From the NCBI GenBank assembly GCA_964490375.1, contig CAZBAZ010000003.1:1448-65447 (forward strand): 64,000 nt of DNA, in the 5' to 3' direction. Shown here in pieces: positions 1 to 64,000 of the stretch. Position numbers and translations under genes: made by a program. Position 1 is the first letter of the stretch; every line of letters begins with the position of its first letter. The notes beneath the pieces were generated by a model, which was given only the letters and a program-made list of their open reading frames with translations, searched no databases and had not been told where the DNA came from. The stretch comes from an uncultured Clostridium sp. (GTDB lineage: Bacteria; Bacillota_I; Bacilli_A; RF39; UBA660).

Positions 1-180
1 TATTTCTTCCTTCATTTCTGGGGCAACTTCAACAAAATCACTTGTATCTACTTCAACATCTTGTGATAGACTTACAGACTCATCAATTTCAGATTGTGTT
101 CCAGTTACTGATTCATCTGCATTTTCAGAGGCTGTAAGTGCTGAAAATAATTTTGCCAAATCCATTTTAAATGTTCCCAT
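1..180 (-). CDS. hypothetical acidic protein, 5' part only (gene continues past the left edge)
   Basis: A minus-strand ATG at 178-180 opens MGTFKMDLAKLFSALTASENADESVTGTQSEIDESVSLSQDVEVDTSDFVEVAPEMKEEI..., and the frame stays open to base 1. It starts a few nt after the TGA of the 187-651 gene, whose 3' end (AAGGGAAGTGA) could serve as its SD. No family recognised. Confidence 0.45.
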   Translation of the reverse strand, partial: MGTFKMDLAKLFSALTASENADESVTGTQSEIDESVSLSQDVEVDTSDFVEVAPEMKEEI

Positions 181-186
181 TATTAA

Positions 187-651
187 TCACTTCCCTTTTT
201 TAGCTGCAGCAGCGGCTGCGGCTGCTGCAGCGGCGGCCTCTGCTGCTAATGCTTCTGCAAGTGCTACTGAAAGTCGTGCTATTAAATCAGTAAGGCTTTG
301 TATTTCTTGCTTAAGTTGTTCTATCTCTTCTGTTAACTCATCTATTCTTTTTTGTACTTTAACTTTTGTATTATCTACTATTTCTTTATTGTTAGACATT
401 TTATTTTTTCTTGCATTAATAGAATCAGTTCCTACTCCCACTCCATCTATTACACAGCCTTCATTCATGTTATCTACTACTTGCGAAAGGTTTTCTACAC
501 AATCAGTATAATTTGATGATATTGTACTTAAACTTTGCAATAATTGATAGCATTTCTCCAATTCTTTTTCATCTTTTCTCTTTTTTTCTTCTGCGGCTTC
601 TTTTTTTGCTTGTGCTGCTGCGATTGCTGCTCTTATTGCTGCTGAACTCAT
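187..651 (-). CDS. alanine-rich coiled-coil protein, unknown function
   Basis: 154-aa ORF with SD AAGGAGG upstream. Both termini are Ala-rich helices (N: SSAAIRAAIAAAQAKKEAAEEKK; C: LSVALAEALAAEAAAAAAAAAAAAAKKGK). There is a heptad-like segment, ELTEEIEQLKQEIQSLTDLIARL. It starts 12 nt after the stop of the 664-1791 ORF. Confidence 0.6.
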   Translation of the reverse strand: MSSAAIRAAIAAAQAKKEAAEEKKRKDEKELEKCYQLLQSLSTISSNYTDCVENLSQVVDNMNEGCVIDGVGVGTDSINARKNKMSNNKEIVDNTKVKVQKRIDELTEEIEQLKQEIQSLTDLIARLSVALAEALAAEAAAAAAAAAAAAKKGK

Positions 652-663
652 ATTTCCTCCTTA

Positions 664-1791
664 TTATAATGCATAACTATATTCTTCACTAACTTGCATA
701 TTGTCTAAATTACTTTTTGTATATGGACTTATTTTCAAATTTGAATTTCCTGTCAATGCATATCCAATTGCTGCATTATATGTATCTATAGTTGTATGTC
801 CAAGTCTTACAATGTTTTGTGCTTCCATTGTTTCCATATTTGAATATTCTAAATATTTAGTTGATAATTCATTAAATAATTCTTTACTCATTTCTTTTTC
901 ACAATGTATTGCAATTACTTTTGTATAACCTTCTCCACTATATGGTTCTAAAATCATTTTATAATATCCATTACCGTAACTATAAAGATAGCATAAAGCT
1001 CCTGCTTCATTTGTATCACTTCTTTGTGCTAAACATGCATACATTGGCCTGATTTTTTCTAACACGTCTTTTCTTTCTTCAACACTTAATATAAAGTTTT
1101 TTCTTTCTTCTGAACCAACACCACTCAAAGCATAATTTCTTGTTTCTCCACCAATTTTATCTGGTTCGGCAGGCGTATATGTTATTGTATCTAATTTTGT
1201 ACTTTCTATGAATTCCTTATTTAAATAATCAATATAATTAGTAATTTTAGAAAATGTATCATTAAACTCTTTTTTGGCATTTAACTCTTTTGAAAAAGAC
1301 GTATCTCTTTCTTTTAATTCTTTTGCTGTTCGCTTAACTAATACATCCATATATCTACCAACAATTTCTAATGATTTGCCGTCAGTTATATTGGGCATAG
1401 TTGTTTTTAATATTCTTTCAATTTCTTTTCTTTCATTTTCTAAATATTTATCAGAACATGCTCTTCTAAAAGCCTTATCCCAATACATTTTTGTGCATGG
1501 AAATGATATTTTAATATTTTTTATATCGTTTGATAGTAATAGCCTTGTTTTAATAGCATTTTTATGTTTATTATTTACTGTAGAAGCTATTAAACATATA
1601 TTATCATTATCATCATATGTAATCATATATTCTTTGTCAATTATACAATCATTAGTTGATATTTTTCTTATTTCTCTACTTATTGTCTCATTAAAATATT
1701 CTGGAAAATATTTCGAATTGACATAAACACTTCTAAAAGGAATACCATTTTTTCTTATATATTCATCTACTTGTTCTAATAAATTATCCAT
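664..1791 (-). CDS. hypothetical protein (375 aa), first gene of a 3-gene operon
   Basis: Long uninterrupted ORF with no recognisable motif. It is preceded by a ~200-nt AT-rich intergenic region lying downstream of the mtaB terminator, so it probably has its own promoter. Confidence 0.55.
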   Translation of the reverse strand: MDNLLEQVDEYIRKNGIPFRSVYVNSKYFPEYFNETISREIRKISTNDCIIDKEYMITYDDNDNICLIASTVNNKHKNAIKTRLLLSNDIKNIKISFPCTKMYWDKAFRRACSDKYLENERKEIERILKTTMPNITDGKSLEIVGRYMDVLVKRTAKELKERDTSFSKELNAKKEFNDTFSKITNYIDYLNKEFIESTKLDTITYTPAEPDKIGGETRNYALSGVGSEERKNFILSVEERKDVLEKIRPMYACLAQRSDTNEAGALCYLYSYGNGYYKMILEPYSGEGYTKVIAIHCEKEMSKELFNELSTKYLEYSNMETMEAQNIVRLGHTTIDTYNAAIGYALTGNSNLKISPYTKSNLDNMQVSEEYSYAL

Positions 1792-1943
1792 ATTTTTTAT
1801 CCTACTTTCTTTAAAAATTATAGCATATTAAAGTGAAATAAAAAAGTTTTTTGATTAAAATTATTTTTTAAATTATTTTTTTAATTATATGATGTTTTTT
1901 ATTTCAATATTATTTTGCATTAATAATCATATAATAAATGCAA

Positions 1944-1971
1944 AATAAAAAATTCCTTTATTTTAGGAATC
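1944..1971 (-). terminator. intrinsic terminator downstream of mtaB
   Basis: On the minus strand the sequence reads GATTCCTaaaataaAGGAATtttttatttt: a 6-7 bp stem followed by a T-run, about 30 nt after the mtaB stop. Confidence 0.5.
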
Positions 1972-2000
1972 TTTTAAAATATAGATTGTGATAAATTATT

Positions 2001-3269
2001 CTATTTCATATCAAAGTTAATGTTTTCTTTTTTTAATTCTATATTATATAGTTCATTTAATTTATAGTTTCCTTTTAATTTTATTGGAATATAATTGCTT
2101 GTAAATCCATGATAAAATCCATCTTCTTTTTGTTCTTCAATTAGTACTTCTACTGTTTTTCCAATGAATTTTTTGAAATATTCTTTTTCGAGTTCATTTG
2201 ATAAATCTATTAATTTTCTAACTCTTTCTTTTTTTATGTTACCTGGAATTTTATCTTTCATTCTTGAAGCTACAGTTCCATTTCTATCTGAATATGGGAA
2301 AACATGTATTTTTGAAAAACCAATTTCTTTACAAAATTTTAAAGTATCATCGAAGTCTTCTTCTGTTTCTCCTGGAAATCCAACAATAACATCCGTAGAT
2401 AATGAAATGCCTTCTCTTAGATTTCTTATTTTGTCAACCATTTCTTTGAAATAAGTTGTATCATATCTTCTATTCATTAGTTTTAATATATGATTGTTTC
2501 CTGCTTGAAGTGGTATGTGTAAATGAGATACAAATGTTTTATTATTTTTAATTATATCCATCATTTTATCATCTAATTCTACTATTTCCACTGATGAAAG
2601 TCTTATTCTTTTTATTAAATTGTTTTTTGACATTTCATTTATTAAATCAGATAATCTTAAACCATTAGAATTATATTGACCAGTGTGTATTCCTGATAAA
2701 ACAATTTCTTTATGTCCTGATAAAGTTAAATCATTTACTTCCATAATACATTTATTAAATTCTTTACTTCTAACTCTACCTCTGACATATGGAATAATAC
2801 AATAAGTGCAAAAATTATTACATCCATCTTCAATTTTGATAAATGCTCTATGATGATGTGAATATTTTTTTATTTCCATATCTTCAAAATCTGCTTTACT
2901 CATATCTTCAAAATCTATTATTCTTTCATGATTTTGTTCATATGTTTTTAAATACTTTAATATTTTTGATTTATTTTTATTACCTATAATAATATCTGCA
3001 TTTATTAATTCTCCAATATTTTCATTTCTAAATTGACAAAAACATCCCATCGCTATTACTAATGCATTAGGATTATTTTTTTTAATATTATTAATTACTT
3101 GTTTACTTTTATTATCTGCTGTATTTGTAACAGTACATGTATTTACTATGCAAATATCTGCATTTTCTTCTACTTCTTGATAATTCTCGTTTAAAAGCAA
3201 ATTTCTTACGAATTCACTTTCGTAAGAATTAACTTTACAGCCGAGAGTTTTTATATAAAATGTTTTCAT
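2001..3269 (-). CDS. mtaB: tRNA methylthiotransferase MtaB (radical SAM, MiaB-like)
   Basis: N-terminal UPF0004 pattern MKTFYIKTLGCKVNSYESE, radical-SAM box CNNFCTYCIIPYVRG, and a C-terminal TRAM-like region. Synteny with rsmE matches the Bacillus yqeU-yqeV arrangement. Its start overlaps the upstream stop (TAATG). Confidence 0.85.
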   Translation of the reverse strand: MKTFYIKTLGCKVNSYESEFVRNLLLNENYQEVEENADICIVNTCTVTNTADNKSKQVINNIKKNNPNALVIAMGCFCQFRNENIGELINADIIIGNKNKSKILKYLKTYEQNHERIIDFEDMSKADFEDMEIKKYSHHHRAFIKIEDGCNNFCTYCIIPYVRGRVRSKEFNKCIMEVNDLTLSGHKEIVLSGIHTGQYNSNGLRLSDLINEMSKNNLIKRIRLSSVEIVELDDKMMDIIKNNKTFVSHLHIPLQAGNNHILKLMNRRYDTTYFKEMVDKIRNLREGISLSTDVIVGFPGETEEDFDDTLKFCKEIGFSKIHVFPYSDRNGTVASRMKDKIPGNIKKERVRKLIDLSNELEKEYFKKFIGKTVEVLIEEQKEDGFYHGFTSNYIPIKLKGNYKLNELYNIELKKENINFDMK

Positions 3270-3955
3270 TATAATGACACCCTGAATTCTTTAAGTATTT
3301 TTAAAAATTCTTCCTCCTCCAAATAATTTTGTGGTGCGCTAATTTCTTTTTGATTAATCTCGATTTTATTAATTTTTGGTGCACCTTTACTTGCTGATTC
3401 ATTTTTATATGAAAGAGTTATATTTGAAGCATTTTTTAATAGTTGTTCATAACTAATAATTGCTTTCTTTTCTTGATCTTCTTCATATCTTTGAATAGCT
3501 GCTTGATTATCAGATAGACCTAGTGTTTCCATTCTTTCTCTTGTTCTTTTTTCTAGTTCTTCTGCTGATATAACAGCATTTTCTTCTTCACTATTTTCAT
3601 AGTCTTCAATGACATCGTCATATGTTTTGATATTTGGTATATCTATTTGCTTTATTAATGGTTTATTTTCATCAAACAATTCTTCTTTACTTGTTGCTTT
3701 TAGTGATTCTAATTCTTCTAATACATCATTATGTTCTTCTGTCTTTGTTGGAATAGTATTTTCAGTTGCTTTATCTAGATATTCAACATTATTTTTTGAC
3801 TCCAATGCATCTTTGTATTCTTCCCTTGATTTCATTAATGCAATTATTAGTACAACTAGTATTATTAACACTATTACTAAAAACACTAAAAAATAATCGC
3901 TTGTCAAAAATGCACTTAAAAAATCATCTATATTACTATTACTCATTATTATCAC
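3269..3955 (-). CDS. hypothetical single-pass membrane protein with acidic C-terminal region
   Basis: N-terminal TM segment YFLVFLVIVLIILVVLIIALM followed by an E/D/K-rich soluble region. It overlaps rsmE by 17 nt and mtaB by 1 nt, so it belongs to the same operon. Confidence 0.55.
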   Translation of the reverse strand: MIIMSNSNIDDFLSAFLTSDYFLVFLVIVLIILVVLIIALMKSREEYKDALESKNNVEYLDKATENTIPTKTEEHNDVLEELESLKATSKEELFDENKPLIKQIDIPNIKTYDDVIEDYENSEEENAVISAEELEKRTRERMETLGLSDNQAAIQRYEEDQEKKAIISYEQLLKNASNITLSYKNESASKGAPKINKIEINQKEISAPQNYLEEEEFLKILKEFRVSL

Positions 3956-4658
3956 TTTCCTTCAAATATTTTAGTATTGAAGCTATCATTAAAGGAACAG
4001 TTTCTGTTCTTAAAACATCATTTCCAAGAGAGGTTTTGATGTAACCCTTTTCCACTAATAATTGTTCTTCAATAGTACTTAGCCCTCCTTCTGGACCAAA
4101 TACTATATTAATTTTATCATTGCAGTTTTCTCTTGTTAATACTTGACATATACTTTTGACATCAATTTTGTCAAGTGAACACATTATATTTACATTTCCT
4201 ATACTTTCAATATTTTTAGAATTTATGATTTTTTCTAGTTTAGGTTTATGAATTCTATATGATTGTTCTGCCGCTTCTTTTATAATTTTATTCCACCTAG
4301 TAAGTTTCTTTTGATAGTCTTTTTGAGGTAGTTTATATTTGCAATGCTGATATTCTACTACTATAAATTCTGTTACTCCTAATTCTGTTCCATGCTGGAA
4401 TATAAAACTCATTTTTTCTTCATTTAAAAGTGGCACATGAACAATAAATTCCGTTTCAATTTTAGTTTCTTTAAATACTTCAATTATATCAGCATTAGTT
4501 AATTCATGATTTAATGAACAAATATAACTTTTATCATCATATACAACAATGATTTTATCGTTTTCTTTCATTCTCATTACATTTTTTATATGATTTAAAT
4601 CTTCTATATGCAAGTATAATGTATTATCTTTCTTATGCGAAGCAAAATATTGTTGCAT
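3939..4658 (-). CDS. rsmE: 16S rRNA (uracil1498-N3)-methyltransferase RsmE
   Basis: MQQYFASHK... N-terminus and the C-terminal SPOUT motif VFGPEGGLSTIEE...LGNDVLRTETVPL. Length (239 aa) is typical of the family. Confidence 0.8.
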   Translation of the reverse strand: MQQYFASHKKDNTLYLHIEDLNHIKNVMRMKENDKIIVVYDDKSYICSLNHELTNADIIEVFKETKIETEFIVHVPLLNEEKMSFIFQHGTELGVTEFIVVEYQHCKYKLPQKDYQKKLTRWNKIIKEAAEQSYRIHKPKLEKIINSKNIESIGNVNIMCSLDKIDVKSICQVLTRENCNDKINIVFGPEGGLSTIEEQLLVEKGYIKTSLGNDVLRTETVPLMIASILKYLKESDNNE

Positions 4659-4669
4659 AGAATTCCTCC

Positions 4670-4924
4670 CTATTTTAAATATACTATTGTTTCTCCATCA
4701 TTATAATTATTTATTTTATAATCTAATACTCTTTTGTCATGCTTTAGATATTCAAGTGTTGCATGTTTTAATACTCCTGTACCTTTTCCATGTACAACTA
4801 CTATCTTTTTTATATCTAATTTTAAATTATTATCTATGAAGTTATTTACTATAGCCATAGCTCCATATCTATCATACCCATGAATGTCAATGTGTGGAAC
4901 ATTATATAAAAATGGATCAATCAT
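4670..4924 (-). CDS. Smr-domain protein (small MutS-related)
   Basis: DIHGYDRYGAMAIV...VVVHGKGTGVLK matches the Smr pattern (DLHG...HGKGTG). I place the start at the ATG at 4924 because AAAAGGTGA lies 6 nt upstream. The track ORF extends further, to 4981. Confidence 0.7.
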   Translation of the reverse strand: MIDPFLYNVPHIDIHGYDRYGAMAIVNNFIDNNLKLDIKKIVVVHGKGTGVLKHATLEYLKHDKRVLDYKINNYNDGETIVYLK

Positions 4925-5045
4925 TTTTGTCACCTTTTCTTTTTTCACGACTATTATAGACAATAACTTATTAAAATACAATATAAATTTAATGAAGATA
5001 CAATTTTATTGTAAATTAAAAAACTCATTTCTGAGTCTTTAATAA

Positions 5046-5576
5046 TTATTTCTTTAAAGCATTAATTAAATCACTTTTTTTCATAGCAGAAGTAATTTCA
5101 ATTCCAGCTTTTTCACATTCTGCTTTTAATTCAGCAACTGTTAATTTAGCATAATCTTTAGCTGCTTCTACAGCCTTTTCAACTTTCTTTTCTACTTTTT
5201 CAGCAACAGTTGTTGTTTTTCCTTCTAAAGCATCTTTAGATAGTTTAACTAATTTTGTAAATTCTTCTGGAGCAAAAATAGCTAATTCGCTAAGCATTTT
5301 TCTATTGATATCTATATTTGCTTTTTTAAGACCATTAATGAATTTTGAATAAACGATATCATTTGCTCTACAAGCAGCATTGATTCTTGTAATCCATAAT
5401 TTTCTAAAGTCATTTGCTCTTTTCTTTCTATCATTGAAGCTATATGCTCCACTATGGAATAATTGTTCTTGAGCAGTCTTATATAATCTATGTTTGCTTC
5501 CAAAATAACCTTTAGCTCTTTTTAATACTTTTCTTCTTCTGTTTTTAGAAACAGTTCCACCTTTAACTCTTGTCAT
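5046..5576 (-). CDS. rplT: 50S ribosomal protein L20 with ~57-aa C-terminal extension
   Basis: [33 protein letters not shown]...[10 protein letters not shown] is canonical L20. The ORF runs to 176 aa, ending ...[32 protein letters not shown]. Confidence 0.9.
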
Positions 5577-5589
5577 TTATACTTCCCCC

Positions 5590-5781
5590 TTATTTAACTA
5601 GTCCTTTGTATCTTTTAGCATCTCCAGTGCTTAATACAGAACCCTTTCTTGCTTTTCTATTGAAGTCAGTAGCCTTCTTTCCACTATTGTGATTAGCACC
5701 TACATGTCCGATTTTTGTTGAGCCTGAGTTTCTAACCTTTATTTTTTTACTAATTCCACCATGTGATTTCATTTTTGGCAT
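5590..5781 (-). CDS. rpmI: 50S ribosomal protein L35
   Basis: MPKMKSHGGISKKIKVRNSGSTKIGH... (63 aa), located between infC and rplT. Confidence 0.9.
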   Translation of the reverse strand: MPKMKSHGGISKKIKVRNSGSTKIGHVGANHNSGKKATDFNRKARKGSVLSTGDAKRYKGLVK

Positions 5782-5816
5782 AATTACATCTTCCTTTCTT
5801 TTATACTTCTATATTT

Positions 5817-6341
5817 CTATTTTTTTGGTGTTAAGAATAGTTGCATACTTCTACCCTCCATTTTAGGCATAGTTTCAATATCAGATACATCTGAAAGTCT
5901 TTCAGCAAATCTCATAATAACATCTTTACCTAATTCTGGATGAGCAAGTTGTCTTCCCTTAAATCTAACAGCAACCTTTATTTTATGGCCTTTTTCCAAG
6001 TAAGCTTTTGCATTTCTTAATTTTGTTTCAAAATCTCCAACATCAATTGTTACACTAAGTCTATATTCTTTAGTTTCAAGATTTTGTTCCCTTTGTCTTT
6101 TTTTTGCCTCTTTTACTTGTTTTTGCTTTTCATAACGATATTTGTTATAATCAATTATCTTACACACTGGATTTTTAGGATCTGCATTTAGTAATACTAA
6201 ATCTAAACCAGCATATTTAGATAGTGTTAAAGCATCATTTATTTTTTTGATGCCCATTTTTTCTCCATTAGGTCCGATTACCATAACCTCAGGAATAGTT
6301 ATTTGTTCATTAATTAGAACATCATTACCTTGCTTAGCTAT
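5817..6341 (-). CDS. infC: translation initiation factor IF-3 (probable ATA start)
   Basis: LINEQITIPEVMVIGPNGEKMGIKK...LDLVLL...KEYRLSVTIDVGDFETK is typical IF-3. A perfect SD, GGAGGTG (6348-6354), sits 6 nt upstream of ATA (6339-6341). The upstream ATG at 6354-6356 lies inside that SD and has no SD of its own. Confidence 0.85.
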   Translation of the reverse strand: MAKQGNDVLINEQITIPEVMVIGPNGEKMGIKKINDALTLSKYAGLDLVLLNADPKNPVCKIIDYNKYRYEKQKQVKEAKKRQREQNLETKEYRLSVTIDVGDFETKLRNAKAYLEKGHKIKVAVRFKGRQLAHPELGKDVIMRFAERLSDVSDIETMPKMEGRSMQLFLTPKK

Positions 6342-6356
6342 TGCTAACACCTCCAT

Positions 6357-6500
6357 ATTTACATTTAAAAAAGTGAACCTGAGTCCACTTTAAAAACATA
6401 TTTAATATTAAATTATAAATAAGCTTTTATACCAATGTACCTTTACATCTGGTGAAGAGTGGAGCTCTTTCTTTCTTTTTCAACAAGTTAGATTATATAT
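6357..6500 (-). promoter_or_regulatory. infC leader with terminator/attenuator hairpin (L20-leader-like)
   Basis: Just upstream of infC the minus strand reads AAAGTGGAC-TCAG-GTTCACTTTTTT (6367-6391): a 9-bp stem, a 4-nt loop and a U-tract. This fits the Firmicutes L20-dependent attenuation leader. The 5' boundary is approximate. Confidence 0.5.
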
Positions 6501-6562
6501 TATTAACACATATTTGTCAACTAATTATCATTTAATTTTTGACATTTTTTAAAATTTTTCAT

Positions 6563-7264
6563 TTATTTTTTGAATTTATTTAATTTTTTTACTTTTGATG
6601 ATAATATTTTTTTATCATATTCTTTTGTATATTCTATGGCTTCTTCAAAGTTTTTGAATGTAGATTCTTCTATATTTAGATTTATTCCTTTACTTTTTAG
6701 TTCATTAGATATATCAAATAATGTTGTTAAATTACTTTCTGGTATTTCTTTTAGAGATGGAATTTCATTTGTATCTAAAACTAGGCTCAATGTTTTTATA
6801 CCATCAATACCATAATATATTCTGTGTACTATTCTTTTTTCACTTTTGTTTTCTGTTACAATATTTAGTCTTAAAAAGTATCCCATTTGATACTCTAAAT
6901 CATAATATTTTTCATATTCATCATATGATTTTGATATTATTTCAGAAAATTTAATTGAAGTGTGATCTTCCGGATAAATTTCTATTCTATTTCTATCCTG
7001 TATTATAGTTGATTTTCTTCCCCAAATTTGAAGTGGAACTATATGTGAATTACCTTTTGTCAATCTATTATAGTTTGCATATATTGAATGAGTTAATTTT
7101 GTATAAAAAGTATCTATAATATTTGCTTCTATAAATATACTAAATGGTTCTTTAGTGTCAATTATTTCTTCTAATAATATTTTCCCTTCTTTTCCTAAAT
7201 ATGGAAGTTTACTTGTAAAATCATTAAAGTTTTGCTCATTATCATTTTCTTTTTTTAATATCAT
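6563..7264 (-). CDS. hypothetical protein (233 aa)
   Basis: Clean ORF with no recognisable motif. Confidence 0.5.
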   Translation of the reverse strand: MILKKENDNEQNFNDFTSKLPYLGKEGKILLEEIIDTKEPFSIFIEANIIDTFYTKLTHSIYANYNRLTKGNSHIVPLQIWGRKSTIIQDRNRIEIYPEDHTSIKFSEIISKSYDEYEKYYDLEYQMGYFLRLNIVTENKSEKRIVHRIYYGIDGIKTLSLVLDTNEIPSLKEIPESNLTTLFDISNELKSKGINLNIEESTFKNFEEAIEYTKEYDKKILSSKVKKLNKFKK

Positions 7265-7337
7265 TTTTTGTTCCTTTCTAATAATATTATATTTCGCTTT
7301 ATTTACTTGTATTATAGCATATATGTACCAAGAGTCA

Positions 7338-7362
7338 ATAAAAACGCCCTTTTTAGGGCGCC
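7338..7362 (-). terminator. intrinsic terminator downstream of proS
   Basis: The minus strand reads CGCCCTaaaaAGGGCGttttta: a GC-rich 6-bp stem plus a T-run. This is one of the few GC-rich hairpins in the window. Confidence 0.6.
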
Positions 7363-7489
7363 TTAGAATAGTCGTATTTAAATTATAAAAACATGTAAGT
7401 AATATTTTATATTATTAACACATCACCTTTCCTTTCTAACAATTTAATTATAGAATTCTTATGTGTTAATTTTATGAACTCAATGTGAA

Positions 7490-8911
7490 TTAATATTGAA
7501 TTCCCCAAACTACTTTATGTTTTGCTTTTTCCCCACATACAACACATTTTTCATCTTCATAATCTTTAGTTTCAACTATACATCTTGATTTAGTTCCCTT
7601 AATTTCTTTCATCTTAAGTTCACATTCTTCTTTACCACACCAATGTGCGTTTACAAATCCTGGATGATTCTCCATTATTTCTTTAACTTCGTCTAATGTT
7701 TTAGCATCGTATGTTTTTTCTTTCATATTTTTTAGAGCTTTATTATATAGATTATTTTGAATATCTTCTAAGGTTTGAATTACTTTATTTGTTACATCAT
7801 TTAGTTTAACGCTCTCTTTTTCATTTGTATCTCTTCTTACTATTGTAACACTATTATTTTCTAAATCTTTATAACCAATTTCTATTCTAAGAGGGATACC
7901 ATTAACCTCAGCTTCTGCAAATTTAAATCCAGCACTTTTATCGCTTTCATCTACATAAGCAGTTATATCTTTTGCTATTAAATTTTCTCTTATTTTAAAT
8001 GCTAGAGATAGTAATTTTTCATCATTTTTGATTGGAATAATGCATACTTGTCTTGGCGCAATTTTAGGTGGTAAAACAAGTCCTTGATCGTCTGAATGTG
8101 TCATTATAAGTGCTCCTATCATTCTAGTTGAAGCACCCCATGATGTTTGATAACAATATTCAAATTCGTTATTTTTATTTATAAATTTAACATCGTATGC
8201 TTTAGAAAATTTTTGCCCAAAATAGTGACTAGTTCCAGATTGAAGGCAAACTCCGTTTTGCATTAAAGCTTCTATTGTCATTGTATATTCTGCTCCAGCA
8301 AATTTTTCTTTTTCTGTTTTTCTTCCTGTTAAAACTGGTATAGCTAAATATTTTTCAAAGAATTCTTTATATACATTTAACATTCTTAATGTTTCTGCTT
8401 CTGCTTCTTCTTTTGTAGAATGTACTGTGTGTCCTTCTTGCCATAAAAATTCTCTACTTCTTAAAAATGGTCTTGTTTCTTTTTCCCATCTTACTACATT
8501 ACACCATTGATTATATAATTTTGGTAAATCTCTATATGATTTAACAGATTTACTATAGTAATCACAAAATAACGATTCACTTGTTGGACGAAATGCTAAT
8601 CTTTCTTCTAATTTGTTATTTCCGCCTTCAGTAATCCAAGCTACTTCTGGCGCAAATCCACTTACTAGTTCTCCTTCTTTTTTTAATAAATTTTCTGGAA
8701 TAAATACAGGTAAACTTACATTTTGATGTCCTGTTTCTTTAAACATTTTATCCATATTTTTTTGAATACTTTCCCAAATTGCATATCCATTCGGTTCTAA
8801 AATAACGCATCCTTTAACGCTGGAGTAATCTGCTAGTTTTGCTGCTTTTACTACATCAGTGTACCATTTAGCAAAGTCTACACTTCTTAATGTTATTTTC
8901 TCATTTTTCAT
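7490..8911 (-). CDS. proS: prolyl-tRNA synthetase, short archaeal/eukaryote-like type
   Basis: 473 aa with class II motifs (FRPTSE, REFLWQEGHT). It has no bacterial INS editing insertion. The C-terminal Cys cluster is HWCGKEECE...CVVCGEKA...GIQY, ending in Tyr. A proline T-box lies upstream. Confidence 0.9.
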   Translation of the reverse strand: MKNEKITLRSVDFAKWYTDVVKAAKLADYSSVKGCVILEPNGYAIWESIQKNMDKMFKETGHQNVSLPVFIPENLLKKEGELVSGFAPEVAWITEGGNNKLEERLAFRPTSESLFCDYYSKSVKSYRDLPKLYNQWCNVVRWEKETRPFLRSREFLWQEGHTVHSTKEEAEAETLRMLNVYKEFFEKYLAIPVLTGRKTEKEKFAGAEYTMTIEALMQNGVCLQSGTSHYFGQKFSKAYDVKFINKNNEFEYCYQTSWGASTRMIGALIMTHSDDQGLVLPPKIAPRQVCIIPIKNDEKLLSLAFKIRENLIAKDITAYVDESDKSAGFKFAEAEVNGIPLRIEIGYKDLENNSVTIVRRDTNEKESVKLNDVTNKVIQTLEDIQNNLYNKALKNMKEKTYDAKTLDEVKEIMENHPGFVNAHWCGKEECELKMKEIKGTKSRCIVETKDYEDEKCVVCGEKAKHKVVWGIQY

Positions 8912-9120
8912 ATTTTCCTCCTAAATAAAAAGAATGGTATTAAGGAGTGCATTAGCACGGTACCATCCTTTAGTTAACTTTATTTTGATAACGGTTTCTA
9001 CCCCGGGTAAACTTTTAATTACCTGTATATGAAGGTAGGAATAAACAAATATTTATATTTAGTTTTCACTATCCTAAACTCACTCTAATCAGGGATTCAT
9101 TTATATTCCTTCAACATTTA
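8912..9120 (-). promoter_or_regulatory. T-box riboswitch leader, proline specifier (CCU)
   Basis: Minus strand: stem I base UGUUGAAGG...CCUUCA, an AGAGUGA motif, and the specifier loop ...UAUU-CCU-A (plus-strand AGG at 9037-9039). The T-box sequence is AGGAUGGUACCGUGC (8955-8968). The terminator pairs GGAUGGUA with UACCAUUC and is followed by UUUUU (8924-8968). Confidence 0.8.
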
Positions 9121-9127
9121 TGAGTTG

Positions 9128-9156
9128 ATTTTAGCACTTTTATTATATGTTGTCAA
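9128..9156 (-). promoter_or_regulatory. sigma-A type promoter of the proS T-box leader
   Basis: Minus-strand TTGACA (9151-9156), a 17-nt spacer, then TAAAAT (9128-9133). Confidence 0.6.
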
Positions 9157-9191
9157 TTATGGTAAAAGAAAAAATTGCTTAATAGCAATTC

Positions 9192-9599
9192 TTATTTATC
9201 TTTTTGTTCTAATTTTTTTTGAGCTTCTTTACATACTTTAATAGCTTGTTTTCTTACTTCATCAGCTGCTTTTTCTACTACTGGTGTTCCTTTTTCGATT
9301 GCATATCTATATAGTTCTTCTGCTTTTTCTTTGATTACTTCTGCTTTCTCAAGAACTATTTCTTTTGCAGTTTCTTCATCTAAATTAGCTAATTCTGCTT
9401 GTAATGTTTCTGCTCTATATAGAAGTTCATCTTTTACTTCTTCTAAGTCAACTTCCTTTAATTTCTTTAGTAATTCGTCTATTTTTTTAGCTAATACTTT
9501 TCTATTATTTTCGCCAGTGTCAGGTGAGAATAATAATCCTAAACCTGCTCCAATAGCTAACCCTCCGATAAATTTTCCTACTCCGCCTTTTTTACTCAT
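9192..9599 (-). CDS. YtxH-domain protein (general-stress-type membrane-associated protein)
   Basis: MSKKGGVGKFIGGLAIGAGLGLLFSPDTGENNRKVL is the YtxH signature, followed by a coiled-coil. I place the start at the ATG at 9599 because AAGGAGG lies 9 nt upstream. It overlaps the upstream stop by 8 nt (ATGAGTAA). Confidence 0.7.
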   Translation of the reverse strand: MSKKGGVGKFIGGLAIGAGLGLLFSPDTGENNRKVLAKKIDELLKKLKEVDLEEVKDELLYRAETLQAELANLDEETAKEIVLEKAEVIKEKAEELYRYAIEKGTPVVEKAADEVRKQAIKVCKEAQKKLEQKDK

Positions 9600-9888
9600 T
9601 TTCTTCATCCTCCTTATTTATTTTCTTTGAAGATTTTTTTGGCTTGAAAATCTTTTTAAATCCAGAAGTTAAAAAACTTATTGCAACTTCTGATATCATT
9701 GACATTCTTTCATTAGCGAAATTAATCACCTCGAATAATTTGTTAAATGCTTTAACTTTTTCAGATACATCATCCACTAAAATGTTAACCTTATTTAGTG
9801 TTTGAATAAATTTAAGCCCAATAATTATTGCTATTATAATTAATGCTATTAGTAATAAATAAATTACCATTAATAATGTTTCGTTCAT
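9592..9888 (-). CDS. DUF948-type small membrane protein
   Basis: N-terminal TM segment LLMVIYLLLIALIIIAIIIGLKFI followed by TLNKVNILVDDVSEKVKAFNKLF. The pattern and the pairing with ytxH are typical of the Bacillus ytxG/ytxH neighbourhood. Confidence 0.55.
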   Translation of the reverse strand: MNETLLMVIYLLLIALIIIAIIIGLKFIQTLNKVNILVDDVSEKVKAFNKLFEVINFANERMSMISEVAISFLTSGFKKIFKPKKSSKKINKEDEENE

Positions 9889-9891
9889 ATT

Positions 9892-10758
9892 TTAGTCCTC
9901 CTTATCATCATACATAGAATCTATTAAATTAAATAAGTCATGTTCTAAAGTAGTGTCCGTTATTGTTTTATCACTAACTTCTTCGTCTTCATCATCGAAG
10001 TTTTCTAATTTAACTCTATCTTCTAATACTCCAATTGGGAGTGTTTTATCCAATTCATCTGTTGCATCTTCTATTTTAGTTAATAGTTCTTCTAGTCTTG
10101 GTTTTTTCTTTTCAGTTACTTTTGGTTCTTCTTTAACTAATCTAGATTCTCTTGTTTCTTTTACTTCTTCATTATGAATAGTGTCTGTTGTAATTTTATT
10201 AATAGAATTTAGTGTATCTTCCAATTCTTCTTCTAAAGTACCATATGCTTTTCTTCTGACTGTATCATACGTTGTAAGATTAGCAGTTATTTTTGGTGTC
10301 ATTGCTTGTTCTTTGCTCTTTATTTCTTCTTTTTTATAATCTTTATCAAGAATACCATATATTGGTGAAATAATAGGACTTGGCTTAAATACTTTAGGTG
10401 TTTCTGGTATAGTAGGATTTTCTACTTTAACAGTCTTATTTTCTTTTACCAAAACATTTCTTCTTTGAGGAATTGGCTTTTCATCTTCATCATCATCAAA
10501 TTCTGTAAAATTAAATGTTCTTTCGCTTCGAAATAAATCTCTTTCATTAAAAATATTATCTACTTTTTTATCTTCTTGCTTTGCTTCTTCTTTTTCTTTA
10601 GGCTTATATTTTATTTCTTCTATTTTAGGTTTTTCTTCTACTTTTGGTTCTTCTTTTTTTACTGGAGTAGAAGTTATATGTTCAATTTTTTTTACTTCTT
10701 CTTCGTCTACTTCTACTTCATCATAAAAAATGCCTTTAAGTTTGCTAATAATGCCCAT
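9892..10758 (-). CDS. hypothetical K/E/D-rich low-complexity protein with amphipathic N-terminus
   Basis: 288 aa. The N-terminus is MGIISKLKGIFYDEVEVDEEE. It contains KPKxEE-type repeats and ends in an acidic C-terminus, ...LEHDLFNLIDSMYDDKED. Confidence 0.5.
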   Translation of the reverse strand: MGIISKLKGIFYDEVEVDEEEVKKIEHITSTPVKKEEPKVEEKPKIEEIKYKPKEKEEAKQEDKKVDNIFNERDLFRSERTFNFTEFDDDEDEKPIPQRRNVLVKENKTVKVENPTIPETPKVFKPSPIISPIYGILDKDYKKEEIKSKEQAMTPKITANLTTYDTVRRKAYGTLEEELEDTLNSINKITTDTIHNEEVKETRESRLVKEEPKVTEKKKPRLEELLTKIEDATDELDKTLPIGVLEDRVKLENFDDEDEEVSDKTITDTTLEHDLFNLIDSMYDDKED

Positions 10759-10781
10759 ATAAGTGCACCTCTTTCTTATGT

Positions 10782-11414
10782 CTAATCTTCTTCTCCCTTG
10801 TCCTCATCATATTCATCAATATATTCAAGAACATTTTTAGATTCATCTTTATTTTCGGGTTCAGGTATATTATATAATGTTTCACTTGATTCTAGTGAGT
10901 TATTATTAATATGTTTTTGAATAACTAAATCATTATATTTTATTGAGTTTAATATTGTCATACCTCTTGATACAGCATACTTTATGTTATCCTCTTTTAC
11001 CTCTACCTCTATTATAGCATAATTATAACACAACTCAACAAAAAAATCTTCATTATTTTGAGTTATTCTTAAGTATCCTGATGTATCATTTACTTCAAAT
11101 GTATAATATTCATAGTCATCTAATTTGTGTTCTGTTGTGATTTCATTTTTATAATAATAACTTACTACATCAATATTCAAATAATAAGTATCACCATGTG
11201 AATTTAACACTTGGACATAATCATCGTCTTCTGTTATTTCAAATTCAGTTGGCAAATAATATCTATATCCTTTATTATTTGTGTTATATGATTTGCTCTC
11301 TTTTTCAAGTATTGAATCTACTATTTCAGTTAATGATAAATCATTTATGTTAGTAGTAGTACATCCAGCAAGAAAAAATACACAAATAATAATTGTAAAC
11401 AATTTTTTATACAT
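10782..11414 (-). CDS. lipoprotein, unknown function
   Basis: Signal peptide with a lipobox: MYKKLFTIIICVFFLAGC|TTT. Confidence 0.6.
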   Translation of the reverse strand: MYKKLFTIIICVFFLAGCTTTNINDLSLTEIVDSILEKESKSYNTNNKGYRYYLPTEFEITEDDDYVQVLNSHGDTYYLNIDVVSYYYKNEITTEHKLDDYEYYTFEVNDTSGYLRITQNNEDFFVELCYNYAIIEVEVKEDNIKYAVSRGMTILNSIKYNDLVIQKHINNNSLESSETLYNIPEPENKDESKNVLEYIDEYDEDKGEED

Positions 11415-11452
11415 ATTTTCTCCTATATTATATATGAATTATAACAAATTAT

Positions 11453-12070
11453 TTATTTTTTAACAACATATATATGATTTATATTTTTTCCTAAACTTAT
11501 AAATTTATCTTCATATTCAGTTGTATAATTATCAAAATAATTTGTATCTGTTTTGATTACTTCATATCCATTGTTTATAAAGGATTCAATTGAATACTCA
11601 TATAAATCATCATTATCTGTTTTCATTTCTATAATTTTTTCATTTTTAAATATATTATCATATTTCTTTAAAAATTCTGTTGAAGAAAGTCTTCTTTTAG
11701 CATGTCTTTTTTTTGGCCATGGATCACTAAAGTTTAAATATATTTTGCTTATTTCTTTATCAAATAATTCTTCTATAAATAAAGCATCAAAACAAATAAG
11801 TTTTAAATTTTTAATTTCTAAATTTTCTAGTTTTTTAACAGCACTTACTAGTGGACTATCATACTTTTCTATTCCAATATAATTAGTATTTGGATTATCT
11901 ATAGCTTTACTTATTATAAATTTACCCTTTCCTGTTCCAATTTCTATTTCTATGTCATTATTATTTTCAAACATTTTTTTCCAGTTGCCTTTATATTCAG
12001 TTGGATTTTTAACTAAATATGGGGAATTATTTATTATAATATCTGCATTTTTAATATGTTTAAGTCTCAT
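11453..12070 (-). CDS. trmB: tRNA (guanine46-N7)-methyltransferase TrmB
   Basis: IEIGTGKGKFI (SAM-binding motif) and FSDPWPKKRHAKRRL, both hallmarks of TrmB. 205 aa. Confidence 0.85.
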   Translation of the reverse strand: MRLKHIKNADIIINNSPYLVKNPTEYKGNWKKMFENNNDIEIEIGTGKGKFIISKAIDNPNTNYIGIEKYDSPLVSAVKKLENLEIKNLKLICFDALFIEELFDKEISKIYLNFSDPWPKKRHAKRRLSSTEFLKKYDNIFKNEKIIEMKTDNDDLYEYSIESFINNGYEVIKTDTNYFDNYTTEYEDKFISLGKNINHIYVVKK

Positions 12071-12137
12071 AAAACACCTCAGTTAAATATTATACACTAA
12101 CTTCTTATATTTGTCATATATTATTATAGGTGATGTA

Positions 12138-12422
12138 ATGAAAGAAAGAGATATGTTTTATCAAAATGTTAATCAAGGTTACTCTAATCCTGGTATGTTT
12201 ATACCACTAAATGGTTATAATGTGAATACTACTTATCAAGCTTATGGCCCTAATGCTATTCCAAATAATTATCAAAACTCAAACACAAATACATATGTAA
12301 ATGATAATAATTATGCAGATAGAATAAGCAAACTTGAAAGACAAGTTAAAAATTTAGATGGAAGAATTTCAAAATTAGAAAATGTAAATAATGAAATCGA
12401 TGATAATTTCTATATGATATAA
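12138..12422 (+). CDS. small N/Q/Y-rich protein with C-terminal coiled-coil
   Basis: MKERDMFYQNVNQGYSNPGMF...YQNSNTNTYVNDNNYADRISKLERQVKNLDGRISKLENVNN. AGGTGA lies just upstream of the ATG at 12138. A weak hairpin follows the stop. Confidence 0.45.
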   Translation: MKERDMFYQNVNQGYSNPGMFIPLNGYNVNTTYQAYGPNAIPNNYQNSNTNTYVNDNNYADRISKLERQVKNLDGRISKLENVNNEIDDNFYMI

Positions 12423-12706
12423 AAGCTCAATTTGATTTGAGTTTTTATTATTATTTGAATTACTATATTTTTATTTTTTTCTTTAACATTTTTCTTTGTA
12501 TCATAAAAAAATTAGTTATATTTCAAACCAATTTTATAAGTTTAACATTTTTATATATTTTTACTCCAATGCCTTTATTACTATTTTGATTATTTATATT
12601 TTCAATAAAATATAATTTATATCATTTTATTAATTGAAATTTTTAAGATTTTTTAAATAGTTATTTTTATCTTTAATTAAATAACAATCTATTATTATAT
12701 CTTTTA

Positions 12707-13462
12707 TTATCTTATTTTTCCTCTTTTATAATTTTTTATTATTATTGGTAAATTTAGTGTGTTATGATTTATATACTCTACTATATCGTATATTGTAATA
12801 TTTTCTTTATTTATATATTTACTAAATGCAATATTTATTTGTGAAGTTAAAAAGCAATTTAGTTCACGTTTAATTTCCATAAAGTCAGCATTTAATCCTT
12901 CATCATTTATATCTTCTTTTAATGCTATCATTGTATACTTTAATTCGTTTATTAAAGCATAATATTCTTCTTTATCTATTTCTTTATGTAAAACGTTTTC
13001 TACATATTTTACTATATTATCAGATGTATCTTTTATATTTCGATATGATGTTGAATTAAGTGTTAATATAGGAAGTTCTTCTATTGAACATTCAGTATAT
13101 TCTTCAGGTATAATTAATGATGTAAAGTATTCCTTTGGTATGTAATCTTTGCCTAAAACTTCATCTGTATGATTAATTATTCTTTCACTTATATCGAATA
13201 TAATCATATCAAGGGGGAGATTCATTGAAATTGTTATACCTTTTGATATATATTTTTTATAAGCTCCATCAGTATCAATATTAGCATATATTTCTCTTAC
13301 TAAAGATATTGTATCATTTAAATTATATCCTTCATAATTACGAGCATAAGATATATTTTCTTTTTTTGCTTTATCTAAAGACATTAAGCCATTTCTCAAA
13401 ATACTATCTAATTTTACTATATTAAACCCAACACTATGATAAAAAGTTTCCAATTTTTGCAT
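12707..13462 (-). CDS. hypothetical protein (251 aa)
   Basis: Clean ORF with SD AGGTGA upstream. No recognisable motif. It is flanked by long AT-rich intergenic regions. Confidence 0.5.
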   Translation of the reverse strand: MQKLETFYHSVGFNIVKLDSILRNGLMSLDKAKKENISYARNYEGYNLNDTISLVREIYANIDTDGAYKKYISKGITISMNLPLDMIIFDISERIINHTDEVLGKDYIPKEYFTSLIIPEEYTECSIEELPILTLNSTSYRNIKDTSDNIVKYVENVLHKEIDKEEYYALINELKYTMIALKEDINDEGLNADFMEIKRELNCFLTSQINIAFSKYINKENITIYDIVEYINHNTLNLPIIIKNYKRGKIR

Positions 13463-13849
13463 ATTATCACCTAAAATAATAATAACATAAATTTTAAATC
13501 AGTGAAAATAAAATTAGTAATGGATTTAGTAAAATGGTTTCGGATAGACAAAAATAGTTAATCTATAATATTGCAATTTTATAAAGATTTGTTAAAAAAT
13601 CGTATTATTTTTGAAATAAATAATATTTAAAATGAACTCGTTGACAATATAATCATCTATTATTTTATTTCTTACTATTGTTTTTCACTTTGATAATCCA
13701 ATATTGTAATGTATAAATTACATACTTTTACAAACTAGTGATTACTATAATTCTCTTTAAAATATTTCAAAGCATAGTTTAAAACAGTATTCCTACTCTC
13801 AATACAATCATTCTTACTTTGTATTATGTAAAAATTGTATTGCTACTTC

Positions 13850-14122
13850 TTACTGTGAAACAATATAATGATTTGTTCTAAACTTATTGTTTGCGGTTCC
13901 AGATTGGAACCACAAATTTTCTTTTTCTATATTTGTTAGTTGAAAGTAAAAGTCTTCAGAAAATTTATTTATATTTTTTTTCACAGCCTTATTTATATCC
14001 TTTGTTCCATTAGTGCATTAATATAATTTAGCTACATCTGAATCAAGCATTACCTGTACTCCTCTTAACTCATAAATCATGTCTTCTATATTTTCATTTT
14101 CTTTTATTATTATTTCATTCAT
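13850..14122 (-). pseudogene. ORF6N-domain (antirepressor/KilA-N-related) gene remnant with in-frame stop and truncation
   Basis: After SD AAGGAG the minus strand reads MNEIIIKENENIEDMIYELRGVQVMLDSDVAKLY*CTNGTKDINKAVKKNINKFSEDFYFQLTNIEKENLWFQSGTANNKFRTNHYIVSQ*. The pattern RG.QVMLDSDLA.LY....K.LN.AVKRN..RFPEDFMFQLT is the ORF6N signature. There is an in-frame TAA at 14018-14020, and the frame ends early. Confidence 0.65.
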
Positions 14123-14138
14123 ATTAATTCTCCTTTTC

Positions 14139-14176
14139 AAAAAAAAAAAGAGAAACTTACTTTTATAAGTTTCTCT
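14139..14176 (-). terminator. strong intrinsic terminator downstream of ppdK
   Basis: Minus strand: AGAGAAACTTA-taaaag-TAAGTTTCTCT, a perfect 11-bp stem, followed by an 11-nt T-run. Confidence 0.8.
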
Positions 14177-14248
14177 GTATCATGTATATTTTATTTTGCC
14201 TCTTAAATATACTTTATCGTCTTTAATTGTCTTTAAATATCAGGCAAA

Positions 14249-16867
14249 CTATTTATTATTGATTGCGGCTTGTGCAGCAGCTAGTCTAGCAATTGGTACT
14301 CTATATGGACTGCATGAAACATAAGTTAATCCAACTCTATGACAGAAGTCTACAGAACTTGGATCTCCTCCGTGTTCTCCACAAATTCCTAATTTAATAT
14401 CAGGTCTTGTTTTCTTACCTTTTTCTACAGCCATCTTAATTAGTTCTCCAACGCCTTCTTGATCAATACGTGCGAATGGATCACTTTCAAAGATTTGTTT
14501 AGAGTAATAGTCGCCTAAGAATTTACCTGCATCATCTCTTGAGAATCCAAATGTCATTTGAGTTAAATCATTTGTTCCAAATGAGAAGAATTCAGCTTCT
14601 TCAGCAATCTTATCAGCAGTAATTGCTGCTCTTGGTATTTCAATCATAGTTCCAATTTTATAATCTAATTTATAATTTTGTTCTTCAAATACTTGATTAA
14701 TTGTTTCAACAACTATATTTTTTACATAAGCAAGTTCTTTCTTTTCTCCTACTAGAGGAATCATAATTTCAGGAACTACTTTTAATCCAGTCTTATCAAC
14801 ATTAATTGCTGCTTCCATAACAGCTCTTGTTTGCATTCTAGCAATTTCTGGATATGTAACTGCTAATCTACATCCTCTATGTCCCATCATTGGGTTAAAT
14901 TCATGTAATGTAGCAATTTTTTCTTTTAATGCTTCAAAAGTCATTCCTAATTCTTTTGCTAATGGTCTGATTTCTTCATCTGTATGTGGAACAAATTCAT
15001 GAAGAGGTGGATCTAAGAATCTTATTGTAACTGGGTTACCTTTCATTTCTTTATATAATTCTTCAAAGTCTCCTCTTTGCATTGGTAATAATTTAGCTAA
15101 TGCCTTTTCTCTTTGTTCTACTGTATCAGATACTATCATTTGGCGAATAGCAAATATTCTTTCTGTTTCAAAGAACATATGTTCAGTTCTACAAAGTCCA
15201 ATACCTTCTGCACCAAATTTAAGAGCTTGTCTTGCATCTTTTGGAGTATCAGCATTTGCTCTTACGCCTAATGTGCGAGTTTCATCTGCCCATTTCATAA
15301 ATGTTTCAAAGTCGCCACTGATTTCTGGCTCAACAGTTTTAATTTGTTCACCATAAACTTTACCAGTGCTTCCATCTACTGAAATGTAATCTCCTTCTTT
15401 AAATACTTTTCCATCTTTTGTTGTTAATGTTTTATTTTCCTCACTTATTGTTAGTTCACCACATCCAGAAACACAACATCTACCCATACCACGAGCAACA
15501 ACTGCGGCATGTGATGTCATACCTCCACGAATAGTTAATACTCCACGTGCTAAATTCATTCCTTCAATGTCTTCTGGAGATGTTTCTAATCTTACTAAGA
15601 TTGTATCTTCTCCTCTTTTAGCAGCTTCTGTAACTTCTTCAGCTGTGAAATAAATTTTTCCACAACCTGCTCCTGGAGAAGCAGCTAATCCACTAGCAAT
15701 TGGAGTTGCTTTCTTTAATTCATCAGTATCAAAATTTGGGTGAAGTAATTGATCTAAAGCTTTTGGCTCAACTTTTAATAAAGCTTCTTCTTTAGTAATC
15801 ATTCCTTCATTATATAAATCAACAGCTATTTTTAATGCAGCTTGACCAGTTCTTTTTCCATTACGAGTTTGTAACATAAATAGTTTACCATTTTCAATAG
15901 TAAATTCCATATCTTGCATATCTTTATAATGTGTTTCAAGAATATTACAAGTTTTTACAAATTCTTCATACGCGCTTGGCATAGTTTCTTTTAATGTAGC
16001 AATTGGTTGAGGAGTTCTTACACCAGCAACAACATCTTCACCTTGTGCATTCATTAAATATTCTCCATAAAGAGCTTTTTCTCCTGTAGCTGGGTTTCTT
16101 GTAAATGCAACACCAGTTCCACAGTCATCTCCTTTGTTACCATAAACCATTTCTTGAACATTTACAGCTGTTCCCCAAGAACTAGGAATATCATTCATTC
16201 TTCTATAATAAATAGCTCTTTCATTATTCCAACTTCTAAATACGGCTGTTACAGCTTCAATTAATTGTTCTTTAGGATTTTGTGGAAATTCTACACCAGA
16301 TAATTCCTTATAGATATCTTTGAATTTCATAGCTACTTCATACATATCATTTTCATCTAAATCTGTATCAAAGTGAGCTCCTTTATCCTCTTTAAATTTA
16401 TCTAAAACTCTTTCAAATGAACTCTTAGAATATCCTTTTACAACATCTGCAAACATCATTATAAATCTTCGATAAGAGTCATAAACAAATCTTTTATTTT
16501 TTGTTTCTTCAACAAAGTTTTTACAAACTTCATCATTAAGTCCTAGATTTAATACAGTATCCATCATACCAGGCATACTTGCTCTAGCACCACTTCTTAC
16601 TGAAACTAATAAAGGATTTTTTAAGTCTCCCATTTTTTTACCAGTAAGTTTTTCCAACTCTTCTAGTTTTTCATAGATTTCATCTATTATGTCTTGACTA
16701 ATTTTTTGTCCAGCATCATAGTACGCAGTACAAGCTTCAGTCGTAATAGTAAATCCTCTAGGTACAGGTAAACCAATACTAGTCATTTCTGCTAAGTTAG
16801 CTCCTTTGCCACCAAGAAGATTTCTCATGTCTTTGTTTCCTTCTGAAAACATATAGACATATTTCAT
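14249..16867 (-). CDS. ppdK: pyruvate, phosphate dikinase
   Basis: MKYVYMFSEGNKDMRNLLGGKGANLAEMT N-terminus, the phospho-His motif RGGMTSHAAVVARGMG, and the C-terminal PEP-utilising motif GICGEHGGDP. I place the start at the ATG at 16867 because AAGGAG lies 8 nt upstream. The track begins at a GTG that abuts the SD. Confidence 0.95.
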   Translation of the reverse strand: MKYVYMFSEGNKDMRNLLGGKGANLAEMTSIGLPVPRGFTITTEACTAYYDAGQKISQDIIDEIYEKLEELEKLTGKKMGDLKNPLLVSVRSGARASMPGMMDTVLNLGLNDEVCKNFVEETKNKRFVYDSYRRFIMMFADVVKGYSKSSFERVLDKFKEDKGAHFDTDLDENDMYEVAMKFKDIYKELSGVEFPQNPKEQLIEAVTAVFRSWNNERAIYYRRMNDIPSSWGTAVNVQEMVYGNKGDDCGTGVAFTRNPATGEKALYGEYLMNAQGEDVVAGVRTPQPIATLKETMPSAYEEFVKTCNILETHYKDMQDMEFTIENGKLFMLQTRNGKRTGQAALKIAVDLYNEGMITKEEALLKVEPKALDQLLHPNFDTDELKKATPIASGLAASPGAGCGKIYFTAEEVTEAAKRGEDTILVRLETSPEDIEGMNLARGVLTIRGGMTSHAAVVARGMGRCCVSGCGELTISEENKTLTTKDGKVFKEGDYISVDGSTGKVYGEQIKTVEPEISGDFETFMKWADETRTLGVRANADTPKDARQALKFGAEGIGLCRTEHMFFETERIFAIRQMIVSDTVEQREKALAKLLPMQRGDFEELYKEMKGNPVTIRFLDPPLHEFVPHTDEEIRPLAKELGMTFEALKEKIATLHEFNPMMGHRGCRLAVTYPEIARMQTRAVMEAAINVDKTGLKVVPEIMIPLVGEKKELAYVKNIVVETINQVFEEQNYKLDYKIGTMIEIPRAAITADKIAEEAEFFSFGTNDLTQMTFGFSRDDAGKFLGDYYSKQIFESDPFARIDQEGVGELIKMAVEKGKKTRPDIKLGICGEHGGDPSSVDFCHRVGLTYVSCSPYRVPIARLAAAQAAINNK

Positions 16868-16993
16868 ATAATACACTCCTTTCCCTTAAGTATTATCATA
16901 CTTAACTCAACAAGAACTATTATACCAAATGCTTTATAAATTGAATAGAATTATTTTAAAAATTTTACAAAAAAAGCCATAAATTAATATAGC

Positions 16994-17587
16994 TTATTCT
17001 TCTAATGTTGTTATTCCTAAAACCTTTTCTAAATAGCATTTTCCACAAAGAGATTCATATTCTACATGATTTTCACCATCTATTGCTACTTGTTCTCCAC
17101 TTGATGTGAATTTTCCATTGACTATTCTTCCATTAAATTTAGCTCTTTTACCACATCTACATATAGTAATTAGTTCTTCCATAACATCACTTACTTCAAA
17201 TAATCTCAAACTTCCTGGAAAAGATATTGTTTTAAAATCACATCTAAGTCCATAACAAATAACTGGTTTATTTTTTATTTTTGTATACATAAATAATTCA
17301 TCTACTTGATCTCTACTTAAAAATTGTGCTTCATCTACTAAAATGCAAACTATGTCATCTGATAGTTTATTTAAATAATTTGAAAGTTTTTCATCTTGTT
17401 CAATAATATGATCTACTTTTCTTTTAAGACCTATTCTTGTTACTATCTTGTTATTTCCTTTAGTATCAATTCCTGGTTTTAATATGACTACTTTCATTCC
17501 TCTTTCTTCATAGTTATGTGCTACTTGTAATAATAAAGTTGTTTTTCCTGAATTCATAGCTCCATATCTAAAATATAATTTACTCAT
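16994..17587 (-). CDS. tdk: thymidine kinase
   Basis: MSKLYFRYGAMNSGKTT (P-loop), VDEAQF, and the C-terminal zinc motif CRCG...CGKCY. The start at 17587 has AAGGAGGG 6 nt upstream and overlaps the xer stop by 8 nt. Confidence 0.9.
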   Translation of the reverse strand: MSKLYFRYGAMNSGKTTLLLQVAHNYEERGMKVVILKPGIDTKGNNKIVTRIGLKRKVDHIIEQDEKLSNYLNKLSDDIVCILVDEAQFLSRDQVDELFMYTKIKNKPVICYGLRCDFKTISFPGSLRLFEVSDVMEELITICRCGKRAKFNGRIVNGKFTSSGEQVAIDGENHVEYESLCGKCYLEKVLGITTLEE

Positions 17588-18470
17588 TTTTATCCCTCCT
17601 TGGAAAACATTCATAATAAACTTTTTTTAAATGTTCATTAGTTACATGTGTATATATTTCTGTTGCTTTTAAACTTGAATGCCCAAGCAACTCTTGTACT
17701 ACTTTGATATCACATCCATTATTTAACATATCTGTTGCAAATGTATGTCTTAGAACATGAGGTGTAACATGTGTTTTAATAGATAGTCTTTTCATAATAT
17801 TATCTATTATATATCTTACGCCTCTTTCAGTTAATTTTCCACCCCTGTTATTAATGAATAAATATCCTTCAGAATTTTTATGAGTTAACAAATATTCTTT
17901 TAAAACGTCTTCTGCATATTCTCCATAATATACAATTCTTTCTTTATTTCCTTTTCCACAAACTACTATTCTTCTATTATTAAAATCTATATTGTTAATT
18001 TTAATATTAACTAATTCGCTTACTCTTAATCCTGTAGCATATAGCATTTCAATTATAAGTCTGTCTCTTACACCATCTTTATCATTTTTTGATTCTCTTA
18101 TAATATCTAATAAATCATTATAATAAACAAATTTAGGTAGTCTTTTATCTACTTTTGGATAAGATATTTTATATAATGGATAATCTTTTTTATCTATATA
18201 ATCATTTTTATATAGAAATTTATAAAATGATTTTAATGAACTTATTTTTCTTCTAACGGATGTTGGTTTCTCTTTTTGAAGATTTAAATATTCTAAATAA
18301 TCTCTTATATCTTCTTCTTTTACATTGCTTAAATCTTTTTTAATAAATAATCTAAAATAATATAAATCATTTATATAAGATATTAAGGTATTATTTGAAT
18401 AATTCTTTTTTTGAATTTCATTAATAAAATCATTGATTAAAATATTTTTAGTAAATTCTTCCTTATCCAT
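17580..18470 (-). CDS. tyrosine recombinase, XerC/XerD family
   Basis: N-terminal SAM-like core-binding domain, with catalytic residues in ATGLRVSEL...RHTFATDML...LGHSSLKATEIYTHV. I cannot tell from sequence alone whether this is the chromosomal dimer resolvase or an islet integrase. Confidence 0.8.
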   Translation of the reverse strand: MDKEEFTKNILINDFINEIQKKNYSNNTLISYINDLYYFRLFIKKDLSNVKEEDIRDYLEYLNLQKEKPTSVRRKISSLKSFYKFLYKNDYIDKKDYPLYKISYPKVDKRLPKFVYYNDLLDIIRESKNDKDGVRDRLIIEMLYATGLRVSELVNIKINNIDFNNRRIVVCGKGNKERIVYYGEYAEDVLKEYLLTHKNSEGYLFINNRGGKLTERGVRYIIDNIMKRLSIKTHVTPHVLRHTFATDMLNNGCDIKVVQELLGHSSLKATEIYTHVTNEHLKKVYYECFPRRDKNE

Positions 18471-18489
18471 AAGTTAATTATATTATAAA

Positions 18490-18528
18490 AAATAAAAATA
18501 ATAAAGAGACACTTTATTTTAGTGTCTC
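18490..18528 (-). terminator. intrinsic terminator between the islet and xer
   Basis: Minus strand: GAGACACTaaaataaAGTGTCTC (8-bp stem) followed by TTTATTATTTTTATTTTTT. Confidence 0.6.
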
Positions 18529-18851
18529 AAATCTATATTAAACACCATTGGTGTCCATTAATATTTTATGGATTATAGTTAAGAATGTTCATATTATTTA
18601 TTAGTTGATAGTAGTATTATATTCTAACATTTGATTTATATACTTCTAATAAGGATATTAGATAGTAGTTATTTATTTTACTATCTATTATATTGTATGT
18701 TATAGTTAAGTTCTTTAATAATTAATAATGCCTATATTTTAAATTATATTATATTTTCTAATTATAATTCTATTATCACTCCATTAATTATGTATTATAG
18801 CATAGTAAACTATCTTTTATTTTTTTCTTTTAATCATTGTTCTAGTTCATT

Positions 18852-19226
18852 TCAAATATTTTCTATGCATTCTTTAAATCTTTTCAAAAGTAAAATATAC
18901 CTTCCAGATTTAATTTTTTTATATACCATACCTGTCGCTATTCCGGAACCATCAACATGCCACAGCCAATCTAAATAGATTATACATTCAGCCATGTCAA
19001 GTGAAGAAATATCTTCAATATTATTTAATACTCTTCCTCCTGCTTTATGTGCATTACGACCTACTTTTAAAATATTTTTAAAATAGTCATCTTCTAAAAT
19101 TTCAAATATTGATATTATTTCATTGGAATAAGTATATCTTCCACTTTCAAACTCAATTTTAAAATTATTATTTTTAATATCATTTATCATTTTTAGAAGT
19201 AGATCTATATATTTTTTGTTTTCCAT
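18852..19226 (-). CDS. hypothetical protein (124 aa), downstream partner of the nuclease-like gene
   Basis: Clean ORF 79 nt downstream of the 305-aa ORF on the same strand. It contains ...DWLWHVDGSGIATGMVYKKIKSGRY.... No family recognised with confidence. Confidence 0.5.
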   Translation of the reverse strand: MENKKYIDLLLKMINDIKNNNFKIEFESGRYTYSNEIISIFEILEDDYFKNILKVGRNAHKAGGRVLNNIEDISSLDMAECIIYLDWLWHVDGSGIATGMVYKKIKSGRYILLLKRFKECIENI

Positions 19227-19305
19227 ATCTATTTTCCTTTCAAAATTAGTTGTTACTTTTTAGCTTGACATAATTTTTATAGACTTATTCTGTAGCATTA
19301 TCAAT

Positions 19306-20223
19306 TCATATAATATATTTGCTAATGAGATTTTTATTATTATTCACAAAATCTTCTAATTCTCTTTTTGAAATAATTATTATATTTTTGTTTTCTTTTG
19401 ATCCTTTATATTCATTAGAATTTGAGTAAAAATAAAATTTAAAATTATTATAAATATTTTTATAATCGTCATCATTAAGATTTATTACTCCTGACTTAAT
19501 TTGAACGTAAACATTTTCAAAGTTTTTATTGTCATATAATACACATTCATAAGTTTTTGTATTAGATTTACACGTATTGCTGTATACCAAATAATTATAT
19601 TTTAGTTGTAAATATAAAATAACTAATTCTTCAAGATCTTCTGATCTCATGTTACTTATTATCAAATTTTTATTATCATAACAATCATAATATTTAGTAT
19701 TACTAACCATGTTATAAGTTTTCATAGAAAACATTTTTGTTTCTTCAAAATTCTTATTTATTCTTCTAATTCCTCCAGAGCAGAAAATATTTACTATTGT
19801 TCCTATTACTTTATCAGATGTTCCAACATATAACATTTTGCATTTTAATCCATGCCAAATATCATATTCTTGATGTTTTTTTATTTCTGACTCATTTAGT
19901 TCATTTCTAAAATAATCAATTTTTTCTCCTGTAAATCTACATAAATAATAATTGTTTCCAGACCTAGTCCATATTAAATCATCCTTTTTAATTTCATTAA
20001 ATTGTTTAACTATTTTAATAAATGATGATATTTTTGGATTTCCAATAAAATTACTATTTTTGCTTACAAATTCTTCATAGTTTGAGTCTAATCCAACTAT
20101 TGTTTTATTTGTTTCCCATCCTATTCCTAATATATTATTTTCTAAACAAAAATTAAATGCTGCTACCTGTTTTTTACTCTCATTAACATGAATTGGTATT
20201 GCCCATATTTTTATATCATTCAT
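19306..20223 (-). CDS. putative PD-(D/E)xK (Mrr-like) restriction-endonuclease-fold protein with N-terminal unknown domain
   Basis: The C-terminal segment EDLEELVILYLQLKYNYLVYSNTCKSNTKTYECVLYDNKNFENVYVQIKSG resembles the Mrr-cat layout (FE.lv..lL...GY.v...[D/E]...D...vQ.K). The N-terminal ~170 aa (KIWAIPIH...NNILGIGW...DDLIWTRSGNNYYLCRFTGE) resembles the small 'reader-like' N-domains of type IV restriction proteins. Assignment is by eye only. Confidence 0.4.
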   Translation of the reverse strand: MNDIKIWAIPIHVNESKKQVAAFNFCLENNILGIGWETNKTIVGLDSNYEEFVSKNSNFIGNPKISSFIKIVKQFNEIKKDDLIWTRSGNNYYLCRFTGEKIDYFRNELNESEIKKHQEYDIWHGLKCKMLYVGTSDKVIGTIVNIFCSGGIRRINKNFEETKMFSMKTYNMVSNTKYYDCYDNKNLIISNMRSEDLEELVILYLQLKYNYLVYSNTCKSNTKTYECVLYDNKNFENVYVQIKSGVINLNDDDYKNIYNNFKFYFYSNSNEYKGSKENKNIIIISKRELEDFVNNNKNLISKYII

Positions 20224-20428
20224 AATTTTTTACCTTTAGTATTTTATACTTATTTTCCCTTTTTTGTACATTTTAATATTGACATTTACAATAATCTTAT
20301 TACAATATTTTTCTAATGGTTCATAATGTTATATTCTAATATCTAATTAAAAAATATTTGAACACTATCACCTTGCATCACGATTATATCATATTTTATT
20401 TCTCTTTTTGTACATTCTTATAGTATCA

Positions 20429-20593
20429 TTAACATTTTTCTCTTGTAGTAGGTTTATCTTCATAACCATTATCATACTTTTTTATAGTCCTATAATCACA
20501 GTTATGAATTCTAGCCGCTTCGGCATAATTTGGTTTTATATTATTTATTTTTATAATCAATAACTCCTGTTTTGATTTATTTAATTCTCTCAT
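20429..20593 (-). mobile_element. IS-transposase N-terminal HTH remnant (IS21-like?), 54 codons
   Basis: The minus strand reads MRELNKSKQELLIIKINNIKPNYAEAARIHNCDYRTIKKYDNGYEDKPTTREKC*. The HTH followed by 'RTIKKY' resembles transposase N-termini (...IAR.LG.SRNTVRKY...). There is no catalytic domain and I saw no inverted repeats. Confidence 0.4.
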
Positions 20594-20682
20594 GTTATAC
20601 CTCCAGCTTTCCTTAAAAGTATAACAAAAGAATGTAGGAAAACAGACATTTTTATATTACATTTTTCCTGCATTTTATTTTA

Positions 20683-21012
20683 CCATTTACAATATCTTAT
20701 TTCATCTATATTTTTTAAAGGCTATAACTCGACATAATGGCTCCAAGACAATTATGTCGCAGCTTGCGACACTTTTTCATCACTAAACATACTATAGAAT
20801 TGTTTCATCCTAAATAATGTTCTTCTATTATATTTTTTACCAACTTCAATGACTAATTTTTTAGAATATTCATCTATAATATTATCTTCATATTTTCCGC
20901 CTGCTTCATTTAGCAACTTGCCAATTTCAAAATATGTAATAACTTTATGTCTTTCCTTCGAATAGTCTTTTACTTTCAAATATATTTCATTATCTACTAA
21001 TTTTTTTTTATT
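20683..21012 (-). pseudogene. DUF1016/YhcG-family gene remnant (N-terminal part, in-frame TAA and TAG)
   Basis: The frame reads ...LVDNEIYLKVKDYSKERHKVITYFEIGKLLNEAGGKYEDNIIDEYSKKLVIEVGKKYNRRTLFRMKQFYSMFSDEKVSQAAT*LSWSHYVEL*PLKNIDEIR.... The motifs YWEIGK..., R.L..M.QFY and LSWSHYVELL are DUF1016 N-domain signatures. The C-terminal nuclease domain is absent. Confidence 0.6.
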
Positions 21013-21041
21013 TCATTATAATAATTTATATTTACTTTTTC

Positions 21042-23135
21042 CTACGGACTACAAGTCTTAATTTTATATTCTTTTTTATTTAATTCAACTTCAATAGTTC
21101 CATCTTTGTCTGTTCTATAAATCTTACTATTACTTAAAATATCTAATACCGACTCTTTTGGATGACCATACCTATTATTTCTGCCTACACTAATTATTGA
21201 ATACTTTGGATTAATAATATCTATAAAATATTTACTAGAAGAAGTGTTTGAACCATGATGACCTACTTTTAAAAAATCTATGTTTTTTAAATTATATTTA
21301 TTTATTAAGTCATTTTCCTTATTTAAGCCTGAGTCTCCCATAAAAAGAAATTTATAATTATTATATATAAAATATATTACTATTGAGTTATCATTTTCAT
21401 TATCATATATTCTTGTGTTTAATATTTTTAAGTCAATATTATCTATATTTAGTTCTTTTATGCAAGAATAATATTTGATGTTTTTATCTTTTAAAATATT
21501 TATTAATTCTAATTCTAATTTATTAGATTCTCCACAATTTAGAATTACATTTTTTACTTTAAAATTTTTTATTAAATCAATTGAATAACCCATGTGATCT
21601 GTATCTCCATGTGTGATAAAAAGATAATCTATTTTTTTAATTCCTAAACTTTTATAAAATGGTATTAGTGAATCTATCATTTGATTAGATTCTTTGTTTT
21701 TTATAGTCCAAGATTCTTTTTTATAGTTTATTTTTCCCCCTGTATCAATTAATATTGTATTATTATTTTTTGTTAATATTAGTATGTTATCTCCTTGACC
21801 TATATCATTAAAATATACATGCATTTTAGAGTCAAAATTAGGTTTTATGAATAAATATACTATAAATAATAAAAGTATTAAAAATAAACGCTTATTTAAC
21901 TTAATTGATGATAATAAAATCAAATAATAAATGATAATTTCTATTAAATTTATTTTTTTAAATATTAAGCTAATATTTAATACTTTACTACTTAAATTAG
22001 ATGCTTTTTCCATTATAAATATTAAAAAATTAAGTATAAAAAATAGTTTATTAAATAAAAAAGTCAATAAAGAAATTGGAAATACTAAATAAGAAACAAA
22101 TGGTATAAAGAATAAGTTATTTATGAATCCTATTATATTTACTTCATAAGATAGATTTATTATTATAGGTAAACTTGATAAAAAAGAAATCATACTTATT
22201 ATTATAATTGAGTATTTTTTGCTAATCTTAAAATTTTCATTAAATAAAATAATGAAAAAAGTTATTGTGAAAGATAAAATAAATCCAATATTAAATATAT
22301 AAAAAGGATTTATAAATATAAGAATAGTAAAAGTTACATATAAAATATATTTGGGCTTAATATAGAAATAATAAATTTTATTAATATTATAGAGTATAAA
22401 ATATATTACAGCTCGTAATATTGATGGCGTAAATGACGCTATAAAAGCAAATAATATTAATAATATGCTTGTAATTATTAAAGAAATTTTTTCGTTAATT
22501 TTTAATTTTTTTAATATATAGATAATAATACTTGAAAATAATGAAACATGTAAACCTGATAAAGCAAACAAATGAGTTATACCATTAATTTTATATTGAT
22601 TATATATTTCACTTTCTATATAAGAACTTTTACCTAAAATGAATGCATAGAGATATTGATTATTTTTTATATTATTGACCTTATTTATTATTTTATTTTT
22701 TAATTTTAAAAAGATATTTTTATTCTTATTAACTGATTTATATGATTCAATATTCAAAATATAATTTTTATAATTATACTTTAAATATTTTTTATAGTTA
22801 AATGTATTTTGAATTGTATTATTGTTTGGTAACTTTAACTCACCTTTTATGTAAATTGTATCACCTATTTCAAATTTAAAATTATTTTTCTCATCTATAC
22901 TTTTAAAGTAATATGAACCAACTATTTCATCATAAAAATCTATTGATAATTTATTTCCATCAATTTTTATGGCTTTAATTTTTAAAATAAAATCACTATC
23001 ATTTAAATCATATTTATTTAGAGGAATATATTTTTTATTATATATTATTATAAATAATATGCTTATTAAAAGTAATAGATAGTAAATAATATCAAGTAGT
23101 AATATTTTCCTTAATCTTAGAGAAAATCTTTTCAC
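21042..23135 (-). CDS. comEC: DNA internalisation competence protein ComEC/Rec2
   Basis: Polytopic membrane protein with the competence-domain motif ITHLFALSGLHVSLF and a C-terminal metallo-beta-lactamase motif, FITHGDTDHMG...GHHGS. Confidence 0.85.
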   Translation of the reverse strand: MKRFSLRLRKILLLDIIYYLLLLISILFIIIYNKKYIPLNKYDLNDSDFILKIKAIKIDGNKLSIDFYDEIVGSYYFKSIDEKNNFKFEIGDTIYIKGELKLPNNNTIQNTFNYKKYLKYNYKNYILNIESYKSVNKNKNIFLKLKNKIINKVNNIKNNQYLYAFILGKSSYIESEIYNQYKINGITHLFALSGLHVSLFSSIIIYILKKLKINEKISLIITSILLILFAFIASFTPSILRAVIYFILYNINKIYYFYIKPKYILYVTFTILIFINPFYIFNIGFILSFTITFFIILFNENFKISKKYSIIIISMISFLSSLPIIINLSYEVNIIGFINNLFFIPFVSYLVFPISLLTFLFNKLFFILNFLIFIMEKASNLSSKVLNISLIFKKINLIEIIIYYLILLSSIKLNKRLFLILLLFIVYLFIKPNFDSKMHVYFNDIGQGDNILILTKNNNTILIDTGGKINYKKESWTIKNKESNQMIDSLIPFYKSLGIKKIDYLFITHGDTDHMGYSIDLIKNFKVKNVILNCGESNKLELELINILKDKNIKYYSCIKELNIDNIDLKILNTRIYDNENDNSIVIYFIYNNYKFLFMGDSGLNKENDLINKYNLKNIDFLKVGHHGSNTSSSKYFIDIINPKYSIISVGRNNRYGHPKESVLDILSNSKIYRTDKDGTIEVELNKKEYKIKTCSP

Positions 23136-23871
23136 TAATTCCTTTTACATTTTTTAGTTCTTCAATAGATTTAAACTTACCATTTGAAGTTCTATATTCA
23201 ATAATTAATGCTGCTTTTGATTCTCCTATTCCATTTAATGTTTGTAATTCTTCTAGTGAGGCAGTGTTTATATTTATTTTACTATTTGAGGTTTCTTCTT
23301 CGTTTGTTTCATTTTTAATATTACTACAATCACATGGTACTTCTATTATATTATCTTGTTTTTCTGCTTCTTCTATTTCTTTATTAGAATAAATGATTAT
23401 AACATCACCATCTTCTAGTTTTTTTGATAAATTGATGTAACTAGTGTTTGCATCCTTATTTAATCCACCAGAAGCTTTAATTGCATCAATAACCCTAGAA
23501 TTAATATTTAGTTCATATACTCCTGGTGTTTTAACGCTTCCTTTGATATCAACAAATATTTTTTCTTCATTATCATTAGAGCATTCATTTGATTCTTGTA
23601 TTTCTTCTTGTACTTGTGTTTCTTCATCTGTCTTTTCTATTTCTTCTATTACTGGAGCATCATAAGTAATTTTACTATTACTTTCTATTTTTTCTTCTTT
23701 TCTATTAATCATTGTAAATAAAAACATAAAGCTTGTTAAATTAATTAATAATAAGAAGCTTGGCATAATAAATTTCTTATAATTAATAGTTTTTAAATAG
23801 TTTAATAATTTATATCTAAACTCTTCCAACTTTCTCCTTTCTATATATTCCTCTACTAATATAATTCGCAA
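23092..23871 (-). CDS. comEA: competence protein ComEA (DNA receptor, HhH)
   Basis: N-terminal TM anchor, an SLBB-like segment (VDIKGSVKTPGVYEL) and a C-terminal helix-hairpin-helix, ININTASLEELQTLNGIGESKAALIIEYR...GKFKSIEELKNVKGISEKIFSKI. The exact start is uncertain. Confidence 0.8.
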   Translation of the reverse strand: MRIILVEEYIERRKLEEFRYKLLNYLKTINYKKFIMPSFLLLINLTSFMFLFTMINRKEEKIESNSKITYDAPVIEEIEKTDEETQVQEEIQESNECSNDNEEKIFVDIKGSVKTPGVYELNINSRVIDAIKASGGLNKDANTSYINLSKKLEDGDVIIIYSNKEIEEAEKQDNIIEVPCDCSNIKNETNEEETSNSKININTASLEELQTLNGIGESKAALIIEYRTSNGKFKSIEELKNVKGISEKIFSKIKENITT

Positions 23872-23922
23872 AAACTTTTTAAAACACTACTTTTTTACAT
23901 AAAAAAAGAAGATTTTCATCTT

Positions 23923-25476
23923 CTAATTTAATTCTATTGGAGTATTCTTACTATTAATTACAACATAAGCCACTGTAAATGATAATACTATTATTGCAAA
24001 TAATATTGCAATGTTTGTTACTCCTGTTTTAGGATTATATGCAAATTCAAATGTTTTTTCAATATTTACTCCTACTATTTTTCCACCAGATATTACATCT
24101 TGAGTTAATGGTGAGTAAGAATAATAAATTCTACCTCTATCTGTTGATGGATTAAATGAATAAGCATTTATAGTTGAAGCTTCTACTTTCAAACTTGCTA
24201 TTTTTGATGATTTAGTTACTTGAATATAGAATTTTTGATTTGGTCCTAATTTAGTAACTTCTTCTCCACTTTCATCAATTAATTTAACTGCGTCTTTATC
24301 ATCACCTGAAATATTAATTTCAAATCCTTCTACTGATAATACATCATAAGAAATTGAATATGGTCCATATAAATATGCATCTTTTGTTTCTTTAGCAACT
24401 TCTTTTCCTGCTTCTGGTTTTACAACATCAATTGTATTTGTGAATGTTAAATTATTATAATTAGTATAAATATCTCTATCTGCAATTAAATATCCATATA
24501 AAGTATTTAATTGTTCACTTCCTTCTAAAGTACTACCTAACTTAACATTTGTTTCAACATACATATCATTTGCTTTCCATATAGCATATTGTACTGTAGA
24601 ATAAACATAATTTTCAGTTATTGCTTTTAATTGCTCATCAGTTAAAGTTTCTCCAGAGTGTAGTGTTTTAACTTCTTCTAATAATTTACTATAACTTGCT
24701 CCAGCTGCTTCTAATGATTCCTCTATTCCTAGTGTTGGATAACTATGTTCAATAATCCATAATGCATGATTATATGTATTTTCAGCATCGCTTTCAGTTA
24801 TAAATTTACTAAATAGAATATCATCTAAAGTAAATTCTAAAGTATATTTTGATTCATCTTCGCTTCCTAGATCTTTTGGAAGTATTGTTAATGTTGCTCC
24901 TGTTGTTTCTGTATAAACAATTTTTGTAACATAAACTGTTACTTTTTCTTTTCCTGCTTTGATTGTATTAACAAGATCTTCTTCTGTTTTACCTTCAGGT
25001 AATGTATAAGTTATGTCTGGTTCAAATATCATTCCTAAAGCTTTTTTAAATGCCTCTTTTAATTCCTTCTTGTTATACAATGCAAATTTAACATATTCAT
25101 CTAATAATGTTTCATTATTTGTTACTGATGAATTTTCTTTAGTATAATTCACATAATTTTCTTTCGGATATTTTAGTTCTGGATTTAAGCAATATGCTGA
25201 GAACCAAGATTCATTTAATGTTTGAGTTTCTTTATTATAATCTTGTGCTAAAATTATCTTTTGCATAGTTGATTTTCCAGTAACTCTTTCGTTGTCTTCT
25301 TTTGAAGTTGTAAATTTAATTTTACTAAAATCAAATGTTTCATCTGTTTGGCCATACAAAGTAGCATCTTGTCCAGGAATAACAGATGGTGCTTTGGCTG
25401 TTTCTGCATTAACGCCAGTAAGACCAGCAAATAATATTAATACAGTTAAAAAACTTAATATAATTTTCTTTTTCAT
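23923..25476 (-). CDS. Cys-Gln thioester-domain (TQXA-type) surface adhesin
   Basis: Signal peptide MKKKIILSFLTVLILFAGLTGVNA. It has a candidate thioester Cys in WFSAYCLNPELKYP, an IIEHSYPT motif (compare ..GYP), and Gln in STVQYAIWKAN (compare TQxAIW). The C-terminus reads YNPKTG followed by a hydrophobic helix. Confidence 0.6.
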   Translation of the reverse strand: MKKKIILSFLTVLILFAGLTGVNAETAKAPSVIPGQDATLYGQTDETFDFSKIKFTTSKEDNERVTGKSTMQKIILAQDYNKETQTLNESWFSAYCLNPELKYPKENYVNYTKENSSVTNNETLLDEYVKFALYNKKELKEAFKKALGMIFEPDITYTLPEGKTEEDLVNTIKAGKEKVTVYVTKIVYTETTGATLTILPKDLGSEDESKYTLEFTLDDILFSKFITESDAENTYNHALWIIEHSYPTLGIEESLEAAGASYSKLLEEVKTLHSGETLTDEQLKAITENYVYSTVQYAIWKANDMYVETNVKLGSTLEGSEQLNTLYGYLIADRDIYTNYNNLTFTNTIDVVKPEAGKEVAKETKDAYLYGPYSISYDVLSVEGFEINISGDDKDAVKLIDESGEEVTKLGPNQKFYIQVTKSSKIASLKVEASTINAYSFNPSTDRGRIYYSYSPLTQDVISGGKIVGVNIEKTFEFAYNPKTGVTNIAILFAIIVLSFTVAYVVINSKNTPIELN

Positions 25477-25552
25477 ATCATCTCTCCTTTATTTTATATA
25501 TTAATATTAGCACAACTTTTTATAAAAGTACATAAAAAAAGAAAAATCAAAA

Positions 25553-26440
25553 TTAAATTTTTCTTTTAAATGAGTAACCATTTTTTAAATATTTCTCTTT
25601 ATCTTCATAGTAATAATTTAACATTGTAATAAAACATCTTGTTCCATAACTATCTTTTATAACTTTGTGTTCTAACATAATATCAATTGTTTCTTTTAAA
25701 TTCTTATACTCTTCTTCTTTCATTTGAATAGCAAGACTTCTTACATATGTGAAAGTTAAAAGTATTCTTCTTGAATTAATAGGATGAAAGAAACTTTTTT
25801 CACTTAATACACTCATTTTTTTAATATATTTAGTTATTTCTAAAAAATTCTTTGCAGATATTAAATCATTATAATCTTTACTAGGTTTTTGGTTTTCATA
25901 TTCACTACAATTAATAAATGCATATTCATATTTGGAATTTATTAAAATATTTTTAAAATATTTACTTTTTTGTTCAATAATTAAATCATCTAGAAAGTCT
26001 AAAAAATATTTATCTCTTGTACTTTCACCTATAAAATACGCTGTTTTATCTATATTTACATCATCAATATAATATTTCATAAAAATACTAGATAACTTAT
26101 TTGATATTCTCATAGAAATAGCTTTTTCTCCTATATTATCATTAAAGATTATTCTTTCTGGAGAATGAAGTGTTTTTTCTAAATTTATTTTTTCTTCTGA
26201 ATCTTGATACAATTTTAATAATAATTTTCTTACATATTCTTTATTTCTAATTGTATTTTTTTCTATTTCTTTATAAACTAAATTTTCTATGTTTTTTAAT
26301 ATATTTGCGGTTTCTAATAATTTCATATATTTAATAGAATTTGTTCCATTTTTAATTTCTTCTTGAGCAAGAGCAATATATATATAATATATTTTTTCAG
26401 ATATTGATTTGATACTTGTATATATATCTAATGGTTCCAT
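25553..26440 (-). CDS. hypothetical protein (295 aa)
   Basis: Clean ORF driven by a consensus promoter (see 26465-26493). No motif recognised. Confidence 0.5.
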   Translation of the reverse strand: MEPLDIYTSIKSISEKIYYIYIALAQEEIKNGTNSIKYMKLLETANILKNIENLVYKEIEKNTIRNKEYVRKLLLKLYQDSEEKINLEKTLHSPERIIFNDNIGEKAISMRISNKLSSIFMKYYIDDVNIDKTAYFIGESTRDKYFLDFLDDLIIEQKSKYFKNILINSKYEYAFINCSEYENQKPSKDYNDLISAKNFLEITKYIKKMSVLSEKSFFHPINSRRILLTFTYVRSLAIQMKEEEYKNLKETIDIMLEHKVIKDSYGTRCFITMLNYYYEDKEKYLKNGYSFKRKI

Positions 26441-26464
26441 AATTGACTCCTTACTACATTAAAA

Positions 26465-26502
26465 ATTATATTATAAAGAAAAAGCGTTGTCAATTTTGAC
26501 AA
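26465..26502. promoter_or_regulatory. palindromic back-to-back -35 boxes / consensus minus-strand promoter
   Basis: TTGTCAATTTTGACAA (26487-26502) is a perfect 16-bp palindrome. Read on the minus strand it gives TTGACA, a 17-nt spacer and TATAAT (26465-26493) upstream of the 25553-26440 gene. Read on the plus strand it gives TTGACA facing the amine-dehydrogenase gene. Confidence 0.55.
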
Positions 26503-26624
26503 TATTTGTCTTTTTCAATATTGAAGTGCTGCACTTAACTTATTAATCATATAATTTACACTTATAATTTTAAAATATTTTCTTATAATATAAAATGTGC
26601 TATGATTATATTAAGGAGGATTAT

Positions 26625-27668
26625 ATGAAAGTTATACAATATGGCTGTGGTAAAATGGCCAAATATACTATGAGATATGTTTTAGAAAATAATTGGGAAA
26701 TTGTTGGCGCAGTTGATATTAATCCTAATGTTATTGGAAAAGACATTGGTAGTATCATTGGATGTGAGGACAAGGGAGTTAAAATTACTTCTGTTAATGA
26801 TGCTGAAGAACTTTTTAGTGAGGTAAATGCTGATGTATGTATTGTTACAACTATGAGTTTATTAAGTGATTGCAAAGACGCTTTACTCTTATGTGCTAAA
26901 CATGGAGTTAATGCTATTACAACTTGTGAAGAAGCATTTTATCCTATGAGTTCTAATCCAAAATTAACATTAGAGATTGATGAACTTGCTAAAGCTAACA
27001 ATTGTACTATTACAGGTTCTGGATATCAAGATGCTTTTTGGGGTAACCTAATTAGTACTTTAGCAGGTACTACTCAAAAAATAACAAAAATTAAGGGAAG
27101 TTCTTCATACAATGTAGAAGATTATGGTATTGCATTAGCTAAAGCTCATGGAGCTGGATTTACTAGCGAACAATTTGATAAAGAAATAGCTTCTAATGAT
27201 AGAATTAGTGAAGAAGAAAGAAAGAAAATCATTGATTCTGGAAATTATACTCCAAGTTATATGTGGAATGTTAATGGATGGTTATGTGACAAATTACATT
27301 TAGATGTTGTTAGTCAAACTCAAGAGTGTGTTCCACAATATTCTGATACTGATATTCATTCAACTACTTTAGGTATGGATATCAAAGCTGGCAATGCTAC
27401 TGGTATGAGTGCTGTTGTTACAACAACAACTAAACAAGGAGTAATTCTTGAAACTCAATGTATTGGTAAAGTATATGGTGCAAATGATTGTGATAAGAAT
27501 GATTGGACAATCGAGGGTGAGCCAAATACTAACTTAGTAATTACTAGACCATCTACTGTTGAACTTACTTGTGCTGCTATAGTAAATAGAATACCTGATG
27601 TAATTAATGCACCAAGTGGATTTGTTCCTACATCTAGAATGGGAGAAATGAAATACTTAGTAAAATAA
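26625..27668 (+). CDS. NAD(P)-dependent amine dehydrogenase family protein (2,4-diaminopentanoate dehydrogenase-like)
   Basis: MKVIQYGCGKMAKYTMRYVLENNWEIVGAVDINPNVIGKDIG is a DapB-like Rossmann N-terminus. Length and layout resemble the Ord/nat-AmDH family. I place the start at 26625 because AAGGAGG lies 7 nt upstream. Confidence 0.55.
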   Translation: MKVIQYGCGKMAKYTMRYVLENNWEIVGAVDINPNVIGKDIGSIIGCEDKGVKITSVNDAEELFSEVNADVCIVTTMSLLSDCKDALLLCAKHGVNAITTCEEAFYPMSSNPKLTLEIDELAKANNCTITGSGYQDAFWGNLISTLAGTTQKITKIKGSSSYNVEDYGIALAKAHGAGFTSEQFDKEIASNDRISEEERKKIIDSGNYTPSYMWNVNGWLCDKLHLDVVSQTQECVPQYSDTDIHSTTLGMDIKAGNATGMSAVVTTTTKQGVILETQCIGKVYGANDCDKNDWTIEGEPNTNLVITRPSTVELTCAAIVNRIPDVINAPSGFVPTSRMGEMKYLVK

Positions 27669-27677
27669 GTTATTATA

Positions 27678-27702
27678 GGATGAGAAATCATCCTTTTTTT
27701 GT
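27678..27702 (+). terminator. intrinsic terminator after the amine dehydrogenase gene
   Basis: AGGATGAgaaaTCATCCTTTTTTT: a 7-bp stem plus T7. It sits between convergent genes. Confidence 0.7.
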
Positions 27703-27720
27703 GAATCAAAAAAAGAAGAG

Positions 27721-29904
27721 TTATTCTTCTAAATGTTTCTTCTCTTCTTTTTTATCTTCTTTCTTTTCTAATTTTGGTAATAGTTCTTTTCTTGAAAGAT
27801 TTAATTTACCTTTTCTATCATATCCAGTTGCTTTAACAACAATTTCATCTCCAACTTTTAAGATATCACTTGGATGATTAACTCTCTTATTATCTAATTG
27901 TGAAACATGAACTAATCCTTCACAACCTGGCCATAATTCTACAAAAGCACCAAAGTCTTCTATTTTAACTACTTTTACAGTATATACAGCTCCAATTTCT
28001 ACGTCTTTTACAATGTCTTCAATCATCTTAATTGCTTTATCTAAAACATCTTTATTCATATGATAGCAAATTACATTTCCATCATCATCAATGTCAATTT
28101 TAACTGCGTCTTTATGGTTAACTGATGTTACATTGCTTGATTCTAAAATTATCTTAGTAATAGTTTCTCCACCTTTGCCAATAACATCTTTAATTTTGTC
28201 TGGTGAAATCTTCATTGTTCTAATTTTTGGAGCATATTCACTTAATTCATGTCTTGGTTCTGGTATTGTATTTTCCATTACATCAAGTATTTTCATTCTT
28301 GCTTTATGTGCCTTTTCTAATGCTTCTTTAAGTACTTCACGAGTTACACCCTTAATTTTAATATCCATTTGTAAAGCAGTAATTCCTTGTCTTGTACCTG
28401 CTACTTTAAAGTCCATATCTCCCATATGATCTTCTAATCCTTGAATATCTGTTAGGATTGTATATTTTGAATTGCATGTTCCATCTTCTGTTATTAATCC
28501 CATTGCAATTCCAGCTACTGGAGCTTTAATTGGTACACCTGCTGCCATAAGTGACATACATCCAGCACAAATACTTGCTTGACTTGATGAACCATTGCTT
28601 TCTAAAACTTCTGATACAACTCTAACTGTATATGGAAATTCTTCTTGACTTGGCATTACTTGTAATAACGCTCTTTCTGCTAAAGCACCATGTCCAATTT
28701 CTCTTCTACCTGGGCTTCCATATCTACCAGTTTCACCTACACTAAACGCCGGGAAATTGTAATGGAAAATGAATTTTTTAGAATCTTCTAATGATAAGCC
28801 ATCTAGAATTTGTTCTTCGTTTTGAGCACCCAATGTTGTGATTGCTAATGCTTGTGTTTGACCTCTTGTAAATAATGCGCTACCATGTGTTCTTGGAAGT
28901 AAATCAACATCTGCTGATAATTCGCGAATTTCATCCATTTCTCTTCCATCTGGTCTTATATGTTCATTAGTAATTAATCTTCTTACTTCATTTCCTTCGA
29001 TTTCATCTGCAACCTTCTTAACAAGTTTTAATTTTTCTTCTAGGTCTTCTTCTCCTTCATGTCTCTCAGTATATAAGTCAATTGCTTCTTGTTTTACTTC
29101 ATCTATTCTTGCATATTTTTCTAATTTGTCTTTGATTTGAATAGCTTCAATCATTTTTTCTTTGATATCATTATTTACTTCAGTAGACAATTCTTCAGGA
29201 ATAGAAGCCAATGTTACTTCAATTTTAGGTTCTCCTATTTCGCTAATGATATCCTCTTCAATTGCACATAATTCTTTTACTGCTTCATGTCCAAACATTA
29301 AAGCTTCTAGCATTTCTTCTTCGCTTACTTGTTTAGAACCAGATTCTACCATATTGATAGCTTCTTTTGTTCCTGCTACAGTTAAATTAATTGTACTTCT
29401 TTCCATTTCTTCACAAGTTGGATTAATTTTTAATTCTCCATCAATTTTACCAACTATTACTCCAGCTACTGGTCCTTCAAATGGAATACTAGAAATACCC
29501 AAGCATAATGAAGTACCAAATAATGCAGTCATTTCTGGTGTACGATCTGGATCAACGCTTAAAACAGTATTTACTACCTGAACCTCATTTCTAAAATTCT
29601 CATTAAACATTGGTCTAATTGGTCTATCGATTACTCTTGCTGTTAATGTTGCAGCATCAGTTGGACGACCTTCTCTTTTAATAAATCCACCAGGAATTTT
29701 ACCAACAGAGTATAATTTTTCTTGATATAATATTGTTAATGGAAAAAAATCTGCAGTTGATACATTATTACTCATAACACATGTAGATAATATTACTGTG
29801 TCATCATATCTAACTAATACAGCTCCTCTTGCTTGTTTAGCAAGTTCTCCATGTTCAATTATCAATTTCCTACCTTGAAAATCGTATTCAAATACTCTTT
29901 TCAT
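27721..29904 (-). CDS. pnp: polyribonucleotide nucleotidyltransferase (PNPase)
   Basis: Two RNase PH domains ([21 protein letters not shown]) followed by C-terminal KH and S1 domains ([20 protein letters not shown]). I place the start at the ATG at 29904 because AAAGGAGTG lies upstream. Confidence 0.95.
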
Positions 29905-29947
29905 CAATTCACTCCTTTCAAAAATAAAAGACACTTAAAACAAGTGC

Positions 29948-30217
29948 CTACTTTCTTAAACCTAATTTTTTAATTAACTCACGATATCTTTGAACATCTT
30001 CGTTCTTTAAATATTCAAGTAAGTTTTTTCTTTTACCAACTAATCTTAGTAATCCACGATTAGTATGATAATCATGAGTATGTTTCTTCATATGATCTGT
30101 TAATTTGTTAATTCTTTCTGTTAAAAGAGCAACTTGAACTTCAACGCTACCAGTATCTCCTTTACTTCTAGCAAATTCAGAAACAATACTTTCTTTTTTG
30201 TCTTTACTTAAAGCCAT
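29948..30217 (-). CDS. rpsO: 30S ribosomal protein S15
   Basis: [36 protein letters not shown]...[23 protein letters not shown]. The start at 30217 has AGGAGG upstream. The track ORF is over-extended. Confidence 0.9.
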
Positions 30218-30368
30218 TTTAAAAATCCTCCTTCTTTTATAATCTGTTAAATCCGAGTAAAGAAGTAAGAGGTACATCTAAACCAAGAAATAACTTCTAG
30301 TTAATAATACTATATTTGCCATAATAAATCAAGCAAATATTAACATTTTTCCTTAAAAATGTTTGATT

Positions 30369-30782
30369 TTAATTACAAAATAGAAAAATCACTATAAGTA
30401 AAAGTATTATGATTGCAATAATCGAAATTATCAATTTTTTTGATTTATTATTACTTTTATTTAAGTCTTTATATGTATCATGAACAATTTGTAAATTCTT
30501 TTGAGACATAAATTCTTCCCAATTAGTAGATTCATTTATTCTTTTGGCTTCATCTATATCTTTTACTTGTAAATAAACTTCATGAAAACATTCTTTTTGA
30601 CCTACTTCTGTACTAAAGCATTGATATATAAATAATGCTTTACATTTTTTACATCTTACTAAATATCTTTTAGCATTTTTATATACTCCAAAAAATTTTA
30701 TAAATTCACTTACATATTCAAAATTCTTTTTTACATAATCATATTTTCTATCTTCTGTTTGTCCAAAAGCACAACATTGCAT
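30369..30782 (-). CDS. hypothetical Cys-rich tail-anchored membrane protein
   Basis: 137 aa. Cys pairs (MQCCAFG..., VRCKKCKALF) and a C-terminal TM segment LIISIIAIIILLLIVIFLF. It lies 4 nt downstream of the 534-aa gene. Confidence 0.5.
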   Translation of the reverse strand: MQCCAFGQTEDRKYDYVKKNFEYVSEFIKFFGVYKNAKRYLVRCKKCKALFIYQCFSTEVGQKECFHEVYLQVKDIDEAKRINESTNWEEFMSQKNLQIVHDTYKDLNKSNNKSKKLIISIIAIIILLLIVIFLFCN

Positions 30783-30786
30783 ATTA

Positions 30787-32391
30787 TCACTCTAACCCTA
30801 TTATATCTATTACATCTTTTTCTTTAGCATATTTAACTTTAATACTATTTCCACTATTTAAGAATGGCAAAACATTTTCGTTGACTTTAATTGATACTTT
30901 ATATTTTTGATTATCATTATCTATTATATAGTAGTATGTATCTCCATCAATAATACTTGTTGATATTGACTTTATAGTTATTTCTTTTTCAGTGTTTACA
31001 CTATTATTATTTTTTAAATCAACATTTGTTAAATAATTTCTTGCTGCTTCTGTTACACCAATTGATGCATCACTTACTACTACTTTTTGATAATCCTCAA
31101 CATCTACAAAAGCATACATTTTAACGAGACCTGCATTATCTTTTAAACTAATTAAATATGTTGGTCTTTCATTTAAATTAATTAATAATGGAAATGTTGA
31201 TGTGTAATTCATTTGCTGAACTTGACCTTTTGCTGAATCCATTGCTGAGTATTCTTCTGCTCCAGGAACATTATAAAATTTTGTTTCTTTTGTTCTTAAA
31301 TTTGAAATAATAAATCCTATATTAGATTCATCACTATTAATTGATGTTATTCCTGTATATAAATAAACATCATCATCTTGAATCATATAATTATATCCAT
31401 CGGTTGTTTGAACTACACCTTTTTGTCCAAATATAGAATTAAAGAATCCTTTTTTATACATTCCCCAATCATCAACTTGGTCTATTATTAATGAAGCACT
31501 ATATACTTGATCTACCCATGTAGGAATAGAACCAGTCTTATAATATTCACTTTTTGCGGTAATTGGGTCAAAAATTATAACTCCTTCAACTTCTTCTAAT
31601 AAACCAACTCCAGAATATTTAATAGTTGGAATTATCCAATAAGGATTACCATCATTATCTATTTCGAACGATTCTTTTCCAAATATTTTTGTTGGATAAG
31701 AGAATCTTAATTTTCTATATAAATTCTCATTAAAATGAGCACTAGGCATATATTTCATACCTTTATCAAGTTTAACTAATTCACTCTTTCCATTAACTGA
31801 ATTAACTTTAATATATCCTTTTACACCACCACTTCTATTAGTTAACCATTTAATAGCATTAGCATATTCAAGAGGTGTAACTCTTATAATTTCATTATTA
31901 TAGTTTATCTGAGTATAAAGTGATGAAACTTCAAATTGACTTACTAACTCACTCATTTGACCCATAACTCTATCACCTAGTTTTGATGAAGAATCTTTAT
32001 CTAATAATGGTATCATATTAAAATCCACTTCTTTTATATCTTCAGTAAAATTATTGTTTTCACTAATAGTAATCCTATTTTTATATTTATTACTCATAAA
32101 TAAAGGAGATAATATAAAATTAACTAAAAATATTCCAGCAAAAACAAAGATTACTGCAAAATATAAAAAACTTTTCTTAATAATATTACTTTTGTTTACT
32201 CCATTTCTTAATACTTTCTTAACATTACTTTTAAAATTTATAATACTAGTTAATTTATATATTATAATTATAAATAAAATAAATATATAAAAACCAAAAC
32301 TATGCAAATTTAATGCTGGTAATGTAATATAATATGTAATAAATCCAATTAAAATAGTAATTATTAATCTTATAATTAAATTCTTTTTCAT
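30787..32391 (-). CDS. hypothetical membrane protein with large extracytoplasmic domain
   Basis: 534 aa with three N-terminal TM helices followed by a ~430-aa beta-rich soluble domain. No family recognised. Confidence 0.5.
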   Translation of the reverse strand: MKKNLIIRLIITILIGFITYYITLPALNLHSFGFYIFILFIIIIYKLTSIINFKSNVKKVLRNGVNKSNIIKKSFLYFAVIFVFAGIFLVNFILSPLFMSNKYKNRITISENNNFTEDIKEVDFNMIPLLDKDSSSKLGDRVMGQMSELVSQFEVSSLYTQINYNNEIIRVTPLEYANAIKWLTNRSGGVKGYIKVNSVNGKSELVKLDKGMKYMPSAHFNENLYRKLRFSYPTKIFGKESFEIDNDGNPYWIIPTIKYSGVGLLEEVEGVIIFDPITAKSEYYKTGSIPTWVDQVYSASLIIDQVDDWGMYKKGFFNSIFGQKGVVQTTDGYNYMIQDDDVYLYTGITSINSDESNIGFIISNLRTKETKFYNVPGAEEYSAMDSAKGQVQQMNYTSTFPLLINLNERPTYLISLKDNAGLVKMYAFVDVEDYQKVVVSDASIGVTEAARNYLTNVDLKNNNSVNTEKEITIKSISTSIIDGDTYYYIIDNDNQKYKVSIKVNENVLPFLNSGNSIKVKYAKEKDVIDIIGLE

Positions 32392-32448
32392 GACTATCCT
32401 CCTATTAATAGGATATCATAAACACAATAAAAAAGAAAGATTTCTCTT

Positions 32449-32787
32449 TCATTCTTTATCAAGATTTATACTATCAAATGCACCTAAATCTAGAACATTA
32501 TATCCTAAGTTTTCTAATGTTCCTGATGCTATAGAACTTCTCTTTCCACTTTTACAATAAACCATTATTGTTTTTGATTTATCTAAATCTATGTTTTCAT
32601 CTATTGTATCATATGGAATATTTATAGAACCAACTATATGTGAAGTATTATATTCTTCTTTAGTTCTAACATCTACAATAATATAATTATTTTCTTTTAA
32701 TATTTCTTCCAAAGTATTTGTTTCTTCTTTATTATTACATCCTATTAATAATAAAATTGATAACAAAATTATAATTATTTTTTTCAT
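32449..32787 (-). CDS. rhodanese-domain lipoprotein
   Basis: Lipobox LLLIGC|NN. Rhodanese pattern VDVRTKEEYNTSHIVGSINIP...MVYCKSGKRS, including the active-site Cys loop. Confidence 0.75.
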   Translation of the reverse strand: MKKIIIILLSILLLIGCNNKEETNTLEEILKENNYIIVDVRTKEEYNTSHIVGSINIPYDTIDENIDLDKSKTIMVYCKSGKRSSIASGTLENLGYNVLDLGAFDSINLDKE

Positions 32788-32798
32788 ACTCTCTCCAT

Positions 32799-34001
32799 TT
32801 ACATATTTTTGATTGATTCTTTTTTTCTTATTCTTTCTATATCAAATAACATTATTGATTGAATTAAAGTAACTATTGCAGCGCCTAGGAATAAAGATGA
32901 TAGTGAGTAAGATAAAAGTATTCCTGCAAAAAATGTTCCTATTCCTTTTCCTAAACTAGTTACAAAATATCTCATATTCCCAAATAGAAATTGAGCATTA
33001 TCATTTACTCTTTTTAAGTATGTTCCAGTTACTTTATCGTCTAACATTCTACATGATATATAACCAAATGAAATTGTAAGAATATATATAGTCATATTAT
33101 TTGAAAATGCAGCTATAAAATATGTAACTGTTCTTGTTCCAAACTTTATAATATTACTTGCATTTACTGATAAATTTTTTCCATATTTACTAAATAATGA
33201 ACATACTATTACTGCAAGTGCATTTGATATTATTATAAATATAGAAGCTACTGATATTTCAAGATTTATGTAATCAGTTAAAATTAACATTATTATTCCA
33301 AATACTATTCCATATGAAATATTTACTATTAATTGTTCACTTAAAAAATATGTTATGATTTTTGAATTAAATATTGTTTTAATCGCATGTTTTAAAGACT
33401 CAGCTTTTTGTTTTTTAATTAGTGATTTTGTTTTTAAAAATGTCAAAACCATGCCACTTATAATATTACTTATTATTGCTAGAAATAAACATGTATTATA
33501 GTCAAATACATAGTTTCCTAAAGTTATTCCCATTAATAAACCGCATATTATTATCCCAGCGTCTTGAGATATATAATCTATAAGTGTTTTCTTTCTATAA
33601 GTTTCATCGCTTTTATTTATTAGTGCTAAAAGTGGATAATAAGCGATTGAAAAAATTACTTCACACATAATGCTTAAAAGCATACACATTTTGATCATAA
33701 AATCATCTTTTACAATTAATAATAAAATCATACTAACTGATCTTATAACATTAGATAATTGAATTGTACTTTTAATATTTACTTTAGTTGAAAAAATACT
33801 AATTATAAATGAAATAACCGCACTGCATATTAAAGCTACACTAAGAATTCTACTAATTTCTCCTATACCATAACCTATATCTTGTAACCATAATTGTCTA
33901 TAATTGGTCCATAATCCAATTGAAAAAGACATGAAAGCTAAAACTATCATTAAATTATCTTCATTATTAATACTTAAAAAATTCTTAACTTTTTTATTCA
34001 T
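32799..34001 (-). CDS. MFS-type transporter
   Basis: 400 aa. It appears to have ~12 hydrophobic segments in a 6+6 arrangement with a central basic loop (KTKSLIKKQKAES). Substrate unknown. Confidence 0.55.
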   Translation of the reverse strand: MNKKVKNFLSINNEDNLMIVLAFMSFSIGLWTNYRQLWLQDIGYGIGEISRILSVALICSAVISFIISIFSTKVNIKSTIQLSNVIRSVSMILLLIVKDDFMIKMCMLLSIMCEVIFSIAYYPLLALINKSDETYRKKTLIDYISQDAGIIICGLLMGITLGNYVFDYNTCLFLAIISNIISGMVLTFLKTKSLIKKQKAESLKHAIKTIFNSKIITYFLSEQLIVNISYGIVFGIIMLILTDYINLEISVASIFIIISNALAVIVCSLFSKYGKNLSVNASNIIKFGTRTVTYFIAAFSNNMTIYILTISFGYISCRMLDDKVTGTYLKRVNDNAQFLFGNMRYFVTSLGKGIGTFFAGILLSYSLSSLFLGAAIVTLIQSIMLFDIERIRKKESIKNM

Positions 34002-34097
34002 ATTTTCCTCTATGATAATTATAAATTAAAAGTTTTATCTTTTCAACTATCAAACTATTAAGTATTATTTCCTATTTTTTATTTATTATTTATTACC

Positions 34098-34811
34098 TTA
34101 ATATTTGTTATGATAAAATTCATATATTTTATGTACGTTAAAAGTTTTAAAGCATATTATTGCTAATAATAAATTTATCAATAAAAGAAATACAACATTA
34201 AAATTGAATGAAAGACTTAATAATAGAAATAAAATCGGAATAATTGATAATAAAGTATTTTTGCAAGATGAATTAATATAAAATATTATAATTAAACTTA
34301 TGGAACTATAAATTAATAGGTCACTAATAATAGTTAATAATAATTCGTTAAAGTCGCCAGTTAAGTTTGTTCCATATATTTTAAATAAAGTCAAGGTTAA
34401 AATAATAATTAATATTCTTTCAAAAATAATATATACATAGACAGATAGCATATTATAAAACATAAATTTTTTACTTTTTATTCTTAGAATGATATACTCA
34501 GAACCATTAAATATATCAAGTAAAAATATTTTAAAAGTAGTAAATATTACAATTGAAATTTCTAAAAGTTTTAATGATATTTTGGTTGGCGCTAAATCAG
34601 TAACTTTTATGTGTCCTAAGTAAGTTTTAAAGTTAATTATTTTATCATAGCTTAGTACTCCTTTATCTATTGTAATAAATATAGCTATAACCAATAACAA
34701 TAATAAATAATACTTTAATATATGTCTTTTTAAAAGACTATAATTTTTAAAAAATACATATTTCATTTTTTTATTTAATCCTCTATTTCTATTTTGAACT
34801 TGTTTTGACAT
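34098..34811 (-). CDS. ABC-2/LanG-like permease subunit
   Basis: 237 aa, polytopic, ~6 TM. It overlaps the upstream permease gene by 37 nt. Confidence 0.5.
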   Translation of the reverse strand: MSKQVQNRNRGLNKKMKYVFFKNYSLLKRHILKYYLLLLLVIAIFITIDKGVLSYDKIINFKTYLGHIKVTDLAPTKISLKLLEISIVIFTTFKIFLLDIFNGSEYIILRIKSKKFMFYNMLSVYVYIIFERILIIILTLTLFKIYGTNLTGDFNELLLTIISDLLIYSSISLIIIFYINSSCKNTLLSIIPILFLLLSLSFNFNVVFLLLINLLLAIICFKTFNVHKIYEFYHNKY

Positions 34812-35536
34812 GTTTTATCAATTATTAAATACAAACTAATTAATATTATTAATTCTAGTAGAAACATAGATAATTCTAACACAAAGTTACTATATTGATA
34901 TGGAAAAAGAAAAAATCCATAAAAAGCATTAAAATCTTTATATGATTTAATAATTTTAGAATTATAAGTAACTAAATCCTTGAAGATTGTTGTGCTTGCT
35001 ATTAATATTATTCCGGCTTTTTTACCAAAACATATATAAACCACTGAACTTATTAATACAAGAATATTTAAAATTAAAAACACTTTTACAAAACTATATA
35101 TAATATAAATTAAATATGGTATATGATTAGGTAATTGACCTATTAGTGATACATTTCCAAAATATCTTATCGTTACAAAAATTGTAGTCAATAAGATATA
35201 GCAAACAAATATTACAAAATTTACTATGCTTATCGTTGATGACAAATTTTTCAAATACACTTTTTTATTTTTGAATCGCAAGATATTTTGTCCTAACTTA
35301 TTATAATTACTTGTTGTTTGTAAACTTCCTATAAATAATACAATCATTAAAAATAATTGATACATTGTTGTATAAATTACACCTAAATTACTTTCGAGAT
35401 AAGTGTTATTTGTATCTATATTGTATGAGTTAAATATTGCAGCTAACACACATAATACATATACTGCTTTAAATTTATCGGTATTCAAAATTGATTTTAC
35501 AATATTAAAATTATATTTTATTTTTCGAATTATCAT
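34775..35536 (-). CDS. ABC-2/LanE-like permease subunit
   Basis: 253 aa, polytopic, ~6 TM. It overlaps the ATPase gene by 26 nt. Confidence 0.5.
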   Translation of the reverse strand: MIIRKIKYNFNIVKSILNTDKFKAVYVLCVLAAIFNSYNIDTNNTYLESNLGVIYTTMYQLFLMIVLFIGSLQTTSNYNKLGQNILRFKNKKVYLKNLSSTISIVNFVIFVCYILLTTIFVTIRYFGNVSLIGQLPNHIPYLIYIIYSFVKVFLILNILVLISSVVYICFGKKAGIILIASTTIFKDLVTYNSKIIKSYKDFNAFYGFFLFPYQYSNFVLELSMFLLELIILISLYLIIDKTCQNKFKIEIED

Positions 35537-36164
35537 ATTTCGTCAATTCTCCTGCATCAAATTCATAAATTTCATCTGACAATTCTTCTATATCATCTAG
35601 TATATGACTTGTTATTATAATCAGCTTGTCTTTTTTCTTTTCTTCTTTTATTATTTCTTTAATTTTTTCAACCGATTTTTTATCTATGCCATTGAATGCC
35701 TCGTCCAATATCATGAATTTGGGGTCTTCCATTAAAACTTGAACTATTCCTAATTTTTGTTTTGTTCCTAGTGAATATTCACCATATTTTTTATCTTTTT
35801 CTTCATAAACATTTACTTTTTTCATCGTTTCTAATATTTGTTCATCAGAAATACTATTTTGAATTGAAGCAATTAGTTTTAAATTTTCATAACCTGTTAA
35901 ATCAGGAATAAAATTTGGTCCTTCTATTAAAGCTCTCGTACTTTTTGGAAAATCATTATTAGCTATATAATTGTAACCATCTTGTAATATTTCACCACTA
36001 GATGGAATATAAAATGAACACAGCATCTTTAAAAATACACTTTTACCGCTTCCATTTCTTCCAATGATTCCGTATATTTTTCCAGATTTAAAAGTTGCTG
36101 ATACGTTCTTCATTACTTCTGTTTTATTAAATTTTTTTGATATATTTTTAACTTCTATTTTCAT
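35511..36164 (-). CDS. ABC transporter ATP-binding protein (ABC-2 / LanF-like)
   Basis: Walker A GRNGSGKS, a degenerate signature YSLGTKQKLG, and Walker B FMILDEAFNGID. I place the start at 36164 because AGGAG lies 8 nt upstream. Confidence 0.8.
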   Translation of the reverse strand: MKIEVKNISKKFNKTEVMKNVSATFKSGKIYGIIGRNGSGKSVFLKMLCSFYIPSSGEILQDGYNYIANNDFPKSTRALIEGPNFIPDLTGYENLKLIASIQNSISDEQILETMKKVNVYEEKDKKYGEYSLGTKQKLGIVQVLMEDPKFMILDEAFNGIDKKSVEKIKEIIKEEKKKDKLIIITSHILDDIEELSDEIYEFDAGELTKYDNSKNKI

Positions 36165-36174
36165 TGTATTACTC

Positions 36175-37113
36175 CTATTTTTCACACATCATTATCAATT
36201 TTTCTTTATCTTTATAGTTGTATTTAGCAACTAAAAAAGTAATAATATAATTTATAAAATTTATGATTAAATAAATATGCACATTGTCTATATAAGTAAA
36301 GGAATATATATTAAACAAATTAAAATATTCCGCTGATATATTAAAATATTTTTGAAATAAATTTCCAAGTATTATAGCATTAATGCATAAATATAGATAA
36401 ATCACTATAAATGTTTCAACATATGAAACAACAAAATTTTTATTTTTACTCAATATAGTTAATCCAATATTTATATAAATTCCAATATTTAAAAACAATA
36501 TTATTAAATAAATAATATAAAAATATATGTTGTTATATTTTGTAATAAGTATTGGATCTGCTCGCCCAAAATAAATTCCTGCTTCAGGATTTATGTTTTT
36601 TGTTATTAAGAAACATAAAATAAATAATAAAGCAATCATAAATGGAACGAACCATATGTTCTTATATGCTAACTTAAATATATCTTTTACATAATATTTG
36701 TATTTTTTTCTTAAAATATAATCTTTTATATCTTTACTTCTGAATTTTTTTGATATTATATAAATGAAGGGTATTGTTATAATCAATGGCAACATAAATG
36801 GAATTATGTACGCATTTAAGCCAGTGATTAATGAATCTATATATAATGAAAATGCACTATCGCTTGTTGTTTTAAATTGTGTTATTTCTTTGCATTCTTC
36901 ATCGGTCGCGAATTCTGCAAAATCCGGATAGTTTTTTATAGCAGGTTGTTTCATGTTTTCATCTAAATATTCAATACAAAAATTATAATATTTAGTATTA
37001 TGTTTAATGTTGCTATACCCATCTTCAATGTATAAAAACTGGATTAAACTGCCAAATATAATTACTAATAATAGTATAAAAATTATTACTGATAGTTTTC
37101 TTTCTATTTTCAT
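36175..37113 (-). CDS. polytopic membrane protein associated with the ABC set
   Basis: 312 aa. An N-terminal TM is followed by a ~70-aa loop and then ~5 TM helices. It is the first gene after the secreted-protein gene. Confidence 0.5.
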   Translation of the reverse strand: MKIERKLSVIIFILLLVIIFGSLIQFLYIEDGYSNIKHNTKYYNFCIEYLDENMKQPAIKNYPDFAEFATDEECKEITQFKTTSDSAFSLYIDSLITGLNAYIIPFMLPLIITIPFIYIISKKFRSKDIKDYILRKKYKYYVKDIFKLAYKNIWFVPFMIALLFILCFLITKNINPEAGIYFGRADPILITKYNNIYFYIIYLIILFLNIGIYINIGLTILSKNKNFVVSYVETFIVIYLYLCINAIILGNLFQKYFNISAEYFNLFNIYSFTYIDNVHIYLIINFINYIITFLVAKYNYKDKEKLIMMCEK

Positions 37114-37171
37114 ATTTAACTCCTAAAATATAGAGAAAGCAAAAATATTATTTTGATTTTTCTATTTAATA

Positions 37172-37603
37172 TTAATGTGTTGCGTTATATATACTTTTGT
37201 CTAAGTACCAAATTCCACTATGTGTTGCGCCACATGGTGAAGACGTGTTGTTTTTAAGATTTAAATCGTATGCACCTATTGCTGTTGTTTTACTATTATT
37301 TCCCCAAGTTCCTGAATTTCCTTTGTTAGATAATGTTATATAGCTAGAATATCCATTTGCTTCAGAATATACCCTTACTCTTACTCCATTTTCATTTCCT
37401 GTGCACTTATTAATTGTTCCTGTGTTCTCATAATACTGATAATTATTTTCAGTCTTTGTTTGAGGACCTCTTTTTACTTTTCCTTGTAATGCTGGTAAAT
37501 CAACACCACTATATCCATGAGAATTTCCATATGCATCAACAGAAATGTTTGATAAAATTAAAGTTACCGCAAACGCTAGCAAAGTTATTTTTAAATACTT
37601 CAT
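37172..37603 (-). CDS. secreted Gly/Asn/Ser/Tyr-rich protein (candidate antimicrobial protein), unknown family
   Basis: MKYLKITLLAFAVTLILSNISVDA|YGNSHGYSG... has a Sec signal. The mature part is ~117 aa with two Cys. The start at 37603 has AAAGGAG upstream. The gene sits at the head of the ABC-2 cluster. Confidence 0.5.
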   Translation of the reverse strand: MKYLKITLLAFAVTLILSNISVDAYGNSHGYSGVDLPALQGKVKRGPQTKTENNYQYYENTGTINKCTGNENGVRVRVYSEANGYSSYITLSNKGNSGTWGNNSKTTAIGAYDLNLKNNTSSPCGATHSGIWYLDKSIYNATH

Positions 37604-37867
37604 TAAAACTCCTTTCTTTGCTTTCTCTATCTCAATATTAATATAATTTCTTTTATTATACATTTTTTTGTCATAAAACACTATATTTATGTCATTAAAT
37701 ATAATTTTGTTATGTCACTAAATTATTTTTAAAAATTTTATAATATAAATTCAACAAAGTTATAGAAAAATATTTTTTTATATTGACAACTAAAATAAAA
37801 TTTGATAGCATTCATGTCATGCTGTTAATTTATTAAATGATGTGACACTTATATTTAGGGAGGAATT

Positions 37868-39910
37868 ATGAATTTAAGTGAGGAAGAATATTTAAAAGAA
37901 AAAGGACATCTTGAATTAACTATAAAACTTTTACGAAAAAACATATCAGATTTAGCTCAAGATTTGTATGACAGCGAAGAAAAACAACAAGAATTTAAAA
38001 AGTATTTATGGGATACTAAAAGTGAATTAGATCCAACTGAAATGAAAACAATCATGTCTAATAATAATCAAGAAATTGATAATTTAGAGATGAAAGCAAA
38101 ATATTATAGAAAACTATATAAAATTCAAAACTCACCATATTTTGCAAAGATTGATTTTGAAGATGATGAAACAAGAAAAGATATTTATATTGGTCTTACT
38201 TATTTAACTAAAGATGATGATAATATTATTTATGATTGGAGAAGTCCTGTAGCTAGTGTATTTTATGATTATGAAGGGGGAGATTGTAGTTATGAAGCAC
38301 CTGGTGGTACTATAAAAGGACACTTATATAATAAAAGACAGTTTACTATTGAAGACGCTAAAATTGTTAGAGTTTTTGATTCTAAATTAAATGTTCAAGA
38401 TGAATTATTACAAGAAGTATTATCAAAAAAAAATAGCGAATATATGAAAAATATAGTTAATACTATTCAAGCTGAACAAAATGCAATTATAAGAAATGTT
38501 AAAGATAGAAATTTAATTGTTCAGGGAATTGCTGGTTCTGGTAAAACTAGTGTTGCATTACATAGAATAGCATTTTTACTATATAAAATTAAGAATTTAA
38601 CAAGTGATAAAGTATTAATATTTGCGCCCAATAAAGTGTTTAGTGAATATATATCTAATGTACTTCCTGAATTAGGTGAAGAAAATACTAAAGAAACAAC
38701 ATTTAGTGATTTCTTTGAAACATATATAACAGAATATAAAAATATAGAATCATTTACTTCATTTATTGAAAGATATTATAAATATGAAGAAACACAAACT
38801 GAATTGATTAAATTTAAACAATCAGATGAAATAATACCAGTATTAGAAGAATACATTAAAAATTATTCTAGTAAGGCAATATTTACAAGTGTAATATTTA
38901 ATAGAGAATTATATGTAGAAAAATCAAAACTAAATTATTATTTAACTCGAAGATACTCTTCTCTACCTTTATTTGAAAGACTTGATGAAATATCATTGAA
39001 AATTGCTGAACAAGAATTTAGAAATAATAAATCTAAAGCAAAACAAGTTAGAAAATGGCTTAAAGAAATACTTAATATTTCTGTTGATCCTAAAGAAATA
39101 TATAAAGGATTTTATAAAAGTGAAGAATTTAAGAATGCTTTTCATAGAGAAATTCCTGATTCTTATTTAGATAAACTTGATGGAAAAGATATATCTTATG
39201 AAGATGCTTGCTTATTTGTTTATATGAAAAGTCTGTTATGTTTCTTAGGAAATGATTATCAAATCGAACAAACTATTATTGATGAAGCTCAAGATTATAG
39301 TAAACTTCAATATATATTATTAAAGAAAATACTTAAGAAAAGCAAATTTACTATATTGGGAGATATAAATCAAACTATTAACCCTTATTATGAATATAGG
39401 AGTTTAGAAGATTTAAAAAGTATATTTACTGATGGTTCAAATTATATTGAATTAACTAAAACATATCGTTCAAGTCCAGAAATAATTGAACATGCTAATA
39501 AGATACTTGGATTAAATTTAGTATCGGCTATTAGAAGAGACACAAGTATTCCGGTTGAATTTAGAAATGAAAATATTTTAAAAGAACAGTTGATGAATGA
39601 TATAGAAGCATTAAAGAAAAATAATAAAAGTATTGCTATTATTACAAAAACAGATGTTGAGGCTGCTGAAATTTACAAATTATTAAAGTGTGACATGAAA
39701 GAGTTAGCCTTTATAAATACTAATACTAAATTTTTTACTAGAGAACTCGTTGTGTTACCATCTTACATGGCTAAAGGATTAGAATTTGATGCTACTATTG
39801 TATATACTAAAAAAGATAATAAATACAATTATAAAGAAAGATACTTATATTATGTATCATGCACAAGAAGTCAACATCATTTAATTATTTATAATCAAGA
39901 TGAGAACTAA
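37868..39910 (+). CDS. helD: HelD-type (helicase IV-like) UvrD-family ATPase
   Basis: N-terminal coiled-coil arm, Walker A GIAGSGKTSVALHRIAFLLY, IIDEAQDY, TKTYRS, and the C-terminal motif YVSCTRSQHHLIIY. SD GGGAGG lies upstream. Confidence 0.8.
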   Translation: MNLSEEEYLKEKGHLELTIKLLRKNISDLAQDLYDSEEKQQEFKKYLWDTKSELDPTEMKTIMSNNNQEIDNLEMKAKYYRKLYKIQNSPYFAKIDFEDDETRKDIYIGLTYLTKDDDNIIYDWRSPVASVFYDYEGGDCSYEAPGGTIKGHLYNKRQFTIEDAKIVRVFDSKLNVQDELLQEVLSKKNSEYMKNIVNTIQAEQNAIIRNVKDRNLIVQGIAGSGKTSVALHRIAFLLYKIKNLTSDKVLIFAPNKVFSEYISNVLPELGEENTKETTFSDFFETYITEYKNIESFTSFIERYYKYEETQTELIKFKQSDEIIPVLEEYIKNYSSKAIFTSVIFNRELYVEKSKLNYYLTRRYSSLPLFERLDEISLKIAEQEFRNNKSKAKQVRKWLKEILNISVDPKEIYKGFYKSEEFKNAFHREIPDSYLDKLDGKDISYEDACLFVYMKSLLCFLGNDYQIEQTIIDEAQDYSKLQYILLKKILKKSKFTILGDINQTINPYYEYRSLEDLKSIFTDGSNYIELTKTYRSSPEIIEHANKILGLNLVSAIRRDTSIPVEFRNENILKEQLMNDIEALKKNNKSIAIITKTDVEAAEIYKLLKCDMKELAFINTNTKFFTRELVVLPSYMAKGLEFDATIVYTKKDNKYNYKERYLYYVSCTRSQHHLIIYNQDEN

Positions 39911-39915
39911 CAAAA

Positions 39916-39945
39916 AGGCACTAGACTATTTCTAATGCCTTTTAT
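39916..39945 (+). terminator. intrinsic terminator after helD
   Basis: AGGCACTAG-actattt-CTAATGCCT (9-bp stem with one mismatch) followed by TTTTATT. It overlaps the stop of the convergent gene. Confidence 0.55.
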
Positions 39946-41210
39946 TCTATATTTAATATATTATTTTTATAATTTAGTATTACGCTATCTTTTAATGTTA
40001 TGATTGGTCTTAAATAACCAGTTATTTCTTTATTAACATTATCTGAAGAATAAAGTTTATTTTTGACTACTGATGAATCATCTATGCCAATTAATCCCCA
40101 CTCTATATTATCTTCTTCTGTGCTAGTATATCTTGTAGATAATAATTCATTTCTAATTAATAATTTATACATTTTTTTATCTTTAAAATTATTTTCTATT
40201 AATGAAGAAGACCAATAGTTATTTATTGTTGTTATGCTTGATGATGTTTCTTTATATGAAGTTAGTTTACTTAATTCAACTGATTCACTTTTATTTAGAG
40301 TTCCATCAATATTTTTATTATTGATAATCACATTTTTTTCTTTTATCCATATAGTTGGATAATATAAGTTATTTTTATACGTTTTATAATTGCTTTGAAT
40401 ATTATAATCCCATACATCAGTATCTAAATATTTTTCTATATCTTCTATATTTAAATTTCTAACATATTTTGAATCATTGCTAGAATATAGTTTATAGCAT
40501 AAATCATTTAACAAATATACTCCATTATTATAACCAATAGAACCATTTAAATTGATTTTGTTTATTGGTTCTTCAGATATCAATGTTATTTCTGCTTTAT
40601 CATTTATGTCTAATATTTGCCAGTTAATGCTTGTTGTTTCTAATTCTATGCTGTTTGAACCAGTATAATCTTTTTCTAATGCTAATGAGGTTTCAATTGG
40701 TTTATATTCTACATAATCGCCAATATTTATTTTATCTTTAATTTCGCTGTCATTATCTGGTTTTACAATATCATCTAGTGTATTTGTTATATAACCGCTT
40801 TGTATGTCAAATATCAATGTTTCTTCTGATTCACTTTTATTTATTACAAATAATTTAATATTATTTATTTCATTATTTGATATTTTGCCTGATACATTTC
40901 CATTTAGAAGAAATATAATTATGTTTTTATTTTCATTATAAAAAAGTTTGAAATAATTTTCTTTTTCATTTAGTGAAGTCATAGATATATTTAATACACT
41001 ATTGCCTGATGGAATTGTTATCTCATTTGTTTCTTTGCTATTTATTGTAAATTTATAGTTTAACTTATTTACAAATATTTCAGCAACTCTATTTGATGGT
41101 GATTCATAAATAAATTTTGAATATGTTTTTCCAAATGAAAAGCAAACAATAACTAATATTATTGCTAGAAATATAAAATATATTCTTTGTACTCTATTTA
41201 TATTTTTCAT
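39942..41210 (-). CDS. secreted/anchored protein with TasA-like signal region, unknown function
   Basis: 422 aa. The N-terminal anchor IYFIFLAIILVIVCFSFG is followed by KTYSKFIYESPSN..., and the remainder is Asn/Ile-rich and beta-type (...INWQILDINDKAEITLISE...). Confidence 0.5.
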   Translation of the reverse strand: MKNINRVQRIYFIFLAIILVIVCFSFGKTYSKFIYESPSNRVAEIFVNKLNYKFTINSKETNEITIPSGNSVLNISMTSLNEKENYFKLFYNENKNIIIFLLNGNVSGKISNNEINNIKLFVINKSESEETLIFDIQSGYITNTLDDIVKPDNDSEIKDKINIGDYVEYKPIETSLALEKDYTGSNSIELETTSINWQILDINDKAEITLISEEPINKINLNGSIGYNNGVYLLNDLCYKLYSSNDSKYVRNLNIEDIEKYLDTDVWDYNIQSNYKTYKNNLYYPTIWIKEKNVIINNKNIDGTLNKSESVELSKLTSYKETSSSITTINNYWSSSLIENNFKDKKMYKLLIRNELLSTRYTSTEEDNIEWGLIGIDDSSVVKNKLYSSDNVNKEITGYLRPIITLKDSVILNYKNNILNIE

Positions 41211-41245
41211 ATTAAGTTCATTATATCATAACCATATTTTTTTTA

Positions 41246-41277
41246 AAACAAAAAAGCCTAAAATTATTTAGGCTTTT
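41246..41277 (-). terminator. intrinsic terminator downstream of tuf
   Basis: Minus strand: AAGCCTAAAtaatTTTAGGCTT followed by TTTTGTTTT. Confidence 0.7.
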
Positions 41278-41298
41278 ATAGTAATTTATGAAAACAAA

Positions 41299-42468
41299 TT
41301 ATTCCATAATTTCTGATACAACACCAGCACCAACAGTTCTTCCACCTTCACGGATTGAGAAGTTAGTTCCGTTTTCAATTGCAATTGGAGCAATTAATTC
41401 AACTGTCATATCAACATTATCACCAGGCATAACCATTTCAGTTCCTTCTGGTAATGTAATTACACCAGTAACATCAGTTGTTCTGAAATAGAATTGAGGT
41501 CTATAATTACTAAAGAATGGAGTATGTCTTCCACCTTCTTCTTTAGATAGAACATAAACACTAGCTTTGAATTTCTTATGTGGTGTAATGCTTCCTGGTT
41601 TACAAAGAATTTGTCCTCTTTCAACATCTTCTCTATTGATACCACGAAGTAAAACTCCAGCGTTATCTCCAGCTTCAGCATAATCTAATGATTTTCTGAA
41701 CATTTCGATACCAGTTACAACTGTTTTTCTTGTATCTTTTAAACCAACAATTTCAACTTCATCGTTAAGATTTAATTTACCTCTTTCAACACGACCTGTA
41801 ACAACAGTTCCACGTCCTGTGATTGTAAATACATCTTCGATGCTCATTAAGAATGGTTTATCTGTATCTCTTTGAGGAGTATCAATCCATGTGTCAACAG
41901 CAGCCATTAAATCCTTAATAGGTTGTACCCACTTGTCGTCTCCTTCAAGAGCTTTAAGAGCAGAACCACGAATTACTGGAGTATTATCTCCATCAAATCC
42001 ATATTCTGTTAATAATTCACGAACTTCCATTTCAACTAAATCTAAAAGTTCTGGATCATCTACCATATCACATTTGTTAATGAATACTACCATTTTTGGT
42101 ACACCAACTTGACGTGATAATAAGATGTGTTCACGAGTTTGAGGCATTGGTCCATCTGTAGCAGAAACTACTAAGATAGCTCCATCCATTTGAGCAGCAC
42201 CTGTAATCATGTTTTTAACATAATCAGCATGTCCTGGACAGTCAACGTGAGCATAGTGACGTTTGTCAGTAGAATACTCAACGTGAGCAGTATTAATAGT
42301 AATACCTCTTTCTCTTTCCTCTGGTGCTTTATCAATTTGGTCATAAGCCATGAATTCACCAAAATATTTAGTAATTGCAGCAGTTAATGTTGTCTTACCA
42401 TGGTCAACGTGTCCAATAGTACCAATATTAACATGCTCTTTAGAACGGTCGAATTTTTGTTTTGCCAT
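41299..42468 (-). CDS. tuf: elongation factor Tu
   Basis: [18 protein letters not shown] and NKCD motifs. Full-length alignment-quality sequence, 389 aa. Confidence 0.98.
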
Positions 42469-42566
42469 TTTCTATTTCCTCCTTTTTTTCAATATAAATA
42501 TATTTTATCTAATACTTGAATTATTTTCAAGTACAAATAACTAAATTGGCAATATTTAGTGTACTA

Positions 42567-44639
42567 TTATTGTACACCATTTTTCTTAATAATATCTTCA
42601 GCTATACTTCTAGGTACTTCTTCATAGTGATCGAAGATCATTGTATAAGTACCACGTCCTTGAGTGTTACTTCTAAGAACTGTCATGTAACCGAACATTT
42701 CAGATAGTGGAACCATAGCTTTAATGCTTATGTCTCTACCACGAGATTCATTTCCAAGAGGTTTTCCTCTTCTAGAAGTTAAATCTCCCATTACTGTACC
42801 CATGAATTCTTCAGGAACAACTACTTCAACATCCATAATTGGTTCTAAAATACATGGATTACATTTATTTTTAGCTTCTTTTAAAGCCATAGAAGCTGCG
42901 ATTTTGAATGCCATTTCGTTTGAGTCTACATCATGATAAGATCCATCGAATAATGTACATTTAACATCGATCATTGGGAATCCAGCAAGTACGCCACCAG
43001 CTAGAGCTTCTTGTAATCCTTTGTCAACTACAGGAATGTATTCACGAGGAACAACTCCACCTACTACTTCGTCAACAAATTCATATCCCTTATCAGGATT
43101 TGGTTCAAATTTAACCCAAACATGTCCGTATTGTCCACGTCCACCTGATTGTTTAATATATTTACCTTCACATTCAGCAGCATTTTTAAGAGTTTCTCTG
43201 TAAGCAACTTGTGGTTTACCAACATTTGCTTCTACACCGAATTCTCTTTTCATTCTATCTACTAATACGTCTAAGTGTAACTCACCCATACCAGCGATAA
43301 TAGTTTGACCAGTTTCATGGTCAGTTTTTGCTCTGAATGAAGGGTCTTCTTTAGCTAATTTTTGTAAAGCTAAACTCATTTTTTCTTGATCTGCTTTTGA
43401 TTTTGGTTCAATTGCTAATTCGATAACTGGTTCTGGGAATACCATCTTTTCTAAAATAACTTGATGTTTTTCATCACAAAGTGTATCTCCAGTTGTTGTA
43501 TCTTTAAGACCTACAGCAGCAGCAATTTCTCCAGCATATACTTCTGCAATTTCTTTTCTTTGATTAGCATGCATTTGAAGAATACGTCCAATTCTTTCTT
43601 TTTCTCCAGTAGTTGAGTTCATAACATAACTTCCTGATTTTAGTACACCAGAGTATACACGGAAGAATGTTAAGTTTCCTACGAATGGATCATTCATAAC
43701 TTTAAATGCTAATGCACTGAAAGGTTCACTATCACTAGCTTTTCTTTCAATTGGATTGTCATTTAAATCTACTCCTTTAACAGCTGCAATATCTGTTGGA
43801 GCTGGTAAATAATCTATAACTGCATCCATTAATGTACGAGTGCCTTTGTCTCCTAGAGCATCTGCACATAGAATTGGGAAGAATTTAACATCTAATGTTG
43901 CTTTTCTAATGGTAGTTTTTAATAAATCTACACTTATTTCGCTTCCTTCTAAATATGCTTCCATTAATTCATCAGAATAATCAGCTACTGCTTCAATTAA
44001 TTTACCTCTATATTCTTCAGCCTTATCAACTAAATCTGCTGGAATTTCAGTCTCACTTAAGTTTTGAGCTGCTGTTCCATCATAATTATATGCTTTCATT
44101 GTAACTAAATCTACATATCCAGTAAAATGATCTTCTGCTCCGATTGGTAACATAATTGGTTGTGCACTTTCAGATAGTCTATGGTGAATTGAATCTATTG
44201 AATAATAGAAGTCAGCTCCCATTTTTTCCATCTTGTTAGCACAAATCATTCTTGGAACCATATAGTCATTTGCTTGTCTCCAAACTTGTTCAGTTTGAGT
44301 TTCTACTCCTGCTTGAGCATCTATTAATGCAACTGCACCATCAAGAACTCTTAAACTACGAGCAACTTCGATTGTGAAGTCTACGTGTCCCGGAGTATCT
44401 ATGATATTGAATCTATAACCTTTCCAATGTACTGTAGTTGCAGCACTTGTAATTGTTATACCTCTTTCTTTTTCTTGCTCCATCCAGTCCATTTGAGAAG
44501 CTCCATCATGAGTTTCACCAATTTTATGGATGTTTCCACCTAAATATAGGATTCTCTCAGTAGTTGTTGTTTTACCAGCATCAATATGAGCCATGATTCC
44601 TAAATTACGTGTTTTTTCTAATGATACATCACGTGCCAT
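42567..44639 (-). CDS. fusA: elongation factor G
   Basis: [23 protein letters not shown] and NKMD motifs. 690 aa. Confidence 0.98.
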
Positions 44640-44654
44640 AAGTGTTCTCCCTTC

Positions 44655-45122
44655 TTACCATCTGTAATGAGCATATGCTTTGTTAGCTTCTGCCATCTTA
44701 TGTGTATCTTCACGTTTCTTAACTGCTCCACCGATACCGTTTGAAGCATCTATAATTTCAGCTGCTAATTTTTCAGCCATTCCTCTTCCGTTTCTATTTT
44801 TAGCATATTGAATTAACCATCTAAGCATTAAAGCATTAGCTCTATCTTCTCTAACTTCCATAGGTACAGAATAGTTACTTCCACCAATTCTTCTACTCTT
44901 TATTTCTAAAGCTGGTTTGATATTCTCAAATGCTTGATTTAAAACTTCTAAAGGATCTTTATTTGTTTTTTCTTTAACTATATCAAGTGCATTGTATAGT
45001 ATTTTTTGAGCAGTTCCTTTTTTACCATCTAACATAATTCCATTGATTAATTTAGTAATCATTTTAGAATTATATATTGGATCTGCTAAAACATCTCTTT
45101 TTACTGCTTGTCTCTTACGCAT
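44655..45122 (-). CDS. rpsG: 30S ribosomal protein S7
   Basis: [27 protein letters not shown]... ending ...AYAHYRW. Confidence 0.95.
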
Positions 45123-45145
45123 GTTTCTTTTCTCCTTTCTTAGAT

Positions 45146-45562
45146 TTATTTATTTTTAGGTTTCTTAGTTCCGTATTTACTTCTACCTTGTCTTCTCTTA
45201 TCAATACCAGCTGTATCTAAAGTACCACGAACAATATGATAACGAACACCGATTAAGTCTTTAACACGACCACCACGAATTAAAACAACACTATGTTCTT
45301 GTAAGTTGTGTCCTTCACCACCAATATAGCAAGTAACTTCATATCCATTACTTAATCTAACTCTAGCGATTTTTCTTAAAGCTGAGTTTGGTTTCTTAGG
45401 TGTTTTAGTAGAAACACGAGTACAAACGCCACGTTTTTGTGGTGAACAATTATTTGTTTTAAGTTTATCTTTAGAGTTGTATCCAACATTTAATACTGGA
45501 CTCTTACTCTTTTTAACTTTATGTCCTCTACTCTTTCTAACTAATTGATTAATTGTAGGCAT
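45146..45562 (-). CDS. rpsL: 30S ribosomal protein S12
   Basis: [10 protein letters not shown]...[10 protein letters not shown]...VRYHIVRG. Confidence 0.95.
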
Positions 45563-45653
45563 ATTTTTTCTCCTTTCCTAATACACATTTCCAGGTGTAT
45601 CAAAATCACTATTTTTTTAAGTTTTCTACGTGAGAAAACCCGAAATCTATTTG

Positions 45654-45682
45654 ATTTTATCATTAAAAAAAATCAATGTCAA
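45654..45682 (-). promoter_or_regulatory. sigma-A type promoter of the str operon
   Basis: Minus-strand TTGACA (45677-45682), a 17-nt spacer, then TAAAAT (45654-45659). An AT-rich hairpin plus T-run just upstream could terminate tlyA transcripts. Confidence 0.6.
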
Positions 45683-45718
45683 CTAAATTCGATTGATTTT
45701 TTTGTTTTTTTATTATTT

Positions 45719-46492
45719 TTACTCAAATGCTTTATTTATTATACTATTTATAGGCAAACTTTGAGATTCTTTTCTTGTAAAATAAGCCAAGTATTCTATG
45801 TTTCCATCTCCACCTTTTATTGGAGAATTTGTAAGTTCTTTCAAATTAAAATTTATCATTTTAAATGATTCTATTACTTTATTAATAACATCTTTATGTA
45901 CTTCTTTATTTAATGGAATTCCTTTATATTTATTTGCTATTTCTATTCCACATTCAAATTGTGGTTTGATTAAACAAATTATTTCTTCCAAATTATTAAG
46001 TTGTCCTAATTTGTTTGTTAATTTAGTAACTGATATAAATGATACATCTATTGTTGCAATATTTGCATCTTTAATAATATTGTTATTTATTTTTCTAAAA
46101 TCTGTTTGTTCATATAAATTAATTTTATTATTTTTTAATAAACTTTTATTAAACTGATCAGTGCCAACATCTATAGCATATATTTTATTTATTCCATTTT
46201 GTAATGCACAATCACTAAATCCACCAGTAGATGAACCTATATCTATCATAATTTTACCATTTAATGAAATATTAAATTCTTTAATAGCCTTTTCCAGTTT
46301 TAATCCACCTCTTGATACATATTTTAATGTACTACCTTTTATCTCTATTTTATCTTCATCATTAACTTCAAATGAACATTTTGTTACGTTTTTGTTATTG
46401 CAATATATAATTCCTTTTTTTATTTCGTTTTGAGCTTTACTTCTACTTTCAAAGAAACCTCTATTAACTAGTTCTATGTCTATTCTTGTCAT
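45719..46492 (-). CDS. tlyA: TlyA-family rRNA 2'-O-methyltransferase
   Basis: S4-like N-terminus (MTRIDIELVNRGFFESRSKAQ) and an FtsJ-type SAM motif, VSRGGLKLEKAI...IDIGSSTGGFSDCALQNG...AIDVG. Confidence 0.8.
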   Translation of the reverse strand: MTRIDIELVNRGFFESRSKAQNEIKKGIIYCNNKNVTKCSFEVNDEDKIEIKGSTLKYVSRGGLKLEKAIKEFNISLNGKIMIDIGSSTGGFSDCALQNGINKIYAIDVGTDQFNKSLLKNNKINLYEQTDFRKINNNIIKDANIATIDVSFISVTKLTNKLGQLNNLEEIICLIKPQFECGIEIANKYKGIPLNKEVHKDVINKVIESFKMINFNLKELTNSPIKGGDGNIEYLAYFTRKESQSLPINSIINKAFE

Positions 46493-46500
46493 ACTGCCTC

Positions 46501-47043
46501 TTATTTACAAGTAGTAGTTTCACTTGCATCAAATCCTTCTACATATATGCTTGCTTCTAAAGACTTACCTAACATATCTATTTGATTTTCATTTTCATCA
46601 TAACTTATCCAAATATATAATGTGTAATTATTAGTTATATTACTTTCTATATATTCACTTTTTAATAACAATTTATCACTTGCATTTTCAAAATTACCAT
46701 AAACTTCTTCATTATCTTTTATAAGAATATATTTTAAATATTTACTTTTAAGTTCTTCATCTATACTATTTAATTTCAAATATATTTTAGAACAAGCATT
46801 TAGATTTTCTTCATTTGTAATAGAGAATTCTTTTTTATATGAAGTAATATAATTTGAATCATACACAGGTAATAAGTCATCTATATTTACACTATTATCA
46901 CTTATTTTTAATTTTAAACTTCCTGTATTTATATTTGTTTTATTATCTCCATTTTTTATTATGTTTGCTCCAAAATATGCGAATGATATAGATAATATTG
47001 ATAAAACTAATACTAAAATAATTAAAATTAAATATTTTTTCAT
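46501..47043 (-). CDS. TasA/CalY-like (SipW-type signal) secreted protein
   Basis: MKKYLILIILVLVLSILSISFAYFGANIIKNGDNKTNINTGSLKLKISD parallels the Bacillus CalY/TasA N-termini (...GGGTFAYFSD...N.F..GTLDL...). 180 aa. Assignment by eye. Confidence 0.45.
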   Translation of the reverse strand: MKKYLILIILVLVLSILSISFAYFGANIIKNGDNKTNINTGSLKLKISDNSVNIDDLLPVYDSNYITSYKKEFSITNEENLNACSKIYLKLNSIDEELKSKYLKYILIKDNEEVYGNFENASDKLLLKSEYIESNITNNYTLYIWISYDENENQIDMLGKSLEASIYVEGFDASETTTCK

Positions 47044-47056
47044 ATATCTCCTTAGA

Positions 47057-48280
47057 TTAATTAATCATCCATTCTATGGTATCCTTTGTAAAAGCTAATT
47101 TTGGAGTTCCATTATGGTCAGTATTTAACTGTACGATTTTTGCATTTCCACCTGCTTTATTAATAGCATTTACATTTCTCAACATATTTTTGTAATATGT
47201 AATATCATCACCGGTGTTTCCACAAAAAGCCTTTACTTTAGTATTTTTAAAATTTGAAGCTGTTATGCTTCCACCACAACTAACTGGAACTGCTGAATAG
47301 AAAAGTTTTGGATATGCATTTACCATTGCCCATGTTCCTATTGCTCCTCTTGAATGACCTGCAATTGATATTCTAGAAGTATCACAGGAATATTTTTTAC
47401 ATACTGTATCAATAATTGACTTTAGTTCTGAAATTCTTCCTGATGTTTCAGCCCACATCCCACCAATTGGTGCAACCAATATAAATGGAAAATCGTCTCC
47501 ATAAACTTTCTTTGTCATGTTATACATTAGGGTTTCTCCTCCACCGTCACCATGTAAATACATAATTAAAGGCATTTTGGTAGTCACATCATTTGGCACA
47601 TACACTTTGTAAGTTAAACTACTTTGACTATCTGAATATTCTCCACTATCAATATTCAATGGTTTACCCCCAATTTCTTCAATTCTTGCTAAAAGACTTT
47701 CTCTTATATCATCATTTGCAATACTTTCAACTTGAGAATATAATGTTTTATATTGATCTTTAGTGTAATTTTGTTCCAATTCATCAATTTCTTTCGTTAT
47801 ATTAACATATTTTTCATAGCTTTGTATTTTTTCAATCATTTCTTTTTTAGTTTCAATGTCTTCAATCTTTTTAGCTGATGCTAATGCTTGATTATAATTT
47901 GTAGCATTTAGATTTTTTTCTAATTTACTTATCAAATCATTTGTATTTTCTATCCTTACATTAGCAATATTTTCACTTGTTGCATTTATCAAACATTGAT
48001 TCACTTCTGAATCAGCCCACGCAACATTTATTACTACATTAACTACTGTTGGAACTAAGAATATGATAATTGCTGCTAATATTTGATTAATTAATGCTTT
48101 ATTAGGCTTTTGTAAGTCTCCAGTTGTTACTGCTTTCGTATAATTTGTCATGGCACTTACAACTAATAATATTGGTACAACAATTTTAATTATTGTAATA
48201 AAAATTTTGATAATCCTTATAACGTTTAACACTTCAGCTGTTCCACACAATGATAAAATCACATAAATCACCACTTTCAT
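47057..48280 (-). CDS. membrane-anchored alpha/beta-hydrolase (esterase-type)
   Basis: Two N-terminal TM helices, a coiled linker, then PLIMYLHGDGGGE and the nucleophile elbow IAGHSRGAIG (G-x-S-x-G). Near the C-terminus is LNTDHNG, with a candidate catalytic His. Confidence 0.6.
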   Translation of the reverse strand: MKVVIYVILSLCGTAEVLNVIRIIKIFITIIKIVVPILLVVSAMTNYTKAVTTGDLQKPNKALINQILAAIIIFLVPTVVNVVINVAWADSEVNQCLINATSENIANVRIENTNDLISKLEKNLNATNYNQALASAKKIEDIETKKEMIEKIQSYEKYVNITKEIDELEQNYTKDQYKTLYSQVESIANDDIRESLLARIEEIGGKPLNIDSGEYSDSQSSLTYKVYVPNDVTTKMPLIMYLHGDGGGETLMYNMTKKVYGDDFPFILVAPIGGMWAETSGRISELKSIIDTVCKKYSCDTSRISIAGHSRGAIGTWAMVNAYPKLFYSAVPVSCGGSITASNFKNTKVKAFCGNTGDDITYYKNMLRNVNAINKAGGNAKIVQLNTDHNGTPKLAFTKDTIEWMIN

Positions 48281-48329
48281 TGTATCATTTATTTTATATT
48301 GCTGTCAAAATGTAACTTTTCAATAATAC

Positions 48330-49646
48330 TTAAAGATCCTTTTCTCCTTTATTTTTAAATTGAATTATTATGGGTGTTCCACTAAAATCAATGTTTGCTC
48401 TTATTTTATTTTCTAAATATCTATAATAACTAAAATGTACTAGTCCTTTTGAATTAACTTCTATATCAAATCTAGGTGGTTTTGTACCTGATTGATGAGT
48501 AAAATATACTTTTAATTTTTTACCTTTAAATGATGCTGGAGGTGTTTCTATGAAAGCATCTCTTATAATATCATTTATTATATTTGTTTTTACTTCTTTT
48601 ATAGAATTATTGTATGAAGCTAATACTTCTGGCATTAGTGTATGAATTCTTTTTTTAGTTTGTGCACTTAAAAAAACTACTTTTGCAAAATCCATGAATT
48701 GAAAATTATATTTAATTGATTTTTTCCATTCTTTCATAGATTCATCTTTTTCTTCTATTGTATCCCACTTGTTAACTACAATAACTACTGGTTTACCAGC
48801 CTGTAAAGCATATCCTGCAATATGTTTATCATGTTCTACTATTCCTGTAGTGGCATCTAAAACAAGTAAGCAAACATCACTTCTATCTATAGCTTTCATA
48901 CTTCTAAGTAAACTATATTTTTCAACTGATTCAAATATTTTTCCTTTTTTTCTTAATCCAGCTGTATCAATTAAGGTATATTCTTCTTTGTTATAAACAA
49001 ACTTTGTATCAATAGCATCTCTTGTTGTTCCAGCAACATTACTTACTATTACTCTTTCTTCATTTAATAAAGCATTTACTAAACTTGATTTTCCAACATT
49101 TGGTCTTCCAATTACAGAAATTTTAATATTTTCATCATCATCTTCATATCCTGGTTCATAACCATCAGTAATGGTCTTTAATAAATCATTTACGCCTATT
49201 CCATGTTCTGCAGATATTAAAACATATTCATCAAATCCTAAACTATAAAATTCATATATGTTATTCTCTCCTGATTTATTATCAACTTTATTTATAGCTA
49301 CTATTACTTTTTTATCTTGTTTTTTTAACATGTCACGAATAAGTAAATCGTTATTTGTTAGACCATCTTTTGAATCTACAACAAAAACAATAGTATCAGC
49401 TTCTTCAATACCAATTTCAACTTGCATACGAATTTCTTCATTAAAGTCTCCATCACTTAAATCAATTCCACCTGTATCTATTAAGTAAAATGGTATATCA
49501 TTAAATGATGCTTGTGAATAAATTCTATCTCTTGTAACACCAGGAGTATCTTCAATAATAGCTACCTTTTTTCCTACTATTCTATTAAATAAAGTACTCT
49601 TCCCTGTATTAGGTCTTCCTACTAGACATATTGTTTGTTTTTGCAT
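48330..49646 (-). CDS. der: ribosome-associated GTPase Der (EngA)
   Basis: Tandem GTPase domains, GRPNTGKSTLFN...DTGG...NKVD and GRPNVGKSSLVN...DTAG...NKWD, followed by a KH-like C-terminus. Confidence 0.95.
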   Translation of the reverse strand: MQKQTICLVGRPNTGKSTLFNRIVGKKVAIIEDTPGVTRDRIYSQASFNDIPFYLIDTGGIDLSDGDFNEEIRMQVEIGIEEADTIVFVVDSKDGLTNNDLLIRDMLKKQDKKVIVAINKVDNKSGENNIYEFYSLGFDEYVLISAEHGIGVNDLLKTITDGYEPGYEDDDENIKISVIGRPNVGKSSLVNALLNEERVIVSNVAGTTRDAIDTKFVYNKEEYTLIDTAGLRKKGKIFESVEKYSLLRSMKAIDRSDVCLLVLDATTGIVEHDKHIAGYALQAGKPVVIVVNKWDTIEEKDESMKEWKKSIKYNFQFMDFAKVVFLSAQTKKRIHTLMPEVLASYNNSIKEVKTNIINDIIRDAFIETPPASFKGKKLKVYFTHQSGTKPPRFDIEVNSKGLVHFSYYRYLENKIRANIDFSGTPIIIQFKNKGEKDL

Positions 49647-49730
49647 GGTCTTTCACCTCGCATACATTATACACGAATTCGTCTTTTTTTTCTATACTAT
49701 TTAATAAAATAATAGTATAATGTTTAAGTG

Positions 49731-50375
49731 ATGAATATGAAGAAGTTAGAAAAAAAACCTATTTTATTAAGTATTGGGACTGTTATTTTTGATTCATTAT
49801 TATATTTTTTATCTAAAATATTACAAGGACCTGCTCATATAATGAATGGAACTATAGATAATTTTATACCTTTTTGTGTTTATTTTATTATTCCTTATTG
49901 TTTTTGGTATTTATTAATATTTTATATACCTTATTATTACTATAAAAAAGATAAAGAATTATTTAATAAATTTTGCGTTTCTTATATAATAATAATTATA
50001 CTTGCTAATATAGTATTTTGTGTTTATCCATCTACTGTAGTTAGACCTGAAATAACCAATAATGGACTATTATATTTTGTGACAAAAATTATATTTATGA
50101 TAGACACACCAGCGATTAATTGTTTTCCTAGCCTTCATTGTGGAGTTATAACTCTTATGTTACTCTCTTCTCTTGAAAGCAATAAATTAAGTAATAGTCA
50201 TAAATTATTTATGAGTGCGTGTATGATACTTATTTGTGCTTCTACATTATTTATTAAACAGCATGCTTTTATTGATGCAATTGGTGGAATTACACTTGCT
50301 ACTATAGTTTATCTAGTAATATCTAGATGTAAAAAATTATTAAATTATACTAAAAAAATATTGAAGCTAAATTAG
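49731..50375 (+). CDS. PAP2-superfamily membrane protein (PAP2_3 / sphingomyelin-synthase-like type)
   Basis: Polytopic, with the C-terminal motif DTPAINCFPSLHCG...KQHAFIDAIGG (FPSLH...H..D..GG). Confidence 0.6.
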   Translation: MNMKKLEKKPILLSIGTVIFDSLLYFLSKILQGPAHIMNGTIDNFIPFCVYFIIPYCFWYLLIFYIPYYYYKKDKELFNKFCVSYIIIIILANIVFCVYPSTVVRPEITNNGLLYFVTKIIFMIDTPAINCFPSLHCGVITLMLLSSLESNKLSNSHKLFMSACMILICASTLFIKQHAFIDAIGGITLATIVYLVISRCKKLLNYTKKILKLN

Positions 50376-50400
50376 TTTCAATATTTTTATTTTCATCAAA

Positions 50401-51567
50401 TTATTCTGTTCTAAGAGCATCTATAGGATTTAATAGTGACGCTTTGTATGCAGGAAATATCCCAAATACTAAACCAATAAATACAGATACACCTAATGAT
50501 AAAATAATTATAAAATTTGATACTTGGAAACTATATCCCAGAAAAACCGAAAGTTTTCCTAAAGTAATTCCTATTAATATTCCAAATAATCCTCCAATTA
50601 AACATAAAGTTAATGATTCTATTAAAAATTCTACTAATATATCTTTTTTTGTTGCTCCAAGACTTTTTCTAATGCCTATTTCTTTTGTTCTTTCACTAAC
50701 ACTAACTAGCATAACATTCATAACTCCAATACCACCAACTATTAAAGAAATACTTGCAATTCCTCCTAATAAAAGTGATAAAGTATCATTTATATTACTC
50801 ATAGCTTCTAACATTGATGATTGACTTGTTACTGTGAAATAACTTGTAGATATATTTAATTTTTCTCTTATATAGTTTTCTATAATATTAATAGTAAAGT
50901 CTATTTTTGATTCGTCTTTTACTGTAAGATATAAACTATTTATTTGGGAATCGCTATTTAAATAAGTTAGTGTACTAAATGGAATAATTATAGATTCGTC
51001 AGTACTTGTTCCAAGTGTTTCTCCACTTTCTTTTAATACTCCAACTACTGTATAATTATCACCATTTAATTTTATAGTTTGATTTATTGGATTTGACATA
51101 TTAAAATATGTTTCTTTTGTAGTTGAACCTATAATACATACTTTATTTTTATTTTCTATATCTATTATTGATAAGTTTCTTCCTGAATCTAATTCTAAGT
51201 TCATAATATCTAAGTAATTTTGATCTGTAGCTATTACAGATGTATTAGAACTAGTTTGCGTACTTTTACTTGCAGTAACTGATGTATTTTTTAATGGGGT
51301 AATATTTTCTACATTGTCTAACTCTAAAAATTCATTTAATTCACTATATTTAAAACCATAATCGCTATCATTTATTCTTATAGTGATAGTATTAGTTCCA
51401 AGTGATGAAACTTGTTCTGTAACATTACTACTTGCTCCTGTACCTATTCCAACTAAAATAATTACAGAGGCTATTCCTACTACTAAACCAAGAATAGTTA
51501 AGAAACTTCTTAATTTATTTGACTTAATATTTTTAAAAGCATCATCAAATACATTATTTATCTTCAT
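50401..51567 (-). CDS. ABC transporter permease, MacB/FtsX type
   Basis: N-terminal TM, a large extracytoplasmic domain and a C-terminal FtsX 3-TM bundle (ERTKEIGIRKSLGATKKDIL). Confidence 0.8.
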   Translation of the reverse strand: MKINNVFDDAFKNIKSNKLRSFLTILGLVVGIASVIILVGIGTGASSNVTEQVSSLGTNTITIRINDSDYGFKYSELNEFLELDNVENITPLKNTSVTASKSTQTSSNTSVIATDQNYLDIMNLELDSGRNLSIIDIENKNKVCIIGSTTKETYFNMSNPINQTIKLNGDNYTVVGVLKESGETLGTSTDESIIIPFSTLTYLNSDSQINSLYLTVKDESKIDFTINIIENYIREKLNISTSYFTVTSQSSMLEAMSNINDTLSLLLGGIASISLIVGGIGVMNVMLVSVSERTKEIGIRKSLGATKKDILVEFLIESLTLCLIGGLFGILIGITLGKLSVFLGYSFQVSNFIIILSLGVSVFIGLVFGIFPAYKASLLNPIDALRTE

Positions 51568-52237
51568 GAATATCACCTTTTGTAAGCTTTCCATCTTTTA
51601 TTTTATATATTTTGTCTGCATATAGTGCAACATTAATATCATGTGTTATCAGAATAATTGTTTGTCCTTTTGAATTTAGTTCTTTAAATATACTCATGAG
51701 TTCTTTGCTTGTTTTTGAGTCTAATGCTCCGGATGGTTCATCTGCTAATAACAGGCTTGGATTTGTAACTATTGCTCTTGCTATTCCAACTCTTTGCATT
51801 TGACCACCTGATAGTTGACTAGGTAAATGGTTATATCTATGAGATAATCCTAATGAAGAAAGTGCTTCTTTTGCTTTCTTTCTTGCTTCTTCTTTACTTA
51901 AACCTTGATATAAAAGTGGTATCATAACATTTTCTACTGCAGATAGTTTTGGTAAAAGATTAAAACTTTGAAATACAAAACCAATATACTTATTTCTCAA
52001 ATGTGATAATTCATCATCTGATAATGAACTTATATCACTTCCGTTTAAATAATATTTTCCACTATCTTTTACATCTAATAAACCAAGAATATTCATTAAA
52101 GTTGATTTTCCACTTCCAGATGGACCTATTATGGAGATAAAATCTCCTTCTTTAACATTCAAATTAATATTGTTTAGAGCTTGAACTTTTTCATTTCCTA
52201 AAGTATATGTTTTACATACATTCTCAAGTTTTATCAT
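51554..52237 (-). CDS. ABC transporter ATP-binding protein, MacB/LolD type
   Basis: GPSGSGKST, LSGGQMQRVGIARAI and LLLADEPSGALD. ATGA overlap with the adaptor gene. Confidence 0.9.
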   Translation of the reverse strand: MIKLENVCKTYTLGNEKVQALNNINLNVKEGDFISIIGPSGSGKSTLMNILGLLDVKDSGKYYLNGSDISSLSDDELSHLRNKYIGFVFQSFNLLPKLSAVENVMIPLLYQGLSKEEARKKAKEALSSLGLSHRYNHLPSQLSGGQMQRVGIARAIVTNPSLLLADEPSGALDSKTSKELMSIFKELNSKGQTIILITHDINVALYADKIYKIKDGKLTKGDIHEDK

Positions 52238-53157
52238 TGTTGCCTCTGTTGTCTTTGATTATTATTACCACTAGGTGGTTCTTTCATATCACTAAAGTCC
52301 ATATTTTCAAAATCCATATTACCTCTGTCAAATGAATTACTACTACTGTTTTCAGTTTCAATCATTCTAATAGTTTCATTACCTGTTAAACCACTTGTAA
52401 CTTCAACATATGCACTTGATGAAATACCTGTTTCTATTTCTACTTCATTTGTACTATCTCCGTCTACAACAACTACATATTTTTTATCTCCATTACTCAT
52501 TACTGCTTCAATTGGAACAGCTATTACATCTTCTGCCTTTTCAACTGTTACAGAAGCAGTTCCACTCATTCCAAGTTTAATATTTCCGTCATTACTAAAT
52601 TCCACAGTTGCAGTATATTTAGTACCACTATTAGAATAATTTCCTATTTGATTAATAAAAGTTATTTTACCAGTATATTCTTTATCTTCAAAAGCATTTA
52701 AACTTATTTTGACTTCATTTCCAACTGATACTTTATTTATTTCTGTTTCATCTATATCTAATGTCATTTTTAAAGTAGATACTTTTTTTACTTCTAAATA
52801 ATTGTTACTTCTTATTTTTTCTTTTGAGTCAGGAAGGTTATATCCTGTTATGACTAAATCATATGGGGCCTTATAGTATGTACCATTTGTGTATTTGATT
52901 ATTTTTTGTCCCTTTTTTACATAGTCTCCTACTTCATAATACATTTTGCTAAAGTATCTATATGTATTTAATTCTATTGTAGTTGTATCACTTGTTACTT
53001 CTCCACTAGATGTAATTGTATTTTCTATAGTTGTTTTACTAACTTTAACATCCTTATAAGTCGTTTCATCTTCTGTTTTATCCTCCTTTAAAGCTAAAAA
53101 TAATACTATTCCAAAGCAAATTAATATTAATACAATTAGTATAATTTTCTTTTTCAT
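52234..53157 (-). CDS. efflux adaptor (HlyD/MacA-like membrane fusion protein)
   Basis: N-terminal TM anchor, then a barrel-sandwich/beta-barrel pattern (...GDYVKKGQKIIKY... LGMSGTASV...). It is the first gene of the 3-gene efflux operon. Confidence 0.65.
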   Translation of the reverse strand: MKKKIILIVLILICFGIVLFLALKEDKTEDETTYKDVKVSKTTIENTITSSGEVTSDTTTIELNTYRYFSKMYYEVGDYVKKGQKIIKYTNGTYYKAPYDLVITGYNLPDSKEKIRSNNYLEVKKVSTLKMTLDIDETEINKVSVGNEVKISLNAFEDKEYTGKITFINQIGNYSNSGTKYTATVEFSNDGNIKLGMSGTASVTVEKAEDVIAVPIEAVMSNGDKKYVVVVDGDSTNEVEIETGISSSAYVEVTSGLTGNETIRMIETENSSSNSFDRGNMDFENMDFSDMKEPPSGNNNQRQQRQQ

Positions 53158-53284
53158 GTTTTCCTCCTTAAGAAAAATATACTTTCAGAATGTGTAAGAA
53201 TCATGAATAAATCATGTATTTTCTTAAAAAAATAATATTATTTTTGATATTTTATAGTATAATGTTATTAGGATGTGGTTGCGA

Positions 53285-54244
53285 ATGAAAAAAATAGTAT
53301 ATTCTTTTATACTTTTAGGAATTATTGGGTTTGTGTTTTATGGAATAGTTGTTTGCATTTCAGATATTAATGCTACTAAAGCTGAAACAGATGTTGAGTT
53401 AAGAGATAAAAATAATGAAGAATATATTTATAAAGAACAATTATTACATTTAGGATATACTATTGAAGATGTAAATATTATTGAAAAGAGAGTTAGTGAT
53501 AGTGATGTTAAAAAATATTTATTGAATGAAAAATATGATAATTTAACAAAATTTATTGATTCTCCATATTTCAAAATTGAAAATATTAGTAGATATAGTA
53601 ATTATTATAATAAAAATACTTATACTATTGATAATGCTGTTATTTATGTTAATATTGGGCTTGATAATGAATTTTATTCTACTATAAAAGAAATAACTGA
53701 CTATAATGAAGTTACTGCTCTTGTAAATAAATATAATAAATTACCAAGTAATTATGAAGCAAGTGAAATTATTACATTAGATAAAGAGTATAGTAAAAGT
53801 GGATGTAAGGTTAAGCAAGTTATGCTTAGTAGTTTAAAACAAATGATGGATGATATTAAAAAAGAAGGGATGAAATTGAATGTAATTTCTGGTTATAGAA
53901 CTGAAAGTACTCAAAAAAGTTTATTTAATAATTCTGTTAAAAAGAACGGAGAAAGTCATGCTTTAATATATTCAGCAAAACCAGGTCATTCAGAACATCA
54001 ATTAGGCTTAGCAGTTGATTTTAATACTACTACAGAAAAATTTAAAGATACTAAAGAATATGAATGGTTAAAAAATAATTCATATAAATATGGTTTTATA
54101 GAAAGATATCCAAAAGATAAAGAGTTTATTACAGGATATGGATATGAGCCATGGCATTATAGATATTTAGGAATAGAAGTAGCAACTAAAATATATCAAG
54201 AAGATATAACTTATGAAGAATATGTAGTTAAATACGCAAAGTAG
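53285..54244 (+). CDS. D-alanyl-D-alanine carboxypeptidase, VanY/M15B family
   Basis: N-terminal TM anchor, with catalytic motifs SGYRTESTQ, SEHQLGLAVD and EPWHYRY. Confidence 0.85.
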   Translation: MKKIVYSFILLGIIGFVFYGIVVCISDINATKAETDVELRDKNNEEYIYKEQLLHLGYTIEDVNIIEKRVSDSDVKKYLLNEKYDNLTKFIDSPYFKIENISRYSNYYNKNTYTIDNAVIYVNIGLDNEFYSTIKEITDYNEVTALVNKYNKLPSNYEASEIITLDKEYSKSGCKVKQVMLSSLKQMMDDIKKEGMKLNVISGYRTESTQKSLFNNSVKKNGESHALIYSAKPGHSEHQLGLAVDFNTTTEKFKDTKEYEWLKNNSYKYGFIERYPKDKEFITGYGYEPWHYRYLGIEVATKIYQEDITYEEYVVKYAK

Positions 54245-54911
54245 TTTTGTTAATAAATAATGAGTAATAGAATAAAAATACAAGTGTGCAAGAGATAGTT
54301 ATAATTATAAGAATAACTATTTCTTTTTTTATACTACTTAATTCCTTATATTCACTAGTATCTTTTACTAACGAAACATTCATTGATTTATGAACATGTA
54401 TTATATATTCATCTTGATTATTTATATTAATTTTTATAGTATTGTCATTTGAATTAAAGTTTCCATTACCACTTATATTAACATATGCATCATCATTAGA
54501 TAAATCATAACTAATATTTAATTTTTTTTCATCTTTGATATTAATATCATATTCATGAATATTAGTATCAAAATTAATGTTATATCCTTCTATAATTAAA
54601 TCATTTAATATAGGCTTTAATTCTTCTTTATGATAATCTTTAAATACATTTATCGTATATTCTTTATCATTTGAGATTACTTTAAAAGTAGTTAAATCAT
54701 TAGTTAAAGAAAATATTCCACTACCGGTAACTTGTTCATTTTCTTTTGATTTAACTTGAATATTTATTGAATTACTATAAGTATAATAATTATAAACTTT
54801 AATATCACTATTATAAATTGGGGATAAGTTTTCATTGTTGATTGTTATATTTTCTATTGCTTTTACCTTTATACAAAATAATAAGTTTATTATTAATAAT
54901 ATCTTTTTCAT
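54228..54911 (-). CDS. surface protein with two cadherin-like beta-sandwich repeats and C-terminal TM anchor
   Basis: Signal peptide. Two repeats of the L..L.I.G..I.F....H.Y.I....... type (NITINNENLSPIYNSDIKVYNYY...; LNDLIIEGYNINFDTNIHEYDINI...). C-terminal helix IVILIIITISCTLVFLFYYSLF. Confidence 0.45.
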   Translation of the reverse strand: MKKILLIINLLFCIKVKAIENITINNENLSPIYNSDIKVYNYYTYSNSINIQVKSKENEQVTGSGIFSLTNDLTTFKVISNDKEYTINVFKDYHKEELKPILNDLIIEGYNINFDTNIHEYDINIKDEKKLNISYDLSNDDAYVNISGNGNFNSNDNTIKININNQDEYIIHVHKSMNVSLVKDTSEYKELSSIKKEIVILIIITISCTLVFLFYYSLFINKTTLRI

Positions 54912-54963
54912 ATTTATATTATTTACTCTATATAAAATTTAATACAAAAAAAGAGTTAAACTC

Positions 54964-56241
54964 TTATTTAATTGTTTTGATGATGATTTTTTTAACTCTT
55001 TTCTTCTTCTTTTCTATTTTAAATGAATTAATAAATAGTTTATCCATTTTATCTAATTTTTTATTGTAATAGATTGTTCCTATAACATCTCCTTCTTTTA
55101 CTTTATCACCTATTACTTTATTAAATGTTACTCCAACAGCATAATCAATTGGATCTGTCTTTTTGATTCTTCCAGCACCTAAATTAAACACAAGTTCAGC
55201 AATCAAATTACTATCTATACTGTTAATATATCCTGTTTTTGTAGATATGATATCTACTTTTTTAGCTTTGTCTTTTAATTTATGAATATTTCCGCCTTGT
55301 GATTTAATCCATTCATAAAATTTATTTTTTGCGTGTCCGCTTTCTAATAAATTAATTACTATTTTTTTAGCATTTGCAAATGATATTTTTTTAGCTGAAC
55401 TAATCATTAAACTTGATATATATACTGACAATTCATATAACCTTTTGTCATATTTTCCATCAAAGAAATCCATTGCTTCTTTTACTTCTAGGACATTTCC
55501 TATATTTCTACCAAGTGGAATATTCATATCGCTTAAAGTACAAATAACTTTTTTATCATAGTATTCTCCAATTTTAACCATTGTTTTAGCAAGTTTAGAA
55601 GCACTCTTTATATTTTTCATGAATGCTCCCTTTCCAACTTTTAAATCAATAATTATGATATCACTACCACTAGCTATTTTTTTAGACATAATTGAACTTG
55701 CAATTAGAGGAATCGAATCTACTGCTCCAATTTCATTTCTTAATGCATATATTTTTTTATCTGCAACAGCAATTTTTTCACTTTGACTTATTACTGCACA
55801 TCCAACTTTATCTAATTCTTCTAAGAACTGTTTTTTAGTTAAATTTAATTTATATCCAGTAATACTTTCTAATTTATCAACTGTTCCTCCAGTTAAGCCA
55901 AGTCCTCTACCACTCATTTTTGGAACGCAAACCCCAGCACATGCCACTATTGGTGAAACAATTAATGTAATTTTATCTCCTACTCCTCCAGTTGAATGTT
56001 TATCAACAACAGGCTTATTTAACTTACTTAAATCTATTGTTTCTCCACTTTTAATCATAACGTCTGTTAGAAAATAAGTTTCTTCAATATTTAGACCATT
56101 ATAATAGATTTGCCATATAAAATCACTCATAGTCTTATCATTTATTTTACCTTTTACATATGAGTTAACCATGTATTCTATTTCTTTGTATTCTAATTTT
56201 TCATTATTTTTTTTCTTTTCAATTATATCTATAGCTTTCAT
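54964..56241 (-). CDS. pdp: pyrimidine-nucleoside (thymidine) phosphorylase
   Basis: VDKHSTGGVGDK, SGRGLGLTGGTVDKLE. 425 aa. Confidence 0.9.
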   Translation of the reverse strand: MKAIDIIEKKKNNEKLEYKEIEYMVNSYVKGKINDKTMSDFIWQIYYNGLNIEETYFLTDVMIKSGETIDLSKLNKPVVDKHSTGGVGDKITLIVSPIVACAGVCVPKMSGRGLGLTGGTVDKLESITGYKLNLTKKQFLEELDKVGCAVISQSEKIAVADKKIYALRNEIGAVDSIPLIASSIMSKKIASGSDIIIIDLKVGKGAFMKNIKSASKLAKTMVKIGEYYDKKVICTLSDMNIPLGRNIGNVLEVKEAMDFFDGKYDKRLYELSVYISSLMISSAKKISFANAKKIVINLLESGHAKNKFYEWIKSQGGNIHKLKDKAKKVDIISTKTGYINSIDSNLIAELVFNLGAGRIKKTDPIDYAVGVTFNKVIGDKVKEGDVIGTIYYNKKLDKMDKLFINSFKIEKKKKRVKKIIIKTIK

Positions 56242-56287
56242 AAGTACTCCTTTATCATTCTTACTTTAATATTATATCATTTTTTTG

Positions 56288-56318
56288 CAAAAATAAAAAC
56301 AGTCTTTTGAGACTGAGT
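56288..56318 (-). terminator. terminator after the mTERF-like genes
   Basis: Minus strand: CAGTCtcaaaaGACTG followed by TTTTTATTTTT. A TGaTATAAT promoter for pdp follows. Confidence 0.5.
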
Positions 56319-56327
56319 TTATTTTTA

Positions 56328-57107
56328 TTATAATGTGACTTCTTTTCTTTCTTCTAATTCTTCTAATAATTGCTTATTTGTTTTTTTATAATGATTCTTA
56401 AAATATTTTTGATCATAAAATAATATTTTATAATTAGAACTATCTATTGTGATTCCTCTATTCTTAAAAAATATAAATCTTGCATGACTTAATTTTACGC
56501 TTTGCATTAATTGTTTTGAATCTACAAGTGGTAATCTATGTAATCCGATTGAATTATAAAATTCTATTTTTTCTATTATATTTTCTATACTATAACCTAA
56601 TATTGCTGGTAAGTTTGTAATCATTAAAATAACTTCTTCATGAGTATAACCATTTGACTCAATAATATGCATTTTTTCTTTAATAGTTTCTATGTTTAAG
56701 CATAAAACAGATGGAAATAGCAAAATAATATTTTTTATATCTTTTTCTTTAAATCCTAATGTAATCAAATCATTTATTTTAGTTTCTATTGAAGAATTTT
56801 TATAACTAAAGAATTGTTTAAGTGTTTTAATTATTTTAATTATTTCTTTTTTACTATATCCTAAACTTATGAAATAATCTAATTTATCTTTTAAATATTC
56901 TACTCTATATGAATAAATTTTTATATAATTTGATGTTACTTGTAAAACTTGTTCTTTTGTTAGACCATATTCTAATAAAAATGAATTTATACTTTCTATT
57001 TTTGATAATAATAATTCTTCTTTATAATATTGTAATGCATAAGAAGTTCTCATTTCATTTATTGTTTCTAAACTATACCCATAGTTTAAGCAATATTTTT
57101 CTAACAT
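56328..57107 (-). CDS. mTERF-like helical-repeat protein (259 aa from the ATG at 57107)
   Basis: ~35-aa repeats: GYSKKEIIKIIKTLKQFFSYKNSSIETKINDLITL / GFKEKDIKNIILLFPSVLCLNIETIKEKMHIIESN / GYTHEEVILMITNLPAILGYSIENIIEKIEFYNSI. The tail is LMQSVKLSHARFIFF...NYKILFYDQKYFKNHYK. I place the start at 57107 (AAGGGG upstream) because the track start at 57146 lies inside a TGGTATAAT promoter box. Confidence 0.65.
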   Translation of the reverse strand: MLEKYCLNYGYSLETINEMRTSYALQYYKEELLLSKIESINSFLLEYGLTKEQVLQVTSNYIKIYSYRVEYLKDKLDYFISLGYSKKEIIKIIKTLKQFFSYKNSSIETKINDLITLGFKEKDIKNIILLFPSVLCLNIETIKEKMHIIESNGYTHEEVILMITNLPAILGYSIENIIEKIEFYNSIGLHRLPLVDSKQLMQSVKLSHARFIFFKNRGITIDSSNYKILFYDQKYFKNHYKKTNKQLLEELEERKEVTL

Positions 57108-57134
57108 TTTTATCAACCCCTTGATTGGTTTTAT

Positions 57135-57145
57135 ATTATACCACA
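57135..57145 (-). promoter_or_regulatory. extended -10 promoter (TGTGGTATAAT) of the 259-aa mTERF-like gene
   Basis: Minus-strand TGTGGTATAAT lies ~28 nt upstream of the ATG at 57107. Confidence 0.45.
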
Positions 57146-57182
57146 TTTCGAACTATTTTAAAAGTTAAACTTGATGTTTCTG

Positions 57183-57578
57183 CTAAAATTCGTTAAATAA
57201 ATAAGGTTCTGATTCTAAATTATCTACTACATCTTCTAAATTTTCGCCATTTTTAATTCTATTGTCTATATAATTCTTAATTTCAAATGGGTTCAAATTT
57301 AATATATATGGATTTGAATCTAGTAATATATTTATACATGTAAATCCTAGTTTTTTAAGTGTAATTATTAGTAATAATATATCATTATCTTCAGAAGTTA
57401 AATATATAGAATTACTGCTTATTATGTTTCTTATTTCGTTGTCTTTACAGCCTATTTGCCTTAATAATTCTATTTTTTTGATGATATCTAAATCTGTTAA
57501 ATCTTTTATATCTGGATTTATTTCATACATAGTTTTAATTGTATTTTCACTTAAATCTAAATTATATAATTCTTTCAT
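57183..57578 (-). CDS. small mTERF-like repeat protein (131 aa)
   Basis: Two to three degenerate copies of the same repeat (LRQIGCKDNEIRNIISSNSIYLTSEDNDI...LKKLGFTCINILLDSNPYILNLNPFEIKNYI). It overlaps the upstream gene by 17 nt. Confidence 0.5.
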   Translation of the reverse strand: MKELYNLDLSENTIKTMYEINPDIKDLTDLDIIKKIELLRQIGCKDNEIRNIISSNSIYLTSEDNDILLLIITLKKLGFTCINILLDSNPYILNLNPFEIKNYIDNRIKNGENLEDVVDNLESEPYLFNEF

Positions 57579-58662
57579 CTATTTCACCTTTATATTTTTC
57601 TATTAAATCAGAATTAGACATTTTGTATTTTCTTTCAAATTCTTTGCTTCCAATAAATAATTGATTATAGTTATTTTCATCTATTACTATATTACATTCT
57701 TTTATATAAAATATATATCTTGCTTTACTTAATGAAGTACTTTGCATTAGATTCTTAGTCTTTTTTAGTGGTAATTTCTTAAGACCAATTGAATTGTAAA
57801 AGTCTATTTTTTCTTTTATATTTTCTATACTATAGCCAAATAATGCAGGTAAACTCTTTAGCATAGAAATTGTTTCTTCCAAAGTATATCCAAGACTTAG
57901 AATGTCATTTATTTTATTTTTTAAATTTTCTGTACTATAAGTTAATAATAATGGAGAAATTTTAATCATTTCTAAGACTTCTTTTCTTTTAAAGCCTAAA
58001 GCAATTAAATTATTTATTTTATTATTTATCGTTTCTATATTATAGCCTAAGATTGATGGACATATTTGTATCATTTTTAATACATCTTTTTTTGTATAAC
58101 CTAAAAAACATAAATTATATATTTTTCCTAATAAATATTCTGATGGAAGACACAATATTGCAGGGAAAGATAATGTTATTTTTCTTGTTTCTTGTTCATT
58201 ATAAAATTCATTTAATTTATCTAATCTTGACTTTAATGTTTTCCTTGTAATGCCTATTATACGTGGAGATATTTTAGTCATCTTTTTTACTTCATTTTCA
58301 CTATAATTAAGTTCATATAAGTAATTAAGACTTTGTTTTATATTTTCAATATTATATCCTAATATAGATGGATTATTTTTTATCATTTTTTTAACATCAT
58401 TAATGCTATATCCTAAAGCACACAAATCAATTACTTTTTTTGAAATATTATCTAGTGTTAAAACATATATCACTGGATAATAAGTAATCATTTTAATTAT
58501 ATCTTTTGAAGAAAAACCTAGACTAAAAAAATACTTGTTTATTTCTTTTAATTTATTTGTTTTACAAGCAGTAGTATATCTATTAAAAGCAACTAATATT
58601 GATTCTACATCGCTTTCTGTATAACCAAAGTCTATTAAAAATTTTTTTGTTTCTTCTAACAT
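57562..58662 (-). CDS. mTERF-like helical-repeat protein (366 aa, ~8 repeats)
   Basis: Eight consecutive 34-35-aa repeats of the form LG[FY][ST]xx[DE][IV]xKMIxxxPxILxYxIExIxxKIxxLxxL, plus the capping tail LMQSTSLSKARYIFY...NYNQLFIGSKEFERKYK. Confidence 0.7.
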   Translation of the reverse strand: MLEETKKFLIDFGYTESDVESILVAFNRYTTACKTNKLKEINKYFFSLGFSSKDIIKMITYYPVIYVLTLDNISKKVIDLCALGYSINDVKKMIKNNPSILGYNIENIKQSLNYLYELNYSENEVKKMTKISPRIIGITRKTLKSRLDKLNEFYNEQETRKITLSFPAILCLPSEYLLGKIYNLCFLGYTKKDVLKMIQICPSILGYNIETINNKINNLIALGFKRKEVLEMIKISPLLLTYSTENLKNKINDILSLGYTLEETISMLKSLPALFGYSIENIKEKIDFYNSIGLKKLPLKKTKNLMQSTSLSKARYIFYIKECNIVIDENNYNQLFIGSKEFERKYKMSNSDLIEKYKGEIDERII

Positions 58663-58680
58663 AACTTATCGCCTTTTATA

Positions 58681-58691
58681 ATTATACCACA
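58681..58691 (-). promoter_or_regulatory. extended -10 promoter (TGTGGTATAAT) of the 366-aa mTERF-like gene
   Basis: An identical 11-mer, TGTGGTATAAT, lies ~19 nt upstream of the ATG at 58662. Immediately before it is the ssb stop-codon hairpin AAAGCAGAtgaataaTCTGCTTT (58693-58715). Confidence 0.45.
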
Positions 58692-58700
58692 AAAAGCAGA

Positions 58701-59039
58701 TTATTCATCTGCTTTATCAACTTTTCTACTACTTAAAAAAGATACTTTTTCTGCTATAATATCCATACTATATTTTTTCTCTCCATCTTTTTCATAAGTA
58801 GAAGATTGAATTCTTCCTTTTACTCCAATAATATCTCCTTTCTTACAATATTCATGAGTGCTTTCAGCTATACCATTCCATAAAGTACATTTTATAAAAT
58901 CACTATCATATGTTCCATCTATATTTTTAAATGATCTAGGTATTGCTACTGTAATATTAGTTCTTTTTCTATTATTTTCAGTAGTTACTACTTCTGGGTC
59001 TGATACAAGTCTGCCAGCTAAAACTATTTGGTTTATCAA
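58701..59039 (-). CDS. single-stranded DNA-binding protein, short SsbB-like form
   Basis: OB-fold pattern MINQIVLAGRLVSDPEV...FIKCTLWNGIAES...GDIIGVKGRIQSSTYEKDGEKKY. At 112 aa it lacks a Gly/Pro-rich linker and the acidic DDDIPF-type tip. Confidence 0.8.
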   Translation of the reverse strand: MINQIVLAGRLVSDPEVVTTENNRKRTNITVAIPRSFKNIDGTYDSDFIKCTLWNGIAESTHEYCKKGDIIGVKGRIQSSTYEKDGEKKYSMDIIAEKVSFLSSRKVDKADE

Positions 59040-59204
59040 TTATGCCTCCTTTCTTAATGTGAATATTAGCATACTAAAAATATAGTTTCAAATTGATAAA
59101 ATTGAATTTTTAAAGATATTAACTCTTATATAATTATTTTTTTACTTAGGATAAATTAGTGTTTTTATAATAGTATTTTTCATTAATATTGTATTTTATA
59201 TTAA

Positions 59205-59236
59205 ATTAAAAAAATTACAGAAAAGTAATTTTTTTA
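59205..59236 (-). terminator. AT-rich hairpin terminator at the end of the cysteine desulfurase gene
   Basis: AAAATTACagaaaaGTAATTTT is flanked by A- and T-runs on both sides, so it could act in both directions. Confidence 0.45.
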
Positions 59237-60418
59237 ATTAGCAAACTCATATAATTCTTTTTTATTTTTTAATACTTTTATTAAATAATCTATTTCTTCA
59301 TAAGTATTATAAAAGTATAAACTTATTCTTAATGTATCTTCTTTATTATCTCCCATTTTTGCACAATGTTTTCCACTTCTAGCACATATTCCTTTTGTAT
59401 TTAAATATAATCCTAAGTCTCCTGATAGAACATTATCTACGTTAATTATTATAGTACTTCCTTCTAAATTTTTATTATATATTTTAATGTATGGTATTTT
59501 TTCTAATTCTTGAACTAAATACTTTCTTAAATACTTTACTTTTCTCTCTATGTTATCCATTCCAATTTCATTTAAAAATTTTATACTTTCACTAAATCCA
59601 ATTATGTCTGCAATATTTGGCGTTCCTGCTTCAAATCTATAAGGTACTTCTGCCATTTGAAGAGAATGTTCATTATAACTTATATTCATACCCCCACCAT
59701 AAGAATATGGAAGCATTTTTCTTAATAATTCATATTTTCCATAAAGAACTCCCACTCCAGTTGGACCACACATCTTATGTGCAGAAAAAGCAAGAAAATC
59801 TACATCTAAATCTTGTACATCTATTTTTATATGTGGAGCACTTTGAGCTGCATCCACTACTACTAGAACATTATTTTCATGGGCTATTTTACATATTTCT
59901 TTAATATCTCTTTTATCACCACTTACATTTGTTATTTGTGCTATTGAAATTAGTTTTGTATTAGAATTTATTTTGCTTTTTAAATCTTCAATATCTAATT
60001 TTTCATTTTTAGAATCTACAAAATTAATTTTAATTTTCTTTTTTACTGATAATATCATCCATGGTAATAAATTTGATGCATGTTCACTACTTGATAATAT
60101 TATTTCATCTCCCTCTTTTAAATAATTAAGAAAGAAACCAAAAGCTACTAGATTAATTGAATCTGTAGTATTTTTAGTAAAAACAATTTCATCTTTTCTT
60201 TTTGCATTTATAAACATTTTAACTAAATCTCTTGTATAATCTATTTCATCATCTACTTTAAAACTTATATCATAGTCTCCTCTATGTGAATTTGAATTGT
60301 ATTCTTTATAATACTCATTTATTTTATTTATAACTCTATATGGTTTGAATGTCGTAGCTGCATTATCAAAATATATAATACTTTTTTCTTTCATAGGAAA
60401 GTCATTTATATCTTTCAT
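59234..60418 (-). CDS. cysteine desulfurase (class V aminotransferase, SufS/Csd-like)
   Basis: PLP-Lys motif FSAHKMCGPTGVGVLYG and a catalytic Cys loop, ARSGKHCA. 394 aa. Confidence 0.8.
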   Translation of the reverse strand: MKDINDFPMKEKSIIYFDNAATTFKPYRVINKINEYYKEYNSNSHRGDYDISFKVDDEIDYTRDLVKMFINAKRKDEIVFTKNTTDSINLVAFGFFLNYLKEGDEIILSSSEHASNLLPWMILSVKKKIKINFVDSKNEKLDIEDLKSKINSNTKLISIAQITNVSGDKRDIKEICKIAHENNVLVVVDAAQSAPHIKIDVQDLDVDFLAFSAHKMCGPTGVGVLYGKYELLRKMLPYSYGGGMNISYNEHSLQMAEVPYRFEAGTPNIADIIGFSESIKFLNEIGMDNIERKVKYLRKYLVQELEKIPYIKIYNKNLEGSTIIINVDNVLSGDLGLYLNTKGICARSGKHCAKMGDNKEDTLRISLYFYNTYEEIDYLIKVLKNKKELYEFAN

Positions 60419-60526
60419 TTATAACCTCACCTATTATAATATACTCATTTAATTTAAATAATCATATAATAAATATAATAATTGAAGAAAATTTATTTTT
60501 AATATATAATGATATTGGTGAATGAA

Positions 60527-60889
60527 ATGGATTGTGTTTTTTGTAAAATTATTAATGGAGATATTCCATCATATACTATATATGAAAATGAATATGTTAA
60601 GTGTTTTTTAGATGTTAATCCTTTAAGTGCTGGGCATACTTTAATAGTACCTAAGAAGCATTTTAAAGATTTATATGATATTGATATAGAAACTTTAAAT
60701 GAAATATTTAAAGCATCTAAAATAGTTTGTGAACTTATTAATAAAAGGTTAAATCCTAATGGAATTAGAATTGTACAAAACAATGGTGTATTACAAGAAG
60801 TTAAACATTATCATATGCATGTTTTACCTAATTATGCTGAAAAAGATAATAAAACTTTAGATGAAATATTTAATTTGCTTACAAAATAA
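60527..60889 (+). CDS. HIT-family (histidine triad) protein
   Basis: MDCVFCKIINGDIPS...PLSAGHTLIVPKKH...HYHMHVLP. The start at 60527 has GGTGA 6 nt upstream. Confidence 0.85.
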   Translation: MDCVFCKIINGDIPSYTIYENEYVKCFLDVNPLSAGHTLIVPKKHFKDLYDIDIETLNEIFKASKIVCELINKRLNPNGIRIVQNNGVLQEVKHYHMHVLPNYAEKDNKTLDEIFNLLTK

Positions 60890-60943
60890 TTGTTTAAAAT
60901 GACTTTATATAGTATAATAAATTAAGAAAAAGGAAGTGTTATA

Positions 60944-62068
60944 GTGAATAAGAAAACATTTATTATTATAGGTTCTTCCATATTAGGATTGTTAGTCGCA
61001 TTAATCTTAATAGTATGGTTGATATCTGTATTTAAGCCTCATTATTATGAGTATGAAGAATTAGAAGAAGAAATGGCTAAACAAGCTGAAAAATATTATA
61101 AGAATAATCCTGATAAGCTACCTAGTGCTGAGGATGGAGTTATACTTTCATATGATACATTAGTTAGTGGTGAATATATGGAACCATTAAGTGAAGTTTT
61201 AAAAGATTCAAGTCAATGTTCAGCATATGTTGTTGTTAATAAGATTGGAGATGTTTATAGTTATACTTCATATTTAAATTGTGGTGATGCTTATAAAACT
61301 ACTGAATTATATAAACAAATATTAAATGATAATCCAATTGTTACAACTGGTAGTGGTCTTTATCAAGATATAGATGGTACTTATTATTTTAAAGGTAAAA
61401 TTAATAATAACTATGTTGCTTTTGGTACTACAGTAAATAGAAAGAAAGAAACATATGATACTCTATGGAGAATAGTTAGTATTGATGAAAATAATAATGT
61501 TAAATTAAAAAGAGTTGAATCTACAAATGATAAATATACTTGGGATGATAGATATAATCAAGATGAGATAGATAGAAGTGGTTATAATGATTTTGAAACA
61601 AGTGTATTTAAGGATAAATTAAAAGATCTTGGTAATAGTGAAGACATATTAACTAATCTTGAAAAAGGAAAAGTTATTGCTAAAAAATTATGTGTTGGTA
61701 AAAGGAGTTGGCTTGATACTTCAAAAGATGGAAGCGTTGAATGTGCTACATTAAGTGAAGAAGAATACATATTTGGAACAATTACTCCATATGAATATTT
61801 AAGAGCAAGCCTTGATGAAAATTGTGATAATGTTAAAAATGGTTCATGTTCAAACTTCAATTTTTTATCTAATGCAACACAAAATCAAGAATGGTTAGTA
61901 ACTGCTGATAGTGATAGTAATAATCTTGTATATAGTTTTGCAGGTAGAAGTTTCTCTTTAGAAAAAGCCAAGTCAAGAAGAGTTATTTACCCTACTGTTA
62001 ATTTAAACACTTATGCATTCTTTAAATCTGGAACTGGTACTGAAGAAGATCCATATAAAATTAGATAA
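60944..62068 (+). CDS. membrane-anchored extracellular protein, unknown function
   Basis: GTG start after AAAAGGAAG. N-terminal TM IIIGSSILGLLVALILIVWLISVF. The Cys-containing ectodomain includes ...YDTLWRIVSIDENNNVKL.... Confidence 0.5.
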   Translation: MNKKTFIIIGSSILGLLVALILIVWLISVFKPHYYEYEELEEEMAKQAEKYYKNNPDKLPSAEDGVILSYDTLVSGEYMEPLSEVLKDSSQCSAYVVVNKIGDVYSYTSYLNCGDAYKTTELYKQILNDNPIVTTGSGLYQDIDGTYYFKGKINNNYVAFGTTVNRKKETYDTLWRIVSIDENNNVKLKRVESTNDKYTWDDRYNQDEIDRSGYNDFETSVFKDKLKDLGNSEDILTNLEKGKVIAKKLCVGKRSWLDTSKDGSVECATLSEEEYIFGTITPYEYLRASLDENCDNVKNGSCSNFNFLSNATQNQEWLVTADSDSNNLVYSFAGRSFSLEKAKSRRVIYPTVNLNTYAFFKSGTGTEEDPYKIR

Positions 62069-62108
62069 CAAAAAAATATTGATTAATGCAATCAATATTT
62101 TTTTTGAC

Positions 62109-63905
62109 TTAAACTTCGTTTGTTTTTAGTGGAGCTTTTACTTGGTCTGCACTTACAAACCAATTATTGCCTATTTGAGCATTTGATGATGTTGGTGATG
62201 GATCTGGTTTATCTATTTTTGCAAATGTTGGTATATTAAATGCATTTCCGAAACATAAAGCACATCCTGGACTTAATGATTTTAATTTTTCTACATCATT
62301 ATCTGATATACTATGTGATATTGCTTTTACTATTTTTAAATCATCAGGATGGAACATTCTTAACACAATATAATTTGAACATTGACTTAAACTTGTTGTA
62401 GATAGTTCACTTGGTCTTTGAGTTATAAAGCCTAAAATAACTCCGTATTTTCTACCCTCTTTAGTAATTCTATCAAAAATATTATATCCAAGTATAGCTG
62501 TGTCACTATCTGCTTGTACATATCTATGTGCCTCTTCTAATAATATTTGAATTGAATAATTTCCATTATCATTTAATGCAATTGCATAATCTAAAAATAA
62601 TTTAGAATATATTTTTGTTAATGCTTTAGCAAATCTTTCATCAACATAATTTAAATTTAAATTTATTATTTGAACTTTTTCTCCATTTTTATTTGTGAAT
62701 AGTCTTTTAACATATTCTTTCTTATCTATGTATTCTTCCATTTCAAAGTATCTTCCATAATCACCATTAATAATTGAATCTAGTCTGACTTTTAATACAT
62801 TATTTATGTCATATACTCTATCACTTTTTAAAACACCTTCACTTATAAGAGCAAATTCAAATGCGCTATATAAATCTTTTAAATTATATTTTTTAGGTTT
62901 CATTTCTCTATTTAGTTTTAAATCATCATTAACAAAGTTTTCCATGAATTCTATAACTAGTTGCATAGTATTCATTTTACCTGTTTGATCCAAATTTAAG
63001 CATTGCCTTAATGTTCTTATATATCCAGGTTGAACTATTTCACTATCTAAATTTATGTCATTAGTACGGAATGCAGATAAAACTGCTACTACTTGGTCTC
63101 TTATTTGGGCAGGAGTTTTACCACTTGTTAATATATCTAATACAGCTTTTGCAATAATATTGTTTTTGTAAGCAATTACTTTAGATTCTTCTTCTGTAAA
63201 TAGATAAACATATTTTAAGGCTTTTTCAATTATTGTTAATTGAGCTGGATTATCTATTCCAAGTAGTAGTGCAATATCATCTACCTCTAAAAAATATGGT
63301 GGAATTTTAACAATTTCACTTGTAGTTGTGTGAATATTTGTTGTGTATGTTTTACATCTACAATAAGGCGTTTGATTGATTCGGTCTAATGCAGTATGAT
63401 ACTCTCCATATACATCAAATAAAACTATATTTGAATTAATAGGTATATATTTTTGTTTATAGAAAATATTTTGAAGAATTCTTGCAACAGTACAACTTTT
63501 ACCACTACCCGTGTTACCTATTATAGCAAAATGATTTGAGAATAAATCATTAATGTTAGCAGAAACATTAAATCCTTCATAAATAACACTTTTTCCAATA
63601 TATAGACTGTTTTTTGCATCCACAAGTTGTTCTCCAAGTAATTCAAACACTTCTTCTTTATTTACTATTCTAATTGTTGCATTATAACTAGGCTTATGAC
63701 TAACTCCTGATACAAATTTATTATTAATGAATTCTCCAACTAATATACATTCTATTGTTTCTTTGTTTATTTTTGTTAACTCTGCTGCTATTTTATTTTT
63801 ATCTTCAAATACAATATGAGCACCTGATAAATTTGCATCTACTCTTTTTGATAAATTTTCTATTTTTATAGTAAAATCTTCTATTGATAAAATCTTTCCA
63901 AACAT
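62109..63905 (-). CDS. HerA/DUF87-type P-loop ATPase
   Basis: N-terminal barrel-like ~100 aa, Walker A IIGNTGSGKSCTVARIL, Walker B SIQILLEEAHRYV, and GVILGFITQRPSELS (the FtsK/HerA-type arginine-finger region). Upstream are a TGtTATAAT box and an AAGGGAG SD. Confidence 0.7.
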   Translation of the reverse strand: MFGKILSIEDFTIKIENLSKRVDANLSGAHIVFEDKNKIAAELTKINKETIECILVGEFINNKFVSGVSHKPSYNATIRIVNKEEVFELLGEQLVDAKNSLYIGKSVIYEGFNVSANINDLFSNHFAIIGNTGSGKSCTVARILQNIFYKQKYIPINSNIVLFDVYGEYHTALDRINQTPYCRCKTYTTNIHTTTSEIVKIPPYFLEVDDIALLLGIDNPAQLTIIEKALKYVYLFTEEESKVIAYKNNIIAKAVLDILTSGKTPAQIRDQVVAVLSAFRTNDINLDSEIVQPGYIRTLRQCLNLDQTGKMNTMQLVIEFMENFVNDDLKLNREMKPKKYNLKDLYSAFEFALISEGVLKSDRVYDINNVLKVRLDSIINGDYGRYFEMEEYIDKKEYVKRLFTNKNGEKVQIINLNLNYVDERFAKALTKIYSKLFLDYAIALNDNGNYSIQILLEEAHRYVQADSDTAILGYNIFDRITKEGRKYGVILGFITQRPSELSTTSLSQCSNYIVLRMFHPDDLKIVKAISHSISDNDVEKLKSLSPGCALCFGNAFNIPTFAKIDKPDPSPTSSNAQIGNNWFVSADQVKAPLKTNEV

Positions 63906-64000
63906 GTTTCGTTCTCCCTTATTACTCTATTCATAATTATAACATATTAAGAGAATAAAAAACAACCATATCAAAATGATTCAGTGAAAAAGAGTAAATA

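Follow-up and report, generated by a model that had tools for sequence, protein, structure and literature searches.

The locus, part of a bacterial chromosome, comprises three co-directional genes on the minus strand of the 64-kb stretch of bacterial DNA that we analyzed (the window). Flanking it are sufS-like, ssb, and pyrimidine-nucleoside phosphorylase genes, and a matching gene layout was found in a gut 'Bacilli' MAG. All three ORFs (366, 131, and 259 aa) are present where the first-pass annotation had placed them, and together with the signals around them they are, in order of coordinate:

56290..56315, minus strand: hairpin CAGTCTCAAAAGACTG resembling an intrinsic terminator, with a T-run after it, just past gene B
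56328..57107, minus strand: gene B, long mTERF-repeat protein B (259 aa; 4 detectable repeats plus a C-terminal module)
57135..57145, minus strand: extended –10 element TGTGGTATAAT, identical to that of gene A, 27 nt upstream of the gene B ATG
57183..57578, minus strand: mini-mTERF (131 aa, pI 4.34, net charge –11, 3.5 repeats)
57562..57578, minus strand: 17-nt overlap of the gene A stop with the start of the mini gene
57562..58662, minus strand: gene A, long mTERF-repeat protein A (366 aa, pI 9.18, net charge +14)
58681..58691, minus strand: TGTGGTATAAT, resembling an extended –10 promoter element, 18 nt ahead of the gene A ATG

A mechanical ORF list places the start of gene B at 57146, which gives a 272-aa product (pI 9.0, net charge +7). 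Since the ATG at 57146 falls within the TGTGGTATAAT extended –10 element (57135–57145), while the ATG at 57107 is preceded by an AAGGGG ribosome-binding site, and since gene callers used the 259-aa start on 8 metagenome contigs, we prefer the latter; it is also the start chosen in the first-pass annotation. The copy of TGTGGTATAAT ahead of gene A lies downstream of the SSB stop codon, that is, between the SSB gene and the first mTERF gene. The general form TRTGnTATAAT occurs 10 times in the window, always on the coding strand, against 2.24 expected, and none of 100 shuffles reached 10. Upstream of long genes elsewhere, extended –10 elements are no more frequent than background, so that per-gene promoters for the long genes are local and not a family rule. 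The terminator-like hairpin was called on both strands, which gives 2 sites in the region against 0.6 expected. The 17-nt overlap of gene A and the mini gene suggests that the two are translationally coupled. The search of the window for RNA genes gave no Rfam match and no tRNA.

The proteins are mTERF-family helical-repeat solenoids. Against a gathering threshold of 23.1 bits, the Pfam mTERF model (PF02536) scores 147.3 bits (E 6.3e-43) on the 366-aa protein, 74.4 bits (E 9.9e-21) on the gene B product in its 272-aa form, and 23.8 bits (E 2.5e-5), which is borderline, on the 131-aa protein. All three scores far exceed chance expectation, and precomputed matches to PF02536 exist for most homologues of the 131-aa protein. 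Among solved structures, sequence matches were obtained to MTERF3 at 3e-9 and to MTERF1 at 1e-6, and with the family profile at 7.7e-15 and 1e-14, respectively. The AF2 model of the 366-aa protein (pLDDT 93.6) is all-alpha with about 8 helix-helix-helix triads; its top Foldseek match in the PDB is the MTERF1–DNA complex (3mva, TMq 0.65, TMt 0.72), and the first 17 matches consist only of MTERF1, 3, 4, or mS93. The model of the 131-aa protein (pLDDT 95.3) matches MTERF3 (3m66) with a TMq of 0.80 and an rmsd of 2.7. Both predicted models are superhelical solenoids, and the kinship with mTERF proteins that had been proposed from the letters of the DNA is thus borne out by profile, by solved-structure matches, and by predicted fold. 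The genes themselves are not nuclear-encoded with organelle-imported products: they lie on a bacterial chromosome and carry bacterial promoter and ribosome-binding signals.

By definition (PMC11417379, quoting Roberti 2009), an mTERF motif spans about 30–35 aa, has Pro conserved at 'position 8', and is hydrophobic at +3, +10, and +17. The present family has a period of 35 aa, with 1–11 units detected per protein and nearly all proteins having 3–11. Over 525 repeats, position 15 is Pro in 92%, and the hydrophobic residues fall at positions 18 (Y/F/L in 95%), 25 (I/L/M in 97%), and 32 (L/M/I/Y/F in 99%), i.e., at +3, +10, and +17, so that repeat length and conserved Pro both agree with mTERF, as first suggested. 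By repeat HMM, the 366-aa protein has 7 canonical units of 33–35 aa (residues 49–291) and the 259-aa protein has 4; each is completed by a degenerate unit at the N-terminus and by the C-terminal module. The eight back-to-back copies initially counted in the 366-aa protein are therefore approximately right, and the AF2 model has roughly 8 triads. At the DNA level, the 105-nt (35-codon) unit forms the largest direct-repeat family of the window, with 7 copies over the two long genes. Giant members of the family are pure repeats. The only domain fusion found, of a cytidylate kinase with mTERF repeats, is probably a fusion of neighboring genes.

Within each 35-aa repeat the scaffold is constant, consisting of G1, Y2, P15, and K28 with the hydrophobic core; position 28 is K/R in 98% of the 525 repeats, and K9 is likewise conserved throughout. 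Near-identical repeats differ from each other mainly at positions 13, 14, 16, 19, and 20, which surround the conserved Pro. Among 377 pairs of repeats from the same protein with at least 70% identity, differences were found at position 13 in 56%, 14 in 47%, 16 in 62%, 19 in 55%, and 20 in 54% of pairs, compared with 0–2% at G1 and K28, and repeats inside one protein can reach 80–88% identity. Orthologues (87–89% identical) mostly retain the residues of this variable patch and their substitutions are not concentrated there, whereas paralogues differ in it. When the patch is mapped onto MTERF1, by sequence alignment only and with the offset fixed via the F243A mutation, R202, F243, and R350 of MTERF1 align at Pro+1, equivalent to position 16 of the family repeat; in MTERF1, R202 and R350 read bases directly (PMC4705650). 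In the patch, small or polar residues (S, A, T, Q, and also N or K) predominate over Arg, so the reading chemistry may differ from that of MTERF1.

The composition of the repeats bears on what the long proteins are likely to bind. Their basic charge and the near-invariant Lys in each repeat lead us to predict DNA or RNA binding. One could instead regard them as protein–protein scaffolds that bind no nucleic acid, with the acidic mini as one ligand, since alpha-solenoids frequently bind proteins, the patch is mostly small and polar rather than Arg/Lys, and the proteins give weak Pfam cross-matches to UBA- and RuvA_C-like helical motifs. We consider this improbable: basic charge is a consistent feature of the long proteins, every repeat conserves K28 and K9, and the characterized members of the fold all bind DNA or RNA, including the prokaryotic relatives pTERF1 and pTERF2, which bind DNA (PMC11417379).

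Both long proteins end in a module of the form LMQS...ARY...NY..LF. The repeat examples and the two tails, LMQS..LS.AR[YF]IF...NY..LF, are verbatim as the first-pass annotation quoted them; its reading of the tail as a mirror of the eukaryotic mTERF cap is not supported. In scans restricted to the C-terminal 109 or 74 residues, the alignment to the Pfam mTERF model covered the last canonical repeat only (model positions 227–259 of 314) and no part of the tail itself. The C-terminal region is not defining for mTERF, so membership in the family stands despite the unmatched tail. As judged from its sequence, the tail is a family-specific module: it has 63% mean column identity across the family versus 18% for whole proteins, and the 188-nt stretch that encodes it is 73% identical between the two paralogues of the window.

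The 131-aa protein stands apart. The three genes had been taken for simple paralogues, and the kinship with mTERF holds for the mini as well, but it represents a separate family that is acidic, nearly invariant in length, and present once per array. Its homologues form 431 clusters, almost all of exactly 131 aa. The mini has a median pI of 4.34 and a net charge of –12, as compared with median pI values of 8.73 for the long proteins and 6.3 for background proteins. Exactly one mini is present in each of the 42 loci that carry it, and it is acidic in all of them. A long gene lies directly upstream in 33 of the 42, and in 26 of these 33 junctions the two ORFs overlap, with starts as called by the ORF caller. 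The mini has an extended –10 element of its own in only 1 of 42 loci, against 14% of background genes. This arrangement gives the mini the appearance of an obligatory acidic partner of the long genes. A Rosetta-stone search for fusions of long and mini proteins found none, and weak matches of the mini HMM within long proteins proved to be ordinary repeat cross-matches. There is one strong case of a fusion (locus L019), in which the mini is joined to a different small protein. As read from its sequence, the mini runs to repeat position 21 (G111...P125...F131), and the repeat HMM aligns poorly to it; the long proteins typically begin 9–11 residues ahead of the first GY. It is suggestive, from these positions, that the end of the mini and the start of the long proteins may be complementary termini.

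The family forms chromosomal arrays of 1–10 basic long genes in at least 48 species of low-GC gut MAGs. A genome scan, run with the C-terminal alignment (the full-length family alignment has no conserved stretch), gave 54 loci in 48 MAG species labeled Bacilli, Clostridia, Tenericutes, or Erysipelotrichaceae, including RGIG ruminant MAGs. The size of the family ranges from 578 to 2,314 representative clusters, with at least 578 at 50% identity and E ≤ 1e-30. Copy number varies even between close relatives: the window has 3 array genes versus 6 in a sister genome (L001), although the flanking DNA is 92% identical and the gene B product is 88% identical to that of the final gene of the sister array. 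The paralogues are 33–45% identical.

This survey of taxa and neighborhoods, which the first-pass annotation had suggested, shows that the array architecture recurs and that the link to SSB, from which a nucleic-acid-directed role had been argued, is not conserved. When the genes of all loci were searched by BLAST with the SSB of the window, an SSB adjoined the array in 3 of 50 loci (the window, its sister, and a fragment in a third, L013), and in the window an extended –10 element separates it from the first mTERF gene. We rejected SSB linkage as a functional clue on the basis of this count. The adjacent SSB, which is tail-less and SsbB-like, a HerA-type ATPase 3.4 kb away, and the variation in copy number might point to a function in conflict or in mobile elements, i.e., to defense or anti-defense, to a recent eukaryote-derived island, or, as a variant, to SSB-linked uptake or recombination. 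Such a function is very improbable in our view. The three proteins have no match in PADLOC and only noise in PHROGs (E ~0.006–0.009), and tblastn against 50,697 phage records, against IMG/VR contigs, and against 72,556 plasmids (PLSDB) brought up no homologue, so that an origin in defense systems, phages, or plasmids was rejected. In addition, the flanks are housekeeping genes, syntenic inside each lineage, the paralogues are old (33–45% identity), the GC content of the locus agrees with that of the genome, and orthologue substitutions are not focused on the variable patch.

The neighbors of the arrays raise a weightier alternative, namely that the long proteins bind rRNA, tRNA, or mRNA leaders in ribosome biogenesis or RNA maturation and that the mini is an assembly cofactor. 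Arrays adjoin pheS in 8 loci, pheT in 6, and alaS, gltX, and a SpoU rRNA methylase with an MRM3-like domain in 3 each. MTERF3 is the best sequence match among solved structures and the best fit of the mini model, MTERF4 and the mitoribosomal mS93 also match, and MTERF3, MTERF4–NSUN4, mS93, and several plant mTERFs act in this manner. However, these neighbors represent a few lineage-specific synteny blocks with housekeeping flanks and not independent associations, and adjacency to tRNA genes is inconsistent, with only sporadic tRNAs across 36 loci. A copy number of 3 versus 6 in sister genomes, and of 1 to 10 over species, is unlike that of a core ribosome-biogenesis factor. Moreover, the full-length model superposes best on DNA-bound MTERF1, and the only prokaryotic relatives tested, pTERF1 and pTERF2, bind dsDNA (PMC11417379). 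We therefore think an RNA-directed role rather unlikely.

The reading that we favor, to which we assign a probability of about 55%, is that the long proteins are modular, sequence-specific readers of nucleic acid, probably dsDNA, that share an acidic partner and serve as site-specific regulators or roadblocks. For the ligand, the reading code, the interaction of long and mini proteins, and the role in the cell, we infer the following. Each long protein would wrap along a nucleic-acid duplex, most likely dsDNA, the ligand shown for MTERF1 and, in vitro, for pTERF1 and pTERF2. A specific sequence would be read by the variable patch, with backbone contacts made by the near-invariant lysines, and different paralogues would recognize different sites. 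The C-terminal module and the single, co-translated acidic mini would be the shared elements of a two-part system. To judge by its gene arrangement, the mini may bind to the long readers and serve all of them as adaptor, cap, or inhibitor. In the cell, the most plausible role of the readers would be to bind particular sites of the host chromosome as regulators or as roadblocks to transcription.

A bolder version of this proposal can be offered only tentatively. It holds that the arrays of low-GC gut Bacilli are a native, programmable two-component system of nucleic-acid recognition. TALE-like readers, their specificity set by a five-residue patch in each repeat, would be switched or coupled by one shared mini, which would dock, for example, at the conserved C-terminal module or end-to-end with the solenoid. 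The family, large and inherited vertically, would then also be the nearest relative of organellar mTERF proteins among prokaryotes and might be their source.

The 2024 report of pTERF1 and pTERF2 treated prokaryotic mTERF-like proteins as isolated DNA binders in vitro; here they appear as a large family of chromosomal arrays. The proposed mechanism provides a testable model for how specificity is encoded in mTERF repeats, which is unclear even for the organellar proteins, and in gut Bacilli that are uncultured and have reduced genomes, the arrays are candidates for a new class of regulators acting on transcription or on the chromosome. The repeats may also offer a compact scaffold for engineered DNA binders, the activity of which the partner protein could affect. 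It should be noted that a 2026 paper on plant mTERFs still describes these proteins as absent from prokaryotes (PMC12977773).

Among known systems, TALE and BurrH proteins are alike in outline, with tandem 33–35-aa helical repeats that vary at few positions per repeat, yet there is no homology (Foldseek to 4hpz, E 1.3e-2 and TM 0.27–0.30; to BurrH, E 6). TALE repeats vary in a two-residue RVD loop, whereas those of the window family vary in a five-position patch around Pro. The resemblance is one of organization only, and a one-repeat-one-base code is hypothetical here.

The nearest comparison is with pTERF1 and pTERF2. These mTERF-like proteins of prokaryotes, described from gut Bacillota MAGs, have 3–11 units of 35 aa and bind dsDNA in vitro in a sequence-specific manner with a Kd of 1.87 nM for ACTNNNAGTC (PMC11417379, NAR 2024). 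Hence the statement in the first-pass annotation that no bacterial member had a described function had been overtaken by the literature. Source, tandem 35-aa period, number of units, and annotation with the mTERF motif are alike, as compared by description only. According to its authors, the repeat units of pTERF1 (MBQ3414883.1) are three-helix units by AlphaFold with no conserved Pro or Leu pattern, and they suggested that specificity depends on the arrangement of repeats (PMC11417379). By that description pTERF1 is unlike the window family, which keeps Pro15 and the hydrophobic residues at +3, +10, and +17; either pTERF1 belongs to a different sub-family or its authors used another register. 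They counted about 47 homologues, as against 578 to 2,314 representative clusters here. That bacterial mTERF-like proteins bind specific dsDNA in vitro is thus already known, and the pTERF paper is without mention of gene arrays, a C-terminal module, an acidic 131-aa partner, or the variable patch (PMC11417379). Sites for the pTERF1 motif ACTNNNAGTC are no more numerous in the window than expected (4 versus 3.99), a count that tells little since paralogues are expected to differ in specificity, and a search of the window for dispersed repeats as candidate binding sites gave, coding repeats aside, AT-rich chance matches only.

Human MTERF1 (PDB 3MVA/3N6S) shares with the window family the Pfam family, the predicted superhelical fold (about 325 aligned columns, TMt 0.72), and a conserved Pro that opens the short helix of each motif. 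Its Pro+1 positions hold the base-contacting R202 and R350 and the stacking F243, and Pro+1 is the most variable position in the window family. MTERF1 differs in its sequence (about 18% identity), in being the nuclear-encoded, organelle-targeted product of a single gene, and in its degenerate, interspersed motifs, while the window family has regular tandem repeats, several paralogues per locus, and a C-terminal module specific to the bacterial proteins. MTERF1 reads DNA mainly by arginines with base flipping, whereas the variable residues here are mostly S, A, T, Q, N, or K. MTERF3, MTERF4–NSUN4, and mS93, which act on rRNA or ribosomes, are the closest sequence matches among solved structures. 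MTERF4 is a heterodimer with its partner at the C-terminal end, and this is a conceptual parallel to the C-terminal module and the mini; the partner of MTERF4 is a methyltransferase, a kind of enzyme not consistently linked to the arrays, and the candidate partner in the window is an acidic mTERF fragment of 3.5 repeats.

All three reading frames described in the first-pass annotation are found in the ORF list and share one transcription direction, in a window of about 25% GC whose genes lie mostly on the minus strand.

57562-58662, minus strand: gene A, long mTERF-repeat protein, 366 aa
57183-57578, minus strand: mini, a mini-mTERF, 131 aa
56328-57107, minus strand: gene B, second long mTERF-repeat protein, 259 aa (in the ORF list to 57146, 272 aa from an upstream ATG)

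The 259-aa start first chosen for gene B, the ATG at 57107, is the true one, because an AAGGGG ribosome-binding site lies just before it, the upstream ATG of the 272-aa frame falls inside an extended -10 element (TGTGGTATAAT), and independent gene calls in eight metagenome contigs give 259 aa. Assignment to the mTERF family was likewise correct. Specifically, all three proteins exceed the Pfam mTERF cut-off of 23.1 bits (147.3 for the 366-aa protein, 74.4 for the third gene, 23.8 for the 131-aa protein), and NCBIfam has no model for them. A sequence search of the PDB matches MTERF3 (3e-9), MTERF1 (1e-6), mS93 and MTERF4, and the family profile matches MTERF3 (7.7e-15), MTERF1 (1.3e-14) and MTERF4 (1.6e-11). 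The AlphaFold2 model of the 366-aa protein (pLDDT 93.6, pTM 0.80) consists of helix-helix-helix triads, and among its Foldseek matches in the PDB the best 17 are mTERF proteins without exception, the human MTERF1-DNA complex coming first (E 3.4e-9, TM 0.65/0.72, 325 columns); the 131-aa model comprises 3.5 repeats (pLDDT 95.3) and fits MTERF3 with a TMq of 0.80 and an rmsd of 2.7 Å. The family keeps the canonical motif, Pro with hydrophobics at +3, +10 and +17. The quoted repeats and tails are present in the proteins, with seven canonical units by repeat HMM in the 366-aa and four in the 259-aa protein, and at the DNA level no direct-repeat family in the whole window is larger than that of the 105-nt unit. 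The conserved C-terminal tail of the long proteins had been read as the counterpart of the eukaryotic mTERF cap, a reading we do not retain: the Pfam mTERF model does not cover the tail, which is specific to this bacterial family.

Identical copies of TGTGGTATAAT lie upstream of genes A and B, and a hairpin with a T-run lies downstream of gene B; hence the predicted layout is a promoter P1 for the 366- and 131-aa genes, then a promoter P2 for the 259-aa gene, then a terminator. The consensus TRTGnTATAAT occurs at 10 sites in the window versus 2.2 expected, all on the coding (minus) strand and at least five directly upstream of a listed ORF, and gives a usable promoter signature for this organism. 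The P1/P2 arrangement is local to the window, since elsewhere the extended -10 precedes long genes at background frequency. The 64-kb window contains no Rfam family at gathering score and no tRNA gene by ARAGORN.

The scaffold, taken over 525 repeats of 86 long proteins, reads GY[TS]KEEVIKMTK-x-L-P-x-IY-x-x-SIENIKQKI, with G1 at 100%, P15 at 92% and K28 at 94% (98% K or R). Repeats in some members are 80-88% identical to one another, and in 377 within-protein repeat pairs of at least 70% identity the differences pile up at positions 13 (56%), 14 (47%), 16 (62%), 19 (55%) and 20 (54%). With the MTERF1 numbering offset set by the F243A mutation of entry 3MVB, the HMMER alignment puts R202, F243 and R350 of MTERF1 at family position 16 (Pro+1) and R251 at Pro+9. 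The direct base-readout residues of MTERF1 are R162, R202, R251, R350 and R387 (PMC4705650). From the alignment of R202 and R350 at position 16, the hypervariable patch thus holds a position that contacts bases in the MTERF1-DNA structure, and we infer that it reads bases here too, although MTERF1 reads bases through Arg and the patch mostly uses S, A, T, Q, N or K. That the repeats are a protein scaffold and nothing else strikes us as improbable.

The architecture was counted in 50 loci carrying an mTERF array, drawn from a scan of MAG genomes. Long genes stand in tandem, 1 to 10 copies per array; an 11.5-kb contig of a water-deer caecum MAG (L043, 1-11509) is filled by ten consecutive ones. 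The mini is present in exactly one copy in all 42 loci that have it, with 0-5 full-length long genes, and among the eight mini-less loci several are on short contigs or place the array at the end of a contig. In 33 of the 42 loci the gene directly upstream of the mini is a long one, the two ORFs overlapping at 26 of these 33 junctions by the ORF caller's starts (17 nt in the window), and only one of 42 loci has an extended -10 element for the mini itself, versus 14% of background genes. Charge sets the two kinds of protein apart: the long proteins are basic (median pI 8.73; +14 and +7 for the window's pair), whereas the mini is acidic in all loci (pI 4.05-4.84, net -7 to -23), against a background median pI of 6.3. 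The mini is almost invariably 131 aa long, with a mean column identity of 67%; in the long proteins this value is 63% in the C-terminal module versus 18% overall.

Based on these data, we propose that the basic long proteins would act as modular, sequence-specific nucleic-acid readers, most probably of dsDNA as the predicted ligand, with different paralogues recognising different sites. The C-terminal module and the co-translated acidic mini would be the common parts, whose putative complex may cap, couple or inhibit the readers. In the cell they would most plausibly serve in site-specific regulation or as a transcription roadblock.

Several variants of the array were seen. A third small protein family (115-181 aa, motif AYSEVLEILKxIP...FRDYWAT, no Pfam hit), absent from the window, lies within or beside the array in 12 loci (L003 4417-4875; L004 652-1197; L010 9221-9568; L011 10498-10941; L017 11580-12068; L019 10407-11219; also L021, L023, L028, L029, L040 and L053), and L019 has it joined in-frame to the mini in a 270-aa ORF. 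Protein P0010 (L034, 6344-8110) is a 588-aa fusion of a cytidylate kinase, complete over residues 3-212 (Pfam E 3e-71), to an mTERF repeat array, and the representative library holds giant repeat proteins of up to 2013 aa (P0236; P0259 has 1589 aa).

The neighbourhood of the window's array includes the following.

54228-54911, minus strand: ORF without Pfam hit, 227 aa
58701-59039, minus strand: SSB, 112 aa, TTG start
60944-62068, plus strand: ORF without Pfam hit, 374 aa, conserved in the sister genome L001 (cluster c39)
62109-63905, minus strand: HerA-type ATPase, 598 aa (PADLOC PDLC04102, E 5.7e-113; Pfam DUF87)
63936-63946: TATGTTATAAT, promoter element of the HerA ATPase

A nucleic-acid-directed role had been argued from the adjacent SSB gene; this argument loses its footing, as only the window and L001 have an SSB beside the array, and L013 a fragment of one. 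The SSB looks like a second, SsbB-like rather than a replicative protein: its C-terminus (...VDKADE) presumably lacks the acidic tip of the usual SSB tail, and its best NCBIfam models, PRK06752 and PRK07274 (types of roughly 112-131 aa), both score far below cut-off. Both the 374- and 227-aa ORFs begin with a hydrophobic segment, which suggests a membrane anchor or signal sequence. Defence-type HerA usually has a partner gene, e.g. Sir2 or DUF4297; none is seen in the window, which stops at 64000, and L001 has two further genes (632 and 547 aa) upstream. That the mTERF array serves in conflict or as part of a mobile element seems to us very remote; homologues were found in no phage genome, IMG/VR viral contig or plasmid, and the three proteins have no PADLOC or PHROG match.

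The window's array is flanked by a class-V aminotransferase (SufS-like), a HIT protein, pyrimidine-nucleoside phosphorylase, VanY and a MacB-type ABC system, and other loci by lineage-specific housekeeping blocks (pheS/pheT, alaS-yceG, gltX, a SpoU/MRM3-like methylase, a YgjP-like protein, rubrerythrin, spo0A); the family therefore has the look of vertical inheritance at core-genome positions. Three loci (L008 11861-12586, L033, L035) have, downstream of the array, an rRNA methylase of the SpoU family with an N-terminal match to Pfam's MRM3-like substrate binding domain; eight have pheS in that place, in six cases with pheT. We remark on the methylase because MTERF4 partners with an rRNA methyltransferase, and an RNA-directed or ribosome-biogenesis role of the array is conceivable, if unlikely; the methylase and pheST adjacency may reflect only an ancestral chromosomal position.

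L001, a Hadza-gut 'Bacilli' MAG whose flanks share 92% DNA identity with the window, has six mTERF genes versus three. Its extra 2.9 kb carries three paralogues of only 33-40% mutual identity, and the junction lies at ATGTTAGAA, common to the 5' ends of two paralogues; recombination thus adds or removes old, diverged paralogues. Between orthologues identity is 87-89%, with substitutions dispersed along the repeat without favouring the variable patch.

A word-indexed search gave 61 homologue clusters for the long protein and 431 for the mini, and a profile search run exhaustively over 1.84 billion representatives gave 578 proteins at E <= 1e-30, 2,314 at E <= 1e-10 and 4,788 at E <= 1e-3, with eukaryotic mTERFs probably among the weaker hits. 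The genome scan took one genome per species and used one peptide pattern, drawn from the C-terminal region; it gave 54 loci in 48 MAG assemblies. Their record titles name human, rabbit, goat, deer, mouse and rumen gut samples, their labels are Bacilli, Clostridia, Tenericutes, Erysipelotrichaceae or Clostridium sp. CAG:433, and the GC content is 23-31% in nearly all. Two labels probably reflect binning or labelling problems: Candidatus Nanosyncoccus (L026, JAZUJS010000090.1; 44% GC, mTERF gene at the contig start) and Muribaculaceae (L027, CAYWED010000001.1; 26% GC, three-gene array plus mini).

The cluster first reported is real, and its proteins are not the first bacterial mTERF-like ones with a described activity. 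A 2026 plant mTERF paper still calls the family absent from bacteria (PMC12977773), and the first-pass annotation knew of no bacterial member with a described function; prokaryotic mTERF-like tandem-repeat proteins, 'pTERF', had already been published in Nucleic Acids Res in 2024 with the DNA binding of two members (PMC11417379), the only paper on bacterial mTERFs that our literature search found. pTERF1 (MBQ3414883.1, 35-aa period), from a ruminant-gut 'Clostridia bacterium' MAG, binds ACTNNNAGTC with a Kd of 1.87 nM, pTERF2 has a different binding motif, and members, most of them from Bacillota MAGs, carry 3-11 units (PMC11417379). All of these descriptors (period, unit number, MAG origin) are common to the window's family, which, compared by descriptors, is probably identical with pTERF, although the conserved Pro is absent from pTERF1 according to its authors (PMC11417379) and present here. 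Operons, paralogues and partner proteins go unmentioned in the pTERF paper (PMC11417379), as do three features that are worth following up: the array with its acidic partner, the hypervariable patch as defined here, and the bacterial family's size and vertical inheritance.
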